Shown: piece after piece, positions 1-64,000 of the stretch
Position numbering within the stretch: the stretch's first letter is position 1
Layout: every line of letters starts with the position of its first letter
From: Oopsacas minuta
Lineage: Eukaryota; Animalia; Porifera
Reading direction: 5' to 3'
NCBI GenBank assembly: GCA_024704765.1
Contig: JAKMXF010000316.1
Coordinates: forward strand, 310,001 to 374,000
DNA: 64,000 nucleotides
The notes under the pieces: generated by a model
The model's database searches: none
Seen by the model: the letters and a program-made list of their open reading frames with translations, nothing else
What the model was told of the DNA's origin: nothing
Position numbers and translations under genes: made by a program

Positions 1-706
1 CTCAAGGCCATCAACATCGCATTGGTCATGGTGTGGATTTTTCGGGCCTGGAAAAAAGTCGAGAAACGTATAATTTCGAAATGCTTCGGAAACCGCGGAT
101 TTTGTAAGGTCGGTATAGTGGCCGATCTCGCTCCTGCGATGAAGTTCGGGTATTGCGATGAGTTAGAACAGGAGGAACTGGACATGCAGGTCCGGGAGGA
201 TGATGACAAGGTCTTATTCTCTCCTCAAGAGACTCCGAGGCTCTATTCGATATGGCTATGCTCGACAACTCTACAGTTGCGGACTCCGGAGGAGACAAAA
301 TGGATCTCAGCGATATCGGAGAAGTGGAAGAAATCGCGCCTGAAGCCCCAAGGAACTCCGAGGCTCTCGCTGCTATCAGGACACTGCAAATGTACGCCAT
401 GTTTCGTGTAGATGAAAACGCCATCGGTGATACTATTGACCGCGCTAACTCATCACAGACCGAATGGCCTCTGAGCTTCGCCAGACGAGCATCACTGAGT
501 TCTTCAACGATTCTGAACAATGATATTAACTTGACTGGTGATTGACTGTGACTATGAATGCTTAATGTGAACTGTATATCTACCGCCTATGCGTTACGTT
601 TGGAAATGTGGGTACATTTTAAAGACTCTCACGAATTGGGGCACTCTCCCGAACTGGGGCACTTGTTCGGGCTACTTTTTGTGCCCCAGTTCTCGAGGTT
701 CCACCG
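1..706 (+). mobile_element. 3' part of a degenerate pogo/Tigger-like DNA transposon (5' part outside the window)
   Basis: Frame 1 reads KAINIALVMVWIFRAWKKVEKRIISKCFGNRGF, like the pogo C-terminal AWxxV..TIxxCFxKxGF motif. The end CGAGGTTCCACCG|TA reverse-complements to a Tigger-like C(A/G)GTGGAACCTCG TIR. Confidence 0.65.
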
Positions 707-710
707 TATA

Positions 711-1170
711 CAATAGAACTCGGTTTAGGGACACTCGTTTGGGGAATAAAAGGTACGTATTAACAGAAGTAGGTCATATTCGAGTCAGTATTAACCTAGG
801 TTCTCAGTATCGGATTGATTCTATATACATAGTATACGAATAATTACCTCAAAATTTTCAATAAAAGTAGAGCATTATCCTGATTTTTAACGAAAAGATA
901 ACTATAATTTTGTCATTTGAATCAAATTTGATGATATAAAGGATTTAGACTGTACTTCGAATTGAGTACGTCTTATCAGAGTATAATTCAAACCATTTTA
1001 TTCATTGGGAGAAAATTTAGTATATCTTACCCGATTGTACGTTTTATTCGAAAACATAATAATAGAATCATGTATAATGGATTAGATATGAGAAAATTTG
1101 GGTATTTGAGACAGTACGTCCTATACGGAAAAAGTCTTTAAGCCGAGTGCCTCTTAATCGAGTTCTACTG
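711..1170. mobile_element. pogo-type MITE
   Basis: Imperfect TIRs CAATAGAACTCGGTTTAGGGACACTCG / CGAGTGCCTCTTAATCGAGTTCTACTG. TA on the left only. No ORF. Confidence 0.6.
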
Positions 1171-2699
1171 TTTAAATGTTTTAGGTAAGGAATTGATGAA
1201 GAAACTGGAAGACCCTTAGGCCCGATTTTTGGCATACAGGAGGTGTACTTTGGGCCTGGCTCGGATAAGTTAGTGACGAGTATGTCCCGTCACTTAGCGA
1301 GCAAAAAGCACCACAAATTTAGCTGTTTCATAGTTATGCAAAAAGCAAGGTGCGAAAGCTCAAGGATACTTGCGCAAGTCTAGTCATGTGATAAATTATA
1401 TAGATGCAGATTGGAAATTGTCAATATAGGAATGTACAGACTCGATTACCCTTAACAAACAGTTGTAACGTAATTTCTCAGCACCTTGAAAAATTCTGTC
1501 ACTTCTTCATTAACCTTAATCTCAAGGTAGTCGGCTCCACATTTGAAATTATAGGTGTTGAAGGCATATATTGTGAATTTTGGAACAAATGTTTTTTGGG
1601 TAATTTGAACATGCTGAATCTAAAAATCTGATATAGAAACAGAAATATTGACCTAAAAAATATTTTAAATAGCTGATATATCTGCCAGGAGATAACCTTT
1701 TCAAAATTCAATGAGTCAACTGCTACCACCATATTCTTAATCGACATGAAATTTCGAGTAATATGCAGGGTATTGACCATATTCCGACCACTTTGAAGAA
1801 TGTACAGTAGAACATACCTGCGCTGTCGAGGAGAAAAATGTCCCAAACATAGTCATGTGGTCCCAATAATGAAAGTAATTATATGCTGATCATGAATATC
1901 TGCATAGAAAATCGATTCGACTGAAACACGAATGTTATATGCTTAATGTATTTTATAAAGTTAGTGAAGGGTCAATATTATAAATACAAAACGTGGATTC
2001 TTCCTACTTCTCTGGTCCTAAAATGGTTGAATGCATCCACATTGCAAGAATTTAGCCCCAAAGTATTTTTTGCCGTTTGAACTAGGAATATTTGTACATT
2101 TTTTGATTTTTTTGTATGAAATTTTTCAAAAGATTTCGAACCACATTCCTAACTATGTATATTTACTCCCTAACGGCCCTCTCACCATTTCTACCAGCCC
2201 TATATTTCCATAATTAACAGAGATATTCAGGTTTAAAGCTCAAATATTTCCATAATCGTATTTCTGAAACTTGAATAACTTGTAAGTCTAAGAGTTACAG
2301 GCTGTCAATTGCTGCATCGCATAACTCAGACGATTCTCTTCCCCTCAGATAAGAAAAGATGCCAAAAGATGGCAACTTTGGGGAGTAAATGACCAAAAAT
2401 AGGAGTGAGGAATTCTATCTCACCAAGCTCTAACCTTGACTCATTTGAAGCTCAAAACAGTTAAAATCAAATTAACACTCATATTCAGGGCATCCAATCA
2501 GTTCCAGGATTGAGTCCATATTTTCTTTCTCTTGCAACCTTACCAAATGATTCTCTGATTATAAATACTCTACGTATCTCTAATAGATTGTATACCCAGT
2601 GATATTTATGCTAGAAATACTAGCTTCCCTAACTAGCTTGTGTTTTGGTAACCTTGTGAACGCTTGCAAAAATATAGCTTCTAAATTGGATAGTTTACA

Positions 2700-3600
2700 T
2701 TACAATCAACTAGTGTCATCAATTATCGAAAATATCTAGGAAATGCACCAAAAGCGAGTCATTATGACCGAGTTGCTATACTTATGGATAATGCTCTTTC
2801 ATCTTCACGGGTCTACCAATGGGCGAAGAGATTCCTTAAGGGACGTGAATCATGTGAAGATGGCCCTTGATGCGGGCCACAAATGATGTCAATCAAAACA
2901 GTAACATCGCCCACATTGCCCGTAAATAATAGATTGTCCTCATCCAAATGTAGAGGCCGTAGATACAAAGGTTGGTACTCCAACGGGAAGTGCTCAGACA
3001 ATTCTGGCTCAAAATCTGAACTGAAAAAGATTTCAGCTCGATAAGTGCTTCAAAAACTCTTGAAAAAGAACATGCAGTGTCGTTTAAGAATCGGGAAGGA
3101 AACACTAAAAAAATTGATTCTGTGGAAGAAACTTGGGTTCATTATGATGAATGTCTTCGTAAATCTCAATCTAGGCATTGGACTGGAAAGATCATGATTG
3201 CGCCCAAGGTTTCGAAAGAAGATTATGTACAATTTCTTTACGACGGGATAGAGAACGTAAGATCAAATACTTATCCATCATGTGAAGATAGTAACTACCA
3301 TTTTTACGTGAATGAATATCTACCTGAGGTGGAAAAACGTACAAGAAAATACTGACTTAACGTGCTCGCAAAGGGATGAGTTTACTTCATGATAATGCCA
3401 GGCCCCTACAATACTGAGTCAAAGAAACAATAGCGAGCATCGGCTTAATCGAGTTAGAGCATCCACCTTATTGTCCATACCTCTCTCTATCTTATTTTTG
3501 GCTTTAAGATATCGTCAAAAGTCACTATCCGGAAGACACGGCAAGAATTATTAGCAACAACAATAGTTACCTTTAGACAGTTAGGTAACTTCGATTCAGA
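2700..3600 (+). pseudogene. highly decayed mariner transposase relic
   Basis: Broken motifs: EETWVHYDECLRKSQSRHW (DETWVHY..K.QS.QW), LLHDNARP (~3382-3406) and EHPPYCPYLS (~3457-3490). Many stops and frameshifts; TIRs not found. Confidence 0.7.
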
Positions 3601-3940
3601 AATGGTTTCTCATAACTAAGGGATACACATTTGGTGTGGAAAGTTTTCGATCAACAATGTGGGTACTGATCCTGATAATCCTGGTTGCACTATAATGCAT
3701 TTTGTATCGGATAGAATTCTATAAGAAATTTCGAGTATTAAGAATGGAATCCTAGTGGGTACATCCAGATATATGAGGGACTGAGAACAAGCCACATTAC
3801 TGTGGATAACGCTTTTGTTAGTTTTCGTCTTGTGACAAATTTTGCGATTGTTGAGTCGAAGCCATACTCAAAGGATTCATTGCTGGAGAAAGGCTCCAAT
3901 TATTTATCATGCTGTAAATCTGATTATGAATAAAATTATT

Positions 3941-4666
3941 CCAACACACGAATATATTGTCATAAATTGTATACTCTTCCCGCTCCTATATATTGTGTAG
4001 GATATATTCGTAGCTGCAATCTAGTAATTTGCATAGCCTAACACATGTTTTTCAAGAATTTCAAAAAAATATTTTCGATTTACACTTTTGAAGGTGTTAA
4101 TTATTAATAATTATTAGATAATCATTGATAATCAAAATATGTGGTAATTCAAAGCCTATTAAGAATCTATAATTTCTGACTCGATTTTTGAATTCTACGT
4201 AGGCGAGTTACCCCAGATTGAAATTTCCAATCGGATTTAACAATTTTCCCCAAGTTATAGATGAATTTTAATTTGTGCCACTTGTGCCACCTTGGGCAAA
4301 AAGGGGCACAAGTGGGACAAAATTGAAACTCTTCTATAACTTTAGTAAAAATTGTTCAATCCGATTGGAAATTTCAATCTGGGGTAACTCGCCTGCGTAG
4401 AATTCAAATATCAAGTCAGAAATTATAGATTCTTAATAGGCTTTGAATTGCCACATATTTTGAATATCAATAATTATCTAATAATTATTAATAATTAGCA
4501 CCTTCAAAAAATGCAAATCGAAAATATTTTTTGAATTTCGTGAGAAACATGTTATTCTATGCAAATTACTAGATTGCAGCTACGAATATAGACTATACAA
4601 TATATAGGAGCGGGAAAGAGTATACAATTTATGACAATATATTCGTGTGTTGAAATACTTTTGTCC
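3941..4666. repeat. ~720-bp hairpin (foldback) element, truncated copy of the 60224-61137 family
   Basis: The left half (CCAACACACGAATATATTGTCATAAATTG...) is the reverse complement of the right half (...CAATTTATGACAATATATTCGTGTGTTG), centred near 4297. The same sequence forms the arms at 60224-61137. Confidence 0.9.
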
Positions 4667-4685
4667 ACTTAGTGTACAACATACC

Positions 4686-4829
4686 AAGTGTAACCTCGAT
4701 TATTCGAACATTGCCGATGGCCCCTGGTCCCAGTTCCAATTCTACTATTTTTAAACGACCTCGGTTATTCGGACAGTTGATTTTCTGAGAGCTTTTCCCG
4801 ACAGAGTCCGAATAATCGAGGTTTCACTG
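4686..4829. mobile_element. small pogo-type MITE
   Basis: Inverted ends AGTGTAACCTCGATTATTCG / CGAATAATCGAGGTTTCACTG. Confidence 0.55.
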
Positions 4830-6494
4830 AAATTTATGTAGCTAACATGTGCAATATTTCAATTAACAATTCCCTAATTTTGTCAATGCAAACTTAGGGT
4901 TCACATATGTAACACAGAGTAGCGGACGAGGAGCATCCACACGAGGATATTTACACATGATATGAATCATGTGGTATTAAAAATTAAGTAAATACATTGG
5001 AAAGTTTGCTCAAATTGCAAACAGTAAATTATCGACAAGCTTCCCTCGGATTTCATATCATGTTATTCTTCCGAAATCTAAGGTATATACCTTGTATTGA
5101 TCTCCCGACAGAAATTGCGTGTACTCTAATGTGGGTATGTACATTATTATGAGCAAAACAACACATAAATTGGTTATTGTACTTTTGTCCAATTTTAAAC
5201 AAAAGTTATCATTATTAGGTAGTAAATAAAATTAATTCGAAGTGAGACAGTGGAAATGGAATATTGTAGGGCCAGTGGGCTTGTTGTCCAGGGGTTTCGA
5301 TGATATTGAGTTAAGTTTTGAGGGCCATTGAATGAAGGTATTCAAGTGTACTTAAATAAAGTTATTCTATAGCTGCATACCTATCTAGGGGAAACGCGGA
5401 ATTTGTCCTACAACCAATATCGGAAATTGTTCAACACTGTATTGGAGTTTTAAATTGAAAATAGTTCAGTGTTTGTCGCTGGCATTGTAGTTTAGATTCA
5501 CACCAAATAGGTGACGATAATAAATTAATAGTGTTTGTATGATATTCATTGCTCGTATGTTATTTGAAATTTAGGCCCAACAAGTGTTTATGCATTCTAG
5601 ATCTGTGAATTCGACTTTTATGCAATTGTTTATCAATTTATTGCAAAACTTCTCATAATCCCTAATTTGATTTCGTCGAGAATCTGAGCGGTCATCTTCA
5701 AAAAGTTGAAAAGTAGTATGTGCAAGAGGAGAGAAGACTATTGCATCCTAAAGTATCTTCTACAGTATCAGAACTTCGATCAAAGATAATAACAATCTTG
5801 GCATTGTCCGAACAATTTGTAAACAGTCATTGACAGAAATCAGATTTCAATTATTTTTGGGTCAAGTTGTATGAGCAATGCGTGAAATCAATTAAAGTAC
5901 ATATATTTTGATGGAACTATTAAAATTGTTCCGGATTTGGTATAGGAGAAATTCCTACATCTAGATTAACGTAGGACAAGTTCTTATAAAACTGATTGTA
6001 GGACAAAATCCCGCTAACACTATCTGGGTATACTTGTATGCAGTAGTATTCTTATCTGCACAATTGCACAAGACTTTATCACCAAATGATTGAAATTATG
6101 ATCATGTGATAAAAATTATGCATCTTATAAATAACTATTTTGTCCATTCATTAATAAACATAGAAACCTCAATCAAAATGATGTCTATTGAGTGATTTGA
6201 TAATAATAAAGGAATGTTTCCGAGAAACGGAGATTCTCTATAAGGGACAACTGCCATGTGTCAGTTACCCGGAGAACCTAATCTATCGTATACAACTATC
6301 GTTTCCCTCTATAAAATAATATACGCAGGACAAACAAACAAATACAATAATAAGCACACTAATTGAGTTCTAAGTAGAAATTTATAGATTTACATCAAAA
6401 TTAGAGATGCAAATTCGAGGTCACAATGGCATTACCTGGGGGCCAATGGAAAAAAATTATGCACTAACAGTATTGTAAGCACTAGGATTCGCAG

Positions 6495-9256
6495 CAGGGC
6501 CGCAGCTGGGGGGCTAGGGGGCTGAGCCCCCCCTACCAAATTTAACCATCCCGTAAATTTTGCTAAGCTATATTGATCTTTACTCTTAGATCTTGAATAT
6601 TAGTTAAATCAAGGAAATGTTTGTGAATATGTCAAATTGACTATACTTCTAGTTATCTAATTCCTATTGCTAGTTAATATACTTAATTCATTGGATGCTC
6701 TTACAGCGACCATTGAAATTATATTTTTGTTTTTATATGACCACAACATATATTCCTTCCAGTTTATTACATTTGATATGCGAATTGTGAAATCATTCCT
6801 CATGGCTATAATCACCATACACAGAAACACGTAGTCTCTTGATTTTTTAAAATGATCAAGAATCCTCCTTTGATATTTTCTTATAATGCAAATAATTTTG
6901 TTCCTATTCTTTCTCCTTTTAATTTTAGTTCTGTCAAATTGTTAATAATTTTGATTTTCTATTCAATTTAGTTAGTGATTATATTACTATGGATAATTTT
7001 ATTTCCTTTGATAGGTCTCTTTCTGATCCCTTGAATAGTATTGAAATATATAATCCGATCAACAAAGAAATACCAGATATATCTACTGGAGGAGGAAACA
7101 TTATACAAATTAAAGGATTGATTTATCCGAAGGATTCTATTGGCCGTAGTTTTCAACAAGATTGGTTTATTAGATTTCCTTGGTTGGAATATTCACCATC
7201 CCTTGATACGGTATTTTGGTATCCCTGCCGTCAATTTCTCTCACACGGGACTAAAGAAAATGTCTTCAAAAACATTGGATTTAAAAATTGGAAATCGGCA
7301 ATAGAAAAAAGAAAAGGACTTTGTAAACATGCTGATTCTCGTGTTCATCTTACTGCAATGGCGAATTGGCGTGAAAAAGAGCTTCGCGAATCATCCCAAC
7401 TAGAAATAGCTACATTAGTTTGTGCTAATGTTTTTGAAAAAATAGATATTACATACGGTCCATTGCTGAAATTGTTCAATTTTTAGCTGTCAATGAATTA
7501 GCTCTGCGTGGAAATTATGATATTGATGAAAATACGGGGCATGGATTCAGGAACTTGTTTGAATATACACTTACAAAGGACCCGAAACTCGCTGAAATTT
7601 ATACACAAATTCCTAAAAATGCTCATTACCTTTCTCCAGATATTCAAAATGATGTGATAGATATTATGTCGGAAGTAGTTAGGGAAGAAATTATTTTTGA
7701 AATTTTAGATGCTGATGTCCCGTGGTTTACTTTATTAGAAGATGACACTAGAGATCGCAACAATATAGAACATGTATCAATTGGAAATAGCTATGTTAGG
7801 AAAGATAAAGTTTTTGAATCTTTAGTTAATGTAGCAACAACTCTCTCTTCAGATGCCAAAACCATGGCTAATTCAACATTGGAGATCTTGAGAAATAATG
7901 GATTGGATTCTAAACGATTACTTTCACAGTGCTATGATGGCGCTAGTGTAATGAGTGGTGGAAAAGGAGGTGTTCACACCCTCATTCAAGAGGAATTACA
8001 TCGAAAGGTTCCGTATGTTCATTGTTTCAACCATCGACTTCATTTGGTAATTATGAAATTAATATCTGAAGTCCCAGAACTCAAGATATTTTTTGACCAA
8101 TGTAGAATGTTACACTTATTTCTGAATCATGTCAAAGTTATATCAATTTATACAGGAACTCGTATTGGTCGTCTTTTAGAACAAAGATGGTCAGGACATT
8201 TGAAAATCACTGAAGCTATTTATTCTAACTATTAAACTATTATTGAATTGCTTAGAACAGTCCAATGCTCCACAGAATTTAGTGGAAAGCAAGTTGTACA
8301 GAGTACTGGTTTGTTGGCCACACTAATTAAGTTAGAGTTCCGTTTTTGGTTTGATATTAATGAAAAAGCTCCTACTTACAATAGAACCAGTAGATAAGAT
8401 CTTACAATCCCGTGATGCATGCTTAAAAAAGCCATGGAAATTATCAATTCTGATTTAAAAACATCAATAAGCTTCAAAATCCAGATGCATTTAGTGGGAT
8501 AGTTAGCGAGGCCAAAAGTATACTACTGCATGATGAAGATGATATGTCTCGTCCAATTAGACGCAAAAAACCTAACTGTTTATATAACCATTATATTCTT
8601 ACCGAATCTACAACAAAAGAACATGATACGTTAGAATCACTATTCATAGACACAATTCATATAACATGCCGTGAATTCAAGAGGAGATTTTTCTTGAATA
8701 ACATGTTATTACAAGCAGTTGATTCGATCGAAGAATTGACATTGATAAGTTGTACCCTTTATCAGAGCTTGGGATTTCGCTTCCCTCAATTGAGGAATTG
8801 TCAGTAGTAAAGGAATTCACGAAAGATAAAACGAATATACTCGAAGAATTGTACAAGTATCGACAGCTGTTTAATAACACATATAATTTGGTTGCTACTG
8901 TAGCAACGTTTTGTTGTAGCACTTCTATGTGTGAGTCTTCGTTCTCAGTTCTCACTAGAGTTAGTAGGCCACAGAGAAATATGTCGGAAATCAGATGCTC
9001 CAATTTAGTGTTTCTTGCGTTTGAATCTAGATATATGAAAAAATGGATGTTGAAAAGTTCCCCTCGAAATTTTCTAGGAAGAAGGATAGAAGACTCAGTG
9101 TATTTTAGATATTACATAAATTTATGAGATTAATATAGAACTGTAGCTCATTAGTTCATTGGCCTCCCCAAAAATTAATATAAAAATCTTAAGTATCCAA
9201 GCCCCCCCTAAAGATTACTTAGCCCCTCCTAACACTACGCTCTGGCTACGGCCCTG
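6495..9256 (+). mobile_element. hAT transposon with degenerate ZMYM1/ZNF862-like transposase
   Basis: TIR CAGGGCCG(C/T)AGC at both ends; 8-bp TSD ATTCGCAG/ATTGGCAG (7/8). ORF pieces: 6989-7486 (TTF-type Zn finger WFIRFPWLEYS..GFKNWK), 7555-8235 (QCYDGASVMSG, YVHCFNHRLHL), 8750-9127 (dimerisation motif STSMCESSFS). Confidence 0.9.
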
Positions 9257-9479
9257 ATTGGCAGGTAATATACCAAGGGTCCATAAAGATGGCTTAAACC
9301 TTGAGGAAACAATTAGGACAATCTAGACGCAATTGACACAAACTCAACTAACTTGTGACAAATCAATCCATGCCAGGGTTCACAAAAAGACAACCCCAGA
9401 AGAAACCACATAGAAAAAATCGAAAATCGGTTCCTCCACGACGGGAAAGGACACTAAATGTGGGAAAAACACTTATGAG

Positions 9480-12400
9480 CAGTGTTCAGAAAACCGGTCA
9501 TTCTGATCATTTTTGCCTTTTTTGCTGATTAGGTAAGAACTTAGCTTACGTATAATAATTATGTTTCAGTTAATTTAGGATGCTATTTCTTCACTGTCTA
9601 AAATCAATTCATGAAATGTTTGTTACGATTTCAACAACTTTTAACAATATACGATTAGAGATGATTACTTTGATGTTATTTTGGTTTAGAAGAATTCCTA
9701 TATCACACTTCGCTTATCAGCTTTCATATTTTGCATATATTGTAGGTATTCCTTTTGCTTGTATAGTATGAATTGTTTATACCACACATCATTTTGATTT
9801 TCATCAGACTAAACTTATTCATTGAATCATGGCAATATGTCGAATAACTTTGGTGGACGAAAATTAGATCCTGTCCATGATCAATACTGCCCATCGTCAA
9901 TACCTTCTAAGCGGATATGTATGCATTGTAATGCAGAAGTGGGTAATAAATGTATCAGATTGCGAGCTCTTATCAACAAATGTACATCTATTCCTAATCA
10001 AGTTACTGAGATAGAAAAAGAATTCATTATAAACCCAAAATTGACTAGCTGTAGCGGAATACCTATTCTGAGCGGGGGTGATCTTATCCAAACAAAGCAA
10101 TCACACCTGACAAGTGATCGAATAAGCATGAACAATTCTAAGGAGAAAGAATCCTTTGGTAAAGTTGTCGCGATGTTTTTCTATAGTTGTAGCATACCAT
10201 TTAACATTGCTGTTGATTAATACTTCAAAAATATGGTGCACTTGTCAAGACCATTTTATGAACAACTTGTTGGTAATCGCTTACTGAATAAACAGTACGG
10301 ATCATTAAGGAGAGAAAAATGCGATAAATTGAATAGTAAGGAAGTTTGTTTACTTTTAGATGGTTGGAGCGATATTGGCCAGGCATCAACTATTGGTACA
10401 TGCTTAAAATGTTTGTCAACGGGTAAAGTATATCACTATCAGACAATTGGCAAGAAGGGAGATACAGATTTTCTGAATATTTGAAGGATATGAGTCTAAA
10501 GATCATTAATAAAGCTGCACAAGAGATAGGATTTAAAGTCACGTGTATTGTTACAGACAATGAAAACAAAATGCTATGGATGAAGCAGCTGAGGAAAATT
10601 GTTAGACCAGACATTTCATATTCAGGATGCAATGCACATTGGCTAAATTTATTGAGTAAATACCTAACCCCACCTGGAGTAGTAAATCATATCATTCAGA
10701 TCAATTGTTTTTTCAAGAATCTTAGCAAGATTGCATATTGGTTGTCAGAAATTCAAGGTACAGTTAGACCCAAGCTTGTTTCAGTAACGAGATGATCTAG
10801 CATTGTGAATGCTCTCTAAAGCTACAAGCTAAACCGTTCTGGAATGATTGCGGTTTCTTCTTACCATATTGATGAAATAGAGCAGGCAATCGTTAGGAAA
10901 TTCAATGACCTGAATATATATATAATAATGTGAAAGATTTACTTAAAGTCCTAGAGCCAGTAAAGTTTTGTTTAGATGCAGTACAAAACTCTAAAGCTTC
11001 TATTGCGAATGCGATGTATAATTTGCTAAAATTACTAAACGATCCAAACCTAGCACATGTCAAATCAAAAATTGAATCCAGGATGCATAAATTTCTCAAA
11101 CTGAGGACTACATTGTATATACTTTACATCCGAAATACCACCAGGGAAGACTTACTCTCAGCAATGAACAGAAGAAATGGATAGAAAATTTGTGCTAGAA
11201 AATTTCCCCAACTCATTCATTGAATTCGTGGCCTGTTTCAATCTCAACAGATACTTGTCCCAGAGACATTAAAATTGAAAACACTAAGGCAAACTATGAA
11301 CCCAATTGTATGGTGGCATGCCCAAGGCTCAGAAAGTTTGATCAACTTGGCAAAAGATTCATTAGTTATACCAGCAAATTCTGCAGATATTGAATGAGTG
11401 TTCAATGTAAAGGCATATATTGATTGCAAGATCAGAAACCGGCTCAGCATACAAAAAGCACATAAATTAGCATTTAACTACAGCGTCAATCGTGACACGA
11501 ATGACGATGATTACGAGGTCGATTATGATAATGATCATTGATCATAATATCTTAATGAATATTGATTAGTTATTAGTGATATTCTCTTTCATAATATCTC
11601 ATCTAAATTGACGCTGTAGTTAAATGCTAATTTATGTGCTTTTTGTATGCTGAGCCGGTTTCTGATCTTGCAATCAATATATGCCTTTACATTGAACACT
11701 CATTCAATATCTGCAGAATTTGCTGGTATAACTAATGAATCTTTTGCCAAGTTGATCAAACTTTCTGAGCCTTGGGCATGCCACCATACAATTGGGTTCA
11801 TAGTTTGCCTTAGTGTTTTCAATTTTAATGTCTCTGGGACAAGTATCTGTTGAGATTGAAACAGGCCACGAATTCAATGAATGAGTTGGGGAAATTTTCT
11901 AGCACAAATTTTCTATCCATTTCTTCTGTTCATTGCTGAGAGTAAGTCTTCCCTGGTGGTATTTCGGATGTAAAGTATATACAATGTAGTCCTCAGTTTG
12001 AGAAATTTATGCATCCTGGATTCAATTTTTGATTTGACATGTGCTAGGTTTGGATCGTTTAGTAATTTTAGCAAATTATACATCGCATTCGCAATAGAAG
12101 CTTTAGAGTTTTGTACTGCATCTAAACAAAACTTTACTGGCTCTAGGACTTTAAGTAAATCTTTCACATTATTATATATATATTCAGGTCATTGAATTTC
12201 CTAACGATTGCCTGCTCTATTTCATCAATATGGTAAGAAGAAACCGCAATCATTCCAGAACGGTTTAGCTTGTAGCTTTAGAGAGCATTCACAATGCTAG
12301 ATCATCTCGTTACTGAAACAAGCTTGGGTCTAACTGTACCTTGAATTTCTGACAACCAATATGCAATCTTGCTAAGATTCTTGAAAAAACAATTGATCTG

Positions 12401-13627
12401 AATGATATGATTTACTACTCCAGGTGGGGTTAGGTATTTACTCAATAAATTTAGCCAATGTGCATTGCATCCTGAATATGAAATGTCTGGTCTAACAATT
12501 TTCCTCAGCTGCTTCATCCATAGCATTTTGTTTTCATTGTCTGTAACAATACACGTGACTTTAAATCCTATCTCTTGTGCAGCTTTATTAATGATCTTTA
12601 GACTCATATCCTTCAAATATTCAGAAAATCTGTATCTCCCTTCTTGCCAATTGTCTGATAGTGATATACTTTACCCGTTGACAAACATTTTAAGCATGTA
12701 CCAATAGTTGATGCCTGGCCAATATCGCTCCAACCATCTAAAAGTAAACAAACTTCCTTACTATTCAATTTATCGCATTTTTCTCTCCTTAATGATCCGT
12801 ACTGTTTATTCAGTAAGCGATTACCAACAAGTTGTTCATAAAATGGTCTTGACAAGTGCACCATATTTTTGAAGTATTAATCAACAGCAATGTTAAATGG
12901 TATGCTACAACTATAGAAAAACATCGCGACAACTTTACCAAAGGATTCTTTCTCCTTAGAATTGTTCATGCTTATTCGATCACTTGTCAGGTGTGATTGC
13001 TTTGTTTGGATAAGATCACCCCCGCTCAGAATAGGTATTCCGCTACAGCTAGTCAATTTTGGGTTTATAATGAATTCTTTTTCTATCTCAGTAACTTGAT
13101 TAGGAATAGATGTACATTTGTTGATAAGAGCTCGCAATCTGATACATTTATTACCCACTTCTGCATTACAATGCATACATATCCGCTTAGAAGGTATTGA
13201 CGATGGGCAGTATTGATCATGGACAGGATCTAATTTTCGTCCACCAAAGTTATTCGACATATTGCCATGATTCAATGAATAAGTTTAGTCTGATGAAAAT
13301 CAAAATGATGTGTGGTATAAACAATTCATACTATACAAGCAAAAGGAATACCTACAATATATGCAAAATATGAAAGCTGATAAGCGAAGTGTGATATAGG
13401 AATTCTTCTAAACCAAAATAACATCAAAGTAATCATCTCTAATCGTATATTGTTAAAAGTTGTTGAAATCGTAACAAACATTTCATGAATTGATTTTAGA
13501 CAGTGAAGAAATAGCATCCTAAATTAACTGAAACATAATTATTATACGTAAGCTAAGTTCTTACCTAATCAGCAGAAAAGGCAGAAACGACCGGTTTCTA
13601 GAAATCAGAGGTTTTTACCGAACACTG
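9480..13627. mobile_element. palindromic (inverted-dimer) hAT element carrying a dead DUF659-type transposase twice
   Basis: Terminal CAGTGTTC / GAACACTG. Arms ~9514-11490 and 11607-13583 are reverse complements, and every mirrored ORF in the track translates identically (coordinate sum 23097). 116-bp spacer. Motifs: BED-like CMHC, FFYSCSIPFN, LDGWSD, VTDN, CNAHWLNLL, PANSADIE. No TSD. Confidence 0.92.
9822..11540 (+). pseudogene. hAT (DUF659-type) transposase pseudogene, left copy (mirrored on minus at ~11607-13275)
   Basis: ORFs 9822-10220, 10233-10484, 10481-10795 and 10930-11184 follow hAT motif order, separated by stops and frameshifts. Confidence 0.85.
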
Positions 13628-14699
13628 ACCCATGCACGGAGCCCCAATCACCCTCAGGCTTTGTGTATAATCCCAAAACTACTAAATACTTTCTCACTCT
13701 CTGTGTTCTCTTGCCTTGGGATTCAAATTTTGGCGCCATATACTTATATATTCCCTGACATACTCTAGTAAGTATCTTATCTGATTATAAACTATTGTGT
13801 TCTCTATGAATAAACAAAACCGTTTATATATATATATTCTACAATAATATATTAGGAAATTAATGGTTCGGGAATCCCTCGAAGAAAAAATGATGGTGAT
13901 TTGTCTGGTTACAAACTAGAGTGTGGAACTATTTCAATAATGATATATTTTTGTGTATATGATCTTGGTACAAATCATATCTGCAGAAGTGAAATCACTG
14001 GACATTTTATGTCAATCCTTGGAGGCAGTGTTCTCGCTAGCCCGTTTCCAGGAGGCTCAATGCCCTTAGATTCTTATTAAAATATCTCATACTTTCAGAT
14101 ATATTTTGACCTATTGGTGGAAAAGGTGCAAGAATAGGCTGAAGGTTGATCTTAACAGCATAACAGAGAATTTCAAGACAGTCTATTACGATCACTCGTT
14201 CCACGGTCCTTTCCGAGATACAACCCTATAGGATATGCACTTTGGTAAAAATTCCTGGCGAGAACACTGCATGGAGGTATGGAGAAAGGGAAAGATTACT
14301 GGATTGTCAAGAGATTCTCTGGACGGTTGCCATGTACATACTGGGACTCAGCATGTTAACTGGTAGTTGACACATAGTTTTTTCATCAATTTGTTGTGCT
14401 ATATACTTTGACTTGACCATATAATTATTAATGAGATGTTCGTGATTATGTAAGTATTCACATGTTTATTACATGGAATATATATTTAAGGTAGAGATAT
14501 CCCAAATATTGTCAATGGTTAGGAATTTACGAATGTGTTCAAATTAGTGTCTAAGGAATCGATTCTATTTATTAGGACACGATCGTGCCTTCTGACATTT
14601 TGAATTGCAAGAAATCTAAGAAGCGTTGCACTGATTAGACCCACAGCCACTAGAGCAACTACAAAATAATAGGTGTTTTCCAAGAGAAGAAGATCAAAC

Positions 14700-14930
14700 T
14701 CTACCAATGAGTGTTATGACGTTGTCAGGGACATCTGCTGGTACAAGAAATTACTCCAACGGCATTTCAATTTCAGTAAATAGGTAATTTCTGTCAAGTG
14801 TTCCTGCTTTAGCTCCAATTTTACAGTACCCATCTTCAGATTAATGTGTGATCACACCAAAAAGAGTTGGAGGATCACATGGACATCCTCTACCCACCAC
14901 AGGAATAGGAAAGATAATATTACCCTCAAT
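14700..14930 (-). pseudogene. fragment of a second KRBA2/SCAND3-like (Ginger-type) integrase C-terminal region
   Basis: Minus strand reads GNIIFPIPVVGRGCPCDPPTLFGVITH*SEDGYCKIGAKAGTL, matching GDNVIIPI..DRGRRDPRNIMGV at ~16050-16130. Confidence 0.55.
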
Positions 14931-16227
14931 GTCATGGACTCTTGCCTTTACATAGATTGTTTGTCCATCCTTGGTTTTTGTTTTTCCTGGCCGAGTGTAG
15001 CCGAAATTCGACCACTGTTGATCTCACCTTACCTTTCACTCAGATAACAGTTGACACACCAAATAGGTGCACCATAACCATTAGATACTACTACAGGTCA
15101 GTAAACAAACTGAGCAATTAGGTTTACCATCAACTGATAGATATTGTGGATCAAATATTTCAGAAGTTTCGGTCAATACACGTTGATATGGATCGACCGG
15201 GGCTACGGCCCTTGCCACCCGGGGTGTTTAATGAAATTTAGGCTATGAGTTATTTCTAAAGAAAAAAAATCATAGATTAGAACAAAGAAATTTAAATGCA
15301 AGATAATAAATTTTAAATACATACATATGTCCCTTATCTACCTAATCTTGCTTATATCAAATCTATACTTTCATACTCAATTTCATCAGCGTGTTGATTA
15401 GGAAGAACTACGTCAGGAGGGATTAAAGTGATTTCAATTAGCCAAATCCAACAGCTCTTAGTTGTACTTGAGGAACTAGGATCGAGCGGGGCCCCCGACG
15501 ATCCATACTCCTGGATGTGCAGAAAGTAACTGGTATTTAGCATCTGGAATCTTTTCATGTTCACCTATCTTCAGTCCGGATACCGAAGTGACGGGACTGT
15601 AGATGTTACAGTCAATGTAGAAAATCAGTCAATTTACAAATTGACTGAAACGTATTAAGAAGTTAATTAATTGATATCAATATGCATAAAAAGCATGTGA
15701 TTACAGCATACTGACTTAAAAAGTTTACATGTCGTTCCCATTCAAATCTTGTTGGGGCAGGTCATAGTCGCGTGACACTTGCTATCACATTTAAGTCGAG
15801 CCTTGAAACATTTACATTAATTTGGGTTGCATTGTTTGCCACTTTGTGTACAGCTACACTTGGCAAACCCTTGTCCACCACACTTAGACCCTTGTTGAAC
15901 AGCTTGTTGCAGGCACATTTCTTTGTCTGTGGTGAAATCGTTCACACTGTACAGCGGATGGGTTCTCAAATCAAATTGATTTCGGTTGTAAGATCATTTC
16001 AGGATTCCTGCACGGACTGCTATACGGTACATATAATTTTCATTTCTTTCCAGAATTTACACCCATGATGTTTCGAGGATCACGTCTACCACGATCCGCT
16101 AAAAGGATTGGAATAATTACATTATCTCCAGGGGTTCTAGCAACGTGCTCTAGACGGCTGCGTTTTAACATGCTTTAGCCTGGGCTATCTGTCCTTCAGC
16201 GGGGCGTATGCATTAGCTCGAATTGTC

Positions 16228-16372
16228 ATGTTGTCGATAGCTGGATTCAGAGTTCAACTATGTTGTCGATAGTTTGACTCAGTTTTTAGTATGTTGTTGA
16301 TAGCTCAACATAGTTTTTAACTATGTTTTCGATAGTTCGATTCAGTTTTTGACTGTAGTGTTGATAGCTCGG
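16228..16372 (+). repeat. ~31-bp degenerate tandem repeat (4-5 units) in the MULE left subterminus
   Basis: Recurrent ATGTTGTCGATAG(C/T)T..A(T/C)TCAGTTTT units; only one unit at the right TIR. Confidence 0.8.
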
Positions 16373-17785
16373 CCCATTCAGTTGTATGGCAGTTGTCAAT
16401 GGGAAATAATTGCTGACTAGATTTGTTTTGAAAAATCACATTTCATGGCAATTATAAACAACTGGCTTCACTGGTATAAGATACTTTTTGGTCATTTGAT
16501 ATTATTGAATTATTTACATCTTCGAAAATGGAATACACATCAGACAGCTATAGGCATAGTAATGGAAAAATTCATCCAACAACCGATGGGTTTAAGTAGT
16601 CTAAACATATAGTGAAAGAAAGTACAACACACCTCAGATGTGTTTTATCTCAAACGGGTGTAAAGGGACAGGTAAATTAAAGTTAGAAAATAATTTGATA
16701 TATCCCAGTTCAATTCATAACCATGGTAATGATGAGTACATATAAATCAGGAGTTTATGAATTGAAGACCATATGCAAGAAAAGGGCTCAAACTTCTCGA
16801 GACAATTTAAGGGAGATTATCGATGACGGAACAAGAACGAGTCTGTTTGCAAGTGAAATTTCTTTCATTAAGTGCAAGTCTCCTATTTACCGTTCTAGGA
16901 GAAGATTGCAACCTAAGATCCCCCTTACAGCTATAGAATTTTCAGTTATGTTACCCGAATCTACTTTTACGACTCACCACAAATTTATTGTCCCGACTAA
17001 TAACCAAACTGCTGTTGTCTTGTATTCTCAACACATGAAAAATTACCTATCAGAAATTTCTAAAATTCAGTAAGATGGGACATTTTATATAGTGCCACCC
17101 CAATTATCCCAATTATGGACGGTATTTGTGGTAATTGATCGACATGTACTCCCAGGCATACATTATTTAATGACGTCAAAAGATCAAGAACTCTATACTG
17201 CAATAATAGCCAAGATCGATTCTCTCATTCCAGATTTCTAACCGAAAATCTCTATTTCTAACTGGGAACCAGCACCGCGAAATTGTTTTAAAGAAATTTA
17301 TCCCACCATTAAAAATCAGGGATGTTGGTTCCACTTTACCCAACGTATCTGGGCCAAAACTCAGAAGCTCAGGGTAGTTCAGAGTTTTCATGGTAATCCT
17401 GAAACTGCGAATTTCATAAGAAATCTCATGGCAATACAATTTCTCCCAGCAAGTTGAATTCGTCCAACCTATACATTCCTCCAAGTGCCGGATTTAACAA
17501 ATCTAGAATCAAGCAAATTGGAGCAACTTCGTAACTAATTCAAGAAAAGGTAGATTACTCAATAAATCCAGAGGAGCTTTCTATCTATGAAGCTGAAGTA
17601 CTACCAGTAAGGCTGCGGAAAGCTATCACGCAACGCTAAAATCCATCATTAAAACTCCTCATCCAAGAGTATGGAATTTTCTGAAAACTCTCAACAATAT
17701 GACAGAAGATATAGATAATGAAATGGTGAGATTGAGACTCGGTCATAGCATTTCTAGGTTGAGGAAATCAAAGCATGTTATAAAG

Positions 17786-20099
17786 CAGTGTTTCTCAAAC
17801 TTTTTTCGAACAGCGCCCCTTGTCAACAATATTCCCTCGATACCGCCCCCCTCCAGAAAGTCTAAATCTTTTTACTACACTCGTATTTGTTAATGATAAT
17901 AAGTAATATTTATCAATTAATGAGGAGGGTGTACTTGAGCGTGATGTTCGTCGATAATCCCATTTATATCTGGTTTCATATCAGTGAGCAGCAATCTCAA
18001 ATCTCCGCATTGAGAAATATCGAGTCTGTTTCTTTGCTTCGTTAGTAATTGAACGACTGCACTAAAACCTCTCTCAACGAGATATGATGTCGGAAACGCC
18101 AGAACTAGCAGTTTTGCTACTTTCCACAAATTGGGAAATTTATTTCGTCCTGCGATTGCAATCCAAAATCTTTCATACCCCATCATTGTAAAATGAGCTT
18201 TTTCCTCGCAATCACTTTGCAAGTCCATCAACTCTTCCTGCAAATAGAGTGGAACTGTTGGAGCATCCACACAGAAAGGGTCAATTAGCCAATGAGGCGG
18301 TTCAAGTTCCAACAAGTCAGTGAATCGCTTGATCATATCCACTTTCAGTACTTCAAGATGTTCACAATATGCTAGCAAATCGTCATCTGAAATTTGGAGT
18401 CCTGCTAGGTGAGGGAACTGGTAAAATTCTCGTCGACTGTTATTTTGTTTAAATAACGTTAGTTTCCCTATGAAGGAGCTGACAACAGTTTTACACTTGA
18501 CCAGAGTGACTAAATTGCCTTGTAGTTGCAAGTTCATTGCTTGAACTTATCAAAAATGTCAGTCAAGTAAGCTACATCTGATTTCGCTGCACTGACAAGC
18601 TGCATTAACTGCGGGCTCTCTTCCTCTAAAAATTCTAAAATCGTGTCGAAAAGACTGTAGAACCGAGTGAGACACTTTCCTTTTGAGAGCCACCACACTT
18701 CTGTGTGCAAAAGCAGACGTTCAAATTCAGTTTCGTTTTCGTGACATATTTGGCGAAATATTCTTTCCTTGACTGCGGAAGCTTTGATTTTATTAATAAC
18801 AGTAATGACGATATGCAATGAGTTGTGCAAGCGACCACTTAGATGTTTTGCTACTAAATGTTCTCGATGGACGACGCAGTGAATAGCGAAAACCTCAGGC
18901 ACAGCATTTTTCAAGTACGAAATGAAACCACGATGCCACCAACCATAGCTGGCGCCCCATCTGTTGCACAAGCAATGATATTATTCATGGGAATTTCCTT
19001 TTCCTGAAAGAAATTTTCCACGACTTTGTAGATAGATTCACCTTTTGTATCAGTTACTAGTGGTCTAGCAAACAACATTTCTTCAACCATTATTCCTTTG
19101 AGAATATATCGGACATATGCAAGGAGCAGTGCTTCGTTACCTGGCAATGTGGATTCGTCAATTTGAAGAGAAAATTCCGTTGTTTTAAGTATACTGTATA
19201 GTGTTTTCTCAACATCACTAGCCATTAAATTTATTCTCCTAGCCACAGTATCATTGCTTAACGGAATGGACTTAATCACACTTCGCCCATCTGAATGCAT
19301 AACAGTTGTAACTGCTTCCTGGATTGCAGGTAAAATGAGGTTTTCACCCATTGTATGTGGCTGACCAGATTTTGCAATTAGTAACGAAATGTTATAGGAG
19401 GCAACCAAACCATCAATGTTTTGTCTATCTATTTTTCCAAATATTCCGCCCATTGTTTTTCGGCTGTCTCTCATTTTAATGAAGAATTGCACATCTTTCT
19501 CTACCTTATCACTGTGGCGCGATTTCAGATGATCAATCATTCTTGACGGCTTCATTCCCTCATTAGAAAATACTTGTTCGCACAACAAACACATTGGGAG
19601 TTGTTCATTGGAAGGAGATTTAACAAATCCGTATTTGATATAATCAGCACTATACTGTCTACACTTCTTTTTACTAATCATTTCTTCGATTGAGTTTATC
19701 AATTCCTTTCGGTTTAAATTTCTACGTATGTATTTATATTGAAATTAAACAGATTACTAACTATTACGAAGTTTACATTTGTTTGAAAACAATGATAATT
19801 ATATTTCGATTAGGAAAGCCATAGACATTGTAACAAAAGAATTCTTCATTCATTTTTAAGGATTAGCTGTTGTTAATAATCACCAAGAGTATTACCACTG
19901 TAAATGGCTTTGATAATTGAAGTATTTGCTAGCACCTATTGTTAATGAATAATGAGGAATATGATACCACTTTTTTGACCTGAGGTCGTATCTCTGTTTC
20001 GCTTTCTATAACCCACAGCGCCCCCTTGCTGCGTGGCCGCCCCCCTACAACCCTACAGCGCCCCCCAGGGGGATCTACGGCCCACTTTGAGAAACACTG
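17786..20099 (-). mobile_element. Buster-type hAT (ZBED5/SCAND3-like transposase, frameshifted)
   Basis: 14-bp TIR CAGTGTTTCTCAAA; TSD TTATAAAG/TTCTAAAG (7/8, central TA). ORFs 18911-19702 (CRQYSADYIKYGF, PMCLLC, QIDEST, ATDGAPAM), 18534-18971 (HCVVHREHL, HTEVWWLSKG), 17917-18537 (FPTSYLVERGFS). Confidence 0.95.
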
Positions 20100-21680
20100 T
20101 TCTAAAGGATCAACAACGCGAGGATATTAAGGAAAAGTTCAGAATTGGCGAGTTGCAATGAGCATCACTATTGGTGGTACCTTTACTGAAATTGAATTCT
20201 CTGATACTGATGAGTCAGACACTTCAGACAATGAAAGCGAGAATCCAGTAGTAGAGAATATTTGTGTTATATGTCTGATGCCGCGGACAACAACTTGGAT
20301 ATTCCTACCTTGTAAGCACGCTAATTGTTGTGCAGCATGCAGCAAGAGAATAGAAGAATTGAACCAGACACATCCGGTGTGCCGCGCTCCAATTATCAGT
20401 CGATTCCAAATTATGCTTAGTAGTTACACACATGTTTATCCACTTTTTCATTCATTTACATAATCTTCTGATATCATAGTAATTAAATATTTCTCATACT
20501 CACTAATACAATATACTTTTCAATAAACAACCAGTAGAAGAATAAAAATTATGCATGACACATGGGGAAGGTATCCACAACTAAAACTGAGTCCAGCCAT
20601 CGATAACATACCGAATTCGAGCTAATGCAGCACCCCCCTTCAGCTGCTCTCTTGCGTTTGAGTTGAATGTTGTCGTGCCGTATTTGGATAGCGGTTACCT
20701 GAGACGAAGGAGCAGATGAAGATGTTGAAGAAGTATCTTCTGAGGGATTGGGTGACTGATCCTCTTGTGAAGGAAGATTTGAAGAAATTGCGGTCTGGTT
20801 ACCAAAAGAGACTTGAGAGGGGTCAGGTTGCTGATATGCAGCCATTGGGTTGTCTTCGGACACTAGGCGTTCTAGGATTTCACTAGAAAGGGATGCTGAA
20901 CTGAGTCCAACTTGTGCATCACGTCCAAACAGGACCTTGAATGGGGATTGTTCAATTCCAGAATGGTAACCACTGTCCTTCTGAAACTGCACAAAACGAA
21001 GCCCAGTTGGCCAGTCTGTGGAGTCATTGTCACCTAACCAGATAGTTAGTATGTCTTTGACGTCACAATTCAGTCTCTCAACTGATACATGGCTTTCGGG
21101 ATGGCGAGGTTTAACATGGACCATAAGTAGATCAGGCCAAATAACCTTCAGTTCAGTGATGACTGATGCTGTAAATTCACTGCCGTTGTCACTCTGGATA
21201 ATTTGAGGGGCGCATAGTAACAAGAAAATGTGAACCAGTTGCCACGCGACTTCAGCAGCACGTTTGAAAGTCAAATGGCGTGAACACACAGTACTTTGTT
21301 AAGTGGTCTTGATTAACCATGATCCATCGATATGAAACTTTGCACATAGACTGCATGTCAATGAAGTCAACCTGAGCACGGGAACCAAATTCTTTGGACA
21401 GAATTGGCTTCACAACAACGCGCTTAGTGGTGGCACGCCTACGTTTCTGTTGACATTGAACACAGAGAGATATGTAGAGCTCAATGGAGTTGCGAGTGAC
21501 AATTGCATATTTGTCCAAAGCTTTAGTCATCTTGTTTCCACCGCCATAGCCGCATGCAACATGGGCGCGTTTAATGGTGGCGAACATATCATCTATGTGA
21601 GTAAAGTAAATAATTTCTTGGGAGCTTCACTTTGCTTTCGAATCAACTTCTCAACATCGCCACACTGAAGAATTTCGCAC

Positions 21681-21926
21681 CTGTAAAATATATAAAATAT
21701 GTCACTTAATCGATGCCAGCAACATAGTACACAACCATAGTGCGGAATATTATTGGCACATTTCTATTTACAGCAAAGGAAACCTAAAACATCGCACGTA
21801 CGTAGGCTCTATACAATTAGAGAACTAATTATGGTATTGTATAGAACATTTATTTGACCTGAATCCAAGTAATGCAGCCATGACTCAAGTATTAATTGTT
21901 GAACCAATAATTATTTGTTCACATAC
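21681..21926 (-). other. GT-AG intron in the Ginger-type transposase gene
   Basis: Minus strand CTTGGCAG|GTATGT...TTTTACAG|GTGCGAA. Splicing gives in-frame SNRQYYILG-R-CEILQCGDVEKLIRK. Confidence 0.7.
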
Positions 21927-22594
21927 CTGCCAAGGATATAGTACTGCCTGTTGGACTTCTTTGCGGTGTCAGATGCAACTTTGACCTCTTCAAGCAACAA
22001 AGAATACTGGTGTTTGGTCATCAATAACGATTAGGTACCAGAGCATTTTCGTTTCAACATCTCCTCACGGAAGACTGTTCCATAGTGTCCGACATCTTTT
22101 AGAGATATGAGGGTGTTCATATTATCTTGCCTTTTTATACTCCAGAATATTTCGCGTCGATAGATGCTAGCCTTTGATATGTTGTTATTGAGGATACACT
22201 ACTCTTAGTCAGGTTTTTCCTATACATTTCAATTGTTAAGTTAAGTTGACGTATATGTTAGAGAATAATAATAATTGTAAGATTTCCCATTATTCAATAC
22301 TTTATTGATTTGATATTCGTAATATGCTTCCAGTCAATTTGTCAAAAAAACGACCAATAATTCAGTCAATTTGTAATTGACGAATATTATACAGGGTGAC
22401 ACATAAATACTGTTACAACTTTTAAAACTACCATATTGTAGATGAATCTAATTCAATAGCGTTGAAACTTGGCCAATATATTGTACTAGATATCTATTTT
22501 ATCTCATAAATCACACCAGATATCTCAGTTAGGAGTTATAAAATTTCAACATTTTGTAATGGAGACTCGTCGTTCAGCTGTAATTGAGTTATTC

Positions 22595-24036
22595 AAGGAC
22601 AGCCTTTACACAGCGTTTATGGGCCAGCCAACGAGTATCTGACGGTATAACAATCTTCAGCTCAGGTAGAGCAAGCACCTGGTGCACCTCTTTGAGACAT
22701 TCAGCTCTCTGCGAGAGTAGTAGAAAATTTCCAGAGGGTGGTGAGTGTGACGTATAAATGTTTTATCCCACCAGTGGCATTAGCTGCTTGAACACAGGCA
22801 AGTCGAAGCAAGTGGCAGTGGCAGTGTACAAACACAGCATGAGGCGAATTCTTCTAAAGGAGACTCTGCACATTATTGTGAGCCCAGAAAAAGTTGCTGC
22901 TCCATCGAATCCTATACCCACGAGCTTGATGATCTGTATATTCTGGTCTTTGAGAAATCGATAAGGGCAGAATAGATGGTCTTGGCATCGGTGGCTTCAA
23001 GGGAAATACTCTAAGAAGTGTTCAACAAGTTTCTCATCCTGGACCCAATGGTAGAAAATTGAAAGCTCTTCAATGGTTGTTACTTCAGTGCATTCATCTG
23101 CCATTATGCTGAAGTTGGATACTTGATGAAGACGTTTCAGTAGGCATTCTTCGGCACATAAGCCAACTGCCTCGACAAATTCAACAACGATATTGAATTT
23201 GTAGGTTGGATTCTTTCCAGCTCTTTCAAGGAACCTTTTCAAGTCTTCTGCACCACAACTTGCGATTAAACCAATAAGTTCGTCAAACTTGGTTGTGTGG
23301 GGAATGTGGCGACGAGCAAGAAAATGGGTACAACGAATAAGGGCTTTAATAGCAATCCTGTTCTTCAACTTTTCTTGTGCTCCAATTTGTTGGAGTTGCT
23401 GAATGATCAGGCCCTCTAGTAGTGCTCTAACTGCAACCATCTCTGCTTCACACGGCTGGATGTGAATGTCACTTTTGACATGAGCTTTTATCTTCTCGAT
23501 TGTCTTCTTCCAGCTCTTGAAAGGCTTTGAGATCCATGTTCCTCCAATTCTTCGAAGAGAAATTCCCCTCTTCCTGCAGACCTTACAGAAGGCTCCTTGG
23601 AAGTAACCATCAAATATCAGCCAAATGAAGCTTTCTCCCCATTTCTTATTGGATTTTCGAATGCTTGTGAATGGCCGATTCTTGCTCCTGCGCTTCTCAT
23701 TGACAGTTAATCGTTTCTTCGCAGGACTTGGCTTCAAGCACTCAGTATCAGATTGATTGCTGTCGATTTCATCTCCACTACTGCTTGGGACGTCAGTTGA
23801 CATTGAAGAATTTGCACCGCCGAAGAAAGAGTGAATATTTATTTTTGAGACCAGATTATAGCTAAGACTGCCTCGACTGGGCCGTTAAGTAAGCCAATGA
23901 AGTCTAAATTTACAGCACTAACTTAGTGATGTCAAGCATTTGGAATTTAAGGAGAGGCTGCTAACGCCACACCCCTGACATTCCCGAAACTCTACTTTGC
24001 CCTCCCTCCTTTCCTAAATGTCTGGATGTAACACTG
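22595..24036 (-). mobile_element. 3'-truncated hAT with ZNF862-like transposase, related to 50806-55126
   Basis: End CAGTGTTACATCCAG resembles CAGGGTTTCATACAG. ORF 22997-23803 (FCKVC, SIMADECT) is followed by broken GFDGAATFSG and PELKIVIPSDTRWLAHKRC, paralleling PELKVVKPSSTRWLSHERC at 52382-53572. Confidence 0.8.
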
Positions 24037-25945
24037 AAGTAGTTAGTTATTACATGCCGCTTTGCTCTACATTAACCTTCAAACGCCCCACAATTACTTA
24101 TGATAAATAATAGTTTAATGAAATTTCTAATTTTGGAAATTTTAAGAGTCAAAGGCATATATGTAGTTAAATGACTTTGGGGAAGTTGGAGGTCTAAACT
24201 ATTGGATTATCAAAATCTACAGTAGAAAATCATCAGCATCAATTCTCTTGCAGACTGCGAAAGATCTTTTGATATGTCAACAAGTGTATATAGCTATAGA
24301 TTCAAACTAAACGAATATGATTCACTTTACATAATATTTGCATCCATCATGGATTGCAATTGGAAATGGAATTGCCTGTTGGAGTTTAAGAGGATGAGGG
24401 GAGTACTAAAAGACATTCAGTCCGTCAATCAGAAATTACTGATTAATTTGGTAATGCAGTACATAATAGATATATTGATAATGGATATATTGGATATAGT
24501 GATACTTTTGTTCGTTGATACCTGTCCCCGTTTACAGCATACTCCATACAAGTTTAATTGATATGGTGATATATTGGTAGTAGTGATATTTTGGGCCAAA
24601 TATCCTTGCTCCCAAACTCATCACTATCTATCATAAATTGTACACTTTTGGAGTTGTAATAGAAAATTAAATGTTACTCATCATTAGCGCCATATTCGCT
24701 AAAATAAAGTATAAGCACTATGATAAGAGTCAATATTATCTAAATTAGTATACTTTTCTGGGAAAAAATCACAATAAAAAAACTGCTACTTTGGTCATAT
24801 AGAGCATAATCTTTATCCTGCTGTTAGGAAAAAGGAGGAAGTGGATCGAGTTTTGTGGGTGAGAGACATTGTTAGGTGATAATGGTAAGATTTTTTTGTG
24901 TTTATAATTTGTTATATACTAAGTATACATAAGAGTTATTCATACTATACTTATAGATTCCTTAATAGTATTTTGCAATCTTAATTATAATTTACTGCCA
25001 TTACTACGACTGCGTTATATTGGACATGATAAGTCAACTTTTGAGTAAATCGTAGGTGAAGGAGCTACCATCAGTACGCATTTCAATGGAATTTACGTAA
25101 ATATATAATTAACCGATGAATTAAGTCATGTCCGGACAAGAGATAATTAAATACTAAGTTTCGGTAAGAAAACTAAGCTAAAACAAGTATCTACTTAGTT
25201 TTAGATAAAAACCAATAGTGGGACTGGTTAGCTTGAAAATTTACTACAATTGTTCATAAGGTGATAAATGCACCAAATTGCATAGATATGTACATTAATG
25301 TATAATATTCATTATTGGATATTTAGGCAATTGGAATGGAACATATGTTTGCCATAGCAGCCATCCGAAATTTGCACCTCCAAAGAAATCGCCAGAATTA
25401 TTCCCTATCAATTACTTCTTCATACTATGTTAGATCATATTTGGATTACTAAATTCGGATTCAACGTGAAATTCATTGTCGTTTGAGTGTAGTGGAAATT
25501 TGGGAATATCTTTAATGACAGAAACACACAGGTAACAGTCTGACATAATGCACAAAGTTCCTAGTGACTAGACATTGGATAGTCTACGACCAGAACGAGG
25601 TGCATTTCAGTAATTCGCCATGATATGTAGTTCTAACAATGTAAAATAACAAATTGTTCATGACTTTAACATAATAAAACCTAATACAATGATCAACATA
25701 TATTTTGCAATAATAATATAAATTCTGGAAATACACAGAGATGACATTGGATATCAAAAATAAATCAAAAACTGACAAGAAAATAAAAGGTTGAGGGGAG
25801 GGCCGATATGTGTAAGCTAGACTCAGCAAGTTTAGCAGCGGCAAAGAGGAGTCACTGGATGGGATTAGGAAAATTTTTAGAAAGGAATGTTGCCACATTC
25901 CTGCGTTGATAGGGATTAAATATTCCCGAAATTAATCGACGACTC

Positions 25946-25990
25946 CACAGTGGCAACAAATGAGTGCTTTAGTGGAAATAGGCATGTATT
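25946..25990. mobile_element. orphan Transib/RAG-like terminal sequence
   Basis: CACAGTG GCAACAAATGAGTGCTTTAGT GGAAATAGGCAT: heptamer plus the GGAAATAGGCAT block also found at 55203-55214. No partner end or transposase found. Confidence 0.5.
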
Positions 25991-27562
25991 CAATAGCGAA
26001 ATATGCGAAATATTTCACTTAAAGTATTTCGATGGTAAAAACCGATTGAAAACAACAGATTTTCTGTATAAGTGGTATTAAACCCGTTATTGGTTTGATT
26101 ACTGACAAATTTGTAGATATGATACTATAGTTGCAAAATTTGTAAATATTCTTCAAACAGGGAAATTGTGGGAAAATTAACTAGTTCCAGTGTAAAATTC
26201 CACCCTGATCTACTACAGTATAGCAAAATAAGTTATGAAACGATGTACATATTCGCAAATTACCAATTCCAAACAATAGCTAGCCACTTGGGCTAAATAT
26301 TTCATGTAGTTTGATGTGAATAATCCATTTTTAATACTTTCAAGACAAATTATTTAGTCTCTATTATTTACTATTAGTTAAAAAAACTAAAAGAAGTGCT
26401 TAAAAACAAATATCTAGTGACATATGCCGATTAGCTCTGCTTTATCTCTCATTTCAACGCTATTATTGATGATACAATAGATTTAATAAATTATATGATT
26501 TACTATATTTTGAGAGTCCCAGGCAAATAAACATAACAAAATCACTTTGTGCGCACTAGTGAATGTATTATCAAATCGACAATATAAAGCATTGTGAGTT
26601 CGCGACACGAAATGACACAATAAGTTGCATCACCAAATATCTTGCCGACTGCGTAAAACGTTTTTATTGAATTATTATTAAGTATAGATGGTTGCAGATT
26701 AGAAACTAAACTAATATGATTGAGTTCAGATGACGATTTCTAGTATATTGTTAGCACTTTGAGGTAGCAAAAGCAGATAAAATTAAACGATATACTGATT
26801 TGTTGGGACTTGAAAGATCACATTGTCGAATTGACCCATTCGGTGTGGATGTAAAATGGATTAAAGATGATCCATCTATAATTTACAGTGATAATTTCAC
26901 AAAACATTTCTTTTAAGCACGTAGTGACGAGTATAATACCCGGTCGCATAGCGACACAAACCATCAAGAAATTTAGCTAGTGAATACTTAAGCTAACCTG
27001 AGGAACTAAGCTGTGGCGCAGCGACCTAGCAAGCGAAGCGCGTAGTACAGCTTGATTCCGCTTTAATTGTATTGGAAATGGACAGACGTATTTGGGAAAC
27101 TCCTATAACTTTTTAGTTTTAATAAATTTTAATTAAATAGCCCTACAATTTTCACTCAGGAATGTGCAAACTTGATCATTATAAATTGTATTACTTTGTA
27201 CAAAACACCATTAGATCATTGAGTATGAATACTGAAATCTCATCTGTAATATTTATCGTTCAACGGAGTATCACAGATAGACATATCTAAGCGCCAAAAG
27301 TGTGTATTAAGCACAGAATTTCCAGAGTTCGAGCGCTTACAGTCCTTATTTTAATGAGTATAAACTTTCGATATATATTTTTGTGAATTTGAAATATATG
27401 GATACCTATGTATCCGAAAAATATTATTATACGGAAATATTTACTGAGTCTTACACTGATAAATTCGGTCATCTGACAATCATTGAAATTGTTTTAGCAA
27501 ATTTCTGGGTATCTCGACAATCTTTAGATTCTCAGTAGCATTTTGTAAATAATTTTCTAGAA

Positions 27563-27960
27563 CAATGGTTCTTCAACTGGGGTTCGTGATCCTTTCTAGA
27601 CCGTGAAGCATTTTGAGAGGGACCGTACATGGATGGTAAGTCAAGGAAGGAGTGGTTGATGGTCTTAGACTGATTGCAAAGAAAAAGTATCCTTTTACAA
27701 AGATCTTAATAATTATACATGACAATGTCAGAACCAAGAAAATTTCCCAAATTGTTGAAAGTAGAAAAACTGGTAGTTTAGGCGTTCCCGACATCTTATC
27801 TCGTTGAGAGAGGTATTAGCACAATCGTTCAATAGCTAACGAAGCAAAGAAACAGGCTAGATATCTCTCAGTGTGGAGATCGAAGATTGCTGATAGCTGC
27901 TCACTGATATCAAACAAGATAAAAAGGATCAAATGGAGGTCTGCCAACTAAAAGTTTAAA
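27563..27960 (+). mobile_element. internally deleted Buster-type hAT fragment
   Basis: Starts CAATGGTTCTTCAACTGGGG. DNA at ~27740-27890 closely matches the FPNLWKVAKLLVLAFPTSYLVERG..LDISQCGD segment at 17990-18140. Confidence 0.7.
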
Positions 27961-28748
27961 TAGAAATGTATCACAGGTGGAGCAATGCCACAACTGTGCC
28001 ACTGCTTTGGGGCACCTATGCCCTAAGCTTTAATGAGCCTAGCTAAGCTTGTATAAAAAACATTTCAAAGCAGGTAAATTATCAAAATTAAAAATGAATT
28101 TTTCGAGAATATACAATCAAAAATATCATGTTAGAACATGCTCAACAAATTAGTGATAATCGGTTCGTAAGTGAATATCAACCGATTGCCAATATTAGTT
28201 TCGGTTGACCAAAATATTTAACTTCGGTATAGTATTACAACCTTCTAAATAATGTTTGTAATAGACATTAGTCAAATATGAATAAATGGGATGCACCTAT
28301 GGTGAAAAATGACGTATATAAACTCATGATTATATGTTTGTGTGGCATGGAAATTATGGGAGGACCCTGGCCCAAAGAAAACGACGCAAAGGTTAACACA
28401 ATATAAGTAAACTTATTTGACTGTCGACCAATGTATTTAAACGCCATGCAGTCAGCCGAAGTACATGATTGTGTCGGCGGACGGCTTAGCTGAATAACTA
28501 AATTCATATTTTAAAGTTCACAAAGTGAAATGTAAACATTAAAATTGACAATCAATTGGTAGCGGCAAATATATTCTCCTCCGAAGCCATGTACATAGCA
28601 AATAAGACCGAATTCGAACATAAATAAAGCCTGGTTTATGAAAACTAAATTTTTGTGTAGATTAAAACAAATATGAACACCAATTTATGAGGCAACAAGT
28701 CCACAAAGCTTGCTATATTTTAAAATATAGTATATTAAACATACTCAC

Positions 28749-29050
28749 ATTGTATTAGCTTGAAAAAGCTCCAAAGCTTTTAGGAAGTTATCTCCCATCT
28801 CAATAAGACCATCATAGTCATATATGGACTGTGGGACAGACAACAAAGCTTTACAATTGTAAGCTCTCTGTAGATATTGAGTTTTATGGCCACATCTACT
28901 GAAATAGAAATCCAAACACTGCAAAGCAATATCTCTCCGCATTTCTTCAATAGCTTGCTCACAAATAGGAACAAGATTGTCTAAGAAAACCTCATCCTTC
29001 TTCACCAAGGTTAGGAATAATTCAAAATTGGTCTCCAATTTAGAAGCCAT
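28749..29050 (-). CDS. CFAP46: first coding exon of a CFAP46 (TTC40)-like cilia/flagella protein
   Basis: LVPICEQAIEEMRRDIALQCLDFYFSRCGHKTQYLQRAYNCKALLSVPQS..NFLKALELFQ aligns by eye with the human CFAP46 N-terminus as I recall it (LCAEQALKM..VSEDCIQMYF..TQFLGRAHLCRAQMCAPKS..YMKAINFAK). Ends at a donor ACAAT|GTGAGT. Later exons not identified. Confidence 0.7.
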
Positions 29051-29698
29051 TCAACATGAACAACAAAAGCAAACGGTATTAGCAAACAAACTAAACATGA
29101 ATGAAGAGAGTGAGTAGATAAGAAAAAATTTTGGTATTGGTGCACTTTTCAGTTTTAATCAAAATATTGTATATATAGGTTCATGGGCGCCAGTACTCCC
29201 TTTGGTCAGGGAGGGAGTACCTGATTAACTAGGATTTGTATATGAATACTTTGGATAGTGCCGGATCCGGTGCACCCCTAACTTTGTGATGTAAATTTTG
29301 GTACAGATATGCAGTCTCACACGTTTGAAGAAGAAATCTCAATGCTTTTCGAGATGCTGGATTGGCATCTATGTGAATCACAGATATCATTGCATTTCAA
29401 TCACTAAATAGCTACCCAAGAACACAATTTGTATATTTGTCAGCAAGATAGTTTCTATACACTTTTAAGTTGGGAAAAGGAATTTACTTGAATCAGTCTA
29501 ATGTCACTTTATTACTACATTTCGAGGGATCGGATGGTGAATAATAAAATCTCGCAGATGCTATCGGCCACTAACATAAAGAAACCTATAAGTACACTAA
29601 GAGGACAAAAATACTTGCATGCAAAAATATGCAATTGTTTATCGTGGAAATAGGGTAAATATTTGAATATTCATACGATAATTCAATTGAAAGACTGT

Positions 29699-30281
29699 TT
29701 GACTATGTTAGTTGACGATGTACTCACTAAATCGAAGAATATGTTGCGAATCAAATATTCTCTAGCCTGACTTTACTCATTAAATAGATAACGTGCTAGG
29801 AATATATTCTATTAATAATTGTCCACAATACAAATGAGATGGAGCAATTCTTATAACATATTCGCAACCTACGGGTGTGTATTACCCCAGTATCAATTTT
29901 TTCGAACTGATTAGAGCAAAAATTGTTGACTTAATAGCATTTTCAAATTTGTGCCACAAGTGTTAGAAGTAGCCCACTACTAGAATTTTGCCACAAGAAT
30001 TGAATAATGTATGAAAATCATTTGAGACGCTCTAAACAGATTTGGAAATAGTCGTATGGCTGGGAATAAGTCGATTTTTGAAACATCTTAATAATCATAC
30101 GAAGGGGTGCAAACATACTTTGAATGGGCCATTTCTGCAACTTGTGCCACAAATATGAAAATGGTATTAAGTCAACATGATTTGTTCTAAAGTCCGAAAT
30201 CTTCATTCTGGGGTAATAAATACCTGTAGGATTCGAATATGCTATCATATTAGTGAGGACAATGTCAACTAACATAGTCAA
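29699..30281. mobile_element. MITE-like element with imperfect long inverted ends
   Basis: TGACTATGTTAGTTGACGATGTACTCACTAA / TTAGTGAGGACAATGTCAACTAACATAGTCA, plus an inner inverted block containing TATTACCCCAG / CTGGGGTAATA. Confidence 0.55.
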
Positions 30282-31192
30282 TAAGTTCCTTCAATAAAAT
30301 TATCGTATACATAATCAAAAATTTGCCATATTTCCTGGATTTACAATAGTATATATTGTAGTGTACAAGTATTTGTGTTCGATTAGCGGATAATGCTATA
30401 GTATTACTCTGCATAGTAATTGGTAAACCAGTAAATTGCACATTATTAATGACATAAAGGATTGTGCGCACTTGCCACAGTTAGAAAAAATGGACACTTA
30501 ATTGAAAATAAGGATATACATACTCTACAAATACAAAATCTTCCATTTATTGTATATGATGGACAAAATCGATTGGAAACGACAAAATATCTAAAAGCAG
30601 TAATTTTACAATTCAACATGGTTTGAGATAAATGTGTGAATATGATATTAATAGATTTATTCGCTTATTGTCAACCTATTTTCAGGCCCATCTAGTTCTT
30701 GTTTTGAATATATTTCCATATTAGCTAACTTTGCGTATTAGCAATCAATATTTAGACACAACACGAGTAGCTAATAAGACTGTTGAAATTTGGAGCTAAT
30801 GGTAGCTAATAACACATCTCAGCTGCTCGGAGTTATTTCTTAGTGTTCTTTTCAGGGCGGGGCTAGCCCGGTAGCTCCACAGACCCCTAGTGTATATACG
30901 GCTACACAGGGCCCAGCCTGATTTAGGGCTCCTGGGTCAGAAATATTTCAGGTTCAATATACTACCAAGCAATGTTGACTATCATGATATTCAATATTAT
31001 AAATCCCCTATCGTACTTTATATTTTAGCATCAAGTCCTATGGTTAAGATCCTGAGTAACCTTTGCCCTCTGTATAACTATTGAAACGAATTCTCCACCA
31101 TCAATATGTAATATGTGCTTAAAGGTGTGAAAATATGATTATAATACTTTTACCACTTTAAGATAAAAATTTATTGGTACTATGGGTAGAAT

Positions 31193-33068
31193 CAGGGGCG
31201 TCGGAAGCAAATTTAAAGTTGTGAGCCGATTGCTGAATCAAACAAATTTTTATAAATAATGTAATGATCTTATGTAAATAAATATTTGATAAATCGTTAA
31301 TAAAGAGCATTCATTATAAATTTTCCAAATATGGATTGACGATGTTCTGAGCCTCCAACAAATTCATTTGCCTCTTCAATCAAGCTCAGTTCATCTGTCT
31401 TTCCTTGTGAATGTCCAAAATTATTGCAGAGTAAATACGCATATCTGACATCGTTGAGCGGAGATAAGATTCGATAAAACGTAGTGTGCTGAATGATCTT
31501 TCACTTACAGCATTAGTAGCTGGCATTATTACGATTAGTTTCGCAATAATGAAAACTTCGGATAAAGCATTCTTTGTGGTTCATAAAATGATCGAGGAGT
31601 TTTAAGAGAGAGGTAAGGAAAATTTCGGATTTAACACTATGATTGGCTTGTAAAATCTCCAACTGCATTTTCAGTATCTGAGGACAAAGATCATTTGCAT
31701 AAATACTTGTTACAAAGTCAAATTCTTCCTTATAAGCTCCCATTCACACATTTTAACAAAAGATCTTGCAAGTTAGTGATACCCGATAGCCTGGTTGATC
31801 AAATCTTTCTTGAATACGAGTAATAATTCGATCCAATGCTTGAAAATAATTATAGTTGTAATATTCATCACTTCTTGAAGGCAGGTTTGAAGCTGAAGAA
31901 TCTGTTTAAAATCTTTGTGATCATTTTCTGGACAATCTTGCTTCGCCTATACCTAATTCGTCTGCGGTTTTAGTTGCACTTAACCAAAAAGAGCGGAATT
32001 ATCTTCTGTTCCCATATCTTTTAGTGTTTTTAGAATCAATTGTACAATCTGTTGGGCTTCTGCAGCAGATATATCTGTCGATTGAAGTATTTTACTGAGA
32101 TTTTCAGAATGACCGAGAAGATATTCTCCAGTATTAATATTTTCCATGTGGGGAAGATACACCACGAATTCTACTCTTGATTTCGATGTCTTTACAATGG
32201 CAGAAGGATGCATCGCAAAGCAGTTGTAAAGCTCTATAGTTTGTCTGAATGCAATGCAAAGCTTGTCCTCTAACTGTCCACCTTGTTGGGCATAAAATAC
32301 GTACTCCAGGTGTACTATCTGCAAGCTGATCTTTGAGGCAATGTGGAAGGAGCCTCTCCGAGGAGATCTCTTGACAAGTATAGCGATTTTCTGTCTTATC
32401 TCTAGCGCATCTTTCATAACTTTACATTGTTTAACGATCTCATAGCAAGCTAAATTTAAAGAGTGCCCAATAACAATCAGTATATACAGCATGTGGTTCT
32501 TCTTTTAAAATCTGTGCCACACTTCATTCCGGAACCCGAACATTGAAGCAGCACCGTCATAACACCAACCGCGTAACTTTGTGAAAGTTTGGGTAAGTCG
32601 TAGTACAACATCGCGAATCATAGCTATAATGGAATTTGCATCAGTTGATTCAATCTGATAAGGACAGATAAAATCTTCATTAGCTCTTAGTTCGTAATCT
32701 ACCCAAAGTATGCAGATAACTGCTTGCTCATTGTTAGAATTATATGTTGTTTCATCCACCATAAGAGAGTAGAATGATACTGAATGAAGAGAATCTGTTG
32801 ACTATAGAGGATATTGTGAGAGCTTATATTCAATAACTCATTCTGAGTATCAGCTCAGGTATACTTATTCAATTTCTTTTTGATACAGGTCATGATACAA
32901 TAATAATTTTCTATAAGCTTCAAAAGTAGGCTAAAGTTAGAATTAAATTCTTCACCATGATCCCTAATTCCAATACCATGACGAGCCAAGAAACTCTTAT
33001 TGGAAAGGATTTCAAAAGCAATGACGATTTCAAATTTTCGCAGCTTGAGTTGTTTCGAAAGACTCTCA
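31193..33068 (-). mobile_element. 5'-truncated ZMYM1-like hAT remnant
   Basis: End CAGGGGCGTCGGAAG at 31193. Minus ORFs 32505-32762 (MVDETT, CYDGAASMFG), 31980-32492 and 31513-31743. The coding remnant runs up to the Transib TIR at 33069. Confidence 0.75.
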
Positions 33069-33780
33069 CACAGTGGCTTAGTAGTAAAGAATTAAGAAAT
33101 TTTTATAGTAATGCTTTCATTCCTTTATGGTTTCATTGTGTTTCTAAACATTCAAGTAGCATCCATTCCAATTTTCGAATCATTTGGTAGCCATTAGTTA
33201 TGTAAATTTGAATCGAAACTTTGTGGTTTTTGATGCTGAAATTATCGTTTCGGAGAATTTAAAATATGCAAGATATTCACATTGATTCTGATTCTTTATA
33301 GAATATATTAGTGATCTATTGTTTCATCTATTCTGGACAATTTTGCATGCTGATTTCAAATTTTGTATCAGATATATCCTAAACTGTGTACTTTTCATGT
33401 GAAGGAATGTTGTACCCAGGGTAATAATGAATCCCAATTTTCCATCGATCAAATTTTGAAAGTGTCTGAAAGAAATCTCAAGGAACGTCAAAGCGAAAAT
33501 AATACCAGTTGTTGTTTACAATTTATACTATGTTATATGAAGATGACAAGCCCCGAAACAGTGCGCAACTTTGATCTTTTGGTCACATTCCATTGTTTAT
33601 AATCGTTGCTATGGAAATTCCTAAAGTGATATATGTGACTATGTAATTGAATACCCGTCTAATCCCAATTCTTCTTGGAAATTACTGCACAAAATTAAAC
33701 ATATATACGTGTGTATATACGTGTACTTGTGTTTTCAATCAAACACCTATATTTTCTCATAGATAATTTATCCGTGATCA

Positions 33781-35940
33781 ATGGCTGAACCAATTGCTCC
33801 GATGACTCCCTCCGAATCCCGTCTCGATTTAGCGAGAATCCTGAAAGCAAATGGCAATTGCGTCGAAAGAACTCTCTATTATCTTAGCGATCTCCATGGA
33901 TTAGACGATGCCAAGCAGGCTAAACTTGAATTGATTTACGTAGAATACGAGATATGATTAGAACTTCAAAGAAATCACTTGAATCTTTGCATGGAGATTG
34001 GTGGCATTCTGAAATTTGCTCAGAATTATTTATAGCTTCACAAACCCCCCAAAAACTAAGTCGGTGCGCCAAAAGAAATAACTTATCAATCTTTCATTGC
34101 AACATCAGCGTTCCAGCATCTCTAGTGTCCTTGAGTCTATCAGGTCCATCTCGGTAATCGAAAAAACTCCTGAAATTACAATTGCAGCTCTTGCTTTGCA
34201 ATTGTCGTGCAATGAAGAAGACAATCGAGAAGTTGAAAGGGTATCTAAATCAATTGTGCAGGGAAAATTCTCTGGTCAATTCGGGCGTGCATCCAAAAGC
34301 AAAGAATTGGATGTGGAGAGGCATTATTTCTTTTGGATCTACTAGAGATTGGCAGGAGGAAGTATACTCTACTACGAAAACTTTTGTTATCTAATGAAAT
34401 TCACTTTCCTACATATCAAAGGGTGACCGATCATAGAAATAATTTAGTACTACAAAGTATGATTCAACTACACCCGAATCCTACAGCCCCAGTTGGTGTG
34501 TGTGTGTGTGTGTGTGCCATACGCTCAATTTGTCTACCATACATTTTGTAGAATTATGTCCACTCTACCGTCCCCTTCAAATGAGGATTTTCCTATCCGA
34601 TTTCAGATTGCTGATGGCTTAGATGGATCTGGAAAGCATACCGTACATAATCAACCAATACGAATACATCTACCAAATCGTCCATCCTATTTGCTTCAAA
34701 GCAATACACATTTTCAATTCTAGTGGAAGGAACCTTGGAAAAACAACTACCCGAATTCTCTATTCTCCCAACGTCCAATTTTCCTTCTTGCTGCCACAGA
34801 AAATCGTGACAATATTCACCAATTTATGAAAGATATCATCAATCCCGAAACAGATCAACTGAAGGACCAAGGTTTCTATTTTGCCGATGATAAACATATG
34901 TTTGTCGATGTTGTCCGATCAATGCTTGATGGTAAAATGGCAAGTATTCTCTCAGGAGCAGGAGGTGCGAGTTGCCAACTATGTACTGCAACGCAGAAAG
35001 AACTAAAAGATCGTGATTTATTTTTGCAAGGCTATCCCATCAATAGAAACATTTCAGACGCCATTCAATTATTTGGAGAACTGGAAGACGTTGATGTTTT
35101 CTTTTCATTACCAACAAATCAAAGATTTAACCTGACTCACCAACCATTGTCAACAATAGATATTCTACCTGCTTCTCCCTTACATTCCTATACGTGCATT
35201 TTAGATGGTTTAATTTACTTGTGTACCACCTGAATTGTAACAAGCTCACATGGTCGCCATCATCAAAAGAAATTAAAGACTCTATGATGGATGTGCGAAC
35301 CATAGTTCAAGAAGTAACAGGTCTAAGAATTGACCAACCAGACCCCAAAGGAGGTACTACTTCCATTGGTGGTGTGGCTCGAAGAGCTTTTTCAAATGAC
35401 TCCAAGTTTATTGAATGCGCAATGTCTTTGGTTAAGATTGATCATAAGGACTCACTTTGTAAATTGCACACACAATTATCTGTCATTCTGAGAATCATAA
35501 ATTCAGACAGAAAAATTGGGTAACCTTTGTACAGACACCTATCTCCTTATACCTCAATCCTTTCCCTGGGTGAACATTACACCGACTTTACATAAATTAC
35601 TAGCCCATTCTGGAGAAATACTGAGAGAGATGAACTTTGGGTATGGATTGAAATGCTTTAGCGAAGAAGGATCCGAAGCCTGCAACAAATTAATCAGGAA
35701 ATATAGGGAACATCCAGCAAGGAAAACTTCCTTCGAGGGTAATCTCATTGATATATTTGTCAGACCCTCATCTGAGAGCGATCCTGTTTAATGAAATATC
35801 GATCGACAGTGGTGTGCGAAAAGTGCGGAGAACACGGTCATACCCGAAGAGCTAAGTGCTGTAGAGACAATGCAACAGATTTATTAGAATCATCTATTGA
35901 TAATATCGTCAAGTGCCTTATTATTGATACGATATTGTAA
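33781..35940 (+). pseudogene. RAG1-like/Transib transposase pseudogene
   Basis: Frameshifted motifs in order: QIADGLDGSGKH, PNSP-like, LDGKMASILSGAGGASCQLC, PLHSYTC, ITPTLHKLLAH, SEEGSEACNKLIRKYREHPARKTSF, tail CEKCGEHGHTRRAKCC. All parallel ORF 56046-57992. Confidence 0.9.
34496..34516 (+). repeat. (GT)10 microsatellite inside the copy A transposase
   Basis: GTGTGTGTGTGTGTGTGTGTG at the junction of ORFs 34333-34551 and 34493-34723. Confidence 0.95.
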
Positions 35941-36497
35941 CAACGTAGTTTGCTGAATGTTAGTGAATAAATAATGCAATAAAACATCCCTTAATATAAG
36001 TGCTTATTGTTTTTATCCAGAAATTGTTAGAATTGATATATATATTAGCAAAAAAGATATGAATAAATTCTAAAAACGCATTTAGAAGTATTAAGTACAA
36101 AAGCAAAAATTGTGTAGACGTCATTTTATAAAAATTATGAGTAATTTTGAAATTCTAACAGTTGTAATTGCCTCCATGGATATGATATACTATACCCAAA
36201 TAATACAATTTATAGGGCTAACATTGTTATACAATCAGATATTAAAGAAAAACAAATTTCAGCATATAGCTATGACGTCAGAATATTATATATAGAAACC
36301 TTATAAAAACTTTGAATGCACTAAATGATTCCTAGCATATGATAACCAATATGCTGATAATACATTATATATGTCTATTTCAAAATCAAAATACTCATTC
36401 TTTACTAACTCCCATTTTAAGCCACTGTGCAGATTCAGCATATGAATTCCATGTTTTCTAGAGTATCATAGTACCTCAAGTACAAATCTTGATTCTA

Positions 36498-37065
36498 CTG
36501 GGTGTGCCAAATAACGGGCCCCGAGCACATTTCAAGGCACTTTGAAACTATTGGTCAAACAAACAATAATAATCTATATATTCTATGCAAAGATATGTTA
36601 GATAATCTAAAGACGAAGTAATAGAGTATTCAGTAGGAGTCTTAGCGCGTTCAGGGAATTTTTGAAACGCCTCCTTCAAGGAAATTAAACAACAATTTTG
36701 AATATTTTCGATGTTAAATTCGCCCTGGAAATCGAGAATTCATGGTTGAATTAAGAATTTTCAGACTGAGAGAAATGTTAAAAACCGAAATAGTAGGTCC
36801 GAAGACCGTAGAAGTCCTTCAGGAAAAATAGTCCTGAAGAATGTAATGGGAATTTTGGTCTAAAAATCCAAAAATGTTAAGATTGTAATTATGTTCATCT
36901 AGAACAGAAACTCGAATCCTCGTAGACTTTCAACCTACGCTAATAATAGCTTGTGTTCTTCTTGCACGCCATTTAGCTCTATAACTATAAGGTTTTGTTA
37001 ATCTCTCCTAAATATTATGCACATTCGAAGCTAATTGTTCGGGCTCGTTTGTTTGGCTCACCCTG
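36498..37065. mobile_element. Tc1/mariner-type non-autonomous element
   Basis: TA|CTGGGTGTGCCAAATAACGGGCCCCGAGC ... GTTCGGGCTCGTTTGTTTGGCTCACCCTG|TA. Confidence 0.65.
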
Positions 37066-37756
37066 TACTATTTCACATCTTAGAGATAGTGTACAGGATA
37101 TCGACCACTCATATGTTTCTCCGGATCAAATGAGGCTTAAGGATTTAGGGTGAACAATTTTCGATTTTAATTCATTAGTGTCTGACTGGTTCGCAAGGAT
37201 CTAATATTATCTGGGTTGCACAAACTATATTAAAAAGAACAGTTTGCTATAAGTAATTCCTTCAAGGATACTTTATACTCTCAAAGATAATAAAATTTCA
37301 CAAGTATCCCATCTAGGAAAAAATGTGCAAATATATCATAGGGGAATAGCTCATTGGGCTACTTCTGTCACAATAGATGGACAAGTTTTGCTTATGTTTA
37401 GACTCTATTTACATACCTTGAGCCCAATTAGAGAAACAGATAACTTCATTTTATTTTTAACTCAAAAGGAATTTACAAAAACTGTTGTCAGTGTTGATCA
37501 CCAAAGGACTCCTCCTCTTTTGATCCATAAGTAAAAGCATTTACCTATCATACTGCAGTAGGTAATGATGTCATTACAATATGTTTTGATTATCTGAAAC
37601 TTCGGAAGCATATCGAAAAATGCCTAATTTTGAAGAAACTTTCCAGCTTTACTCAACAACAATTGACAAGATGTAAACTCCAGAATGCATGTTGCAGAGT
37701 ATTCGAGATTTTCGTGTGTACCTGTATGCACTAAATGTTTCGGATATACACGTACA

Positions 37757-40357
37757 CATAGGCACAAACACGGGGGGGTGCAGGGGGCATGCGCCCCTCC
37801 TAGAAAATTTTGGAAGGGGCCAGTAGGGTGGCTGTAACAACCGCGCCCGACATTAGATATTAACTCAAATTGTACTAATAAATATTGGTACAAATTAAAT
37901 ATATGGGTCATTTGAATTTCATACATATTATTTGTTGTTCCACTCCATCCTTGAGGCCACCTGGTTCTGTCTCACCGCTATGCCTTTGGAATCTCTCCAT
38001 TCGCCCACTACCCCTTGGATATCGACTTTGTCCAAGCGGTCAGCGTGCACGTGACAGATTGCTCCGTGATTGAAACGAGCTTGACCACATGTGCTTCTGA
38101 GGTAAGTCCTCAGCCTCCTCATAACAGAGAAGGCGCGCTCTGCAGTACAAGTGGTTGAGCTTGTACAAGGAGCAGACGTAAACAGGAACAAATGTTAGGT
38201 AGGACCACGCGCAACATGGAATCAGACTGAAATTCTGACACAAGTCCAGAACATGCCACTCATCTCTGTCCGGTCTGATTAGCCTCACTGTCTTCACCTC
38301 ACGTCTAAGGGCCTTGGCACCCACATCCGCTGTGAACACCTCACTAACAGTCCTGATGGCCACCTCTGATGCCTCAGTCTCTGGATAACGAATCAGAACA
38401 TCTTCTAGGGCCACAATAGCCTCGTCCACATGGAAACGTTCTTCGATCTCATCGAGAGCAGTTTGAAAGAGAGCCCTATACTGAGACATGAAGTACGTCT
38501 CAAAGTCGGACTCAGTAACTGGAACTATTCTCCCTCCAATACGACGTCTCTCTGAAATATTCAGACCCCGTGGAACAGTGGGAGCCTCTAGGTCCATTTC
38601 CTCGGAAGTAGCTTTGCACTGGCGATAGAACTCACCACCTTGGACAACAGCCTCAAGATGCAGTAGTCTAGCTAGCGTCGCGAAGAACTTTCTGGTCTCT
38701 GAAATCGTGATGTTGACTCCTTGAACTCACTTGTGTATTGGATGCACTATCTCGAACAGCCGCATCAGAGTATTCAAAGAAAAGAAAACATAGAAGTCGC
38801 TAAGGTTGTTGATGTGAATGAGGGCTGCTTGCTTGTCTTCTCTTTTTCCTTCCGAGATTTGCAGCTGGAACCAATCCAGTAAGTGTACTTAGTTCTGAAG
38901 TATTGCTCTCACAGCCGGCATCCGCTTGACCCATCGCGTTGAACACAACTTCTTCAACTTCTCAGTCTCCACATAATCTTCCAGCCCGTTCTCGAATTCA
39001 GTGAACGAAGCAAGCCTTCTCGAGCTACTCTTCACATAGACAGTCACTGACTGTATTATGTCAATGCATCTCTTCATGGAAGCACCCTGTCTCACAGCTT
39101 CCTGCAGGACCAGGTTGAGGCAGTGTCCCTTACAATATAAAAACCGTGCAAACGGATATTTGCTTCTCAGGCGGGTTCGAACTCCCTTGCTCTTGCCCGT
39201 CATTGAAGCTGCACCATCAAATGCCATCCCACACATTCCCTGAAAGTCAAGACCTATTGCAGTTAGAGATACCTCAGCCAGCTTCGCCAGTGCTTCCCCA
39301 GTAGTTTCAGCTGTCTCTGCGAATCCGAGGAATTGTTCAGACACTTCAAAGGTTTCTGGGTGAACGATACGCACAGCGAAAACAACCTGCTCCTTCACTG
39401 TGATATCCTCAGATTCGTCCATTAACAGAGACCAATACCCACAATAGCGAACATCTTGGACTATTTTCGTAGCACCATGTGTGACAAAGTCAGCAACACA
39501 TCATTCTGAGTGTCCCAGTTAGTCCAAGTGTATTTGCTACTGTCCTGGGTTGACGATCGGCAGATCCACTCTGCGATAGAGGGGTCGAACCTTCCGCACA
39601 GCTTGAGTAACTCGGTAGCATTACCGGAGTTTTGAGGGTGTCCACAAAACGGAAGTCCTTGTCTGGCCAAAAATCTGTAACACTAGAATATTGCAGTCAT
39701 AGCGGCTCTTCCCTAGATTTTTGACGCCTTGAATGCCTCGCTGAGCAGGCTAGCAGTATCATTCCCTTGTTGCAAGGTTGTAAAAGCAACTAGAGCCTTG
39801 GCATGTGCTTCGCTTCGCTCATGTTTTTGAAAACTTCTAGTAGAGTGTTTCCCATCCGACTTCATAGCTCCAGACAGCGCTTTCTTCCAGTTGGAAAACC
39901 CAGTTACGGTGAATTTTGCAGAAAACCGGTCAGTGGGAGACCAGCGTTTACCTTCTGTCATCCACGAGCACATGTTGCAAAACATTCCCCGTCCCTTGCT
40001 ACAAGCCACGGAAAGGTTATCTTTCACTCTTCTCGAAACTGACGTCCTTTCATCCTGGACTGAGTCTGTCCGCTGCCCTGAGAGGTTTGGGGCTGCTGGG
40101 TGAGAACATTGGCATCCGTTTTAGGGTGTGAATGTCCATGCTGATGAGTGCAAACCATGAGCTGACTCATCAAAGATTATCTTGAAGCTCCTGATACGAT
40201 TTTACATTTCTTAGATATGGGAGAAGCGGATTGAGACATATTAATACTATAATGCTAATAACAAATATATAAGATACAAATAATAATGCAAAAAATACTC
40301 ATCGGAACTTCGCGCCCCCCTCTTTTTCATCACAAAGCATAAAACTTTTCGCCCATG
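37757..40357 (-). mobile_element. hAT with degenerate ZMYM1-like transposase
   Basis: Ends CATAGGC.. / ..CGCCCATG. Minus ORFs 39713-40027 (FCNMC, GFSNWKK), 39461-39670, 38889-39422 (MDESED, FDGAASMTG, YCKGHCLNL, STRW), 38040-38597, 37928-38191 (TTCTAERAFSVMRRL). TSD not supported. Confidence 0.8.
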
Positions 40358-41237
40358 CATACATACGAATACTGTTTTAATGTATTAGAGTTTACCATAG
40401 CATATGAGTCGTTTATACAATGCCCTGTGTATTTCTAAGGCATTGTGGTTATAGGTATTCAAATATTATCTAAAACTTGTCAACGTAACATCACGATGCA
40501 TTCGTGTTTATAGCTTCATTTTCTGGATATAGGTCTCAATATTTTGTTTGTTTTTATAGTTCCATTACATTACTCTTCATTTTATTTGCTGACTTATTTG
40601 TTTAGTTCTTTTCTTGCCCTTGTTTCTCACAAAGATAATATGTCACTCATATCTTTGCTATGGATAGTTTATCTTGTGCTGATAACCTGGCATTAATTTC
40701 ATAATTTGTCCCGAAATCATATTTACAATGTGACTCTAGTTATTGCATGTTAGATTACTTATTTTACATATGATAAACAGTGTTCTCTTTCGATTTTCGT
40801 TCTCCAATACGGAAATTTAAATAGTGTAACACATTAGACGGTATACTTGACAAAAAATTCGTTAATCTTGTAGCTATCATAGACAAGCAAGATAGATAGC
40901 AAATGAACTGTAACTCGATACAGCTGGTTTGTACTAATCCAAACAAATCACACATAAACAACCCATATACTATAGTAAACTCTAATACATTAAAAATATT
41001 CGTGGTACGCGTACACACAAAACACTTAGTGTATACACGTACACACGAAAATCTCTAATACACTGCAACATGTACACCTAATTATAACAGCGATATCTTG
41101 TCACAGGACTCAATAGTATGATGATGTTATAGTGTGCGATCAATATCAAGGGTGGAAGCTTTTAGAGTGATGAAAAAAGTATCTCAAAGCACTGAAGTAT
41201 TTCACTTGCAATTTATGTGAAAAACAATGAACTAGTA

Positions 41238-44200
41238 CGAGGGGCACTCAATAAGTTTTGAGCCTGACTATGTTGCGAGCACTTTTATAAGTAAACCATT
41301 ACTTGTTTCGAATAAACATGCGATAAATATACTTCACTGAAAATCTTGTAACTTTATCTTGTATACTTTTCAGATAGCAGTAGTTTTATTATCTAGGATT
41401 CCTTAGTTACAAAATCCTCAATACAGTTATCAAAGCCTGATATTCGTACTATAATACTTTTTCAGTTCCAACTTTTAAAAACAATAAAAGAATGTCACGA
41501 AAATTTGTGTACTGCCTTTCCAAATAACAAGGTATCTGCGGCGACAGTGAAAAGATGGTACAGAGAATTTAAGTGTGGGAATTTTCATCTTGAAGACCAA
41601 CCCCACCCTGGACCACCCCCATACGCTGTTACAGAGGGAATTGTTGAGTCAATTGAGCACATGGTGATAGCAGACCCAAATGTTACATATGAGAGGATTC
41701 AGCACGAAATTGGCATTTCATCCGGGACAGTCCACACCGTTTTACGCCATTCCCTTCAGCTACGTAAACTTTGTGCCCGTTGGATCCCACATCAGCTTCA
41801 TCCTGAGCAGAAGCAGAATCGAGTGAAATGGTGACATGAAATTCTTAAAAAATTCAACAATGGCAACAGTAGAGATGTTTCCAAGATAATAACTGGTGAT
41901 GAAACATGGATCTAGCACTATGATCCAGAAACAAAGCTGCAGAGCCGTCAATGGTGTGAAATTGGAGAAGGTCCCCCAACAAAGGTTCGCAGAACTCAGT
42001 ACACCAAGGAACAAATGTACAGTACACTCCCGCTTACCGGGACACCTCGGGGATTTGGCCAAGGTGTCCCAGTAAGAGGGAGTGTCCGTCACTCCGAATA
42101 ACACATCACTATTGCAAGATCTATACCAGCAAACATAGTAGTTAACAAGTCTGAGCTGCGTAATATGTCTGCTCAAATATATATAATCGAAAAAGAATCC
42201 TAATCCAAGAATATCCAAGATAATCTGAGGCGTCGGGGACTTGGGAGCGAAGTCGGATATCTTGGTCTGCACAAGCTCGGATACCCTGCGACCACGCACG
42301 AGCTCTTCATAGGCATCGAGGTCCATCGATCCGTTCAGGATTCCCACATCACCTCGACCCGTAGCGTACAGCAGGAGCGTTTCGATGGCTTGCGCGGCCG
42401 CGGCAGAGGACGAACAGGTGTGGGCTCCTCATCCTCACAGTCGGTTTTTTGCGGATCCTCCTCCCTCACCTTGCCAACCGTCGCCATAGCCTCCTTCACC
42501 AGCTGCGTGATTGTCTTCGTAGGTGCAAAGACAATCCCGGCATCAGCAGCCTCCATGCCCTGTAGCTCAAGCTCCTCCAATGTGACTTCTGGCATGCCAA
42601 TGTTGGCTACTGGACCCTCGTTTCGCATGAACCCACATTTAGAGAAGCACCTAGAAATAGTCCTCGACAGTACTTGATTCCAAGCCCTTGTGGCCCAGCA
42701 TATCACGAGTACAATACTGATGGTCTTGTAGGGATCTTCAGAGTTCGCATTCTGGAACTTCTGCTTGAATTGTAAAGCACGTGATTGTGGAGGCTTTTTC
42801 TGTACAACAGCTTGAAAGTCTGAATTACCCCAGCATCGAGCGGTTGAGTATAGCTCGTTGTGTTTTTGGGGAAGAACACAACCTTGGTGTGCTTCAACGG
42901 GACGTTATCGGCAGTAGAATTATGCACACTGGCATTATCCATAAACAGCAGAACTTTCCTGTTCTGCTCCTTCTTCCCCTTCTGTGTCAAACCACTGCAG
43001 GAAGTCAGTGAATAGTTGACTAGTCATCCATGAAGATTTTTGTGCTCGATAGTGGACCGGAATCCTCTTCATATCCGCATCCTTCAGAGCCCTCGGCTTC
43101 TCGCTCTTGCCTATCAGGGTAGGTTTCATCTTTTCGCCAGACCATGAGCAGGTGAGGAGGAGGGTAACTCTGTCTTTGAACTTCTTTGAGCCATGGGCAG
43201 TGTCACCCTGAAACATCAGAGATTTCTTCGAGCACGTCTTGAAAAATAGTCCAGTCTCATCAGTGTTATAAATGTCCTCCTCCTTGCAACCCTTGATGAT
43301 CTCCCTAAGCTCCTCCTTCCAGTTCTCCACAGTGAGAACATTGACACTCTTGGCTTCTCCAGAAACAGCCTTAGCCGAGATCCCGTGCCTGTCTTTCAGG
43401 CGAGATAGCCATCCTTCAGAGGCTTTGAAATCCTCCAGTCCGAGCTCGCGAGCCTCCTCCTCAGGCAATTGGTATAGCATAGGGCCGGTGACCGTCTCAC
43501 CTTGTTCACGCGCCAGTCTTAGAAATTCCAACACCACCCCTCGATTTCTTTGTACTTAGCTTCCACCTTCACGCGCTTGCGTTTGGAGCCAAGCTTTACT
43601 GCAGCCTGCCGCACTTCATTCTTGTTCTTTTTTATCCTCCCAATAGAGCTCTTACCCACTTCGAAGTGCTCAGCCACCTTGCGAAGACTACTGCCAGGCT
43701 GCTCCAGCATGTCTAGAACTGCCTTGCGCTGCTCACACGTCAGCAGAGCGTACTTGGGTTGCGACTTATGGGCCATAAAAGAGAACCACTAAAACAGAGA
43801 TCAGTACATACCAAAAATCTAGGAGAATTTGGTGTCCCGGTAAGCGAGATTCGTCCCGGTACGAGGGAGGCATTTGTGTGGGATGGAACCAAATTTCCGG
43901 GAAGATGTCCCGGTAAGAGGGTGTCCCGGTACGACGGTGTCCCGGTAAGCGGGAGTGTACTGTATGCAATTTTCTAATACAACGGGTGTTAAAACTGTTG
44001 TACCTCTTGAACCTGGTAAGACAATTAATTCAACCTGGTATACAGAGAGTTGTTTGCCTCTAGTCATAAAAGCAATAAATTTACAGCGTCCTGGCACAGG
44101 ATCAAGGGGAACTTTTTTGCACCACGATAATGCAGTTCTCATACATCAAAAATGACAAGACAATTCATTGAAGAATCAGGACTACATATTTTGTCCACCC

Positions 44201-44482
44201 CCCTTATTCTCCAGATCTATCACCCTGCGACTTCTGGCTCTTTCCTAGAATAAAAAAATACCTTAAAGGCAGAAATTTTTCATCGAATTCTGAACTTGGG
44301 GGCCCTCAGAGAAGTGATCAGCGACATTAACAAAAAGAATTTAAAGAAGCTAATCAAGCTTGGTTTAAACGAATGAACAAGTGTATTCAAGCTAATGGAT
44401 GCTATTTCGAACAATTATAGTAAAATAAATATAGATTGGTGATTTTTGATACTTAGGCTCAAAAGTTATTGAGTACCCCTCG
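41238..44482 (+). mobile_element. mariner transposon (degenerate), split by a nested pogo element
   Basis: 28-bp TIR CGAGGGG(C/T)ACTCAATAA(G/C)TTTTGAGCCT; flanks TA / CA. Motifs ARWIPHQL, IITGDETW, HHDNA, HPPYSPDLSPCDFWLF. The frame KEQMYAIF rejoins when the insert is removed. Confidence 0.92.
42020..43962 (-). mobile_element. pogo/Tigger (CENP-B-like) transposon, frameshifted transposase
   Basis: Perfect 26-bp TIR CAGTACACTCCCGCTTACCGGGACAC; TA TSD on both sides. Minus ORFs 43519-43776 (HTH), 42935-43537 (FKASEGWLSRLKDRHGI, YNTDETGLF), 42703-42990 (MDNASVH, FPKNTTSYTQPLDAGVI), 42335-42706. Subterminal GTGTCCCGGTA repeats. Confidence 0.95.
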
Positions 44483-47235
44483 CACATAGGAACTGGACAT
44501 TTATGGGCCGCATTCTACTACGTTTCCATGGCTCCTTACAAAAAGTGAGAAGGCTCACCCTATCAGTTTTGTGGAAAATTACATCCTGGATCAAATCAAA
44601 AGTAACTTCTACTTACAATTAAGTATTTCCACAAAGTAATGGATAACAATAAAATCGAATAAATCTGATTTGGTAATTCACCCAAAATGCAAATCAATAT
44701 GAAAAAATAATAGCAATTTTTTGTTTTTGAAGTAAAAATCAAATTATTCGCCAACAAATTAATTCGAGTTGATTATATACAGTTTTCTAGTCAAAAAGTG
44801 GTAAGAATACCGGCGCTCATTTAACCGTATACTGCCTGGAAAGTGTATTATTTTATGACGTCAAAAAGGTGTTAAAATCTCGATTTTGGTGCTGGATTGG
44901 TTAATAGGAAGATCTAAAATTTCAGTGTTCCTTTTAATTAGGAACATAATATTTCGGCCGTAATCGGTTAAAATATACAGAGCAGCACTTCAAATATTTT
45001 ATCACACATGCATGTATGAATCAAGGAAGTGTCGTGTTGCATTGACGCTCCCTTAGGCGTATGATTTTTGACAAAAATATATTTAGGAGCCTGATTAATA
45101 TACAGATTTAGGTTTATGACATTCCTGAGGAGGCGCTCTAAAAGCGTTCTCCGAATAACCTGTATAACTAAGTTGGATGAATATGTAGATAACCATATCA
45201 TAAATTTAGTCCAAACTGCCAGGAATACTATCCATATGTTCAACTGTATTTCGATAATACACCAATCAGAGATCGAATATTGGATTGTGATTGGACCTTA
45301 GATCATTTTAGAATTTATGATCGTAAACTGGAACGCCGATGATATTTACACCAAGATCTGGAGATAGATCCTTTATTCAGGATCTATAAATGCCCTGGTG
45401 TAACACATGGCTTTCAGTGCAGTTCTCGCCCTGGGAAGTTGAAAATCGTGAGATTCGTGAAGAATCTCACGCTGTTATCGTGAGAAATAATATTCTTGTT
45501 TTTTGAAATATCGAAAAATTCTGATATTTTGGATGTTTTTGATAGTTTTTCTTATATTTCAAAGCCAATCTTGCCGATTTCTAGAGTCAATTAATCCTCT
45601 AGCTAATTTCAAACTCTCAGACAAGATCAAATTATTGAGAATTATCGGGAAATATCGAAATTTCCGATACTTTCGATATTTTCAACTCTGATATATTGGT
45701 GTCAATCCTCAACCACAAGTTGAGAAACCCTGCTGTAGACTGAATTGAATGTATGAATTCTAAATATTTACCGTACATATTGAGAGTTCGAAAATACATT
45801 CACTGAGTTATAAAATGAATATTGTACAATTTAATGTAATTGATCACTTCATTACAGTGTGAGTTTTGAACTTTTGGATTATTAATACTCTTCTCCTTTG
45901 TGCACAAACGATTCAGGGATAGATTTTATTGTGCAAGTACTAAATTGGTTGAATTATTGGAATCCTGGCATGGAAAATTTGGAAAATTTATGTAACAAAC
46001 ATTTACTGTCTTGAGACAAACCTGTATTGCATTGTCACATTTATCTACTAACAAGTGAATGCCATTTCCCTTACTTGTCAATTGCTTGAATTCAAAATGA
46101 CTCCGAGAACAGCGGTTCCCAACATGGGGTCCGCAGGATTTCAAATCTATATTAACCTATGTGTGAGAGGTCTACAGAAGTGTTAAAATTGCTATAGGAT
46201 AATGATGTCAAAATTATATAGCGAACGCGAACTAATTATTGGCCGGGCGCCAAAATATGTATATAGCGGTCTTTATACTAACCACACAGCCTACGTAACG
46301 GATTACTTCAAGTCTATTAAATCTTGTTTGGCAATATTAATATTCACGATAACATCGAATTGATACAATTTGGCTCAATTGAATGTATTATTGTTAGCAG
46401 GGCCGGGTTAATTATATAGACTGGGAATAGTTGGATGAAATGACTTGTTTGATTATTATCTATCAATAATACAATTATTTAAGCCAAATTGTACCAATTC
46501 CATATTATCGAGAATATTAGAGACGAACCTAGAATTGAGGTCTAAAAGACCCCGACCTCAATTCATAATTCTAACACCATATTGTCCAAATGCCCGGAAT
46601 ATTTGATGATATTTCAAAAAGTGCATACTTTTGCAAATGAAATCTAATCATATATTTATTGTGATATCCTTAATAACCATTGAATTTCCAGCAATTATTG
46701 GGTCACATTACCCTATTCGGGCCACTTTTGAAAATGGAATATATCACATTCCTTCGTTGTTCATCATGTGACCCCAACAATGAAAAGAAATTTCATGCTG
46801 ATTGCCAATATCTGCAAAGAAAATTGAAGAGACTGAAATATGAAAGTAATTTAATTTTCAGCATTTTACCACCATTTAGGGCTGAAACCGTTAAAATAAT
46901 TTCAACTTTTATATTTTAACCATAGACGTCATTTCACATATTGCCTATGTCTTAAAATACTAGAACTCTTGAAGTATTCCATACAATCAATTCAAATTTG
47001 CAACACTTCAAGGATTAACTTCTTGCAAACTTTCTTAAATTTGAACATATCAAAACAACTATCTTGGCGATAAAACATAAGTTTTTTCTGCCAAATATAG
47101 AGGCTCTATTTCAGAACATATTCAATTAAAATACATTCACTTTACATCTTCCTTTGTTCCAGATTATGTACATAGCTTTAGAGAACTTGCAGTACTTCCT
47201 ACACGACGGATTTCACATCATAATACAATTCATTA

Positions 47236-47869
47236 GGGACCCTGCTTTAGTTCGAATTTAAGCTTCTTATTAGTTAGGATTTTCTGAATTGTAACAAGGT
47301 AGAATCAACTTTTAGTCTATTGCTTGCGACAAGTTCGAATCAAATTTTAGTTTATTGTAACAAGTTCGAATCGAATTCAGACTGTTGCCACAAGTCAGAA
47401 TCTACTTTTCCAAGATATCTCGCCGACAAAAACTTTTTATTGTAGTAATTATAAACCCGTACCATTGGGAGGGGGTTAGGGATTTTGTTCACTACCTTAT
47501 GGATCTGGGAGTTTTCATTTGACTCGTTATTAAGCTAGCTAGGGGCGGGGATGTGGACTTCATGGTAATTTTGTGTTTGGATGAATTTTGTTGCACTAAT
47601 TCTTTGGTAAAGTCTGCAGAATTTCGGACCATGGATATTTTGTTTTTCAACTTGTGACAACAGTCTGAAAATCCATTCTGACTTGTCACTACAGTCGGAG
47701 AATCCATTCGAACTTGTTACAATACACTGAATATTATTTCGAACTTGTTCCAATAGGCTAAATATCGATTTTAACTTGTTACAATAAACTAATACTTGAT
47801 TCTAACTTGTTACAATTCAGAAAATCTAGCTAACGACAACCTTAAAATTCGAACTAATGCATGCATCTC
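47236..47869. mobile_element. non-autonomous MULE-type foldback MITE with ~30-bp tandem units in each arm
   Basis: Ends GGGACCCTGCTTTAGTTCGAATT / AATTCGAACTAATGCATGCATCTC resemble the 16201-20636 TIR. 9-bp TSD AATTCATTA/AATTCATTC. Repeated ACAAGTTCGAAT / ATTCGAACTTGT units. Confidence 0.8.
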
Positions 47870-48241
47870 AATTCATTCAATTCTGAGAATCTAATGATTT
47901 TCTCTGAGTAGATTATCCATGGTCTATATTTTTATTCCAATGGAGGTATACATGGTCCAAACATTTTACTATGCACTAATATGATTGACATTCCAGGAAT
48001 CTAGAATTTACATAGAAAATGCAGAAATTACAAATGTCATTTTCATGGTTATTTACTTAAATATCTTAATTGCTAACTCATTTTTTGAAATACATTTTGT
48101 GAAACATATATGCAGTCATTTAAGCATGCCATATCTTATTTGACGTTGTTCCATAGATTGGAATTATGATTTGTACTCTTGGGTCACTGTGTCCGACTTG
48201 TGCCGTCCACGGTTAAGTCTTGTATATATTCGATACATATA

Positions 48242-48494
48242 CACTCCCTGGCCAAAGGTATTGGAACACCATACCACTAATGACACATGTGGCATGTGGC
48301 ACTTTGAATATATATATTGATTATTCTGTGGCTATATCAGAAAAGGCGATTGCTAATGTAATGACAAAATTAATGATAGAATTATGTTCACAAATGTTTG
48401 AAACAATCCTCAGTCTATACAACTAAAGTACAATGCATATTTGTGCCATGTTTCAATTGTGGCAGAGTGTTCCAATACTTTTGGCCAGGGAGTG
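48242..48494. mobile_element. Tc1-type MITE
   Basis: 28-bp TIR CACTCCCTGGCCAAA(G/A)GTATTGGAACAC with TA on both sides. Confidence 0.9.
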
Positions 48495-50419
48495 TATTCG
48501 TAATCAGCATGAAATTTCGTTTCATTGTAAGGGGTCACTTGATCATGTTTTACAAAACCATCTTCTCCTTGACAACGGAGGAATGTGATACATTTCATTT
48601 CTCAAAGTGGCCCAAATTGGGCCATTTTCAATTCTGATTACGAATATCACGATAAAAATATGATTATTCTTCAAGTATTGCATTTTTTTAATATCCCCTA
48701 ATAGTCCAACAGTGGGACCTTATGGTGTTGCAATTATGATTTAAGTAGGGATCCAGCCTGGCTTTCGTTTTCGAATCGAACCAAATGTCCTAAAATACCT
48801 CACTCTAAATTTGTACATACTTGATCCTTATCTTTAACCCTATACAACTTATCCGACTAGATATTTGATTTAGATGAATGTTAAATGTAGTTTTGCTTTG
48901 ATAAATTATTTATTTACCGATACGTCCAAAGTGTCAGATTAGTAACGAAAAGGAATACGATAATTTTACCACTTCGTTTTAACCAATTCCCCTACCCAAA
49001 TCGTGTTTCAGCACCTTTTTTGACATCATAAAATTACAAATTTTCCAGAAGTTTTTGTTTAACGAGTGTACGTCCTAGGACTCAACTCCCTACTCCCGAT
49101 TTACCCCTTAACTATACGCTTCTAAATTCTTGGCCTAAGGATACACAAATTGACTAAAGATTCTAGGGTTGAAAATTGGGGCCTAGTTCCTGAACGATAG
49201 CCGTAATTCTGGAATTAATTTCAGCTAATGACAATGAGTTGTTGAACGAGAGATTATCTGGAAGCAAGAACGCAAGCGAGAGTGGAAGCACACAACTGCG
49301 CTCTTTGGCGAACTCTAGTATAGATGGTCTACCCATGAAAATGATTATGAACATTAGAACATCACCTCGGACTCTATAGACAAATGTCTAGCAACCACTA
49401 CCATATTACCTATACTCAGATGGCCCGGGTCGATCCAGATCATAATCAAATCAGGGATGGATCTAGGCAAACATATTTGGCGGGTGTAAGTTTAGGATTG
49501 GCAATCCTAGGGGAGAAGCTTCATTCATATTCATAATCCGATAAGGTGTTCGAGAGACTATGAAATTTTCGTTTACCCAATATTAGAGAATCTACATGAC
49601 GAACGGCGATCTAATACTATAAATATTACTAAATTATTACAAACTGATACTAATCTTTGCTGCACACTCTATAAACAATTTAATATTGCAAAGATTTATC
49701 AGACAAAGTACAATCATGATTTGAACTTACGAATTAATTATACTTACTTATTTTAAGCCATACTATACCCATAAAATGGACATTTGTGTACAAATATATG
49801 GTACACAAACGTCGTACTGGCAGAGTTGCAACTATCACTGATAAACCGTGAGCTCACGCCTGTTTCGGCAAAGTCCAAAATCCCACGCGTATTCAGCAAT
49901 CTCATGGATTTTTGGCTCCACATATATGTACTTCTGATACTCCAAATCAATAATGTCTCACCCTTTCTCAAGGGTAAGCTCACGATTCTCACTCTTTCCC
50001 ATGGGGAATCTCACGATTTCTCAGAAGTCCTCAGGTATTTTTCATGGCTTTCTCACGCTTTTCAGCCGGTTTCTAACGGATCCTTGAAAAGCAAGTTGGC
50101 ATCTATGCACTAGCTCTCTACAAGTATGGCATTAGTGAAATAATGAGCTAAAACATTATCACCAACATTAGTTCTATTCAATAATTATAAGTTATTAACC
50201 TATGATCTTAACTAGGTATTCCAATCAAAATCCATTTTAAGTAGACATCGATTTTAAATACCCAATTTTACAACCAGGAGGTAGTCAGACATCCGGACAA
50301 TATCCGGAAATCTAGGAGCATATTGACACTGATCCAATTTAAAAAGCTAGTGCGAACGTGGCTAAGTTAGCCATTACGCCATTTCAATTTTTTTGAGCGC
50401 TACTTTTATTGATCTCCCT

Positions 50420-50564
50420 TCTGGTCAATACCCGTATAGCGGTATAGATATAGTTTTCACTGTGCAGATTATAGTATAGCATTGTGGCCCAGTATTGAAA
50501 TGGGTGCTTTCGTTTTGTGTACTGTGCCGACTGTTAGTTAGTGAGCCCATATTGAAACTATTGC
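50420..50564 (-). repeat. inverted paralogue of the sequence flanking Transib copy B
   Basis: The reverse complement aligns collinearly with 55149-55184 joined to 58304-58415. Confidence 0.8.
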
Positions 50565-51247
50565 TATCATTTGCTATCTTTTGCGGCGCCTTCACATCCA
50601 GAACTACAAGTTATAAACTCTCAAATTTTACCTTAACATAGTTGGACCATCCCCTTCATTAGTTTCATAGTTGATCCACAATCAGGGGAGCGATTTATCA
50701 CCTATCAAACTTTAGGTGAATTTAGCCTAATATTATACACCATTATTGTACACAATTCGAAACAAAATATTACTTCACCTCTTCATTTCAAAAATATAAA
50801 TTCTGCAGGGTTTCATACAGGATTTTGATTTGGGGGGAAGAAAAAAATTGCGACTGGAAAACAGTAGTTTGCGAAAGAATAGATCACCCGCGTACACTAG
50901 ATATTTTCTAGGGTTACACCGAGAGATTTCAAAAGTCATTTACTACCTTTTTAGAGAACCACAATCTTTTAAGTTTCTTTTAATAGCTTGTGAAATTTGA
51001 ATATTTGTTTGTTATTAACTAACTCAATGGTCCCATTCAATAATTACATAGGATTTCATTTATTTTTTTTCATCAGTTTTGTTTTTCTTCTTAAATTGTG
51101 AAAATTCAGGTTAATAATACTAACACACCCAAACGAACGAATATCGAATATGCGTTTCAGCCCTAAAATCAATAGTACCACCTACCAAAATATTATTTTA
51201 CCAACCTATTTCAATATTTAATATACTTAGAAGTATACTATTGTAGT

Positions 51248-53572
51248 ATGGATATCAGGCGATTCATTTCTGGAAAGCGGTCGAACAATAACCTACAAGA
51301 CATGGATGAATGTACATCTGAAGAGCTTTCACAGATAACAAGTGAAAGATGTTTGCCATCCTCCTCTCAAAATCCAGAAGTTACCAGGCATGATCCAACG
51401 CAACCTCATTCGAAAAAGTATTATATGTCATCTAGCGAGCAGAGATAGCAATATAAGGCTAATCTTTCATATAAAAATGAGTGGGAAAAAAATCTATCCC
51501 TGGGTAATTTGCGAAGATCCTAGAAAAGGTATGTTCTGTACCATCTGCCAGAAGTGGGGCAATCCATCTGCAGGATCAAGGGGCGCTTGGACAAGCAGGG
51601 GAGTTACTGACTGGAGTCATGCTACTGAACTATTGAGAGCACACGGAGAGTCACGGTGTCATAGGGATGCAGCAGTCACTGCTGGTATGTCAAAGCAGGT
51701 GGAGTGCGTGAAATCAGTACTTGAGCTGCAGTGTTCTGCTGCTGCAAAAGAGGCTGCATGCAGAGCAGAGAGGAATCGCAGCATCGTGCTTAAGTTAATG
51801 AGGTCAATCTATTTCCTAGCAAAAAACAAAATTCCTCACACCACTGTTTACCCAAATTTAATTGCCTTGCAAGTTGCCAATGGAGATGCATTGCTGGAAG
51901 AGCACCTCACTCATGGTGCTTCCAATGCTCAGTACACCTCAAAGTTCAGTGCAGTTATGCTTCTGGATGCTCTTGACACGTGGCTTGAAAGAAAGCAAAT
52001 ACAGAGTCTAAGGTCAAGCCCGTGTTTTTCTATATTAGCAGATGAGTGTCAGGATATTTCCACACAGGAAGAGCTATCAATTTGCTGCAGGTGGATTGTG
52101 GATGGCTATCGAGAAGAACACTTTGTAGATATACTCCATGTCAAGGATGTAGATGCTGCATCAATCACACAAGCTCTCACAACTTTCATTGAGGTGAACA
52201 ATCTCGACTATAGACGTTTAGTTGGGCAAGGCTACGATGGGACAGCAACTTTCTCTGGTTGTACAAATGGTGTCCAAAGAAGGATTAGGACACACTCAGC
52301 ACATGCAGTCTACATTGTGCATGCCACCGACTTCAGCTGGCATCTATTCAAGCTGCTGAGTCCATCACTATAATCAACAAAATGTTTGGCACAATGACCA
52401 GCCTGTGGAAACTATTCTACTATTCGCCAAAGAAAGCAGAAGCTCTCAAGGTCGTTCAGTCAGTTCTAAATTTACCTGAGCTGAAGGTAGTAAAGCCAAG
52501 CAGTACGAGGTGGTTGTCCCATGAGCGGTGTCTAAGTGCAATCCGTAAAGATCTTCCTGCTCTTATTATCACTCTCCAGCAGCTCTACCAGACGTCAGGA
52601 GATGCAGAAGCATATGGAATTTCTCTTATCTTGAGCTCCATATCCGGAGTAGCTAGTATTTTTCTTTTATCAGAAGTACTTGATCTCCTTGCTAGGCTTA
52701 ATTGCTACATGCAGAGACAGACTGCGGACTTTAGTAGGCTACCTTTGATTCTTAATAGCATTATAAAAGCGCTAGAGGAACTCAAGGAAGAAAAAACCGA
52801 CTGGTGTTCTAGAATGCTCACTCAGGTTGACCAGCTAGAGATCGATCATGGAATCATGATTACAATGAGTCGCTCAGCTCGTAGCTTTGTGGATGGTGCT
52901 AGTGTTGGATCTTTAACTGATTATCGTGACAAGGTTGTTCTTCCTTATGTCGATGCTTTACTACACAACATCGGCAACCGATTCTCGGGTGAAGCGGTAG
53001 ATCTCCTTGTATCATCCTCTGTTTTCAATCCAGCATCTCTTCCTTCAGAAGAAGCAGCTTTACCAGATTATGGTAAAAGAGAAGTGGAAGTTCTGGCCCA
53101 ATTTTATGGTAATGAAGCTATAGTTGTCCATAATGGTGTAACTTTCTCTTCTCCGCCACTTATTGACAAAGATGAAATTGCTATTGAATGGCGCTTGTTC
53201 AAGCGAGCATTGATTCAAGAATCAAGGTTGATCAGGGAAAAAAATGAGACTACCAAGACACCAAGCCTACAGGATGTCAAAGTTCACATGGAGTCATCTG
53301 GAGCTTACACTGGAATATTTCCAGAGATATTCAAGTTACTCAACATAATTCTTGTTCTTCCAGTAGGAACAGCTTCAGTTGAGAGATCTTTCAGCCACAT
53401 GGAGCAAATTAAAACAAGACTTCGAAATAGACTTAATGATGCTAATTTGGCTCATTTAATGAGGATCGCAATTGAAGGGCCAGAACATCCTCGGTTAACT
53501 TTGATGAAGTTCTTAAAGTATTTAAAGAGAAAAATCGTCGAATACAGTTATAGTTTAATATATAATTATTAG
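51248..53572 (+). pseudogene. hAT transposase, nearly intact but frameshifted
   Basis: ORFs 51248-51448, 51342-52373 (MFCTIC, SILADEC, QGYDGTATFSG; frameshift at the expected YIHC-CHR motif) and 52382-53572 (STRWLSHERC, PVGTASVERSFS..KTRLRNRL). Confidence 0.9.
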
Positions 53573-53620
53573 TGATAGCAATATTTTAATCTCCCTATTT
53601 TTGTGATCATAATTAGTATA

Positions 53621-54959
53621 CAGTCTGTTACATAATTATTTGGAATCAAGGATCAGTTTATCATACGATCGGATTTACTCTTACACAATACTAAAATTGA
53701 CTAAAATATTCTCAAGAGGTGCATAATCAATATTTAATTGGTAGACCCCTTGAGTCAATGACCATTTGACACCTACGTGGCATTGAAGACCAATATGGCT
53801 CTAGAAAATTAGAATCTAGCCTGCTCCAGGTAATTTCCAGCATTTTCTTCAGCTCTGAAATTGTCTTTGGGCCTTGTTTAGTTAATTCTTGCTTAACCCA
53901 CGCGAACAGATTTTCAATAGGATTGAGATCGGGGCTTTGTGATGGCCACGGAAGTACTTTTGGTAACATAGTACTCAACCAATTCTTAACCTTTGTCGCT
54001 GTATGCTTAGGATCGTTATCCATTACGAGTTGCCAATCATTTCCATGGAAAACTTCAGCCTGAGTTAGGAGATGACCTTGAAGTATGTCTATGAATAATG
54101 AACTGTCCATATTAGTTGTAAATATGCACAAAGGGAAAGTCCCAATGGAAGAGAATGCCGCCCAAACATTTATTTTTGGAGTATGTTTAGTGGTAGGGAC
54201 AAATCTTTTCTGATCGGATTTTGTCCACATCTTCATTCGACCCCTGGACAGCCAAATCGACATTTCATCAGCAAAAACAGTCTTGGCCCATTGCTTTTTG
54301 GGGTATTTAAACTTCTTTGCCCATTGGATACGATACAATCGATTTGTTTCACTCAGCATAGGTACTTTTGTGGGATATTTCTTAGAATATTTGGAATCGA
54401 CTAAGGCTCGGCGTACAGTCTGGTAGGATACAGGTATAGGGGCTCTACTTGCCAATGTTCTTAATGATAAGTATGGTTTTTGTCTTATTTGTTGGCTAAT
54501 CGATTGTTTAATCCTATTTCTCAATGAGCATGGCCTTCCAGCTCCTTTTTGATGGGAGATATCAATTCCTTTTGCTAGTTTGGCCTTTACATAATATACA
54601 GTAGACAAGCTTACATGAGCAATTTGAGCAATTTCTTTTGAGCTATGGCTGTTAGCTTCTAGTAATAACTTGATAGTATTTCTCTTATCCAATTGAGCCA
54701 TCTGAAATAGCTAATACTTAAGACAAGAGAAGATAAATGGTAAACTTATGAATAATACGGAAGTGACGTCACAACTAATATTACAGAAGAGAGAAATGTT
54801 CGAGAAGTTGATTAATTGAACAAAATAAAACAATCGAATTACGTATGTACTATTATACAATTCAAAATATGCATTCACTTTCAAATACACAATGATTCTA
54901 TTAAGTTATGGTATACTTTCAAAGTATATTAAAATTCCGAATAATTATGTAACAGACTG
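53621..54959 (-). mobile_element. Tc1 element nested in the hAT 3' region
   Basis: 26-bp TIR CAGTCTGTTACATAATTATT(T/C)GGAAT; flanks TA / GA. Confidence 0.93.
53727..54701 (-). CDS. intact DD34E Tc1 transposase (324 aa)
   Basis: N-terminal HTH with GAGRP, VFADEM, MDNDPKH and WPSQSPDLNPIE, with 34 residues between the second D and E. No stops. Confidence 0.95.
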   Translation of the reverse strand: MAQLDKRNTIKLLLEANSHSSKEIAQIAHVSLSTVYYVKAKLAKGIDISHQKGAGRPCSLRNRIKQSISQQIRQKPYLSLRTLASRAPIPVSYQTVRRALVDSKYSKKYPTKVPMLSETNRLYRIQWAKKFKYPKKQWAKTVFADEMSIWLSRGRMKMWTKSDQKRFVPTTKHTPKINVWAAFSSIGTFPLCIFTTNMDSSLFIDILQGHLLTQAEVFHGNDWQLVMDNDPKHTATKVKNWLSTMLPKVLPWPSQSPDLNPIENLFAWVKQELTKQGPKTISELKKMLEITWSRLDSNFLEPYWSSMPRRCQMVIDSRGLPIKY

Positions 54960-55184
54960 GATATTGAAGTATCACACATAGCATCTTTGTTGTAATGTCA
55001 CACGTTCAATATTGTTATTTAATACACGACAAACAATAATAACCTACTCAAATTCAAGATTTCTGGGGGGGATAATTGTGCTTGGGTGGGGAAGGTTCCA
55101 GGGGCCCCCCTCTGTATGAAACCCTGTTCTGGGCCTGAAAATTTTTTGGCAATAGTCACAATACAGGCTCACTAACTAGTAGTA

Positions 55185-58100
55185 CACAGTGTGGCAATAT
55201 GGGGAAATAGGCATATTTTAAAAAACATATTTCAATGCATTTTTCGAACTCTCCATAGTTCAATTAGTACGAAAATATCATTGGCAGCATTAGAAGCAGT
55301 TAGGAATCCTAACTACGCACAACTTTGTTATGTGTTTCTAATAATAGAAATATATATTTTCAAACCTCAAATTCCTATGCCCTAATGTATGTAATCATAT
55401 TTGATGTAAATACTAAATATAAGAGTGAAAAACATCTTCTGATAATAAATCTATATTGTAACAACAATTTAATCATTGATAGGTTAGTCTAGATATTCAT
55501 TTGTACTTTTTTCCGGGTGTCTAGTTTGGCCCTCCCAAAGTTATAATTTCGAATTTTTTCTCATTGATTGAAGTGTAGCATCTCTTGTTTGACAAAATTT
55601 GACAAAACGTTATTAATATATACGTAATGTTACTATATTTAGTCAACTATTTAATCACTTTCCAGGCTTGCCAAAAGCTGCCCAAAAATTTATCACGTCA
55701 TTCATTGTCCGGACCGGACAAAAATCCGAAAAATATATTTTTCATACGTTTTAAATTTTTTCAGTAAAATTCTATATTTTGCTGGTTATTAGTTATTCCA
55801 ATACTCTACAATCATATATCATAATGTTTCTATGTTAAAGTAGCCCTTTTGCGGATAATGTCTGTACTAATCACCAACAATGAGGCATATAGTTTGTATA
55901 TTTCGAATAGAAGAAGTGTTACAGTCTCTGTTAGGAAACTTATTGAGAACAACCATTTATCCGAAGAAGAAACTGCTACTCTTCATTTAAAATTTAAATC
56001 ACTTCTAACATCCAGAGAGGCTTACCGCAGGAAGGATCTTGAAACATGGATAATATGATTTTCCACTCTACTCATCTAACAATATCCAATCCAAGAAAGA
56101 GAATATCGCTTGATCCTGAATTTTCTTCTTTAGTCACTGATTCTGAAAATCGAAACTTTTCAGAACAGAATGTAACTGAATCCCGGAAGCATATTCTCGA
56201 ATGTCACATGAAGACTTCCAGATCGAGACTTGGTGTTCTTTTAGAGCATGTGGACTTTTTAGCAGAGAGAGAAAAGATTGAGCCTAAACAACTACTCGCT
56301 CTAGCTTTAGAATTAGTCTCAAATATATCCTATGACCGTGATACTTCAGACATGTGCAGAGAAATAATTGATAAGGGATCTTTTAGCGGTGTATTGAACA
56401 AAGTACAAATCTCTAAATGTGCTTATATATTGGACAGATTAGAAATTGGGGCGAGTAAATACACGAATCTGAAAAGAATTCTCAAAGGTGATGTTAAGCT
56501 TCCTTCCTATAAACTTGTCTCGCAATATCGTAGGGAAATAAGCCTAATAAATGAAATGGAAATAGTCAGAGACCCCGAAGCATTGTCAATTGGGACTTGC
56601 GTCTCTTACCATTCCATCCTTAGTCTGACCATTCAACGATTGCTTTCAACATTAGACCCAGTTCCTGATTCACACTACCCACTAAAAATTAAGATATCTG
56701 ATGGGTTGGATGGCTCCGGTTGTCATCAAACCTATAACCAACAAAGCAACAATTCTGCATTAAGCACAAAAACTTTCATTTTGTTCGGATTCAAAGTAAT
56801 ATCAATTACAGACACACTTGGAAATGACGTGTTCTATAACAGCTCACCCAACTCTCCGTTCTGCTTTAGGCCAGTAGCACTGATAGCTCTGAAAGAAGAT
56901 TATTCTAGTGTAAAGCTTATCATGAATACAATAGTCAATCCTCAAACAGACCATATCATACAGGATGGGTTATCTCTTATTGGAGGCCATGCACAGGTCG
57001 AGATAGTCCGTTCCCTTTTTGATACCAAGATGGCAGGATTGCTGGATGGAGCTGGTGGGGCTTCTTGTCATCTGTGTACTGCAACGGATAGCCAAATTAA
57101 AAGTTTAGAATGGGCCCATTCTGGTTTCCCTATTAACAGACTAATTAGCGACGCTCGGCAACTTTTTGAAGAGGTTGATGAAGAAGATTACTTGAAACTC
57201 CCATCAAATCAACGTGTTGGTATTACGCATCAACCAACTTCTAACATCGATATTATAGCTGCATGTCCTTTGCATGCTTACCTTTGTGTATTCAGGTGGT
57301 TCATGCTGTTGATATACCATCTTGATGCAGGACACAAGGTATGGGCGCCATCAAACTCGAAAGTAAATTTTTCCATGAAACGGGTTCGAGCTATACTCCA
57401 GGAAAGATGTAATTTCAGTGTCGATATCCCTTCAAGCCAGGGCGGCACTTCAACCACTGGTAACATTGCGCGAGACTGCTTTTTAAATAAGAGAGACTTT
57501 TTGACGTGGGCCACTTCTTCCATTAATCCTTCAGATAAAATATCATTAGAGAAGATCCAGACAAATCTATCTGTTTTGTTAAGACTCCTCAACAGTGGTG
57601 ACTTGATTAACTGTGACAAAATGCAAGAATTGTGCAAAGAAACGTACGAATTTATTCTAATTGAGTACCCATGGGCAAGCATCACTCCATCTTTGCACAA
57701 GTTACTTGCCCATTCGTTTCAGTTAATAGGTGCTTATAATAATGGTAAGGGATTACAGAATCTCTCTGAGGAATGTTTAGAATCCTGCAATAAATTTGTA
57801 AGGCGGTATCGGGAGAATCTTGCAAGAAAAACTTCTTTCACTGATAATGTTAGAGATATTTTAGTCAGGTTGTTATGTTGTAGTGACCCCATCTTAGTAC
57901 AGAATCGTTTGATGCACGCAAAGAAGAAAAGAGACGTTGCAAATAGCCTCCAAGAGATATTATATAATAGTATACTATCAGATGATTTATGATAATAAGT
58001 ATATCCAATAGTCATACATAATTAAGGGTCTTTAAATTGTACGTTATCAAATAGCAGAATAGAGACCATGACATGCATGTATTATCAACTTTCATAATAT

Positions 58101-58298
58101 CCTCACTAATGAACCACAAGTGTTAAAAATTAGAAAATGTCAGTAATTACGTCATAACTAGGTTTATAGTCGTGCTACTAAATAATCATTGGTATTTTTG
58201 AAATCTACAGTGTCGATTTAGTATATGTAAGTATAACTGTGGCGATAATACAGATTCATTTATCTATTTCCCCATTATGGCCATTTTGCCACACTGTG
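55185..58298 (+). mobile_element. complete RAG1-like/Transib transposon, copy B (3114 bp)
   Basis: Ends CACAGTGTGGCAATATGGGGAAATAG and (rc) CACAGTGTGGCAAAATGGCCATAATGGGGAAATAG. Perfect 5-bp TSD TAGTA (55180-55184, 58299-58303). Confidence 0.95.
56046..57992 (+). CDS. RAG1-like (Transib-family) DDE transposase, 648 aa; probably extends 5' to ATG 55858 via a 1-bp frameshift
   Basis: ISDGLDG (D219), PNSPFCFRP, FDTKM (D326), CHLC, LHAYL, LHKLLAH, EECLESCNKFVRRYRENLARK (E579). These match RAG1 CDGMGD, PNSELCCKP, YDEKL, CTLC, LHCDI, FHKTLAH, NESGNKLFRRFRKMNARQ. Confidence 0.93.
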   Translation: MDNMIFHSTHLTISNPRKRISLDPEFSSLVTDSENRNFSEQNVTESRKHILECHMKTSRSRLGVLLEHVDFLAEREKIEPKQLLALALELVSNISYDRDTSDMCREIIDKGSFSGVLNKVQISKCAYILDRLEIGASKYTNLKRILKGDVKLPSYKLVSQYRREISLINEMEIVRDPEALSIGTCVSYHSILSLTIQRLLSTLDPVPDSHYPLKIKISDGLDGSGCHQTYNQQSNNSALSTKTFILFGFKVISITDTLGNDVFYNSSPNSPFCFRPVALIALKEDYSSVKLIMNTIVNPQTDHIIQDGLSLIGGHAQVEIVRSLFDTKMAGLLDGAGGASCHLCTATDSQIKSLEWAHSGFPINRLISDARQLFEEVDEEDYLKLPSNQRVGITHQPTSNIDIIAACPLHAYLCVFRWFMLLIYHLDAGHKVWAPSNSKVNFSMKRVRAILQERCNFSVDIPSSQGGTSTTGNIARDCFLNKRDFLTWATSSINPSDKISLEKIQTNLSVLLRLLNSGDLINCDKMQELCKETYEFILIEYPWASITPSLHKLLAHSFQLIGAYNNGKGLQNLSEECLESCNKFVRRYRENLARKTSFTDNVRDILVRLLCCSDPILVQNRLMHAKKKRDVANSLQEILYNSILSDDL

Positions 58299-60223
58299 TA
58301 GTATGCACATTACACAAGACTAAAACACTCATTTCAATACTGAACCACTATACTATACTATACTCGGCACAGTGAAGTTAATCCCTATACCACTATACGT
58401 GTATTGACCAGTTTGTTGGTCTATACCCAAGATGTAAACAAGATTTTGCTTAGGGGGGAAACGATTGATCACACCCTATAAAGAGCACTTTCCCATGTAA
58501 ATAGTATCATACATATTGTTATTGTTATCATAATACCTAATATTTGGAATTCTGGGTAGAGTCCCTGGGCAAACCTCCCCTCTATATGAAACCCTGATAC
58601 TAACAATCTGTTCAATCATACCTATCGTTTAATTTGAATCATTCCTCCATCCTAGTCGCTACGTAGTTATTTACTCATAATCATTTAGTCACGATTTGAT
58701 TTGAATATCTTCATTAAATATTATCCACATTAGTGCTGGGAAAAATGTCACTACAATACATTATATTATGATGAAATTTTAGAGCTCTATCTGAAAAATT
58801 CTCTCAAATATTTCAGATTTTGGCTAGCATCCCCTAATTTTGGCCTGAAATCACGCGGCCATAAGGGTAAAGTATATCCAAATACGCACACATTTAGTAA
58901 AAATTGATGAAATATGACCTATTATATGAATAGTATCTACTGTATGTTTATAACATGATGTATTTATTTCAGAGCCCTATCTTATATAGTTTTATGATAT
59001 TTGCTCTCAAAGGCCAACTTCTCAGTCCCCCTGCATGCCAGATTTTGGCTTCCAGAGGGGGGTACCCATGGAAATACCCATGAATTTGACACTATGTGGA
59101 TGGGCATCAACAATACTGTATTGTACTATGAGTATATGGACTAATTATGCATATATATAATGCAATTTGTAATAAATTGCTATTTTCCATGGGAAAAGTG
59201 GCGTTTCTTCTTCCTCGATTTACTAAAAACTTTTCAGCCACCATTGTCCCATGTCTCAAAATGCATAACTCAGCAAGTATACAAGCTAGATTCAAAACCT
59301 CAACGGTTTGGGGGAGATCTCACACCGTTGAGAAAAGTAAGTTGAAAGGATATACAATATAAGTTGAAATGTGAAATTTATTGAATTTTCAAATGTTACC
59401 CGGAGATAAATTGATAGATAAAGTAGAGTGAGGTATATGATTGCTCCTTTCTATAAATCGAAATTCTAATTTAACTTACTTTTCTTTCTAGGCGATTTCA
59501 AACAAAAATCTATTTCGATTACTGTTATATCCTTGCTCAACTTATCATTATATATTTTGAAAGTTTACCAGTTTCAAATTTCAAATTTTTTATTATATTT
59601 AGTTGTTAGTTATTATTGCCTTTTGGACACTCGACGATGTTCCAAAATCCTCCATAAATTTCAAAGAGATTAATCAACTAGAACTTATAGCAGATACGAC
59701 CCTATAATCCATCAGGTCCCTTTGCATATTCTCAAATACAAGATAGTGATAGAAGACTCCAACTATCTAATATTCTACAATCCAAGTTCTTTTCTTTAAT
59801 ATTATCATCTGGTAGGGAAAATTATTTGGGTATGTTTGTCAAAATATTGATGATTAATACTCCAATTTTGATCGATTACAATTTATTCCCATTATTCAGA
59901 TAAGTTCATCATAACTTGAATGCTGTTGTAGATTATGTCCAGTTTCTTACAGGAAAATATCAAATAAATACATTTCAAGTTACAATTTCTTACCAATTGA
60001 TAACACTGATCAACAGATTATGTGCAGATTTATGTGATTATTTATTTGCCTTCACAAATTGTATTCCTTTAGGATATATCGACTATCCTGATTCCGAAGA
60101 TACAATCAGTTTCTCAATCAGCTCTTGTTTTTCAGATATTGCAATTTTAAATTTCGCAATATTTGTAGATTTTCGGGGAATTCGATACTATTTCCCAGGA
60201 ATTTTAGATTTATATTGTATATA

Positions 60224-61137
60224 CAGTCAAGGGACAAAAGTATTCGACCACACGAATATATTGTCATAAATTGTATACTCTTTCCCGCTCCTATATATTG
60301 TGTAGTCTATATTCGTAGCTGCAATCTAGTAATTTCCATAGAATAACGTATGTTTTTCAAGAATTTCAAAAATATATTTTCGATTTACACTTTCTGAAGG
60401 TGTTAATTATGAATAATTATTAGATAATTATTGATAATCAAATATGTGGTAATTCAAAGCCTATTAAGAATCTATAATTTCTGACTTGATATTTGAATTC
60501 TACGTAGGCGAGTTACCCCAGATTGAAATTTCCAATCGAATTGAACAACTTTTACTAAAGTTATAGAAGAATTTCAATTTGTCCCACTTGTGCCACTCTT
60601 TGAAAAAGTGGCACAGGTGGCAGGAAAAAGCGCCACTACAAGGAAATCAACTAGGGTTAGGAGGAATAAGTCAAAGTACTATTTTCGAATGATATGACTA
60701 TGCTAACCCTTGAATTACAAAATAACTCCTTGGTAGCGGCCACTTGTGCCACCTTGGGCAAAAGGTGGCACAAATGGCACAAATTGGAATTCTTCTATAA
60801 CTTTGGTAAAAGCTGTTCAATTCGATTGGAAATTTCAATCTGGGGTAACTCGCCTACGTAGAATTCAAATATCAAGTCAGAAATTATAGATTCTTAATAG
60901 GCTTTGAATTACCACATATTTGATTATCAATAATTATCTAATAATTATTGACAATTAACACCTTCAGAAAGTGTAAATCGAAAATATTTTTTTGAAATTC
61001 TTGAAAAACATATGTTATTCTATGGAAATTACTAGATTGCAGCTACGAATATAGACTACACAATATATAGGAGCGGGAAAGAGTATACAATTTATGACAA
61101 TATATTTGTGTGGTCGAATACTTTTGTCCCTTGACTG
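60224..61137. mobile_element. Tc1-type foldback MITE with ~390-bp inverted arms
   Basis: TA|CAGTCAAGGGACAAAAGTATTCGACCACAC ... GTGTGGTCGAATACTTTTGTCCCTTGACTG|TA. Arms are near-perfect complements; short unique centre; no ORF. Confidence 0.92.
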
Positions 61138-64000
61138 TATGTGTTCAATACTCTTTCGTGTAGTACACATTATCTGCTTCATTTTTACTGTTTTCAGCTA
61201 AGCTTGGCCCTACTGTATTATACCAATTGAAATTTCAAAGGTGTTGGACACGTGGCTCCCATTCTCAAACGGGCTTCTCCAACCTAAAGTGTCCATAATC
61301 TTCACAACTCCTATATTATATTGAATAAATTGTAATAGTTGATCTGTATATGTTCTGAAGAAAAGTTATCGTTTAGTTGATTATTTTTAGTGATATGGAA
61401 AATAATTGTTGCTTCATCATATTATTACGTCACTTATATTTCAATATTTTTATATTGGCTGTCAATCTGTGGGTATATGAGTCATGAAGCGACATTCTAC
61501 AGGATGTGAATAATACATATCGGGCACTACTTCGATATAACGGCAACTTTATATAGTAGTCACCTCCAATAAGGTCTAGATTTAACAACTCTTGGCTGGC
61601 TATCATTTAGTATTCAAAATTATTTATTTGTGGTTCTAAGACCAGAAATATCTTAATCACAACATAGCTATAGGGTCTAGCAAAGATGAGTCGTTCTACT
61701 ATGCATATAAAAGTTAAGGGTGGATATACTATGCAAATTCCTTGTAAGAAACACAAACCATTTACAAGTGATTCTAAATTTACGTCTCAATTTCACTAAA
61801 ATCTTTGATACTGTACCTGGAATCGCCTAAATGGGATTGAATTCCTAATTAAGCAATTATCCTTCTCGAAATATTCGGTTAATCAGGATGGAAGTCCAGA
61901 ATGTGAGCACTAATATTCTTCAAAGTATTTGTTAATCAAGATAAGAAATCCCGATTAACCGATTGCATAAATAATTTTAGTAAATATTTGTAATATAGTA
62001 TTTAAGTACTATATTACAAATATTTGGATAGAAACTAAAATGTACAGTACACTCTCGTTATAACAAAATGCTCGGGACCCTGCTTTCATTTCGTTTTAGC
62101 GCAATAAAATCTATCCCTTTCAAGGTATCAGTCGTAAGGAATCATCAAAGTAAGGGACTGCTAGTAAAAATATTTTACACAAATTCTTGTAGGACATGGA
62201 TAGATTTACACAATAGAGTTCGGATAAGACGTACTCCTTTGGAAACATAATATGTACTTCTTAACCGAGTGTACGTCTAATCCAAATAGGTATTGTAATA
62301 GAATGGATACTAACTAATTTTTTTGGAATATAAGAAAGAGTATGTCTTAAGCTGAGTACATCTTATCCAAATTCTACCGAGTTATTATGACAAGACATAC
62401 ATGTAGTTGTCGACAGTAATATTACCTTTGTATAAAAACTCAATGATATTTGTTCGGATGGATTGATGAACAACTGGTAAGAGCTAGAAATTCAAGGGCC
62501 AATTTCTTTGCCATCTAATGGCCAATAATTTTAAAATACTGCTATACCTGTGTAAGTCCAACCTCTATAGCGACCACTTGTACATACCGGCGAATTTTGA
62601 AAAGTCCCTTCTGTGTCCTTCTATTATACAAGTTTCACTGTATTTTTGATTTAGTGAGTAGAACATAATAAAAATTATATAAGTATAGTGAGAATTAAGA
62701 TAACTGCATTAACTAACACAATATTTTTAATCATTAAGTATATTTCTAGCAACGGTTTCCCATATATTGGAGTAAAAGTGGGTGAATACACTACCATAGC
62801 CGCCGAACCAGGAAGGGGTAGGAGAGGCTCGACCCCCTCTGGGATCGTTCAAGGTGCTAGAATGTTCCAAGTCCCTGGAATATACAACTAATAAAATATG
62901 CGGGATATTTTCAAATAATAGTCCTGGCTATTATTCGAGTAGGGCTCGTTTAAGAATAAATGTTGCCATTAACTAGAACTTATTTGTTTACGTGGAAACA
63001 CAATAAAATATTGTGTGTTGCTTAAATATTATGATTCTAAAATTATCCCAAATTCGTTCCAACTTCTTAGAAATAATTTGAAAAGTGGGAGATCTGAGGG
63101 GCTTGGCGTTAGACCGCGAGATTATTCCAAATATCGGGAGGGTTGGCAGCCCTGAGATTTTGGTCAAGGTAAAGCTTCATGACCATTTACTAATCTTGGC
63201 CAACATGGCTAAACATAAACATACCAAACTTGGCCAAATATGTCGACCTGGATGAAGTTATGATACAAATTTTCGAACAAGTTAGCTATCTCTCATGAGG
63301 GTTTGAGAAACCCTGGTCTAGGTGGTTAGAGTTAATACCAATGACAATAGTGATACAACCGGTTTTTTTACACCGGATTTTCTCACTTATCCTATTTTTC
63401 TTAGTTTATTTTCTTACTACGATAATTTTTTACTTTATCTCCGTGCAAAGAGATAGTAAGAAAAAACTAGTTTCTACTGTATGCTGATCTACAATCGTTG
63501 CTTATTGAAGTAGGGTGGCCAGCATGTTTAGGTCTAAATCATGTACATTTGAGCATTTGCACCGAAAATTCCTGGACTTTCCTTGACTTAATTGTTTAAA
63601 TCCTGGACAAGATCCCTGGCACTATATTATTTGTAAGTATATGTATACACCTATGAATTGATGTTTAATTTTCTGTTAGAAATAGCTTGTAACCTCATTT
63701 AAAATGCTTGCCTTTGTATTGCTAGTTTAAGAATTTAAATATCTTTCTATTCAAAATAATAATCTCGAGAATCCTATTCATATAACTTCTGGACACATTG
63801 TACTGTCCAGGATCCTGGACAATTTTCCCCCTATATTAGAATTATGGAATTGATTCTAACACAATTTTCCAAAATCTACAATGAACGGAAATAAGTCATC
63901 GTACATGCAGTACCAGTGCCTTAGTTATTAGAATGCTATGGCTGATTTTTCAGGGTGCATGCTATTGACGTCGTAAATTTGAGTCCTGCTTATCAGGTCG

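Follow-up and report, generated by a model that had tools for sequence, protein, structure and literature searches.

A 3114-bp element occupies positions 55185-58298 of the window, the 64,000-nt stretch of the Oopsacas minuta genome analyzed in this study. It carries the heptamer CACAGTG at both tips (55185-55191, and as the reverse complement at 58292-58298), a bipartite inverted repeat, and the target-site duplication TAGTA, read directly from the sequence at 55180-55184 on the left and again at 58299-58303 on the right. The 5' terminal inverted repeat (55185-55210, plus strand) is composed of box 1 (CACAGTGTGGCAA), a single spacer nucleotide, and box 2 (ATGGGGAAATAG; 55199-55210, plus strand), whose start lies 14 nt from the tip. 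In the 3' terminal inverted repeat (58264-58298, minus strand), the same 13-nt outer box (58286-58298), identical at both ends, is followed by the 10-nt spacer AATGGCCATA and by box 2 (58264-58275); here the start of box 2 is 23 nt from the tip, 9 nt deeper than at the 5' end. Box 2 is thus found 7 nt after the heptamer at the 5' end and 16 nt after it at the 3' end. The inverted repeat extends beyond the heptamer: the 64-kb window contains exactly two instances of the 18-mer CACAGTGTGGCAAWATGG, one per end and inverted, where 0.10 were expected. The bare heptamer gave 12 matches across the window versus 5.5 expected, which is not significant. A preliminary description of this DNA had reported the CACAGTG termini, the TAGTA duplication, and what looked like an invertebrate host; all three were confirmed, the host being a glass sponge.

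Between the 5' repeat and the gene lies a non-coding region of about 650 nt (55211-55857, plus strand) with short ORFs only, which is presumed to hold the promoter and 5' UTR of the transposase gene. The 3' non-coding region (57993-58263, plus strand) contains no ORF of note. A second gene was sought throughout 55185-58298; the remaining ORFs are shorter than 141 aa and mostly antisense or overlapping, and none is RAG2-like (kelch, with or without PHD). A scan for bacterial sigma-70 promoters and terminators showed no enrichment, and its model is not meaningful for a eukaryote host. Around the element, the window (36.5% G+C) is full of other transposon remnants.

The transposase gene and damage to the window copy

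In sibling copies, the gene of this family encodes 710 aa and starts at the position equivalent to 55858. In the window copy it is broken into two pieces on the plus strand. The severed N-terminal piece (55858-56058) comprises codons 1-64 of the 710-aa ORF, two out-of-frame codons, and a stop; its translation matches residues 1-64 of the sibling 710-aa protein P0062 at 98%. The main ORF (56046-57992) encodes 648 aa, that is, the transposase without its first 64 residues, and includes an NBD-like domain, the DDBD/pre-RNH/RNase-H core, ZnC2/ZnH2, and the CTD. The pieces are separated by the loss of one base from a G run at 56047, a deletion private to this copy; read contigs from other copies have the extra G. 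The single long ORF with RAG1 core motifs that had been described earlier is therefore real with respect to its DDE and zinc residues, but it is not the full gene.

When homologue columns were mapped onto the window by reading, the catalytic codons were located at 56709-11 (D284), 57021-23 (D388), and 57768-70 (E637), and the zinc-site codons at 57066-68 (C403), 57075-77 (C406), 57696-98 (H613), and 57711-13 (H618), all on the plus strand. These seven residues are invariant in 28 homologues, and both the DDE triad and the C2H2 site (CxxC, HxxxxH) are intact in the window copy. Other positions have changed. The window copy has the private substitutions G18R (in the severed piece), I104N, K156I, and S469C, as well as a private 3-nt TTC insertion at 56123-25. 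The S469C codon (57264-66) replaces a Ser that 90% or more of family members share and that adjoins an invariant Leu-His. Among the 10 copies examined, the one in the window has diverged furthest and is the oldest. With its conserved N-terminal domain of 64 residues cut off by the 1-bp deletion and a conserved Ser turned into Cys, the window copy is probably not autonomous, as judged from its sequence. Since its ends are intact, it may still be moved by intact siblings, on which it probably depends.

A young multi-copy family in Oopsacas minuta

Nine further copies were found in assembly GCA_024704765.1; they are 99.4-99.9% identical, 3111-3112 bp long, and set in different flanks. Assembly duplication was considered as an explanation of the copies and rejected. 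Pairwise divergence among the copies is 0.06-0.64%, in agreement with the earlier view that the element is young. Recurrence of the 5-bp duplication in other copies had been set beforehand as a test; perfect duplications, each different, flank 9 of the 10 copies, and one copy (L007) is without a matching duplication. The 5' end is the same across copies except for one point change (L004) and one 1-nt deletion (L002). Nine loci carry the 710-aa ORF intact, with one identical protein encoded at 5 of them, and the 90%-identity cluster contains 33 annotated proteins. A preference for GC-rich targets has been reported for Transib and RAG (PMC1131882). The G+C content of the sponge duplications is 18/45 nt (40%; a small sample of 9 duplications) versus 36.5% for the window.

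The window gene is annotated in the assembly as an ordinary protein-coding gene (P0061), as might be expected if it were a host-domesticated RAG1-like gene with a single functional locus. However, the gene sits between inverted repeats flanked by a duplication, lies in a neighborhood full of transposon remnants, carries a frameshift and a conserved-residue change, and has at least 10 near-identical copies at unrelated sites. Domestication is refuted by the copy survey as far as sequence allows, and we give it practically no weight.

Read evidence also points to a transposon family. It came from four runs of unknown kind; the runs holding the element are probably DNA, since they show Nextera adaptor tails and contigs of 100 kb. 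In the read contigs, word depth within the element exceeds flanking depth by a factor of tens to hundreds. Loose contig ends with many different flanks stack exactly at 55185 and 58298, and a joint was seen at which one copy of the element is nested inside another. Variants among the copies are unevenly distributed, with 18 in 2133 nt of coding sequence versus 21 in 979 nt of non-coding sequence (chi-square about 9, p about 0.003). This depletion in the coding sequence fits selection for a functional transposase while the family was spreading.

Alternatively, the family may be recently dead: the copies would be young, with none active now and with intact ORFs that have not yet decayed. At 0.1-0.6% divergence, intact ORFs may indeed persist by chance; moreover, no RNA-Seq run was listed, no sign of transcription was found, and neither empty sites nor polymorphic insertions were seen. 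This reading is considered unlikely in view of the identical 710-aa protein at 5 loci, the pairs that differ by only 0.06%, the coding depletion, and the nested copy, all of which argue against it. The sequences indicate that the family is a very young, multi-copy, autonomous transposon of the Transib superfamily, and we are highly confident that 55185-58298 is an insertion of it. The earlier description of the element as a single-gene, RAG1-like transposon with RSS heptamer ends and a 5-bp duplication holds, and the element is of the cut-and-paste kind. The description "near-functional" also appears apt on sequence grounds, as damage to the window copy amounts to one frameshift plus a few substitutions and its siblings are intact. 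Biochemical resurrection, for which the element had been proposed as a candidate, is unnecessary, as intact 710-aa copies already exist at at least 9 other loci.

Homology, fold, and placement in the superfamily

In a single-sequence search, the transposase matched HzTransib with an E-value of 2.7e-26. The family profile scored 169 bits against HzTransib (E 1.2e-48), 81 bits against amphioxus BbRAG1L, and about 61 bits against RAG1. Protein identity is 20-23% to HzTransib (about 22%) and 16-18% to RAG1; the protein is thus far from the characterized Transib, and the refuting condition set beforehand, a place within well-known Transib clades with close matches, gave no refutation. The predicted structure of the 710-aa family protein (pLDDT 84.5) superimposes on the HzTransib structure with Z 33.3 (468 residues, rmsd 2.8) and on the RAG1 core with Z 32.1 (model 179-687 against RAG1 459-1007). 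Against the isolated RAG1 NBD, Z is 7.0 over 67/68 residues (model 105-171 against RAG1 389-456). The alignment to HzTransib is interrupted from profile position 404 to 453, while that to BbRAG1L continues through; the CxxC-to-PLH segment is about 49 residues long versus 14 in HzTransib.

Pfam by itself is insufficient to place the transposase. The window ORF reached 22.5 bits against the RAG1 family PF12940, below the cut-off of 25, and no Pfam match was obtained for the 710-aa form; 15 of 23 family members touch PF12940 at E-values up to 0.01. RAG1-type N-terminal zinc or RING domains were sought by Pfam and none was found. For the N-terminal domain (residues 1-70), there was no confident relative, and the structural leads were weak and HTH-like only (TM at most 0.5). 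The C-terminal tail CX2CX3GHX4C (CTT1, the CCGHC tail) is absent from the family. Its absence is attributed to secondary loss, because sister sponge families and many outgroup sequences carry the tail.

Several of these features could be taken to mean that the element is not a Transib but belongs to the lineage leading directly to vertebrate RAG1, either as a RAGL/ProtoRAG-type transposon or as a solitary RAG1L gene. The NBD-like fold and the RAG1-length ZnC2 segment would fit such a reading, Foldseek places mouse RAG1 chains first by E-value, and the tail of the sister families is typical of invertebrate RAG1L (PMC10629977). However, the 3.1-kb element contains no RAG2-like ORF and lacks the RAG1-type N-terminal zinc/RING region, and identity is lower to RAG1 than to HzTransib. 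The HzTransib profile score is twice that of BbRAG1L and nearly three times that of RAG1, and the same "RAG1-like" traits have already been described in Subgroup I Transibs (PMC9435367). A direct RAG1 lineage is therefore regarded as very improbable. The bit scores (169 versus 81) and the lack of a RAG2-like ORF place the transposase, on sequence criteria, on the Transib side of the superfamily and not in the RAG1L/RAG2L lineage. The preliminary description had inferred membership in the lineage that gave rise to the V(D)J recombinase; membership in the RAG1-related superfamily stands, but the position within it is with Transib.

Relatives were also sought more widely. The family tree does not include RAG1, RAG1L, or HzTransib, and supports statements within the clade only. 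A profile built from distant matches returned sponge proteins only when searched against a word index, and a query with a plankton relative gave a single named match, from the krill Meganyctiphanes norvegica. A profile scan of 185,579 species genomes of bacteria and archaea found no relatives. The "bacterial" CthTransib_0091 (Tao et al.) was considered as a possible mis-binned sponge copy of this clade; by eye, its protein is very different from the window family.

End asymmetry and comparison with known systems

Box 2 lies exactly 9 nt deeper at the 3' end in five divergent sponge families (40-50% protein identity), the window family included. No convincing inverted repeats were found for the plankton relatives (L013-L015), so the 9-nt asymmetry is known within sponges only. 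The 3'-specific spacer (AAATGGNCA-like) is loosely conserved. By homology with HzTransib and RAG1, the 710-aa RAG1-core-like DDE transposase would bind both ends via the CACAGTG-containing box 1 and the inner box 2, nick at the heptamer border, and then form a hairpin on the flanking DNA. The excised element would be inserted with a 5-bp stagger, which would leave behind the observed 5-bp duplications. An NBD-like dimer may read box 2 at two distances, thereby pairing one 5' end with one 3' end. The 9-nt asymmetry, the 3' spacer, and the NBD-like domain thus raise the tentative possibility that a RAG2-less transposase enforces short/long end pairing, as a natural and still-active proto-12/23 rule. 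If true, a proto-12/23 rule that does not need RAG2 would exist in a phylum that branched off among the earliest animals.

Transib and RAG evolution is usually discussed from insects, cnidarians, ctenophores, deuterostomes, and a few disputed bacterial contigs. No mention of sponges was found in the RAG/Transib literature searched, and Porifera are absent from the taxa named in Tao et al. 2022 and its supplement (PMC9435367). The sole Transib entry in the O. minuta genome paper is the RepeatMasker bin "Other (Mirage, P-element, Transib)", which accounts for 1.22% of the genome. The sponge element is therefore a new Transib family in a phylum without described ones in the literature searched; the kind of element is already known, and the accepted view of RAG1 origin is unchanged. 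Transib families have radiated in the sponge genome, and at least one of them is very young and has several intact copies. The families of the ENA assembly ERZ25071281 interleave with these O. minuta families. The window family joins an NBD-like protein fold and a zinc-domain segment of RAG1 length to asymmetric bipartite ends, without RAG2. It may offer a natural enzyme/substrate pair for asking how end asymmetry is read without RAG2. The contribution of the CCGHC tail could also be addressed, as the tail is lost in the window family and kept by its sisters.

The sponge element shares with the Transib superfamily (Kapitonov & Jurka 2005, PMC1131882) a length of 3-4 kb, a single transposase of about 700 aa, CACWRTG-type tips, strict 5-bp duplications, a DDE RNase-H core, and a C2H2 zinc site. 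It may differ from the superfamily in that its duplications, in the small sample of 9, do not appear GC-rich. Autonomous Transibs reportedly tend to number only one or a few copies (PMC4411706), whereas the sponge family has at least 10 full-length, near-identical copies. HzTransib of Helicoverpa zea (PDB 6pqn, 6pqx, and others) is the best match in both sequence and fold; upstream of the start of the HzTransib structure, the sponge protein has the NBD-like region (105-171) and the conserved residues 1-70. The Subgroup I Transibs (Tao et al. 2022, PMC9435367), such as MleTransib_2823 of Mnemiopsis and Transib-9_HM of Hydra, were compared by motif only; they have in common with the sponge family a segment equivalent to alpha11-alpha12, an NBD equivalent, and asymmetric bipartite ends. 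The ends of the ctenophore element also start CACAGTGG, with boxes about 5 and about 15 nt apart (read by eye from the supplement). The CTT1 tail of this subgroup is present in the sister sponge families and lost in the window family.

Compared with V(D)J RSSs, the sponge ends have the exact CACAGTG heptamer and an inner element spaced differently at the two ends. However, their architecture is not that of a 12/23 RSS: the ends have no A-rich nonamer, the inner box being G-rich and then A-rich, and the spacing difference is 9 nt versus 11 in the 12/23 RSS. RAG1 shares the fold from NBD to CTD (model 106-687 versus RAG1 390-1007) and the 5-bp duplications on integration, whereas the sponge system is without a RAG2 partner and only 16-18% identical. 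AanRAGL of the pelagophyte Aureococcus (Tao et al. 2022) carries a RAG2L gene, unlike the sponge element, and its box sequences are unrelated; its 13-bp outer and 10-bp inner elements are nevertheless 4 and 13 bp apart, which is the same 9-nt difference as in the sponge.

Structure of the element and its copies in Oopsacas minuta

The element spans 55185-58298 (3114 bp) and is flanked by two copies of the target duplication TAGTA (55180-55184 and 58299-58303). The heptamer CACAGTG opens it at 55185 and its reverse complement closes it at 58292-58298, so that direct reading of 55180-58303 confirmed the termini and duplication claimed in the preliminary description. The inverted repeat is longer than the heptamer: both tips share an identical outer stretch of 13 nt, CACAGTGTGGCAA, and the 18-mer CACAGTGTGGCAAWATGG has only two sites in the 64-kb window, both at the element ends, against 0.10 expected. 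An inner block, ATGGGGAAATAG, lies at 55199-55210 and 58264-58275 (minus strand) and at no other site in the window. The bare heptamer is uninformative alone, with 12 matches in the window against 5.5 expected. Most of the element is occupied by the main ORF (56046-57992, 648 aa); an ORF scan of the element revealed no second gene, and thus no RAG2-like partner.

The genome assembly of the glass sponge O. minuta (GCA_024704765.1) includes this ORF in its annotation, which bears out the earlier view of an invertebrate host. At 90% identity, the ORF product falls into a cluster of 33 annotated proteins, several of which are 710 aa long. The window copy was compared with nine other loci encoding 710-aa forms, five of which encode one identical protein. 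All nine siblings align tip to tip with the window element, at 3111-3112 bp. Pairwise divergence among the ten copies is 0.06-0.64%, consistent with the youth proposed earlier; the window copy is the outlier, 0.51-0.64% away from the others. The flanks of the ten copies are unrelated to one another, and the 5-bp duplication recurs: it is perfect in 9/10 copies, the window included, and different in each (TAGTA, TAGAG, AAGTA, CTTTA, GGCCG, CATTA, ATTAG, TGTGG and CTTGG). The sole copy with no matching duplication, L007, has AATCA (2323-2327) and AATTG (5440-5444), which could reflect flank mutation or recombination between two copies.

In read contigs from four public runs of one sample, word depth within 55185-58298 was tens to hundreds of times the flank depth, and loose ends with poorly agreeing sequences occurred exactly at 55185 and 58298; two of them were recognizable as flanks of the sibling loci L004 and L001. 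The unrelated flanks, the different duplications and the heterogeneous loose ends at both tips rule against segmental duplication, and the ten copies are mobile-element insertions that arose independently. In three runs, the 3' tip (58298) is joined via CTTACCT to element position 57283 (region 57277-57284); this joint represents one copy nested inside a second family member at some site in the genome. In run X4, contig depths summed across the middle of the coding region (56481-57576) reached about 10 times the level seen in the remainder of the element, which may be due to internally deleted derivatives, to a library effect or to related families in which this conserved part is shared.

Autonomous Transibs are said to be typically present in one or few copies (PMC4411706), compared with which at least 10 near-identical full-length copies are unusual. 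A preference of Transib and RAG for GC-rich target sites has been reported, whereas the duplications here are not GC-rich (40% vs. 36.5% for the window), although nine sites are too few for this to be firm.

Transposon remnants are abundant at about 51-58 kb of the window. An intact 324-aa ORF of a Tc1/mariner-type transposase (53727-54701, minus strand; DDE_3, E 1e-20; HTH_Tnp_Tc3_2, E 1e-12) lies about 480 nt upstream of the insertion. A hAT-like remnant at 51342-53572 comprises two adjacent ORFs, with DUF4371 and a C17orf113-type zinc finger followed by a hAT dimerization domain, and another DUF4371 ORF, also a hAT-like remnant, is found at 7555-8235.

The transposase and the state of the window copy

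Pfam by itself is insufficient to classify the transposase. Comparison with RAG1, RAG1L and Transib proteins indicated homology to all three, with the best sequence score for the Helicoverpa zea Transib transposase (HzTransib). Against solved structures, the single sequence matched HzTransib at E 2.7e-26 and the amphioxus RAG1L (BbRAG1L) at 4e-4; a profile built from 23 sponge members of the family gave 169 bits for HzTransib, 81 for BbRAG1L and about 55-62 for vertebrate RAG1, and touched the isolated nonamer-binding domain (NBD) of RAG1 at E 0.009. The AlphaFold model of the 710-aa form (mean pLDDT 84.5) aligned with HzTransib at Z 33.3 (468 residues, 2.8 Å; model 179-710 vs. 21-500), mouse RAG1 at Z 32.1 (486 residues, 2.7 Å; 179-687 vs. 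459-1007), RAG1 with its NBD at Z 31.4 (552 residues, 10.7 Å; 106-687 vs. 390-1007), BbRAG1L at Z 27.7 (486 residues, 3.0 Å; 180-686 vs. 545-1108) and the RAG1 NBD alone at Z 7.0 (67/68 residues, 3.1 Å; 105-171 vs. 389-456); Foldseek results agreed. On these sequence and fold matches, and because no RAG2-like partner is present, the element is a Transib rather than a RAGL transposon.

In an alignment of 28 distant homologs, D284, D388, E637, C403, C406, H613 and H618 are among the invariant columns; by alignment, they correspond to RAG1 D600, D708, E962, C727, C730, H937 and H942. All seven catalytic and zinc residues are present in the window ORF, in agreement with the RAG1 core motifs reported earlier.

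The description of a complete single-gene element stands for the absence of a second gene and the intact ends, but not for the ORF, which is frameshifted and, at 648 aa, lacks the first 64 residues of the family's 710-aa form. The sibling ORF begins at the position equivalent to 55858. A private 1-bp deletion in the G run at 56047 of the window copy severs an N-terminal piece (55858-56058: codons 1-64, two out-of-frame codons and a stop), and the 648-aa ORF restarts from an internal ATG. Residues 1-60/70 of the 710-aa form are confidently modeled as a small domain, and its loss is unlikely to be harmless, because it is conserved across sponge families and in a krill-clade relative at only 25% identity. 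The window copy also carries a private TTC insertion (56123-56125), which adds one Ser, and four private substitutions: G18R, I104N, K156I and S469C. S469 is kept in at least 90% of the 23 family members and lies two residues ahead of the invariant L471-H472. Biochemical resurrection, as once suggested, would require no repaired or consensus sequence, since intact natural 710-aa copies exist.

Taken together, the ten copies have 21 variable sites in 979 nt of non-coding sequence, a density 2.5 times that of the coding sequence (18 in 2133 nt; 7 synonymous, 11 non-synonymous; chi-square about 9). The depletion in coding sequence suggests that the lineages that spread were those with a working transposase.

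Transib families in sponges

An exhaustive HMMER search revealed 2274 representative proteins with E ≤0.001, of which 149 reach E ≤1e-30; the 150th-ranked match, at 123 bits, still exceeds the 95.7 bits of HzTransib against the 648-aa window ORF. The nearest non-sponge relatives (24-34% identity) come from marine metagenomes, Tara Oceans among them, and one krill genome. A maximum-likelihood tree built from 51 sequences places the 20 sponge sequences in a single clade (SH-aLRT 100), wherein O. minuta families interleave with those of ENA assembly ERZ25071281, and the family of the element is a long lone branch next to CCGHC-bearing families. By this pattern, the Transibs of sponges are an old radiation, and the present family is one line that has recently amplified. 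ERZ25071281, with contigs up to 2 Mb, is probably another sponge; it holds many Transib families, some with CACAGTGGCTTA ends.

Another Transib, degenerate and from a different family, lies at 33069-36429, with CACAGTGGCTTA ends, many frameshifts and differing flanking 5-mers (TCTCA vs. CAGAT). Its fragments are 48-79% identical to ENA families P0018, P0019 and P0022, and a C-terminal CEKCGEHGHTRRAKCC zinc-knuckle motif survives at 35791-35940.

Sponges are not mentioned in the RAG/Transib papers searched. The O. minuta genome paper gives no Transib detail beyond a RepeatMasker bin, "Other (Mirage, P-element, Transib)", of 1552 fragments and 748 kb (1.22% of the 61-Mb genome). The original Transib definition (PMC1131882) covers size, gene content, tips and duplications, and the element fits it in each. 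We regard it as a new family of a known kind of element, its newness being judged against the papers searched.

End asymmetry and comparison with known Transib and RAG systems

The ends of five sponge families with mutual protein identities of 40-50% were aligned: the window element, the degenerate element at 33069-36429, another O. minuta family (L010) and two from ERZ25071281 (L011 and L012). In all five, the inner box begins 13-14 nt in from the 5' tip and 22-23 nt in from the 3' tip, an offset of 9 nt that is shown within sponges; the extra 3' spacer is loosely conserved (AAATGGCCATA, AAATGGTCAGA, AAAATGGGAGT, AATTGGCAGT and TTTAGGCCATT). Conservation across such divergent families argues that the offset is functional, and the NBD-like domain is, we infer, the part that recognizes the inner box. 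A 12/23 RSS reading was rejected, as the sponge ends have no A-rich nonamer and differ by 9 nt rather than 11. The 4/13 spacing of the Aureococcus RAGL element shows the same 9-nt difference (PMC9435367).

Several features differ from HzTransib: the NBD-like domain lies upstream of the start of the HzTransib structure, the segment from CxxC to PLH has about 49 residues compared with 14, and the ends are asymmetric. The BbRAG1L alignment is continuous through the CxxC-PLH segment. Tao et al. (2022; PMC9435367) described "Subgroup I" Transibs from ctenophores, one Hydra family and "bacterial" contigs, characterized by a segment equivalent to alpha11-alpha12, a CTT1 tail and asymmetric TIRs, and regarded them as nearer to RAG1L; an NBD equivalent was reported for both subgroups. 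The CTT1 motif, CX2CX3GHX4C (PMC10629977), is absent from the family of the element; it has been lost there, since sister sponge families and many outgroup sequences carry it.

The "bacterial" Transibs that root the RAG/Transib tree of PMC9435367 include short contigs from SUP05 bins (isolates SPONL and CRYPa), one of 4.5 kb at coverage 5.4 and the other of 3.2 kb at coverage 0.19, with genes predicted by AUGUSTUS, introns included. These contigs may be truly bacterial or may be mis-binned host or eukaryote DNA, a point that deserves a check; on visual comparison, the SPONL protein does not closely resemble the present family.

Placement of the sponge element in Subgroup I is provisional, based on traits rather than phylogeny. 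By eye, the Mnemiopsis element in the supplement of PMC9435367 likewise begins CACAGTGG and has two boxes about 5 and about 15 nt apart.
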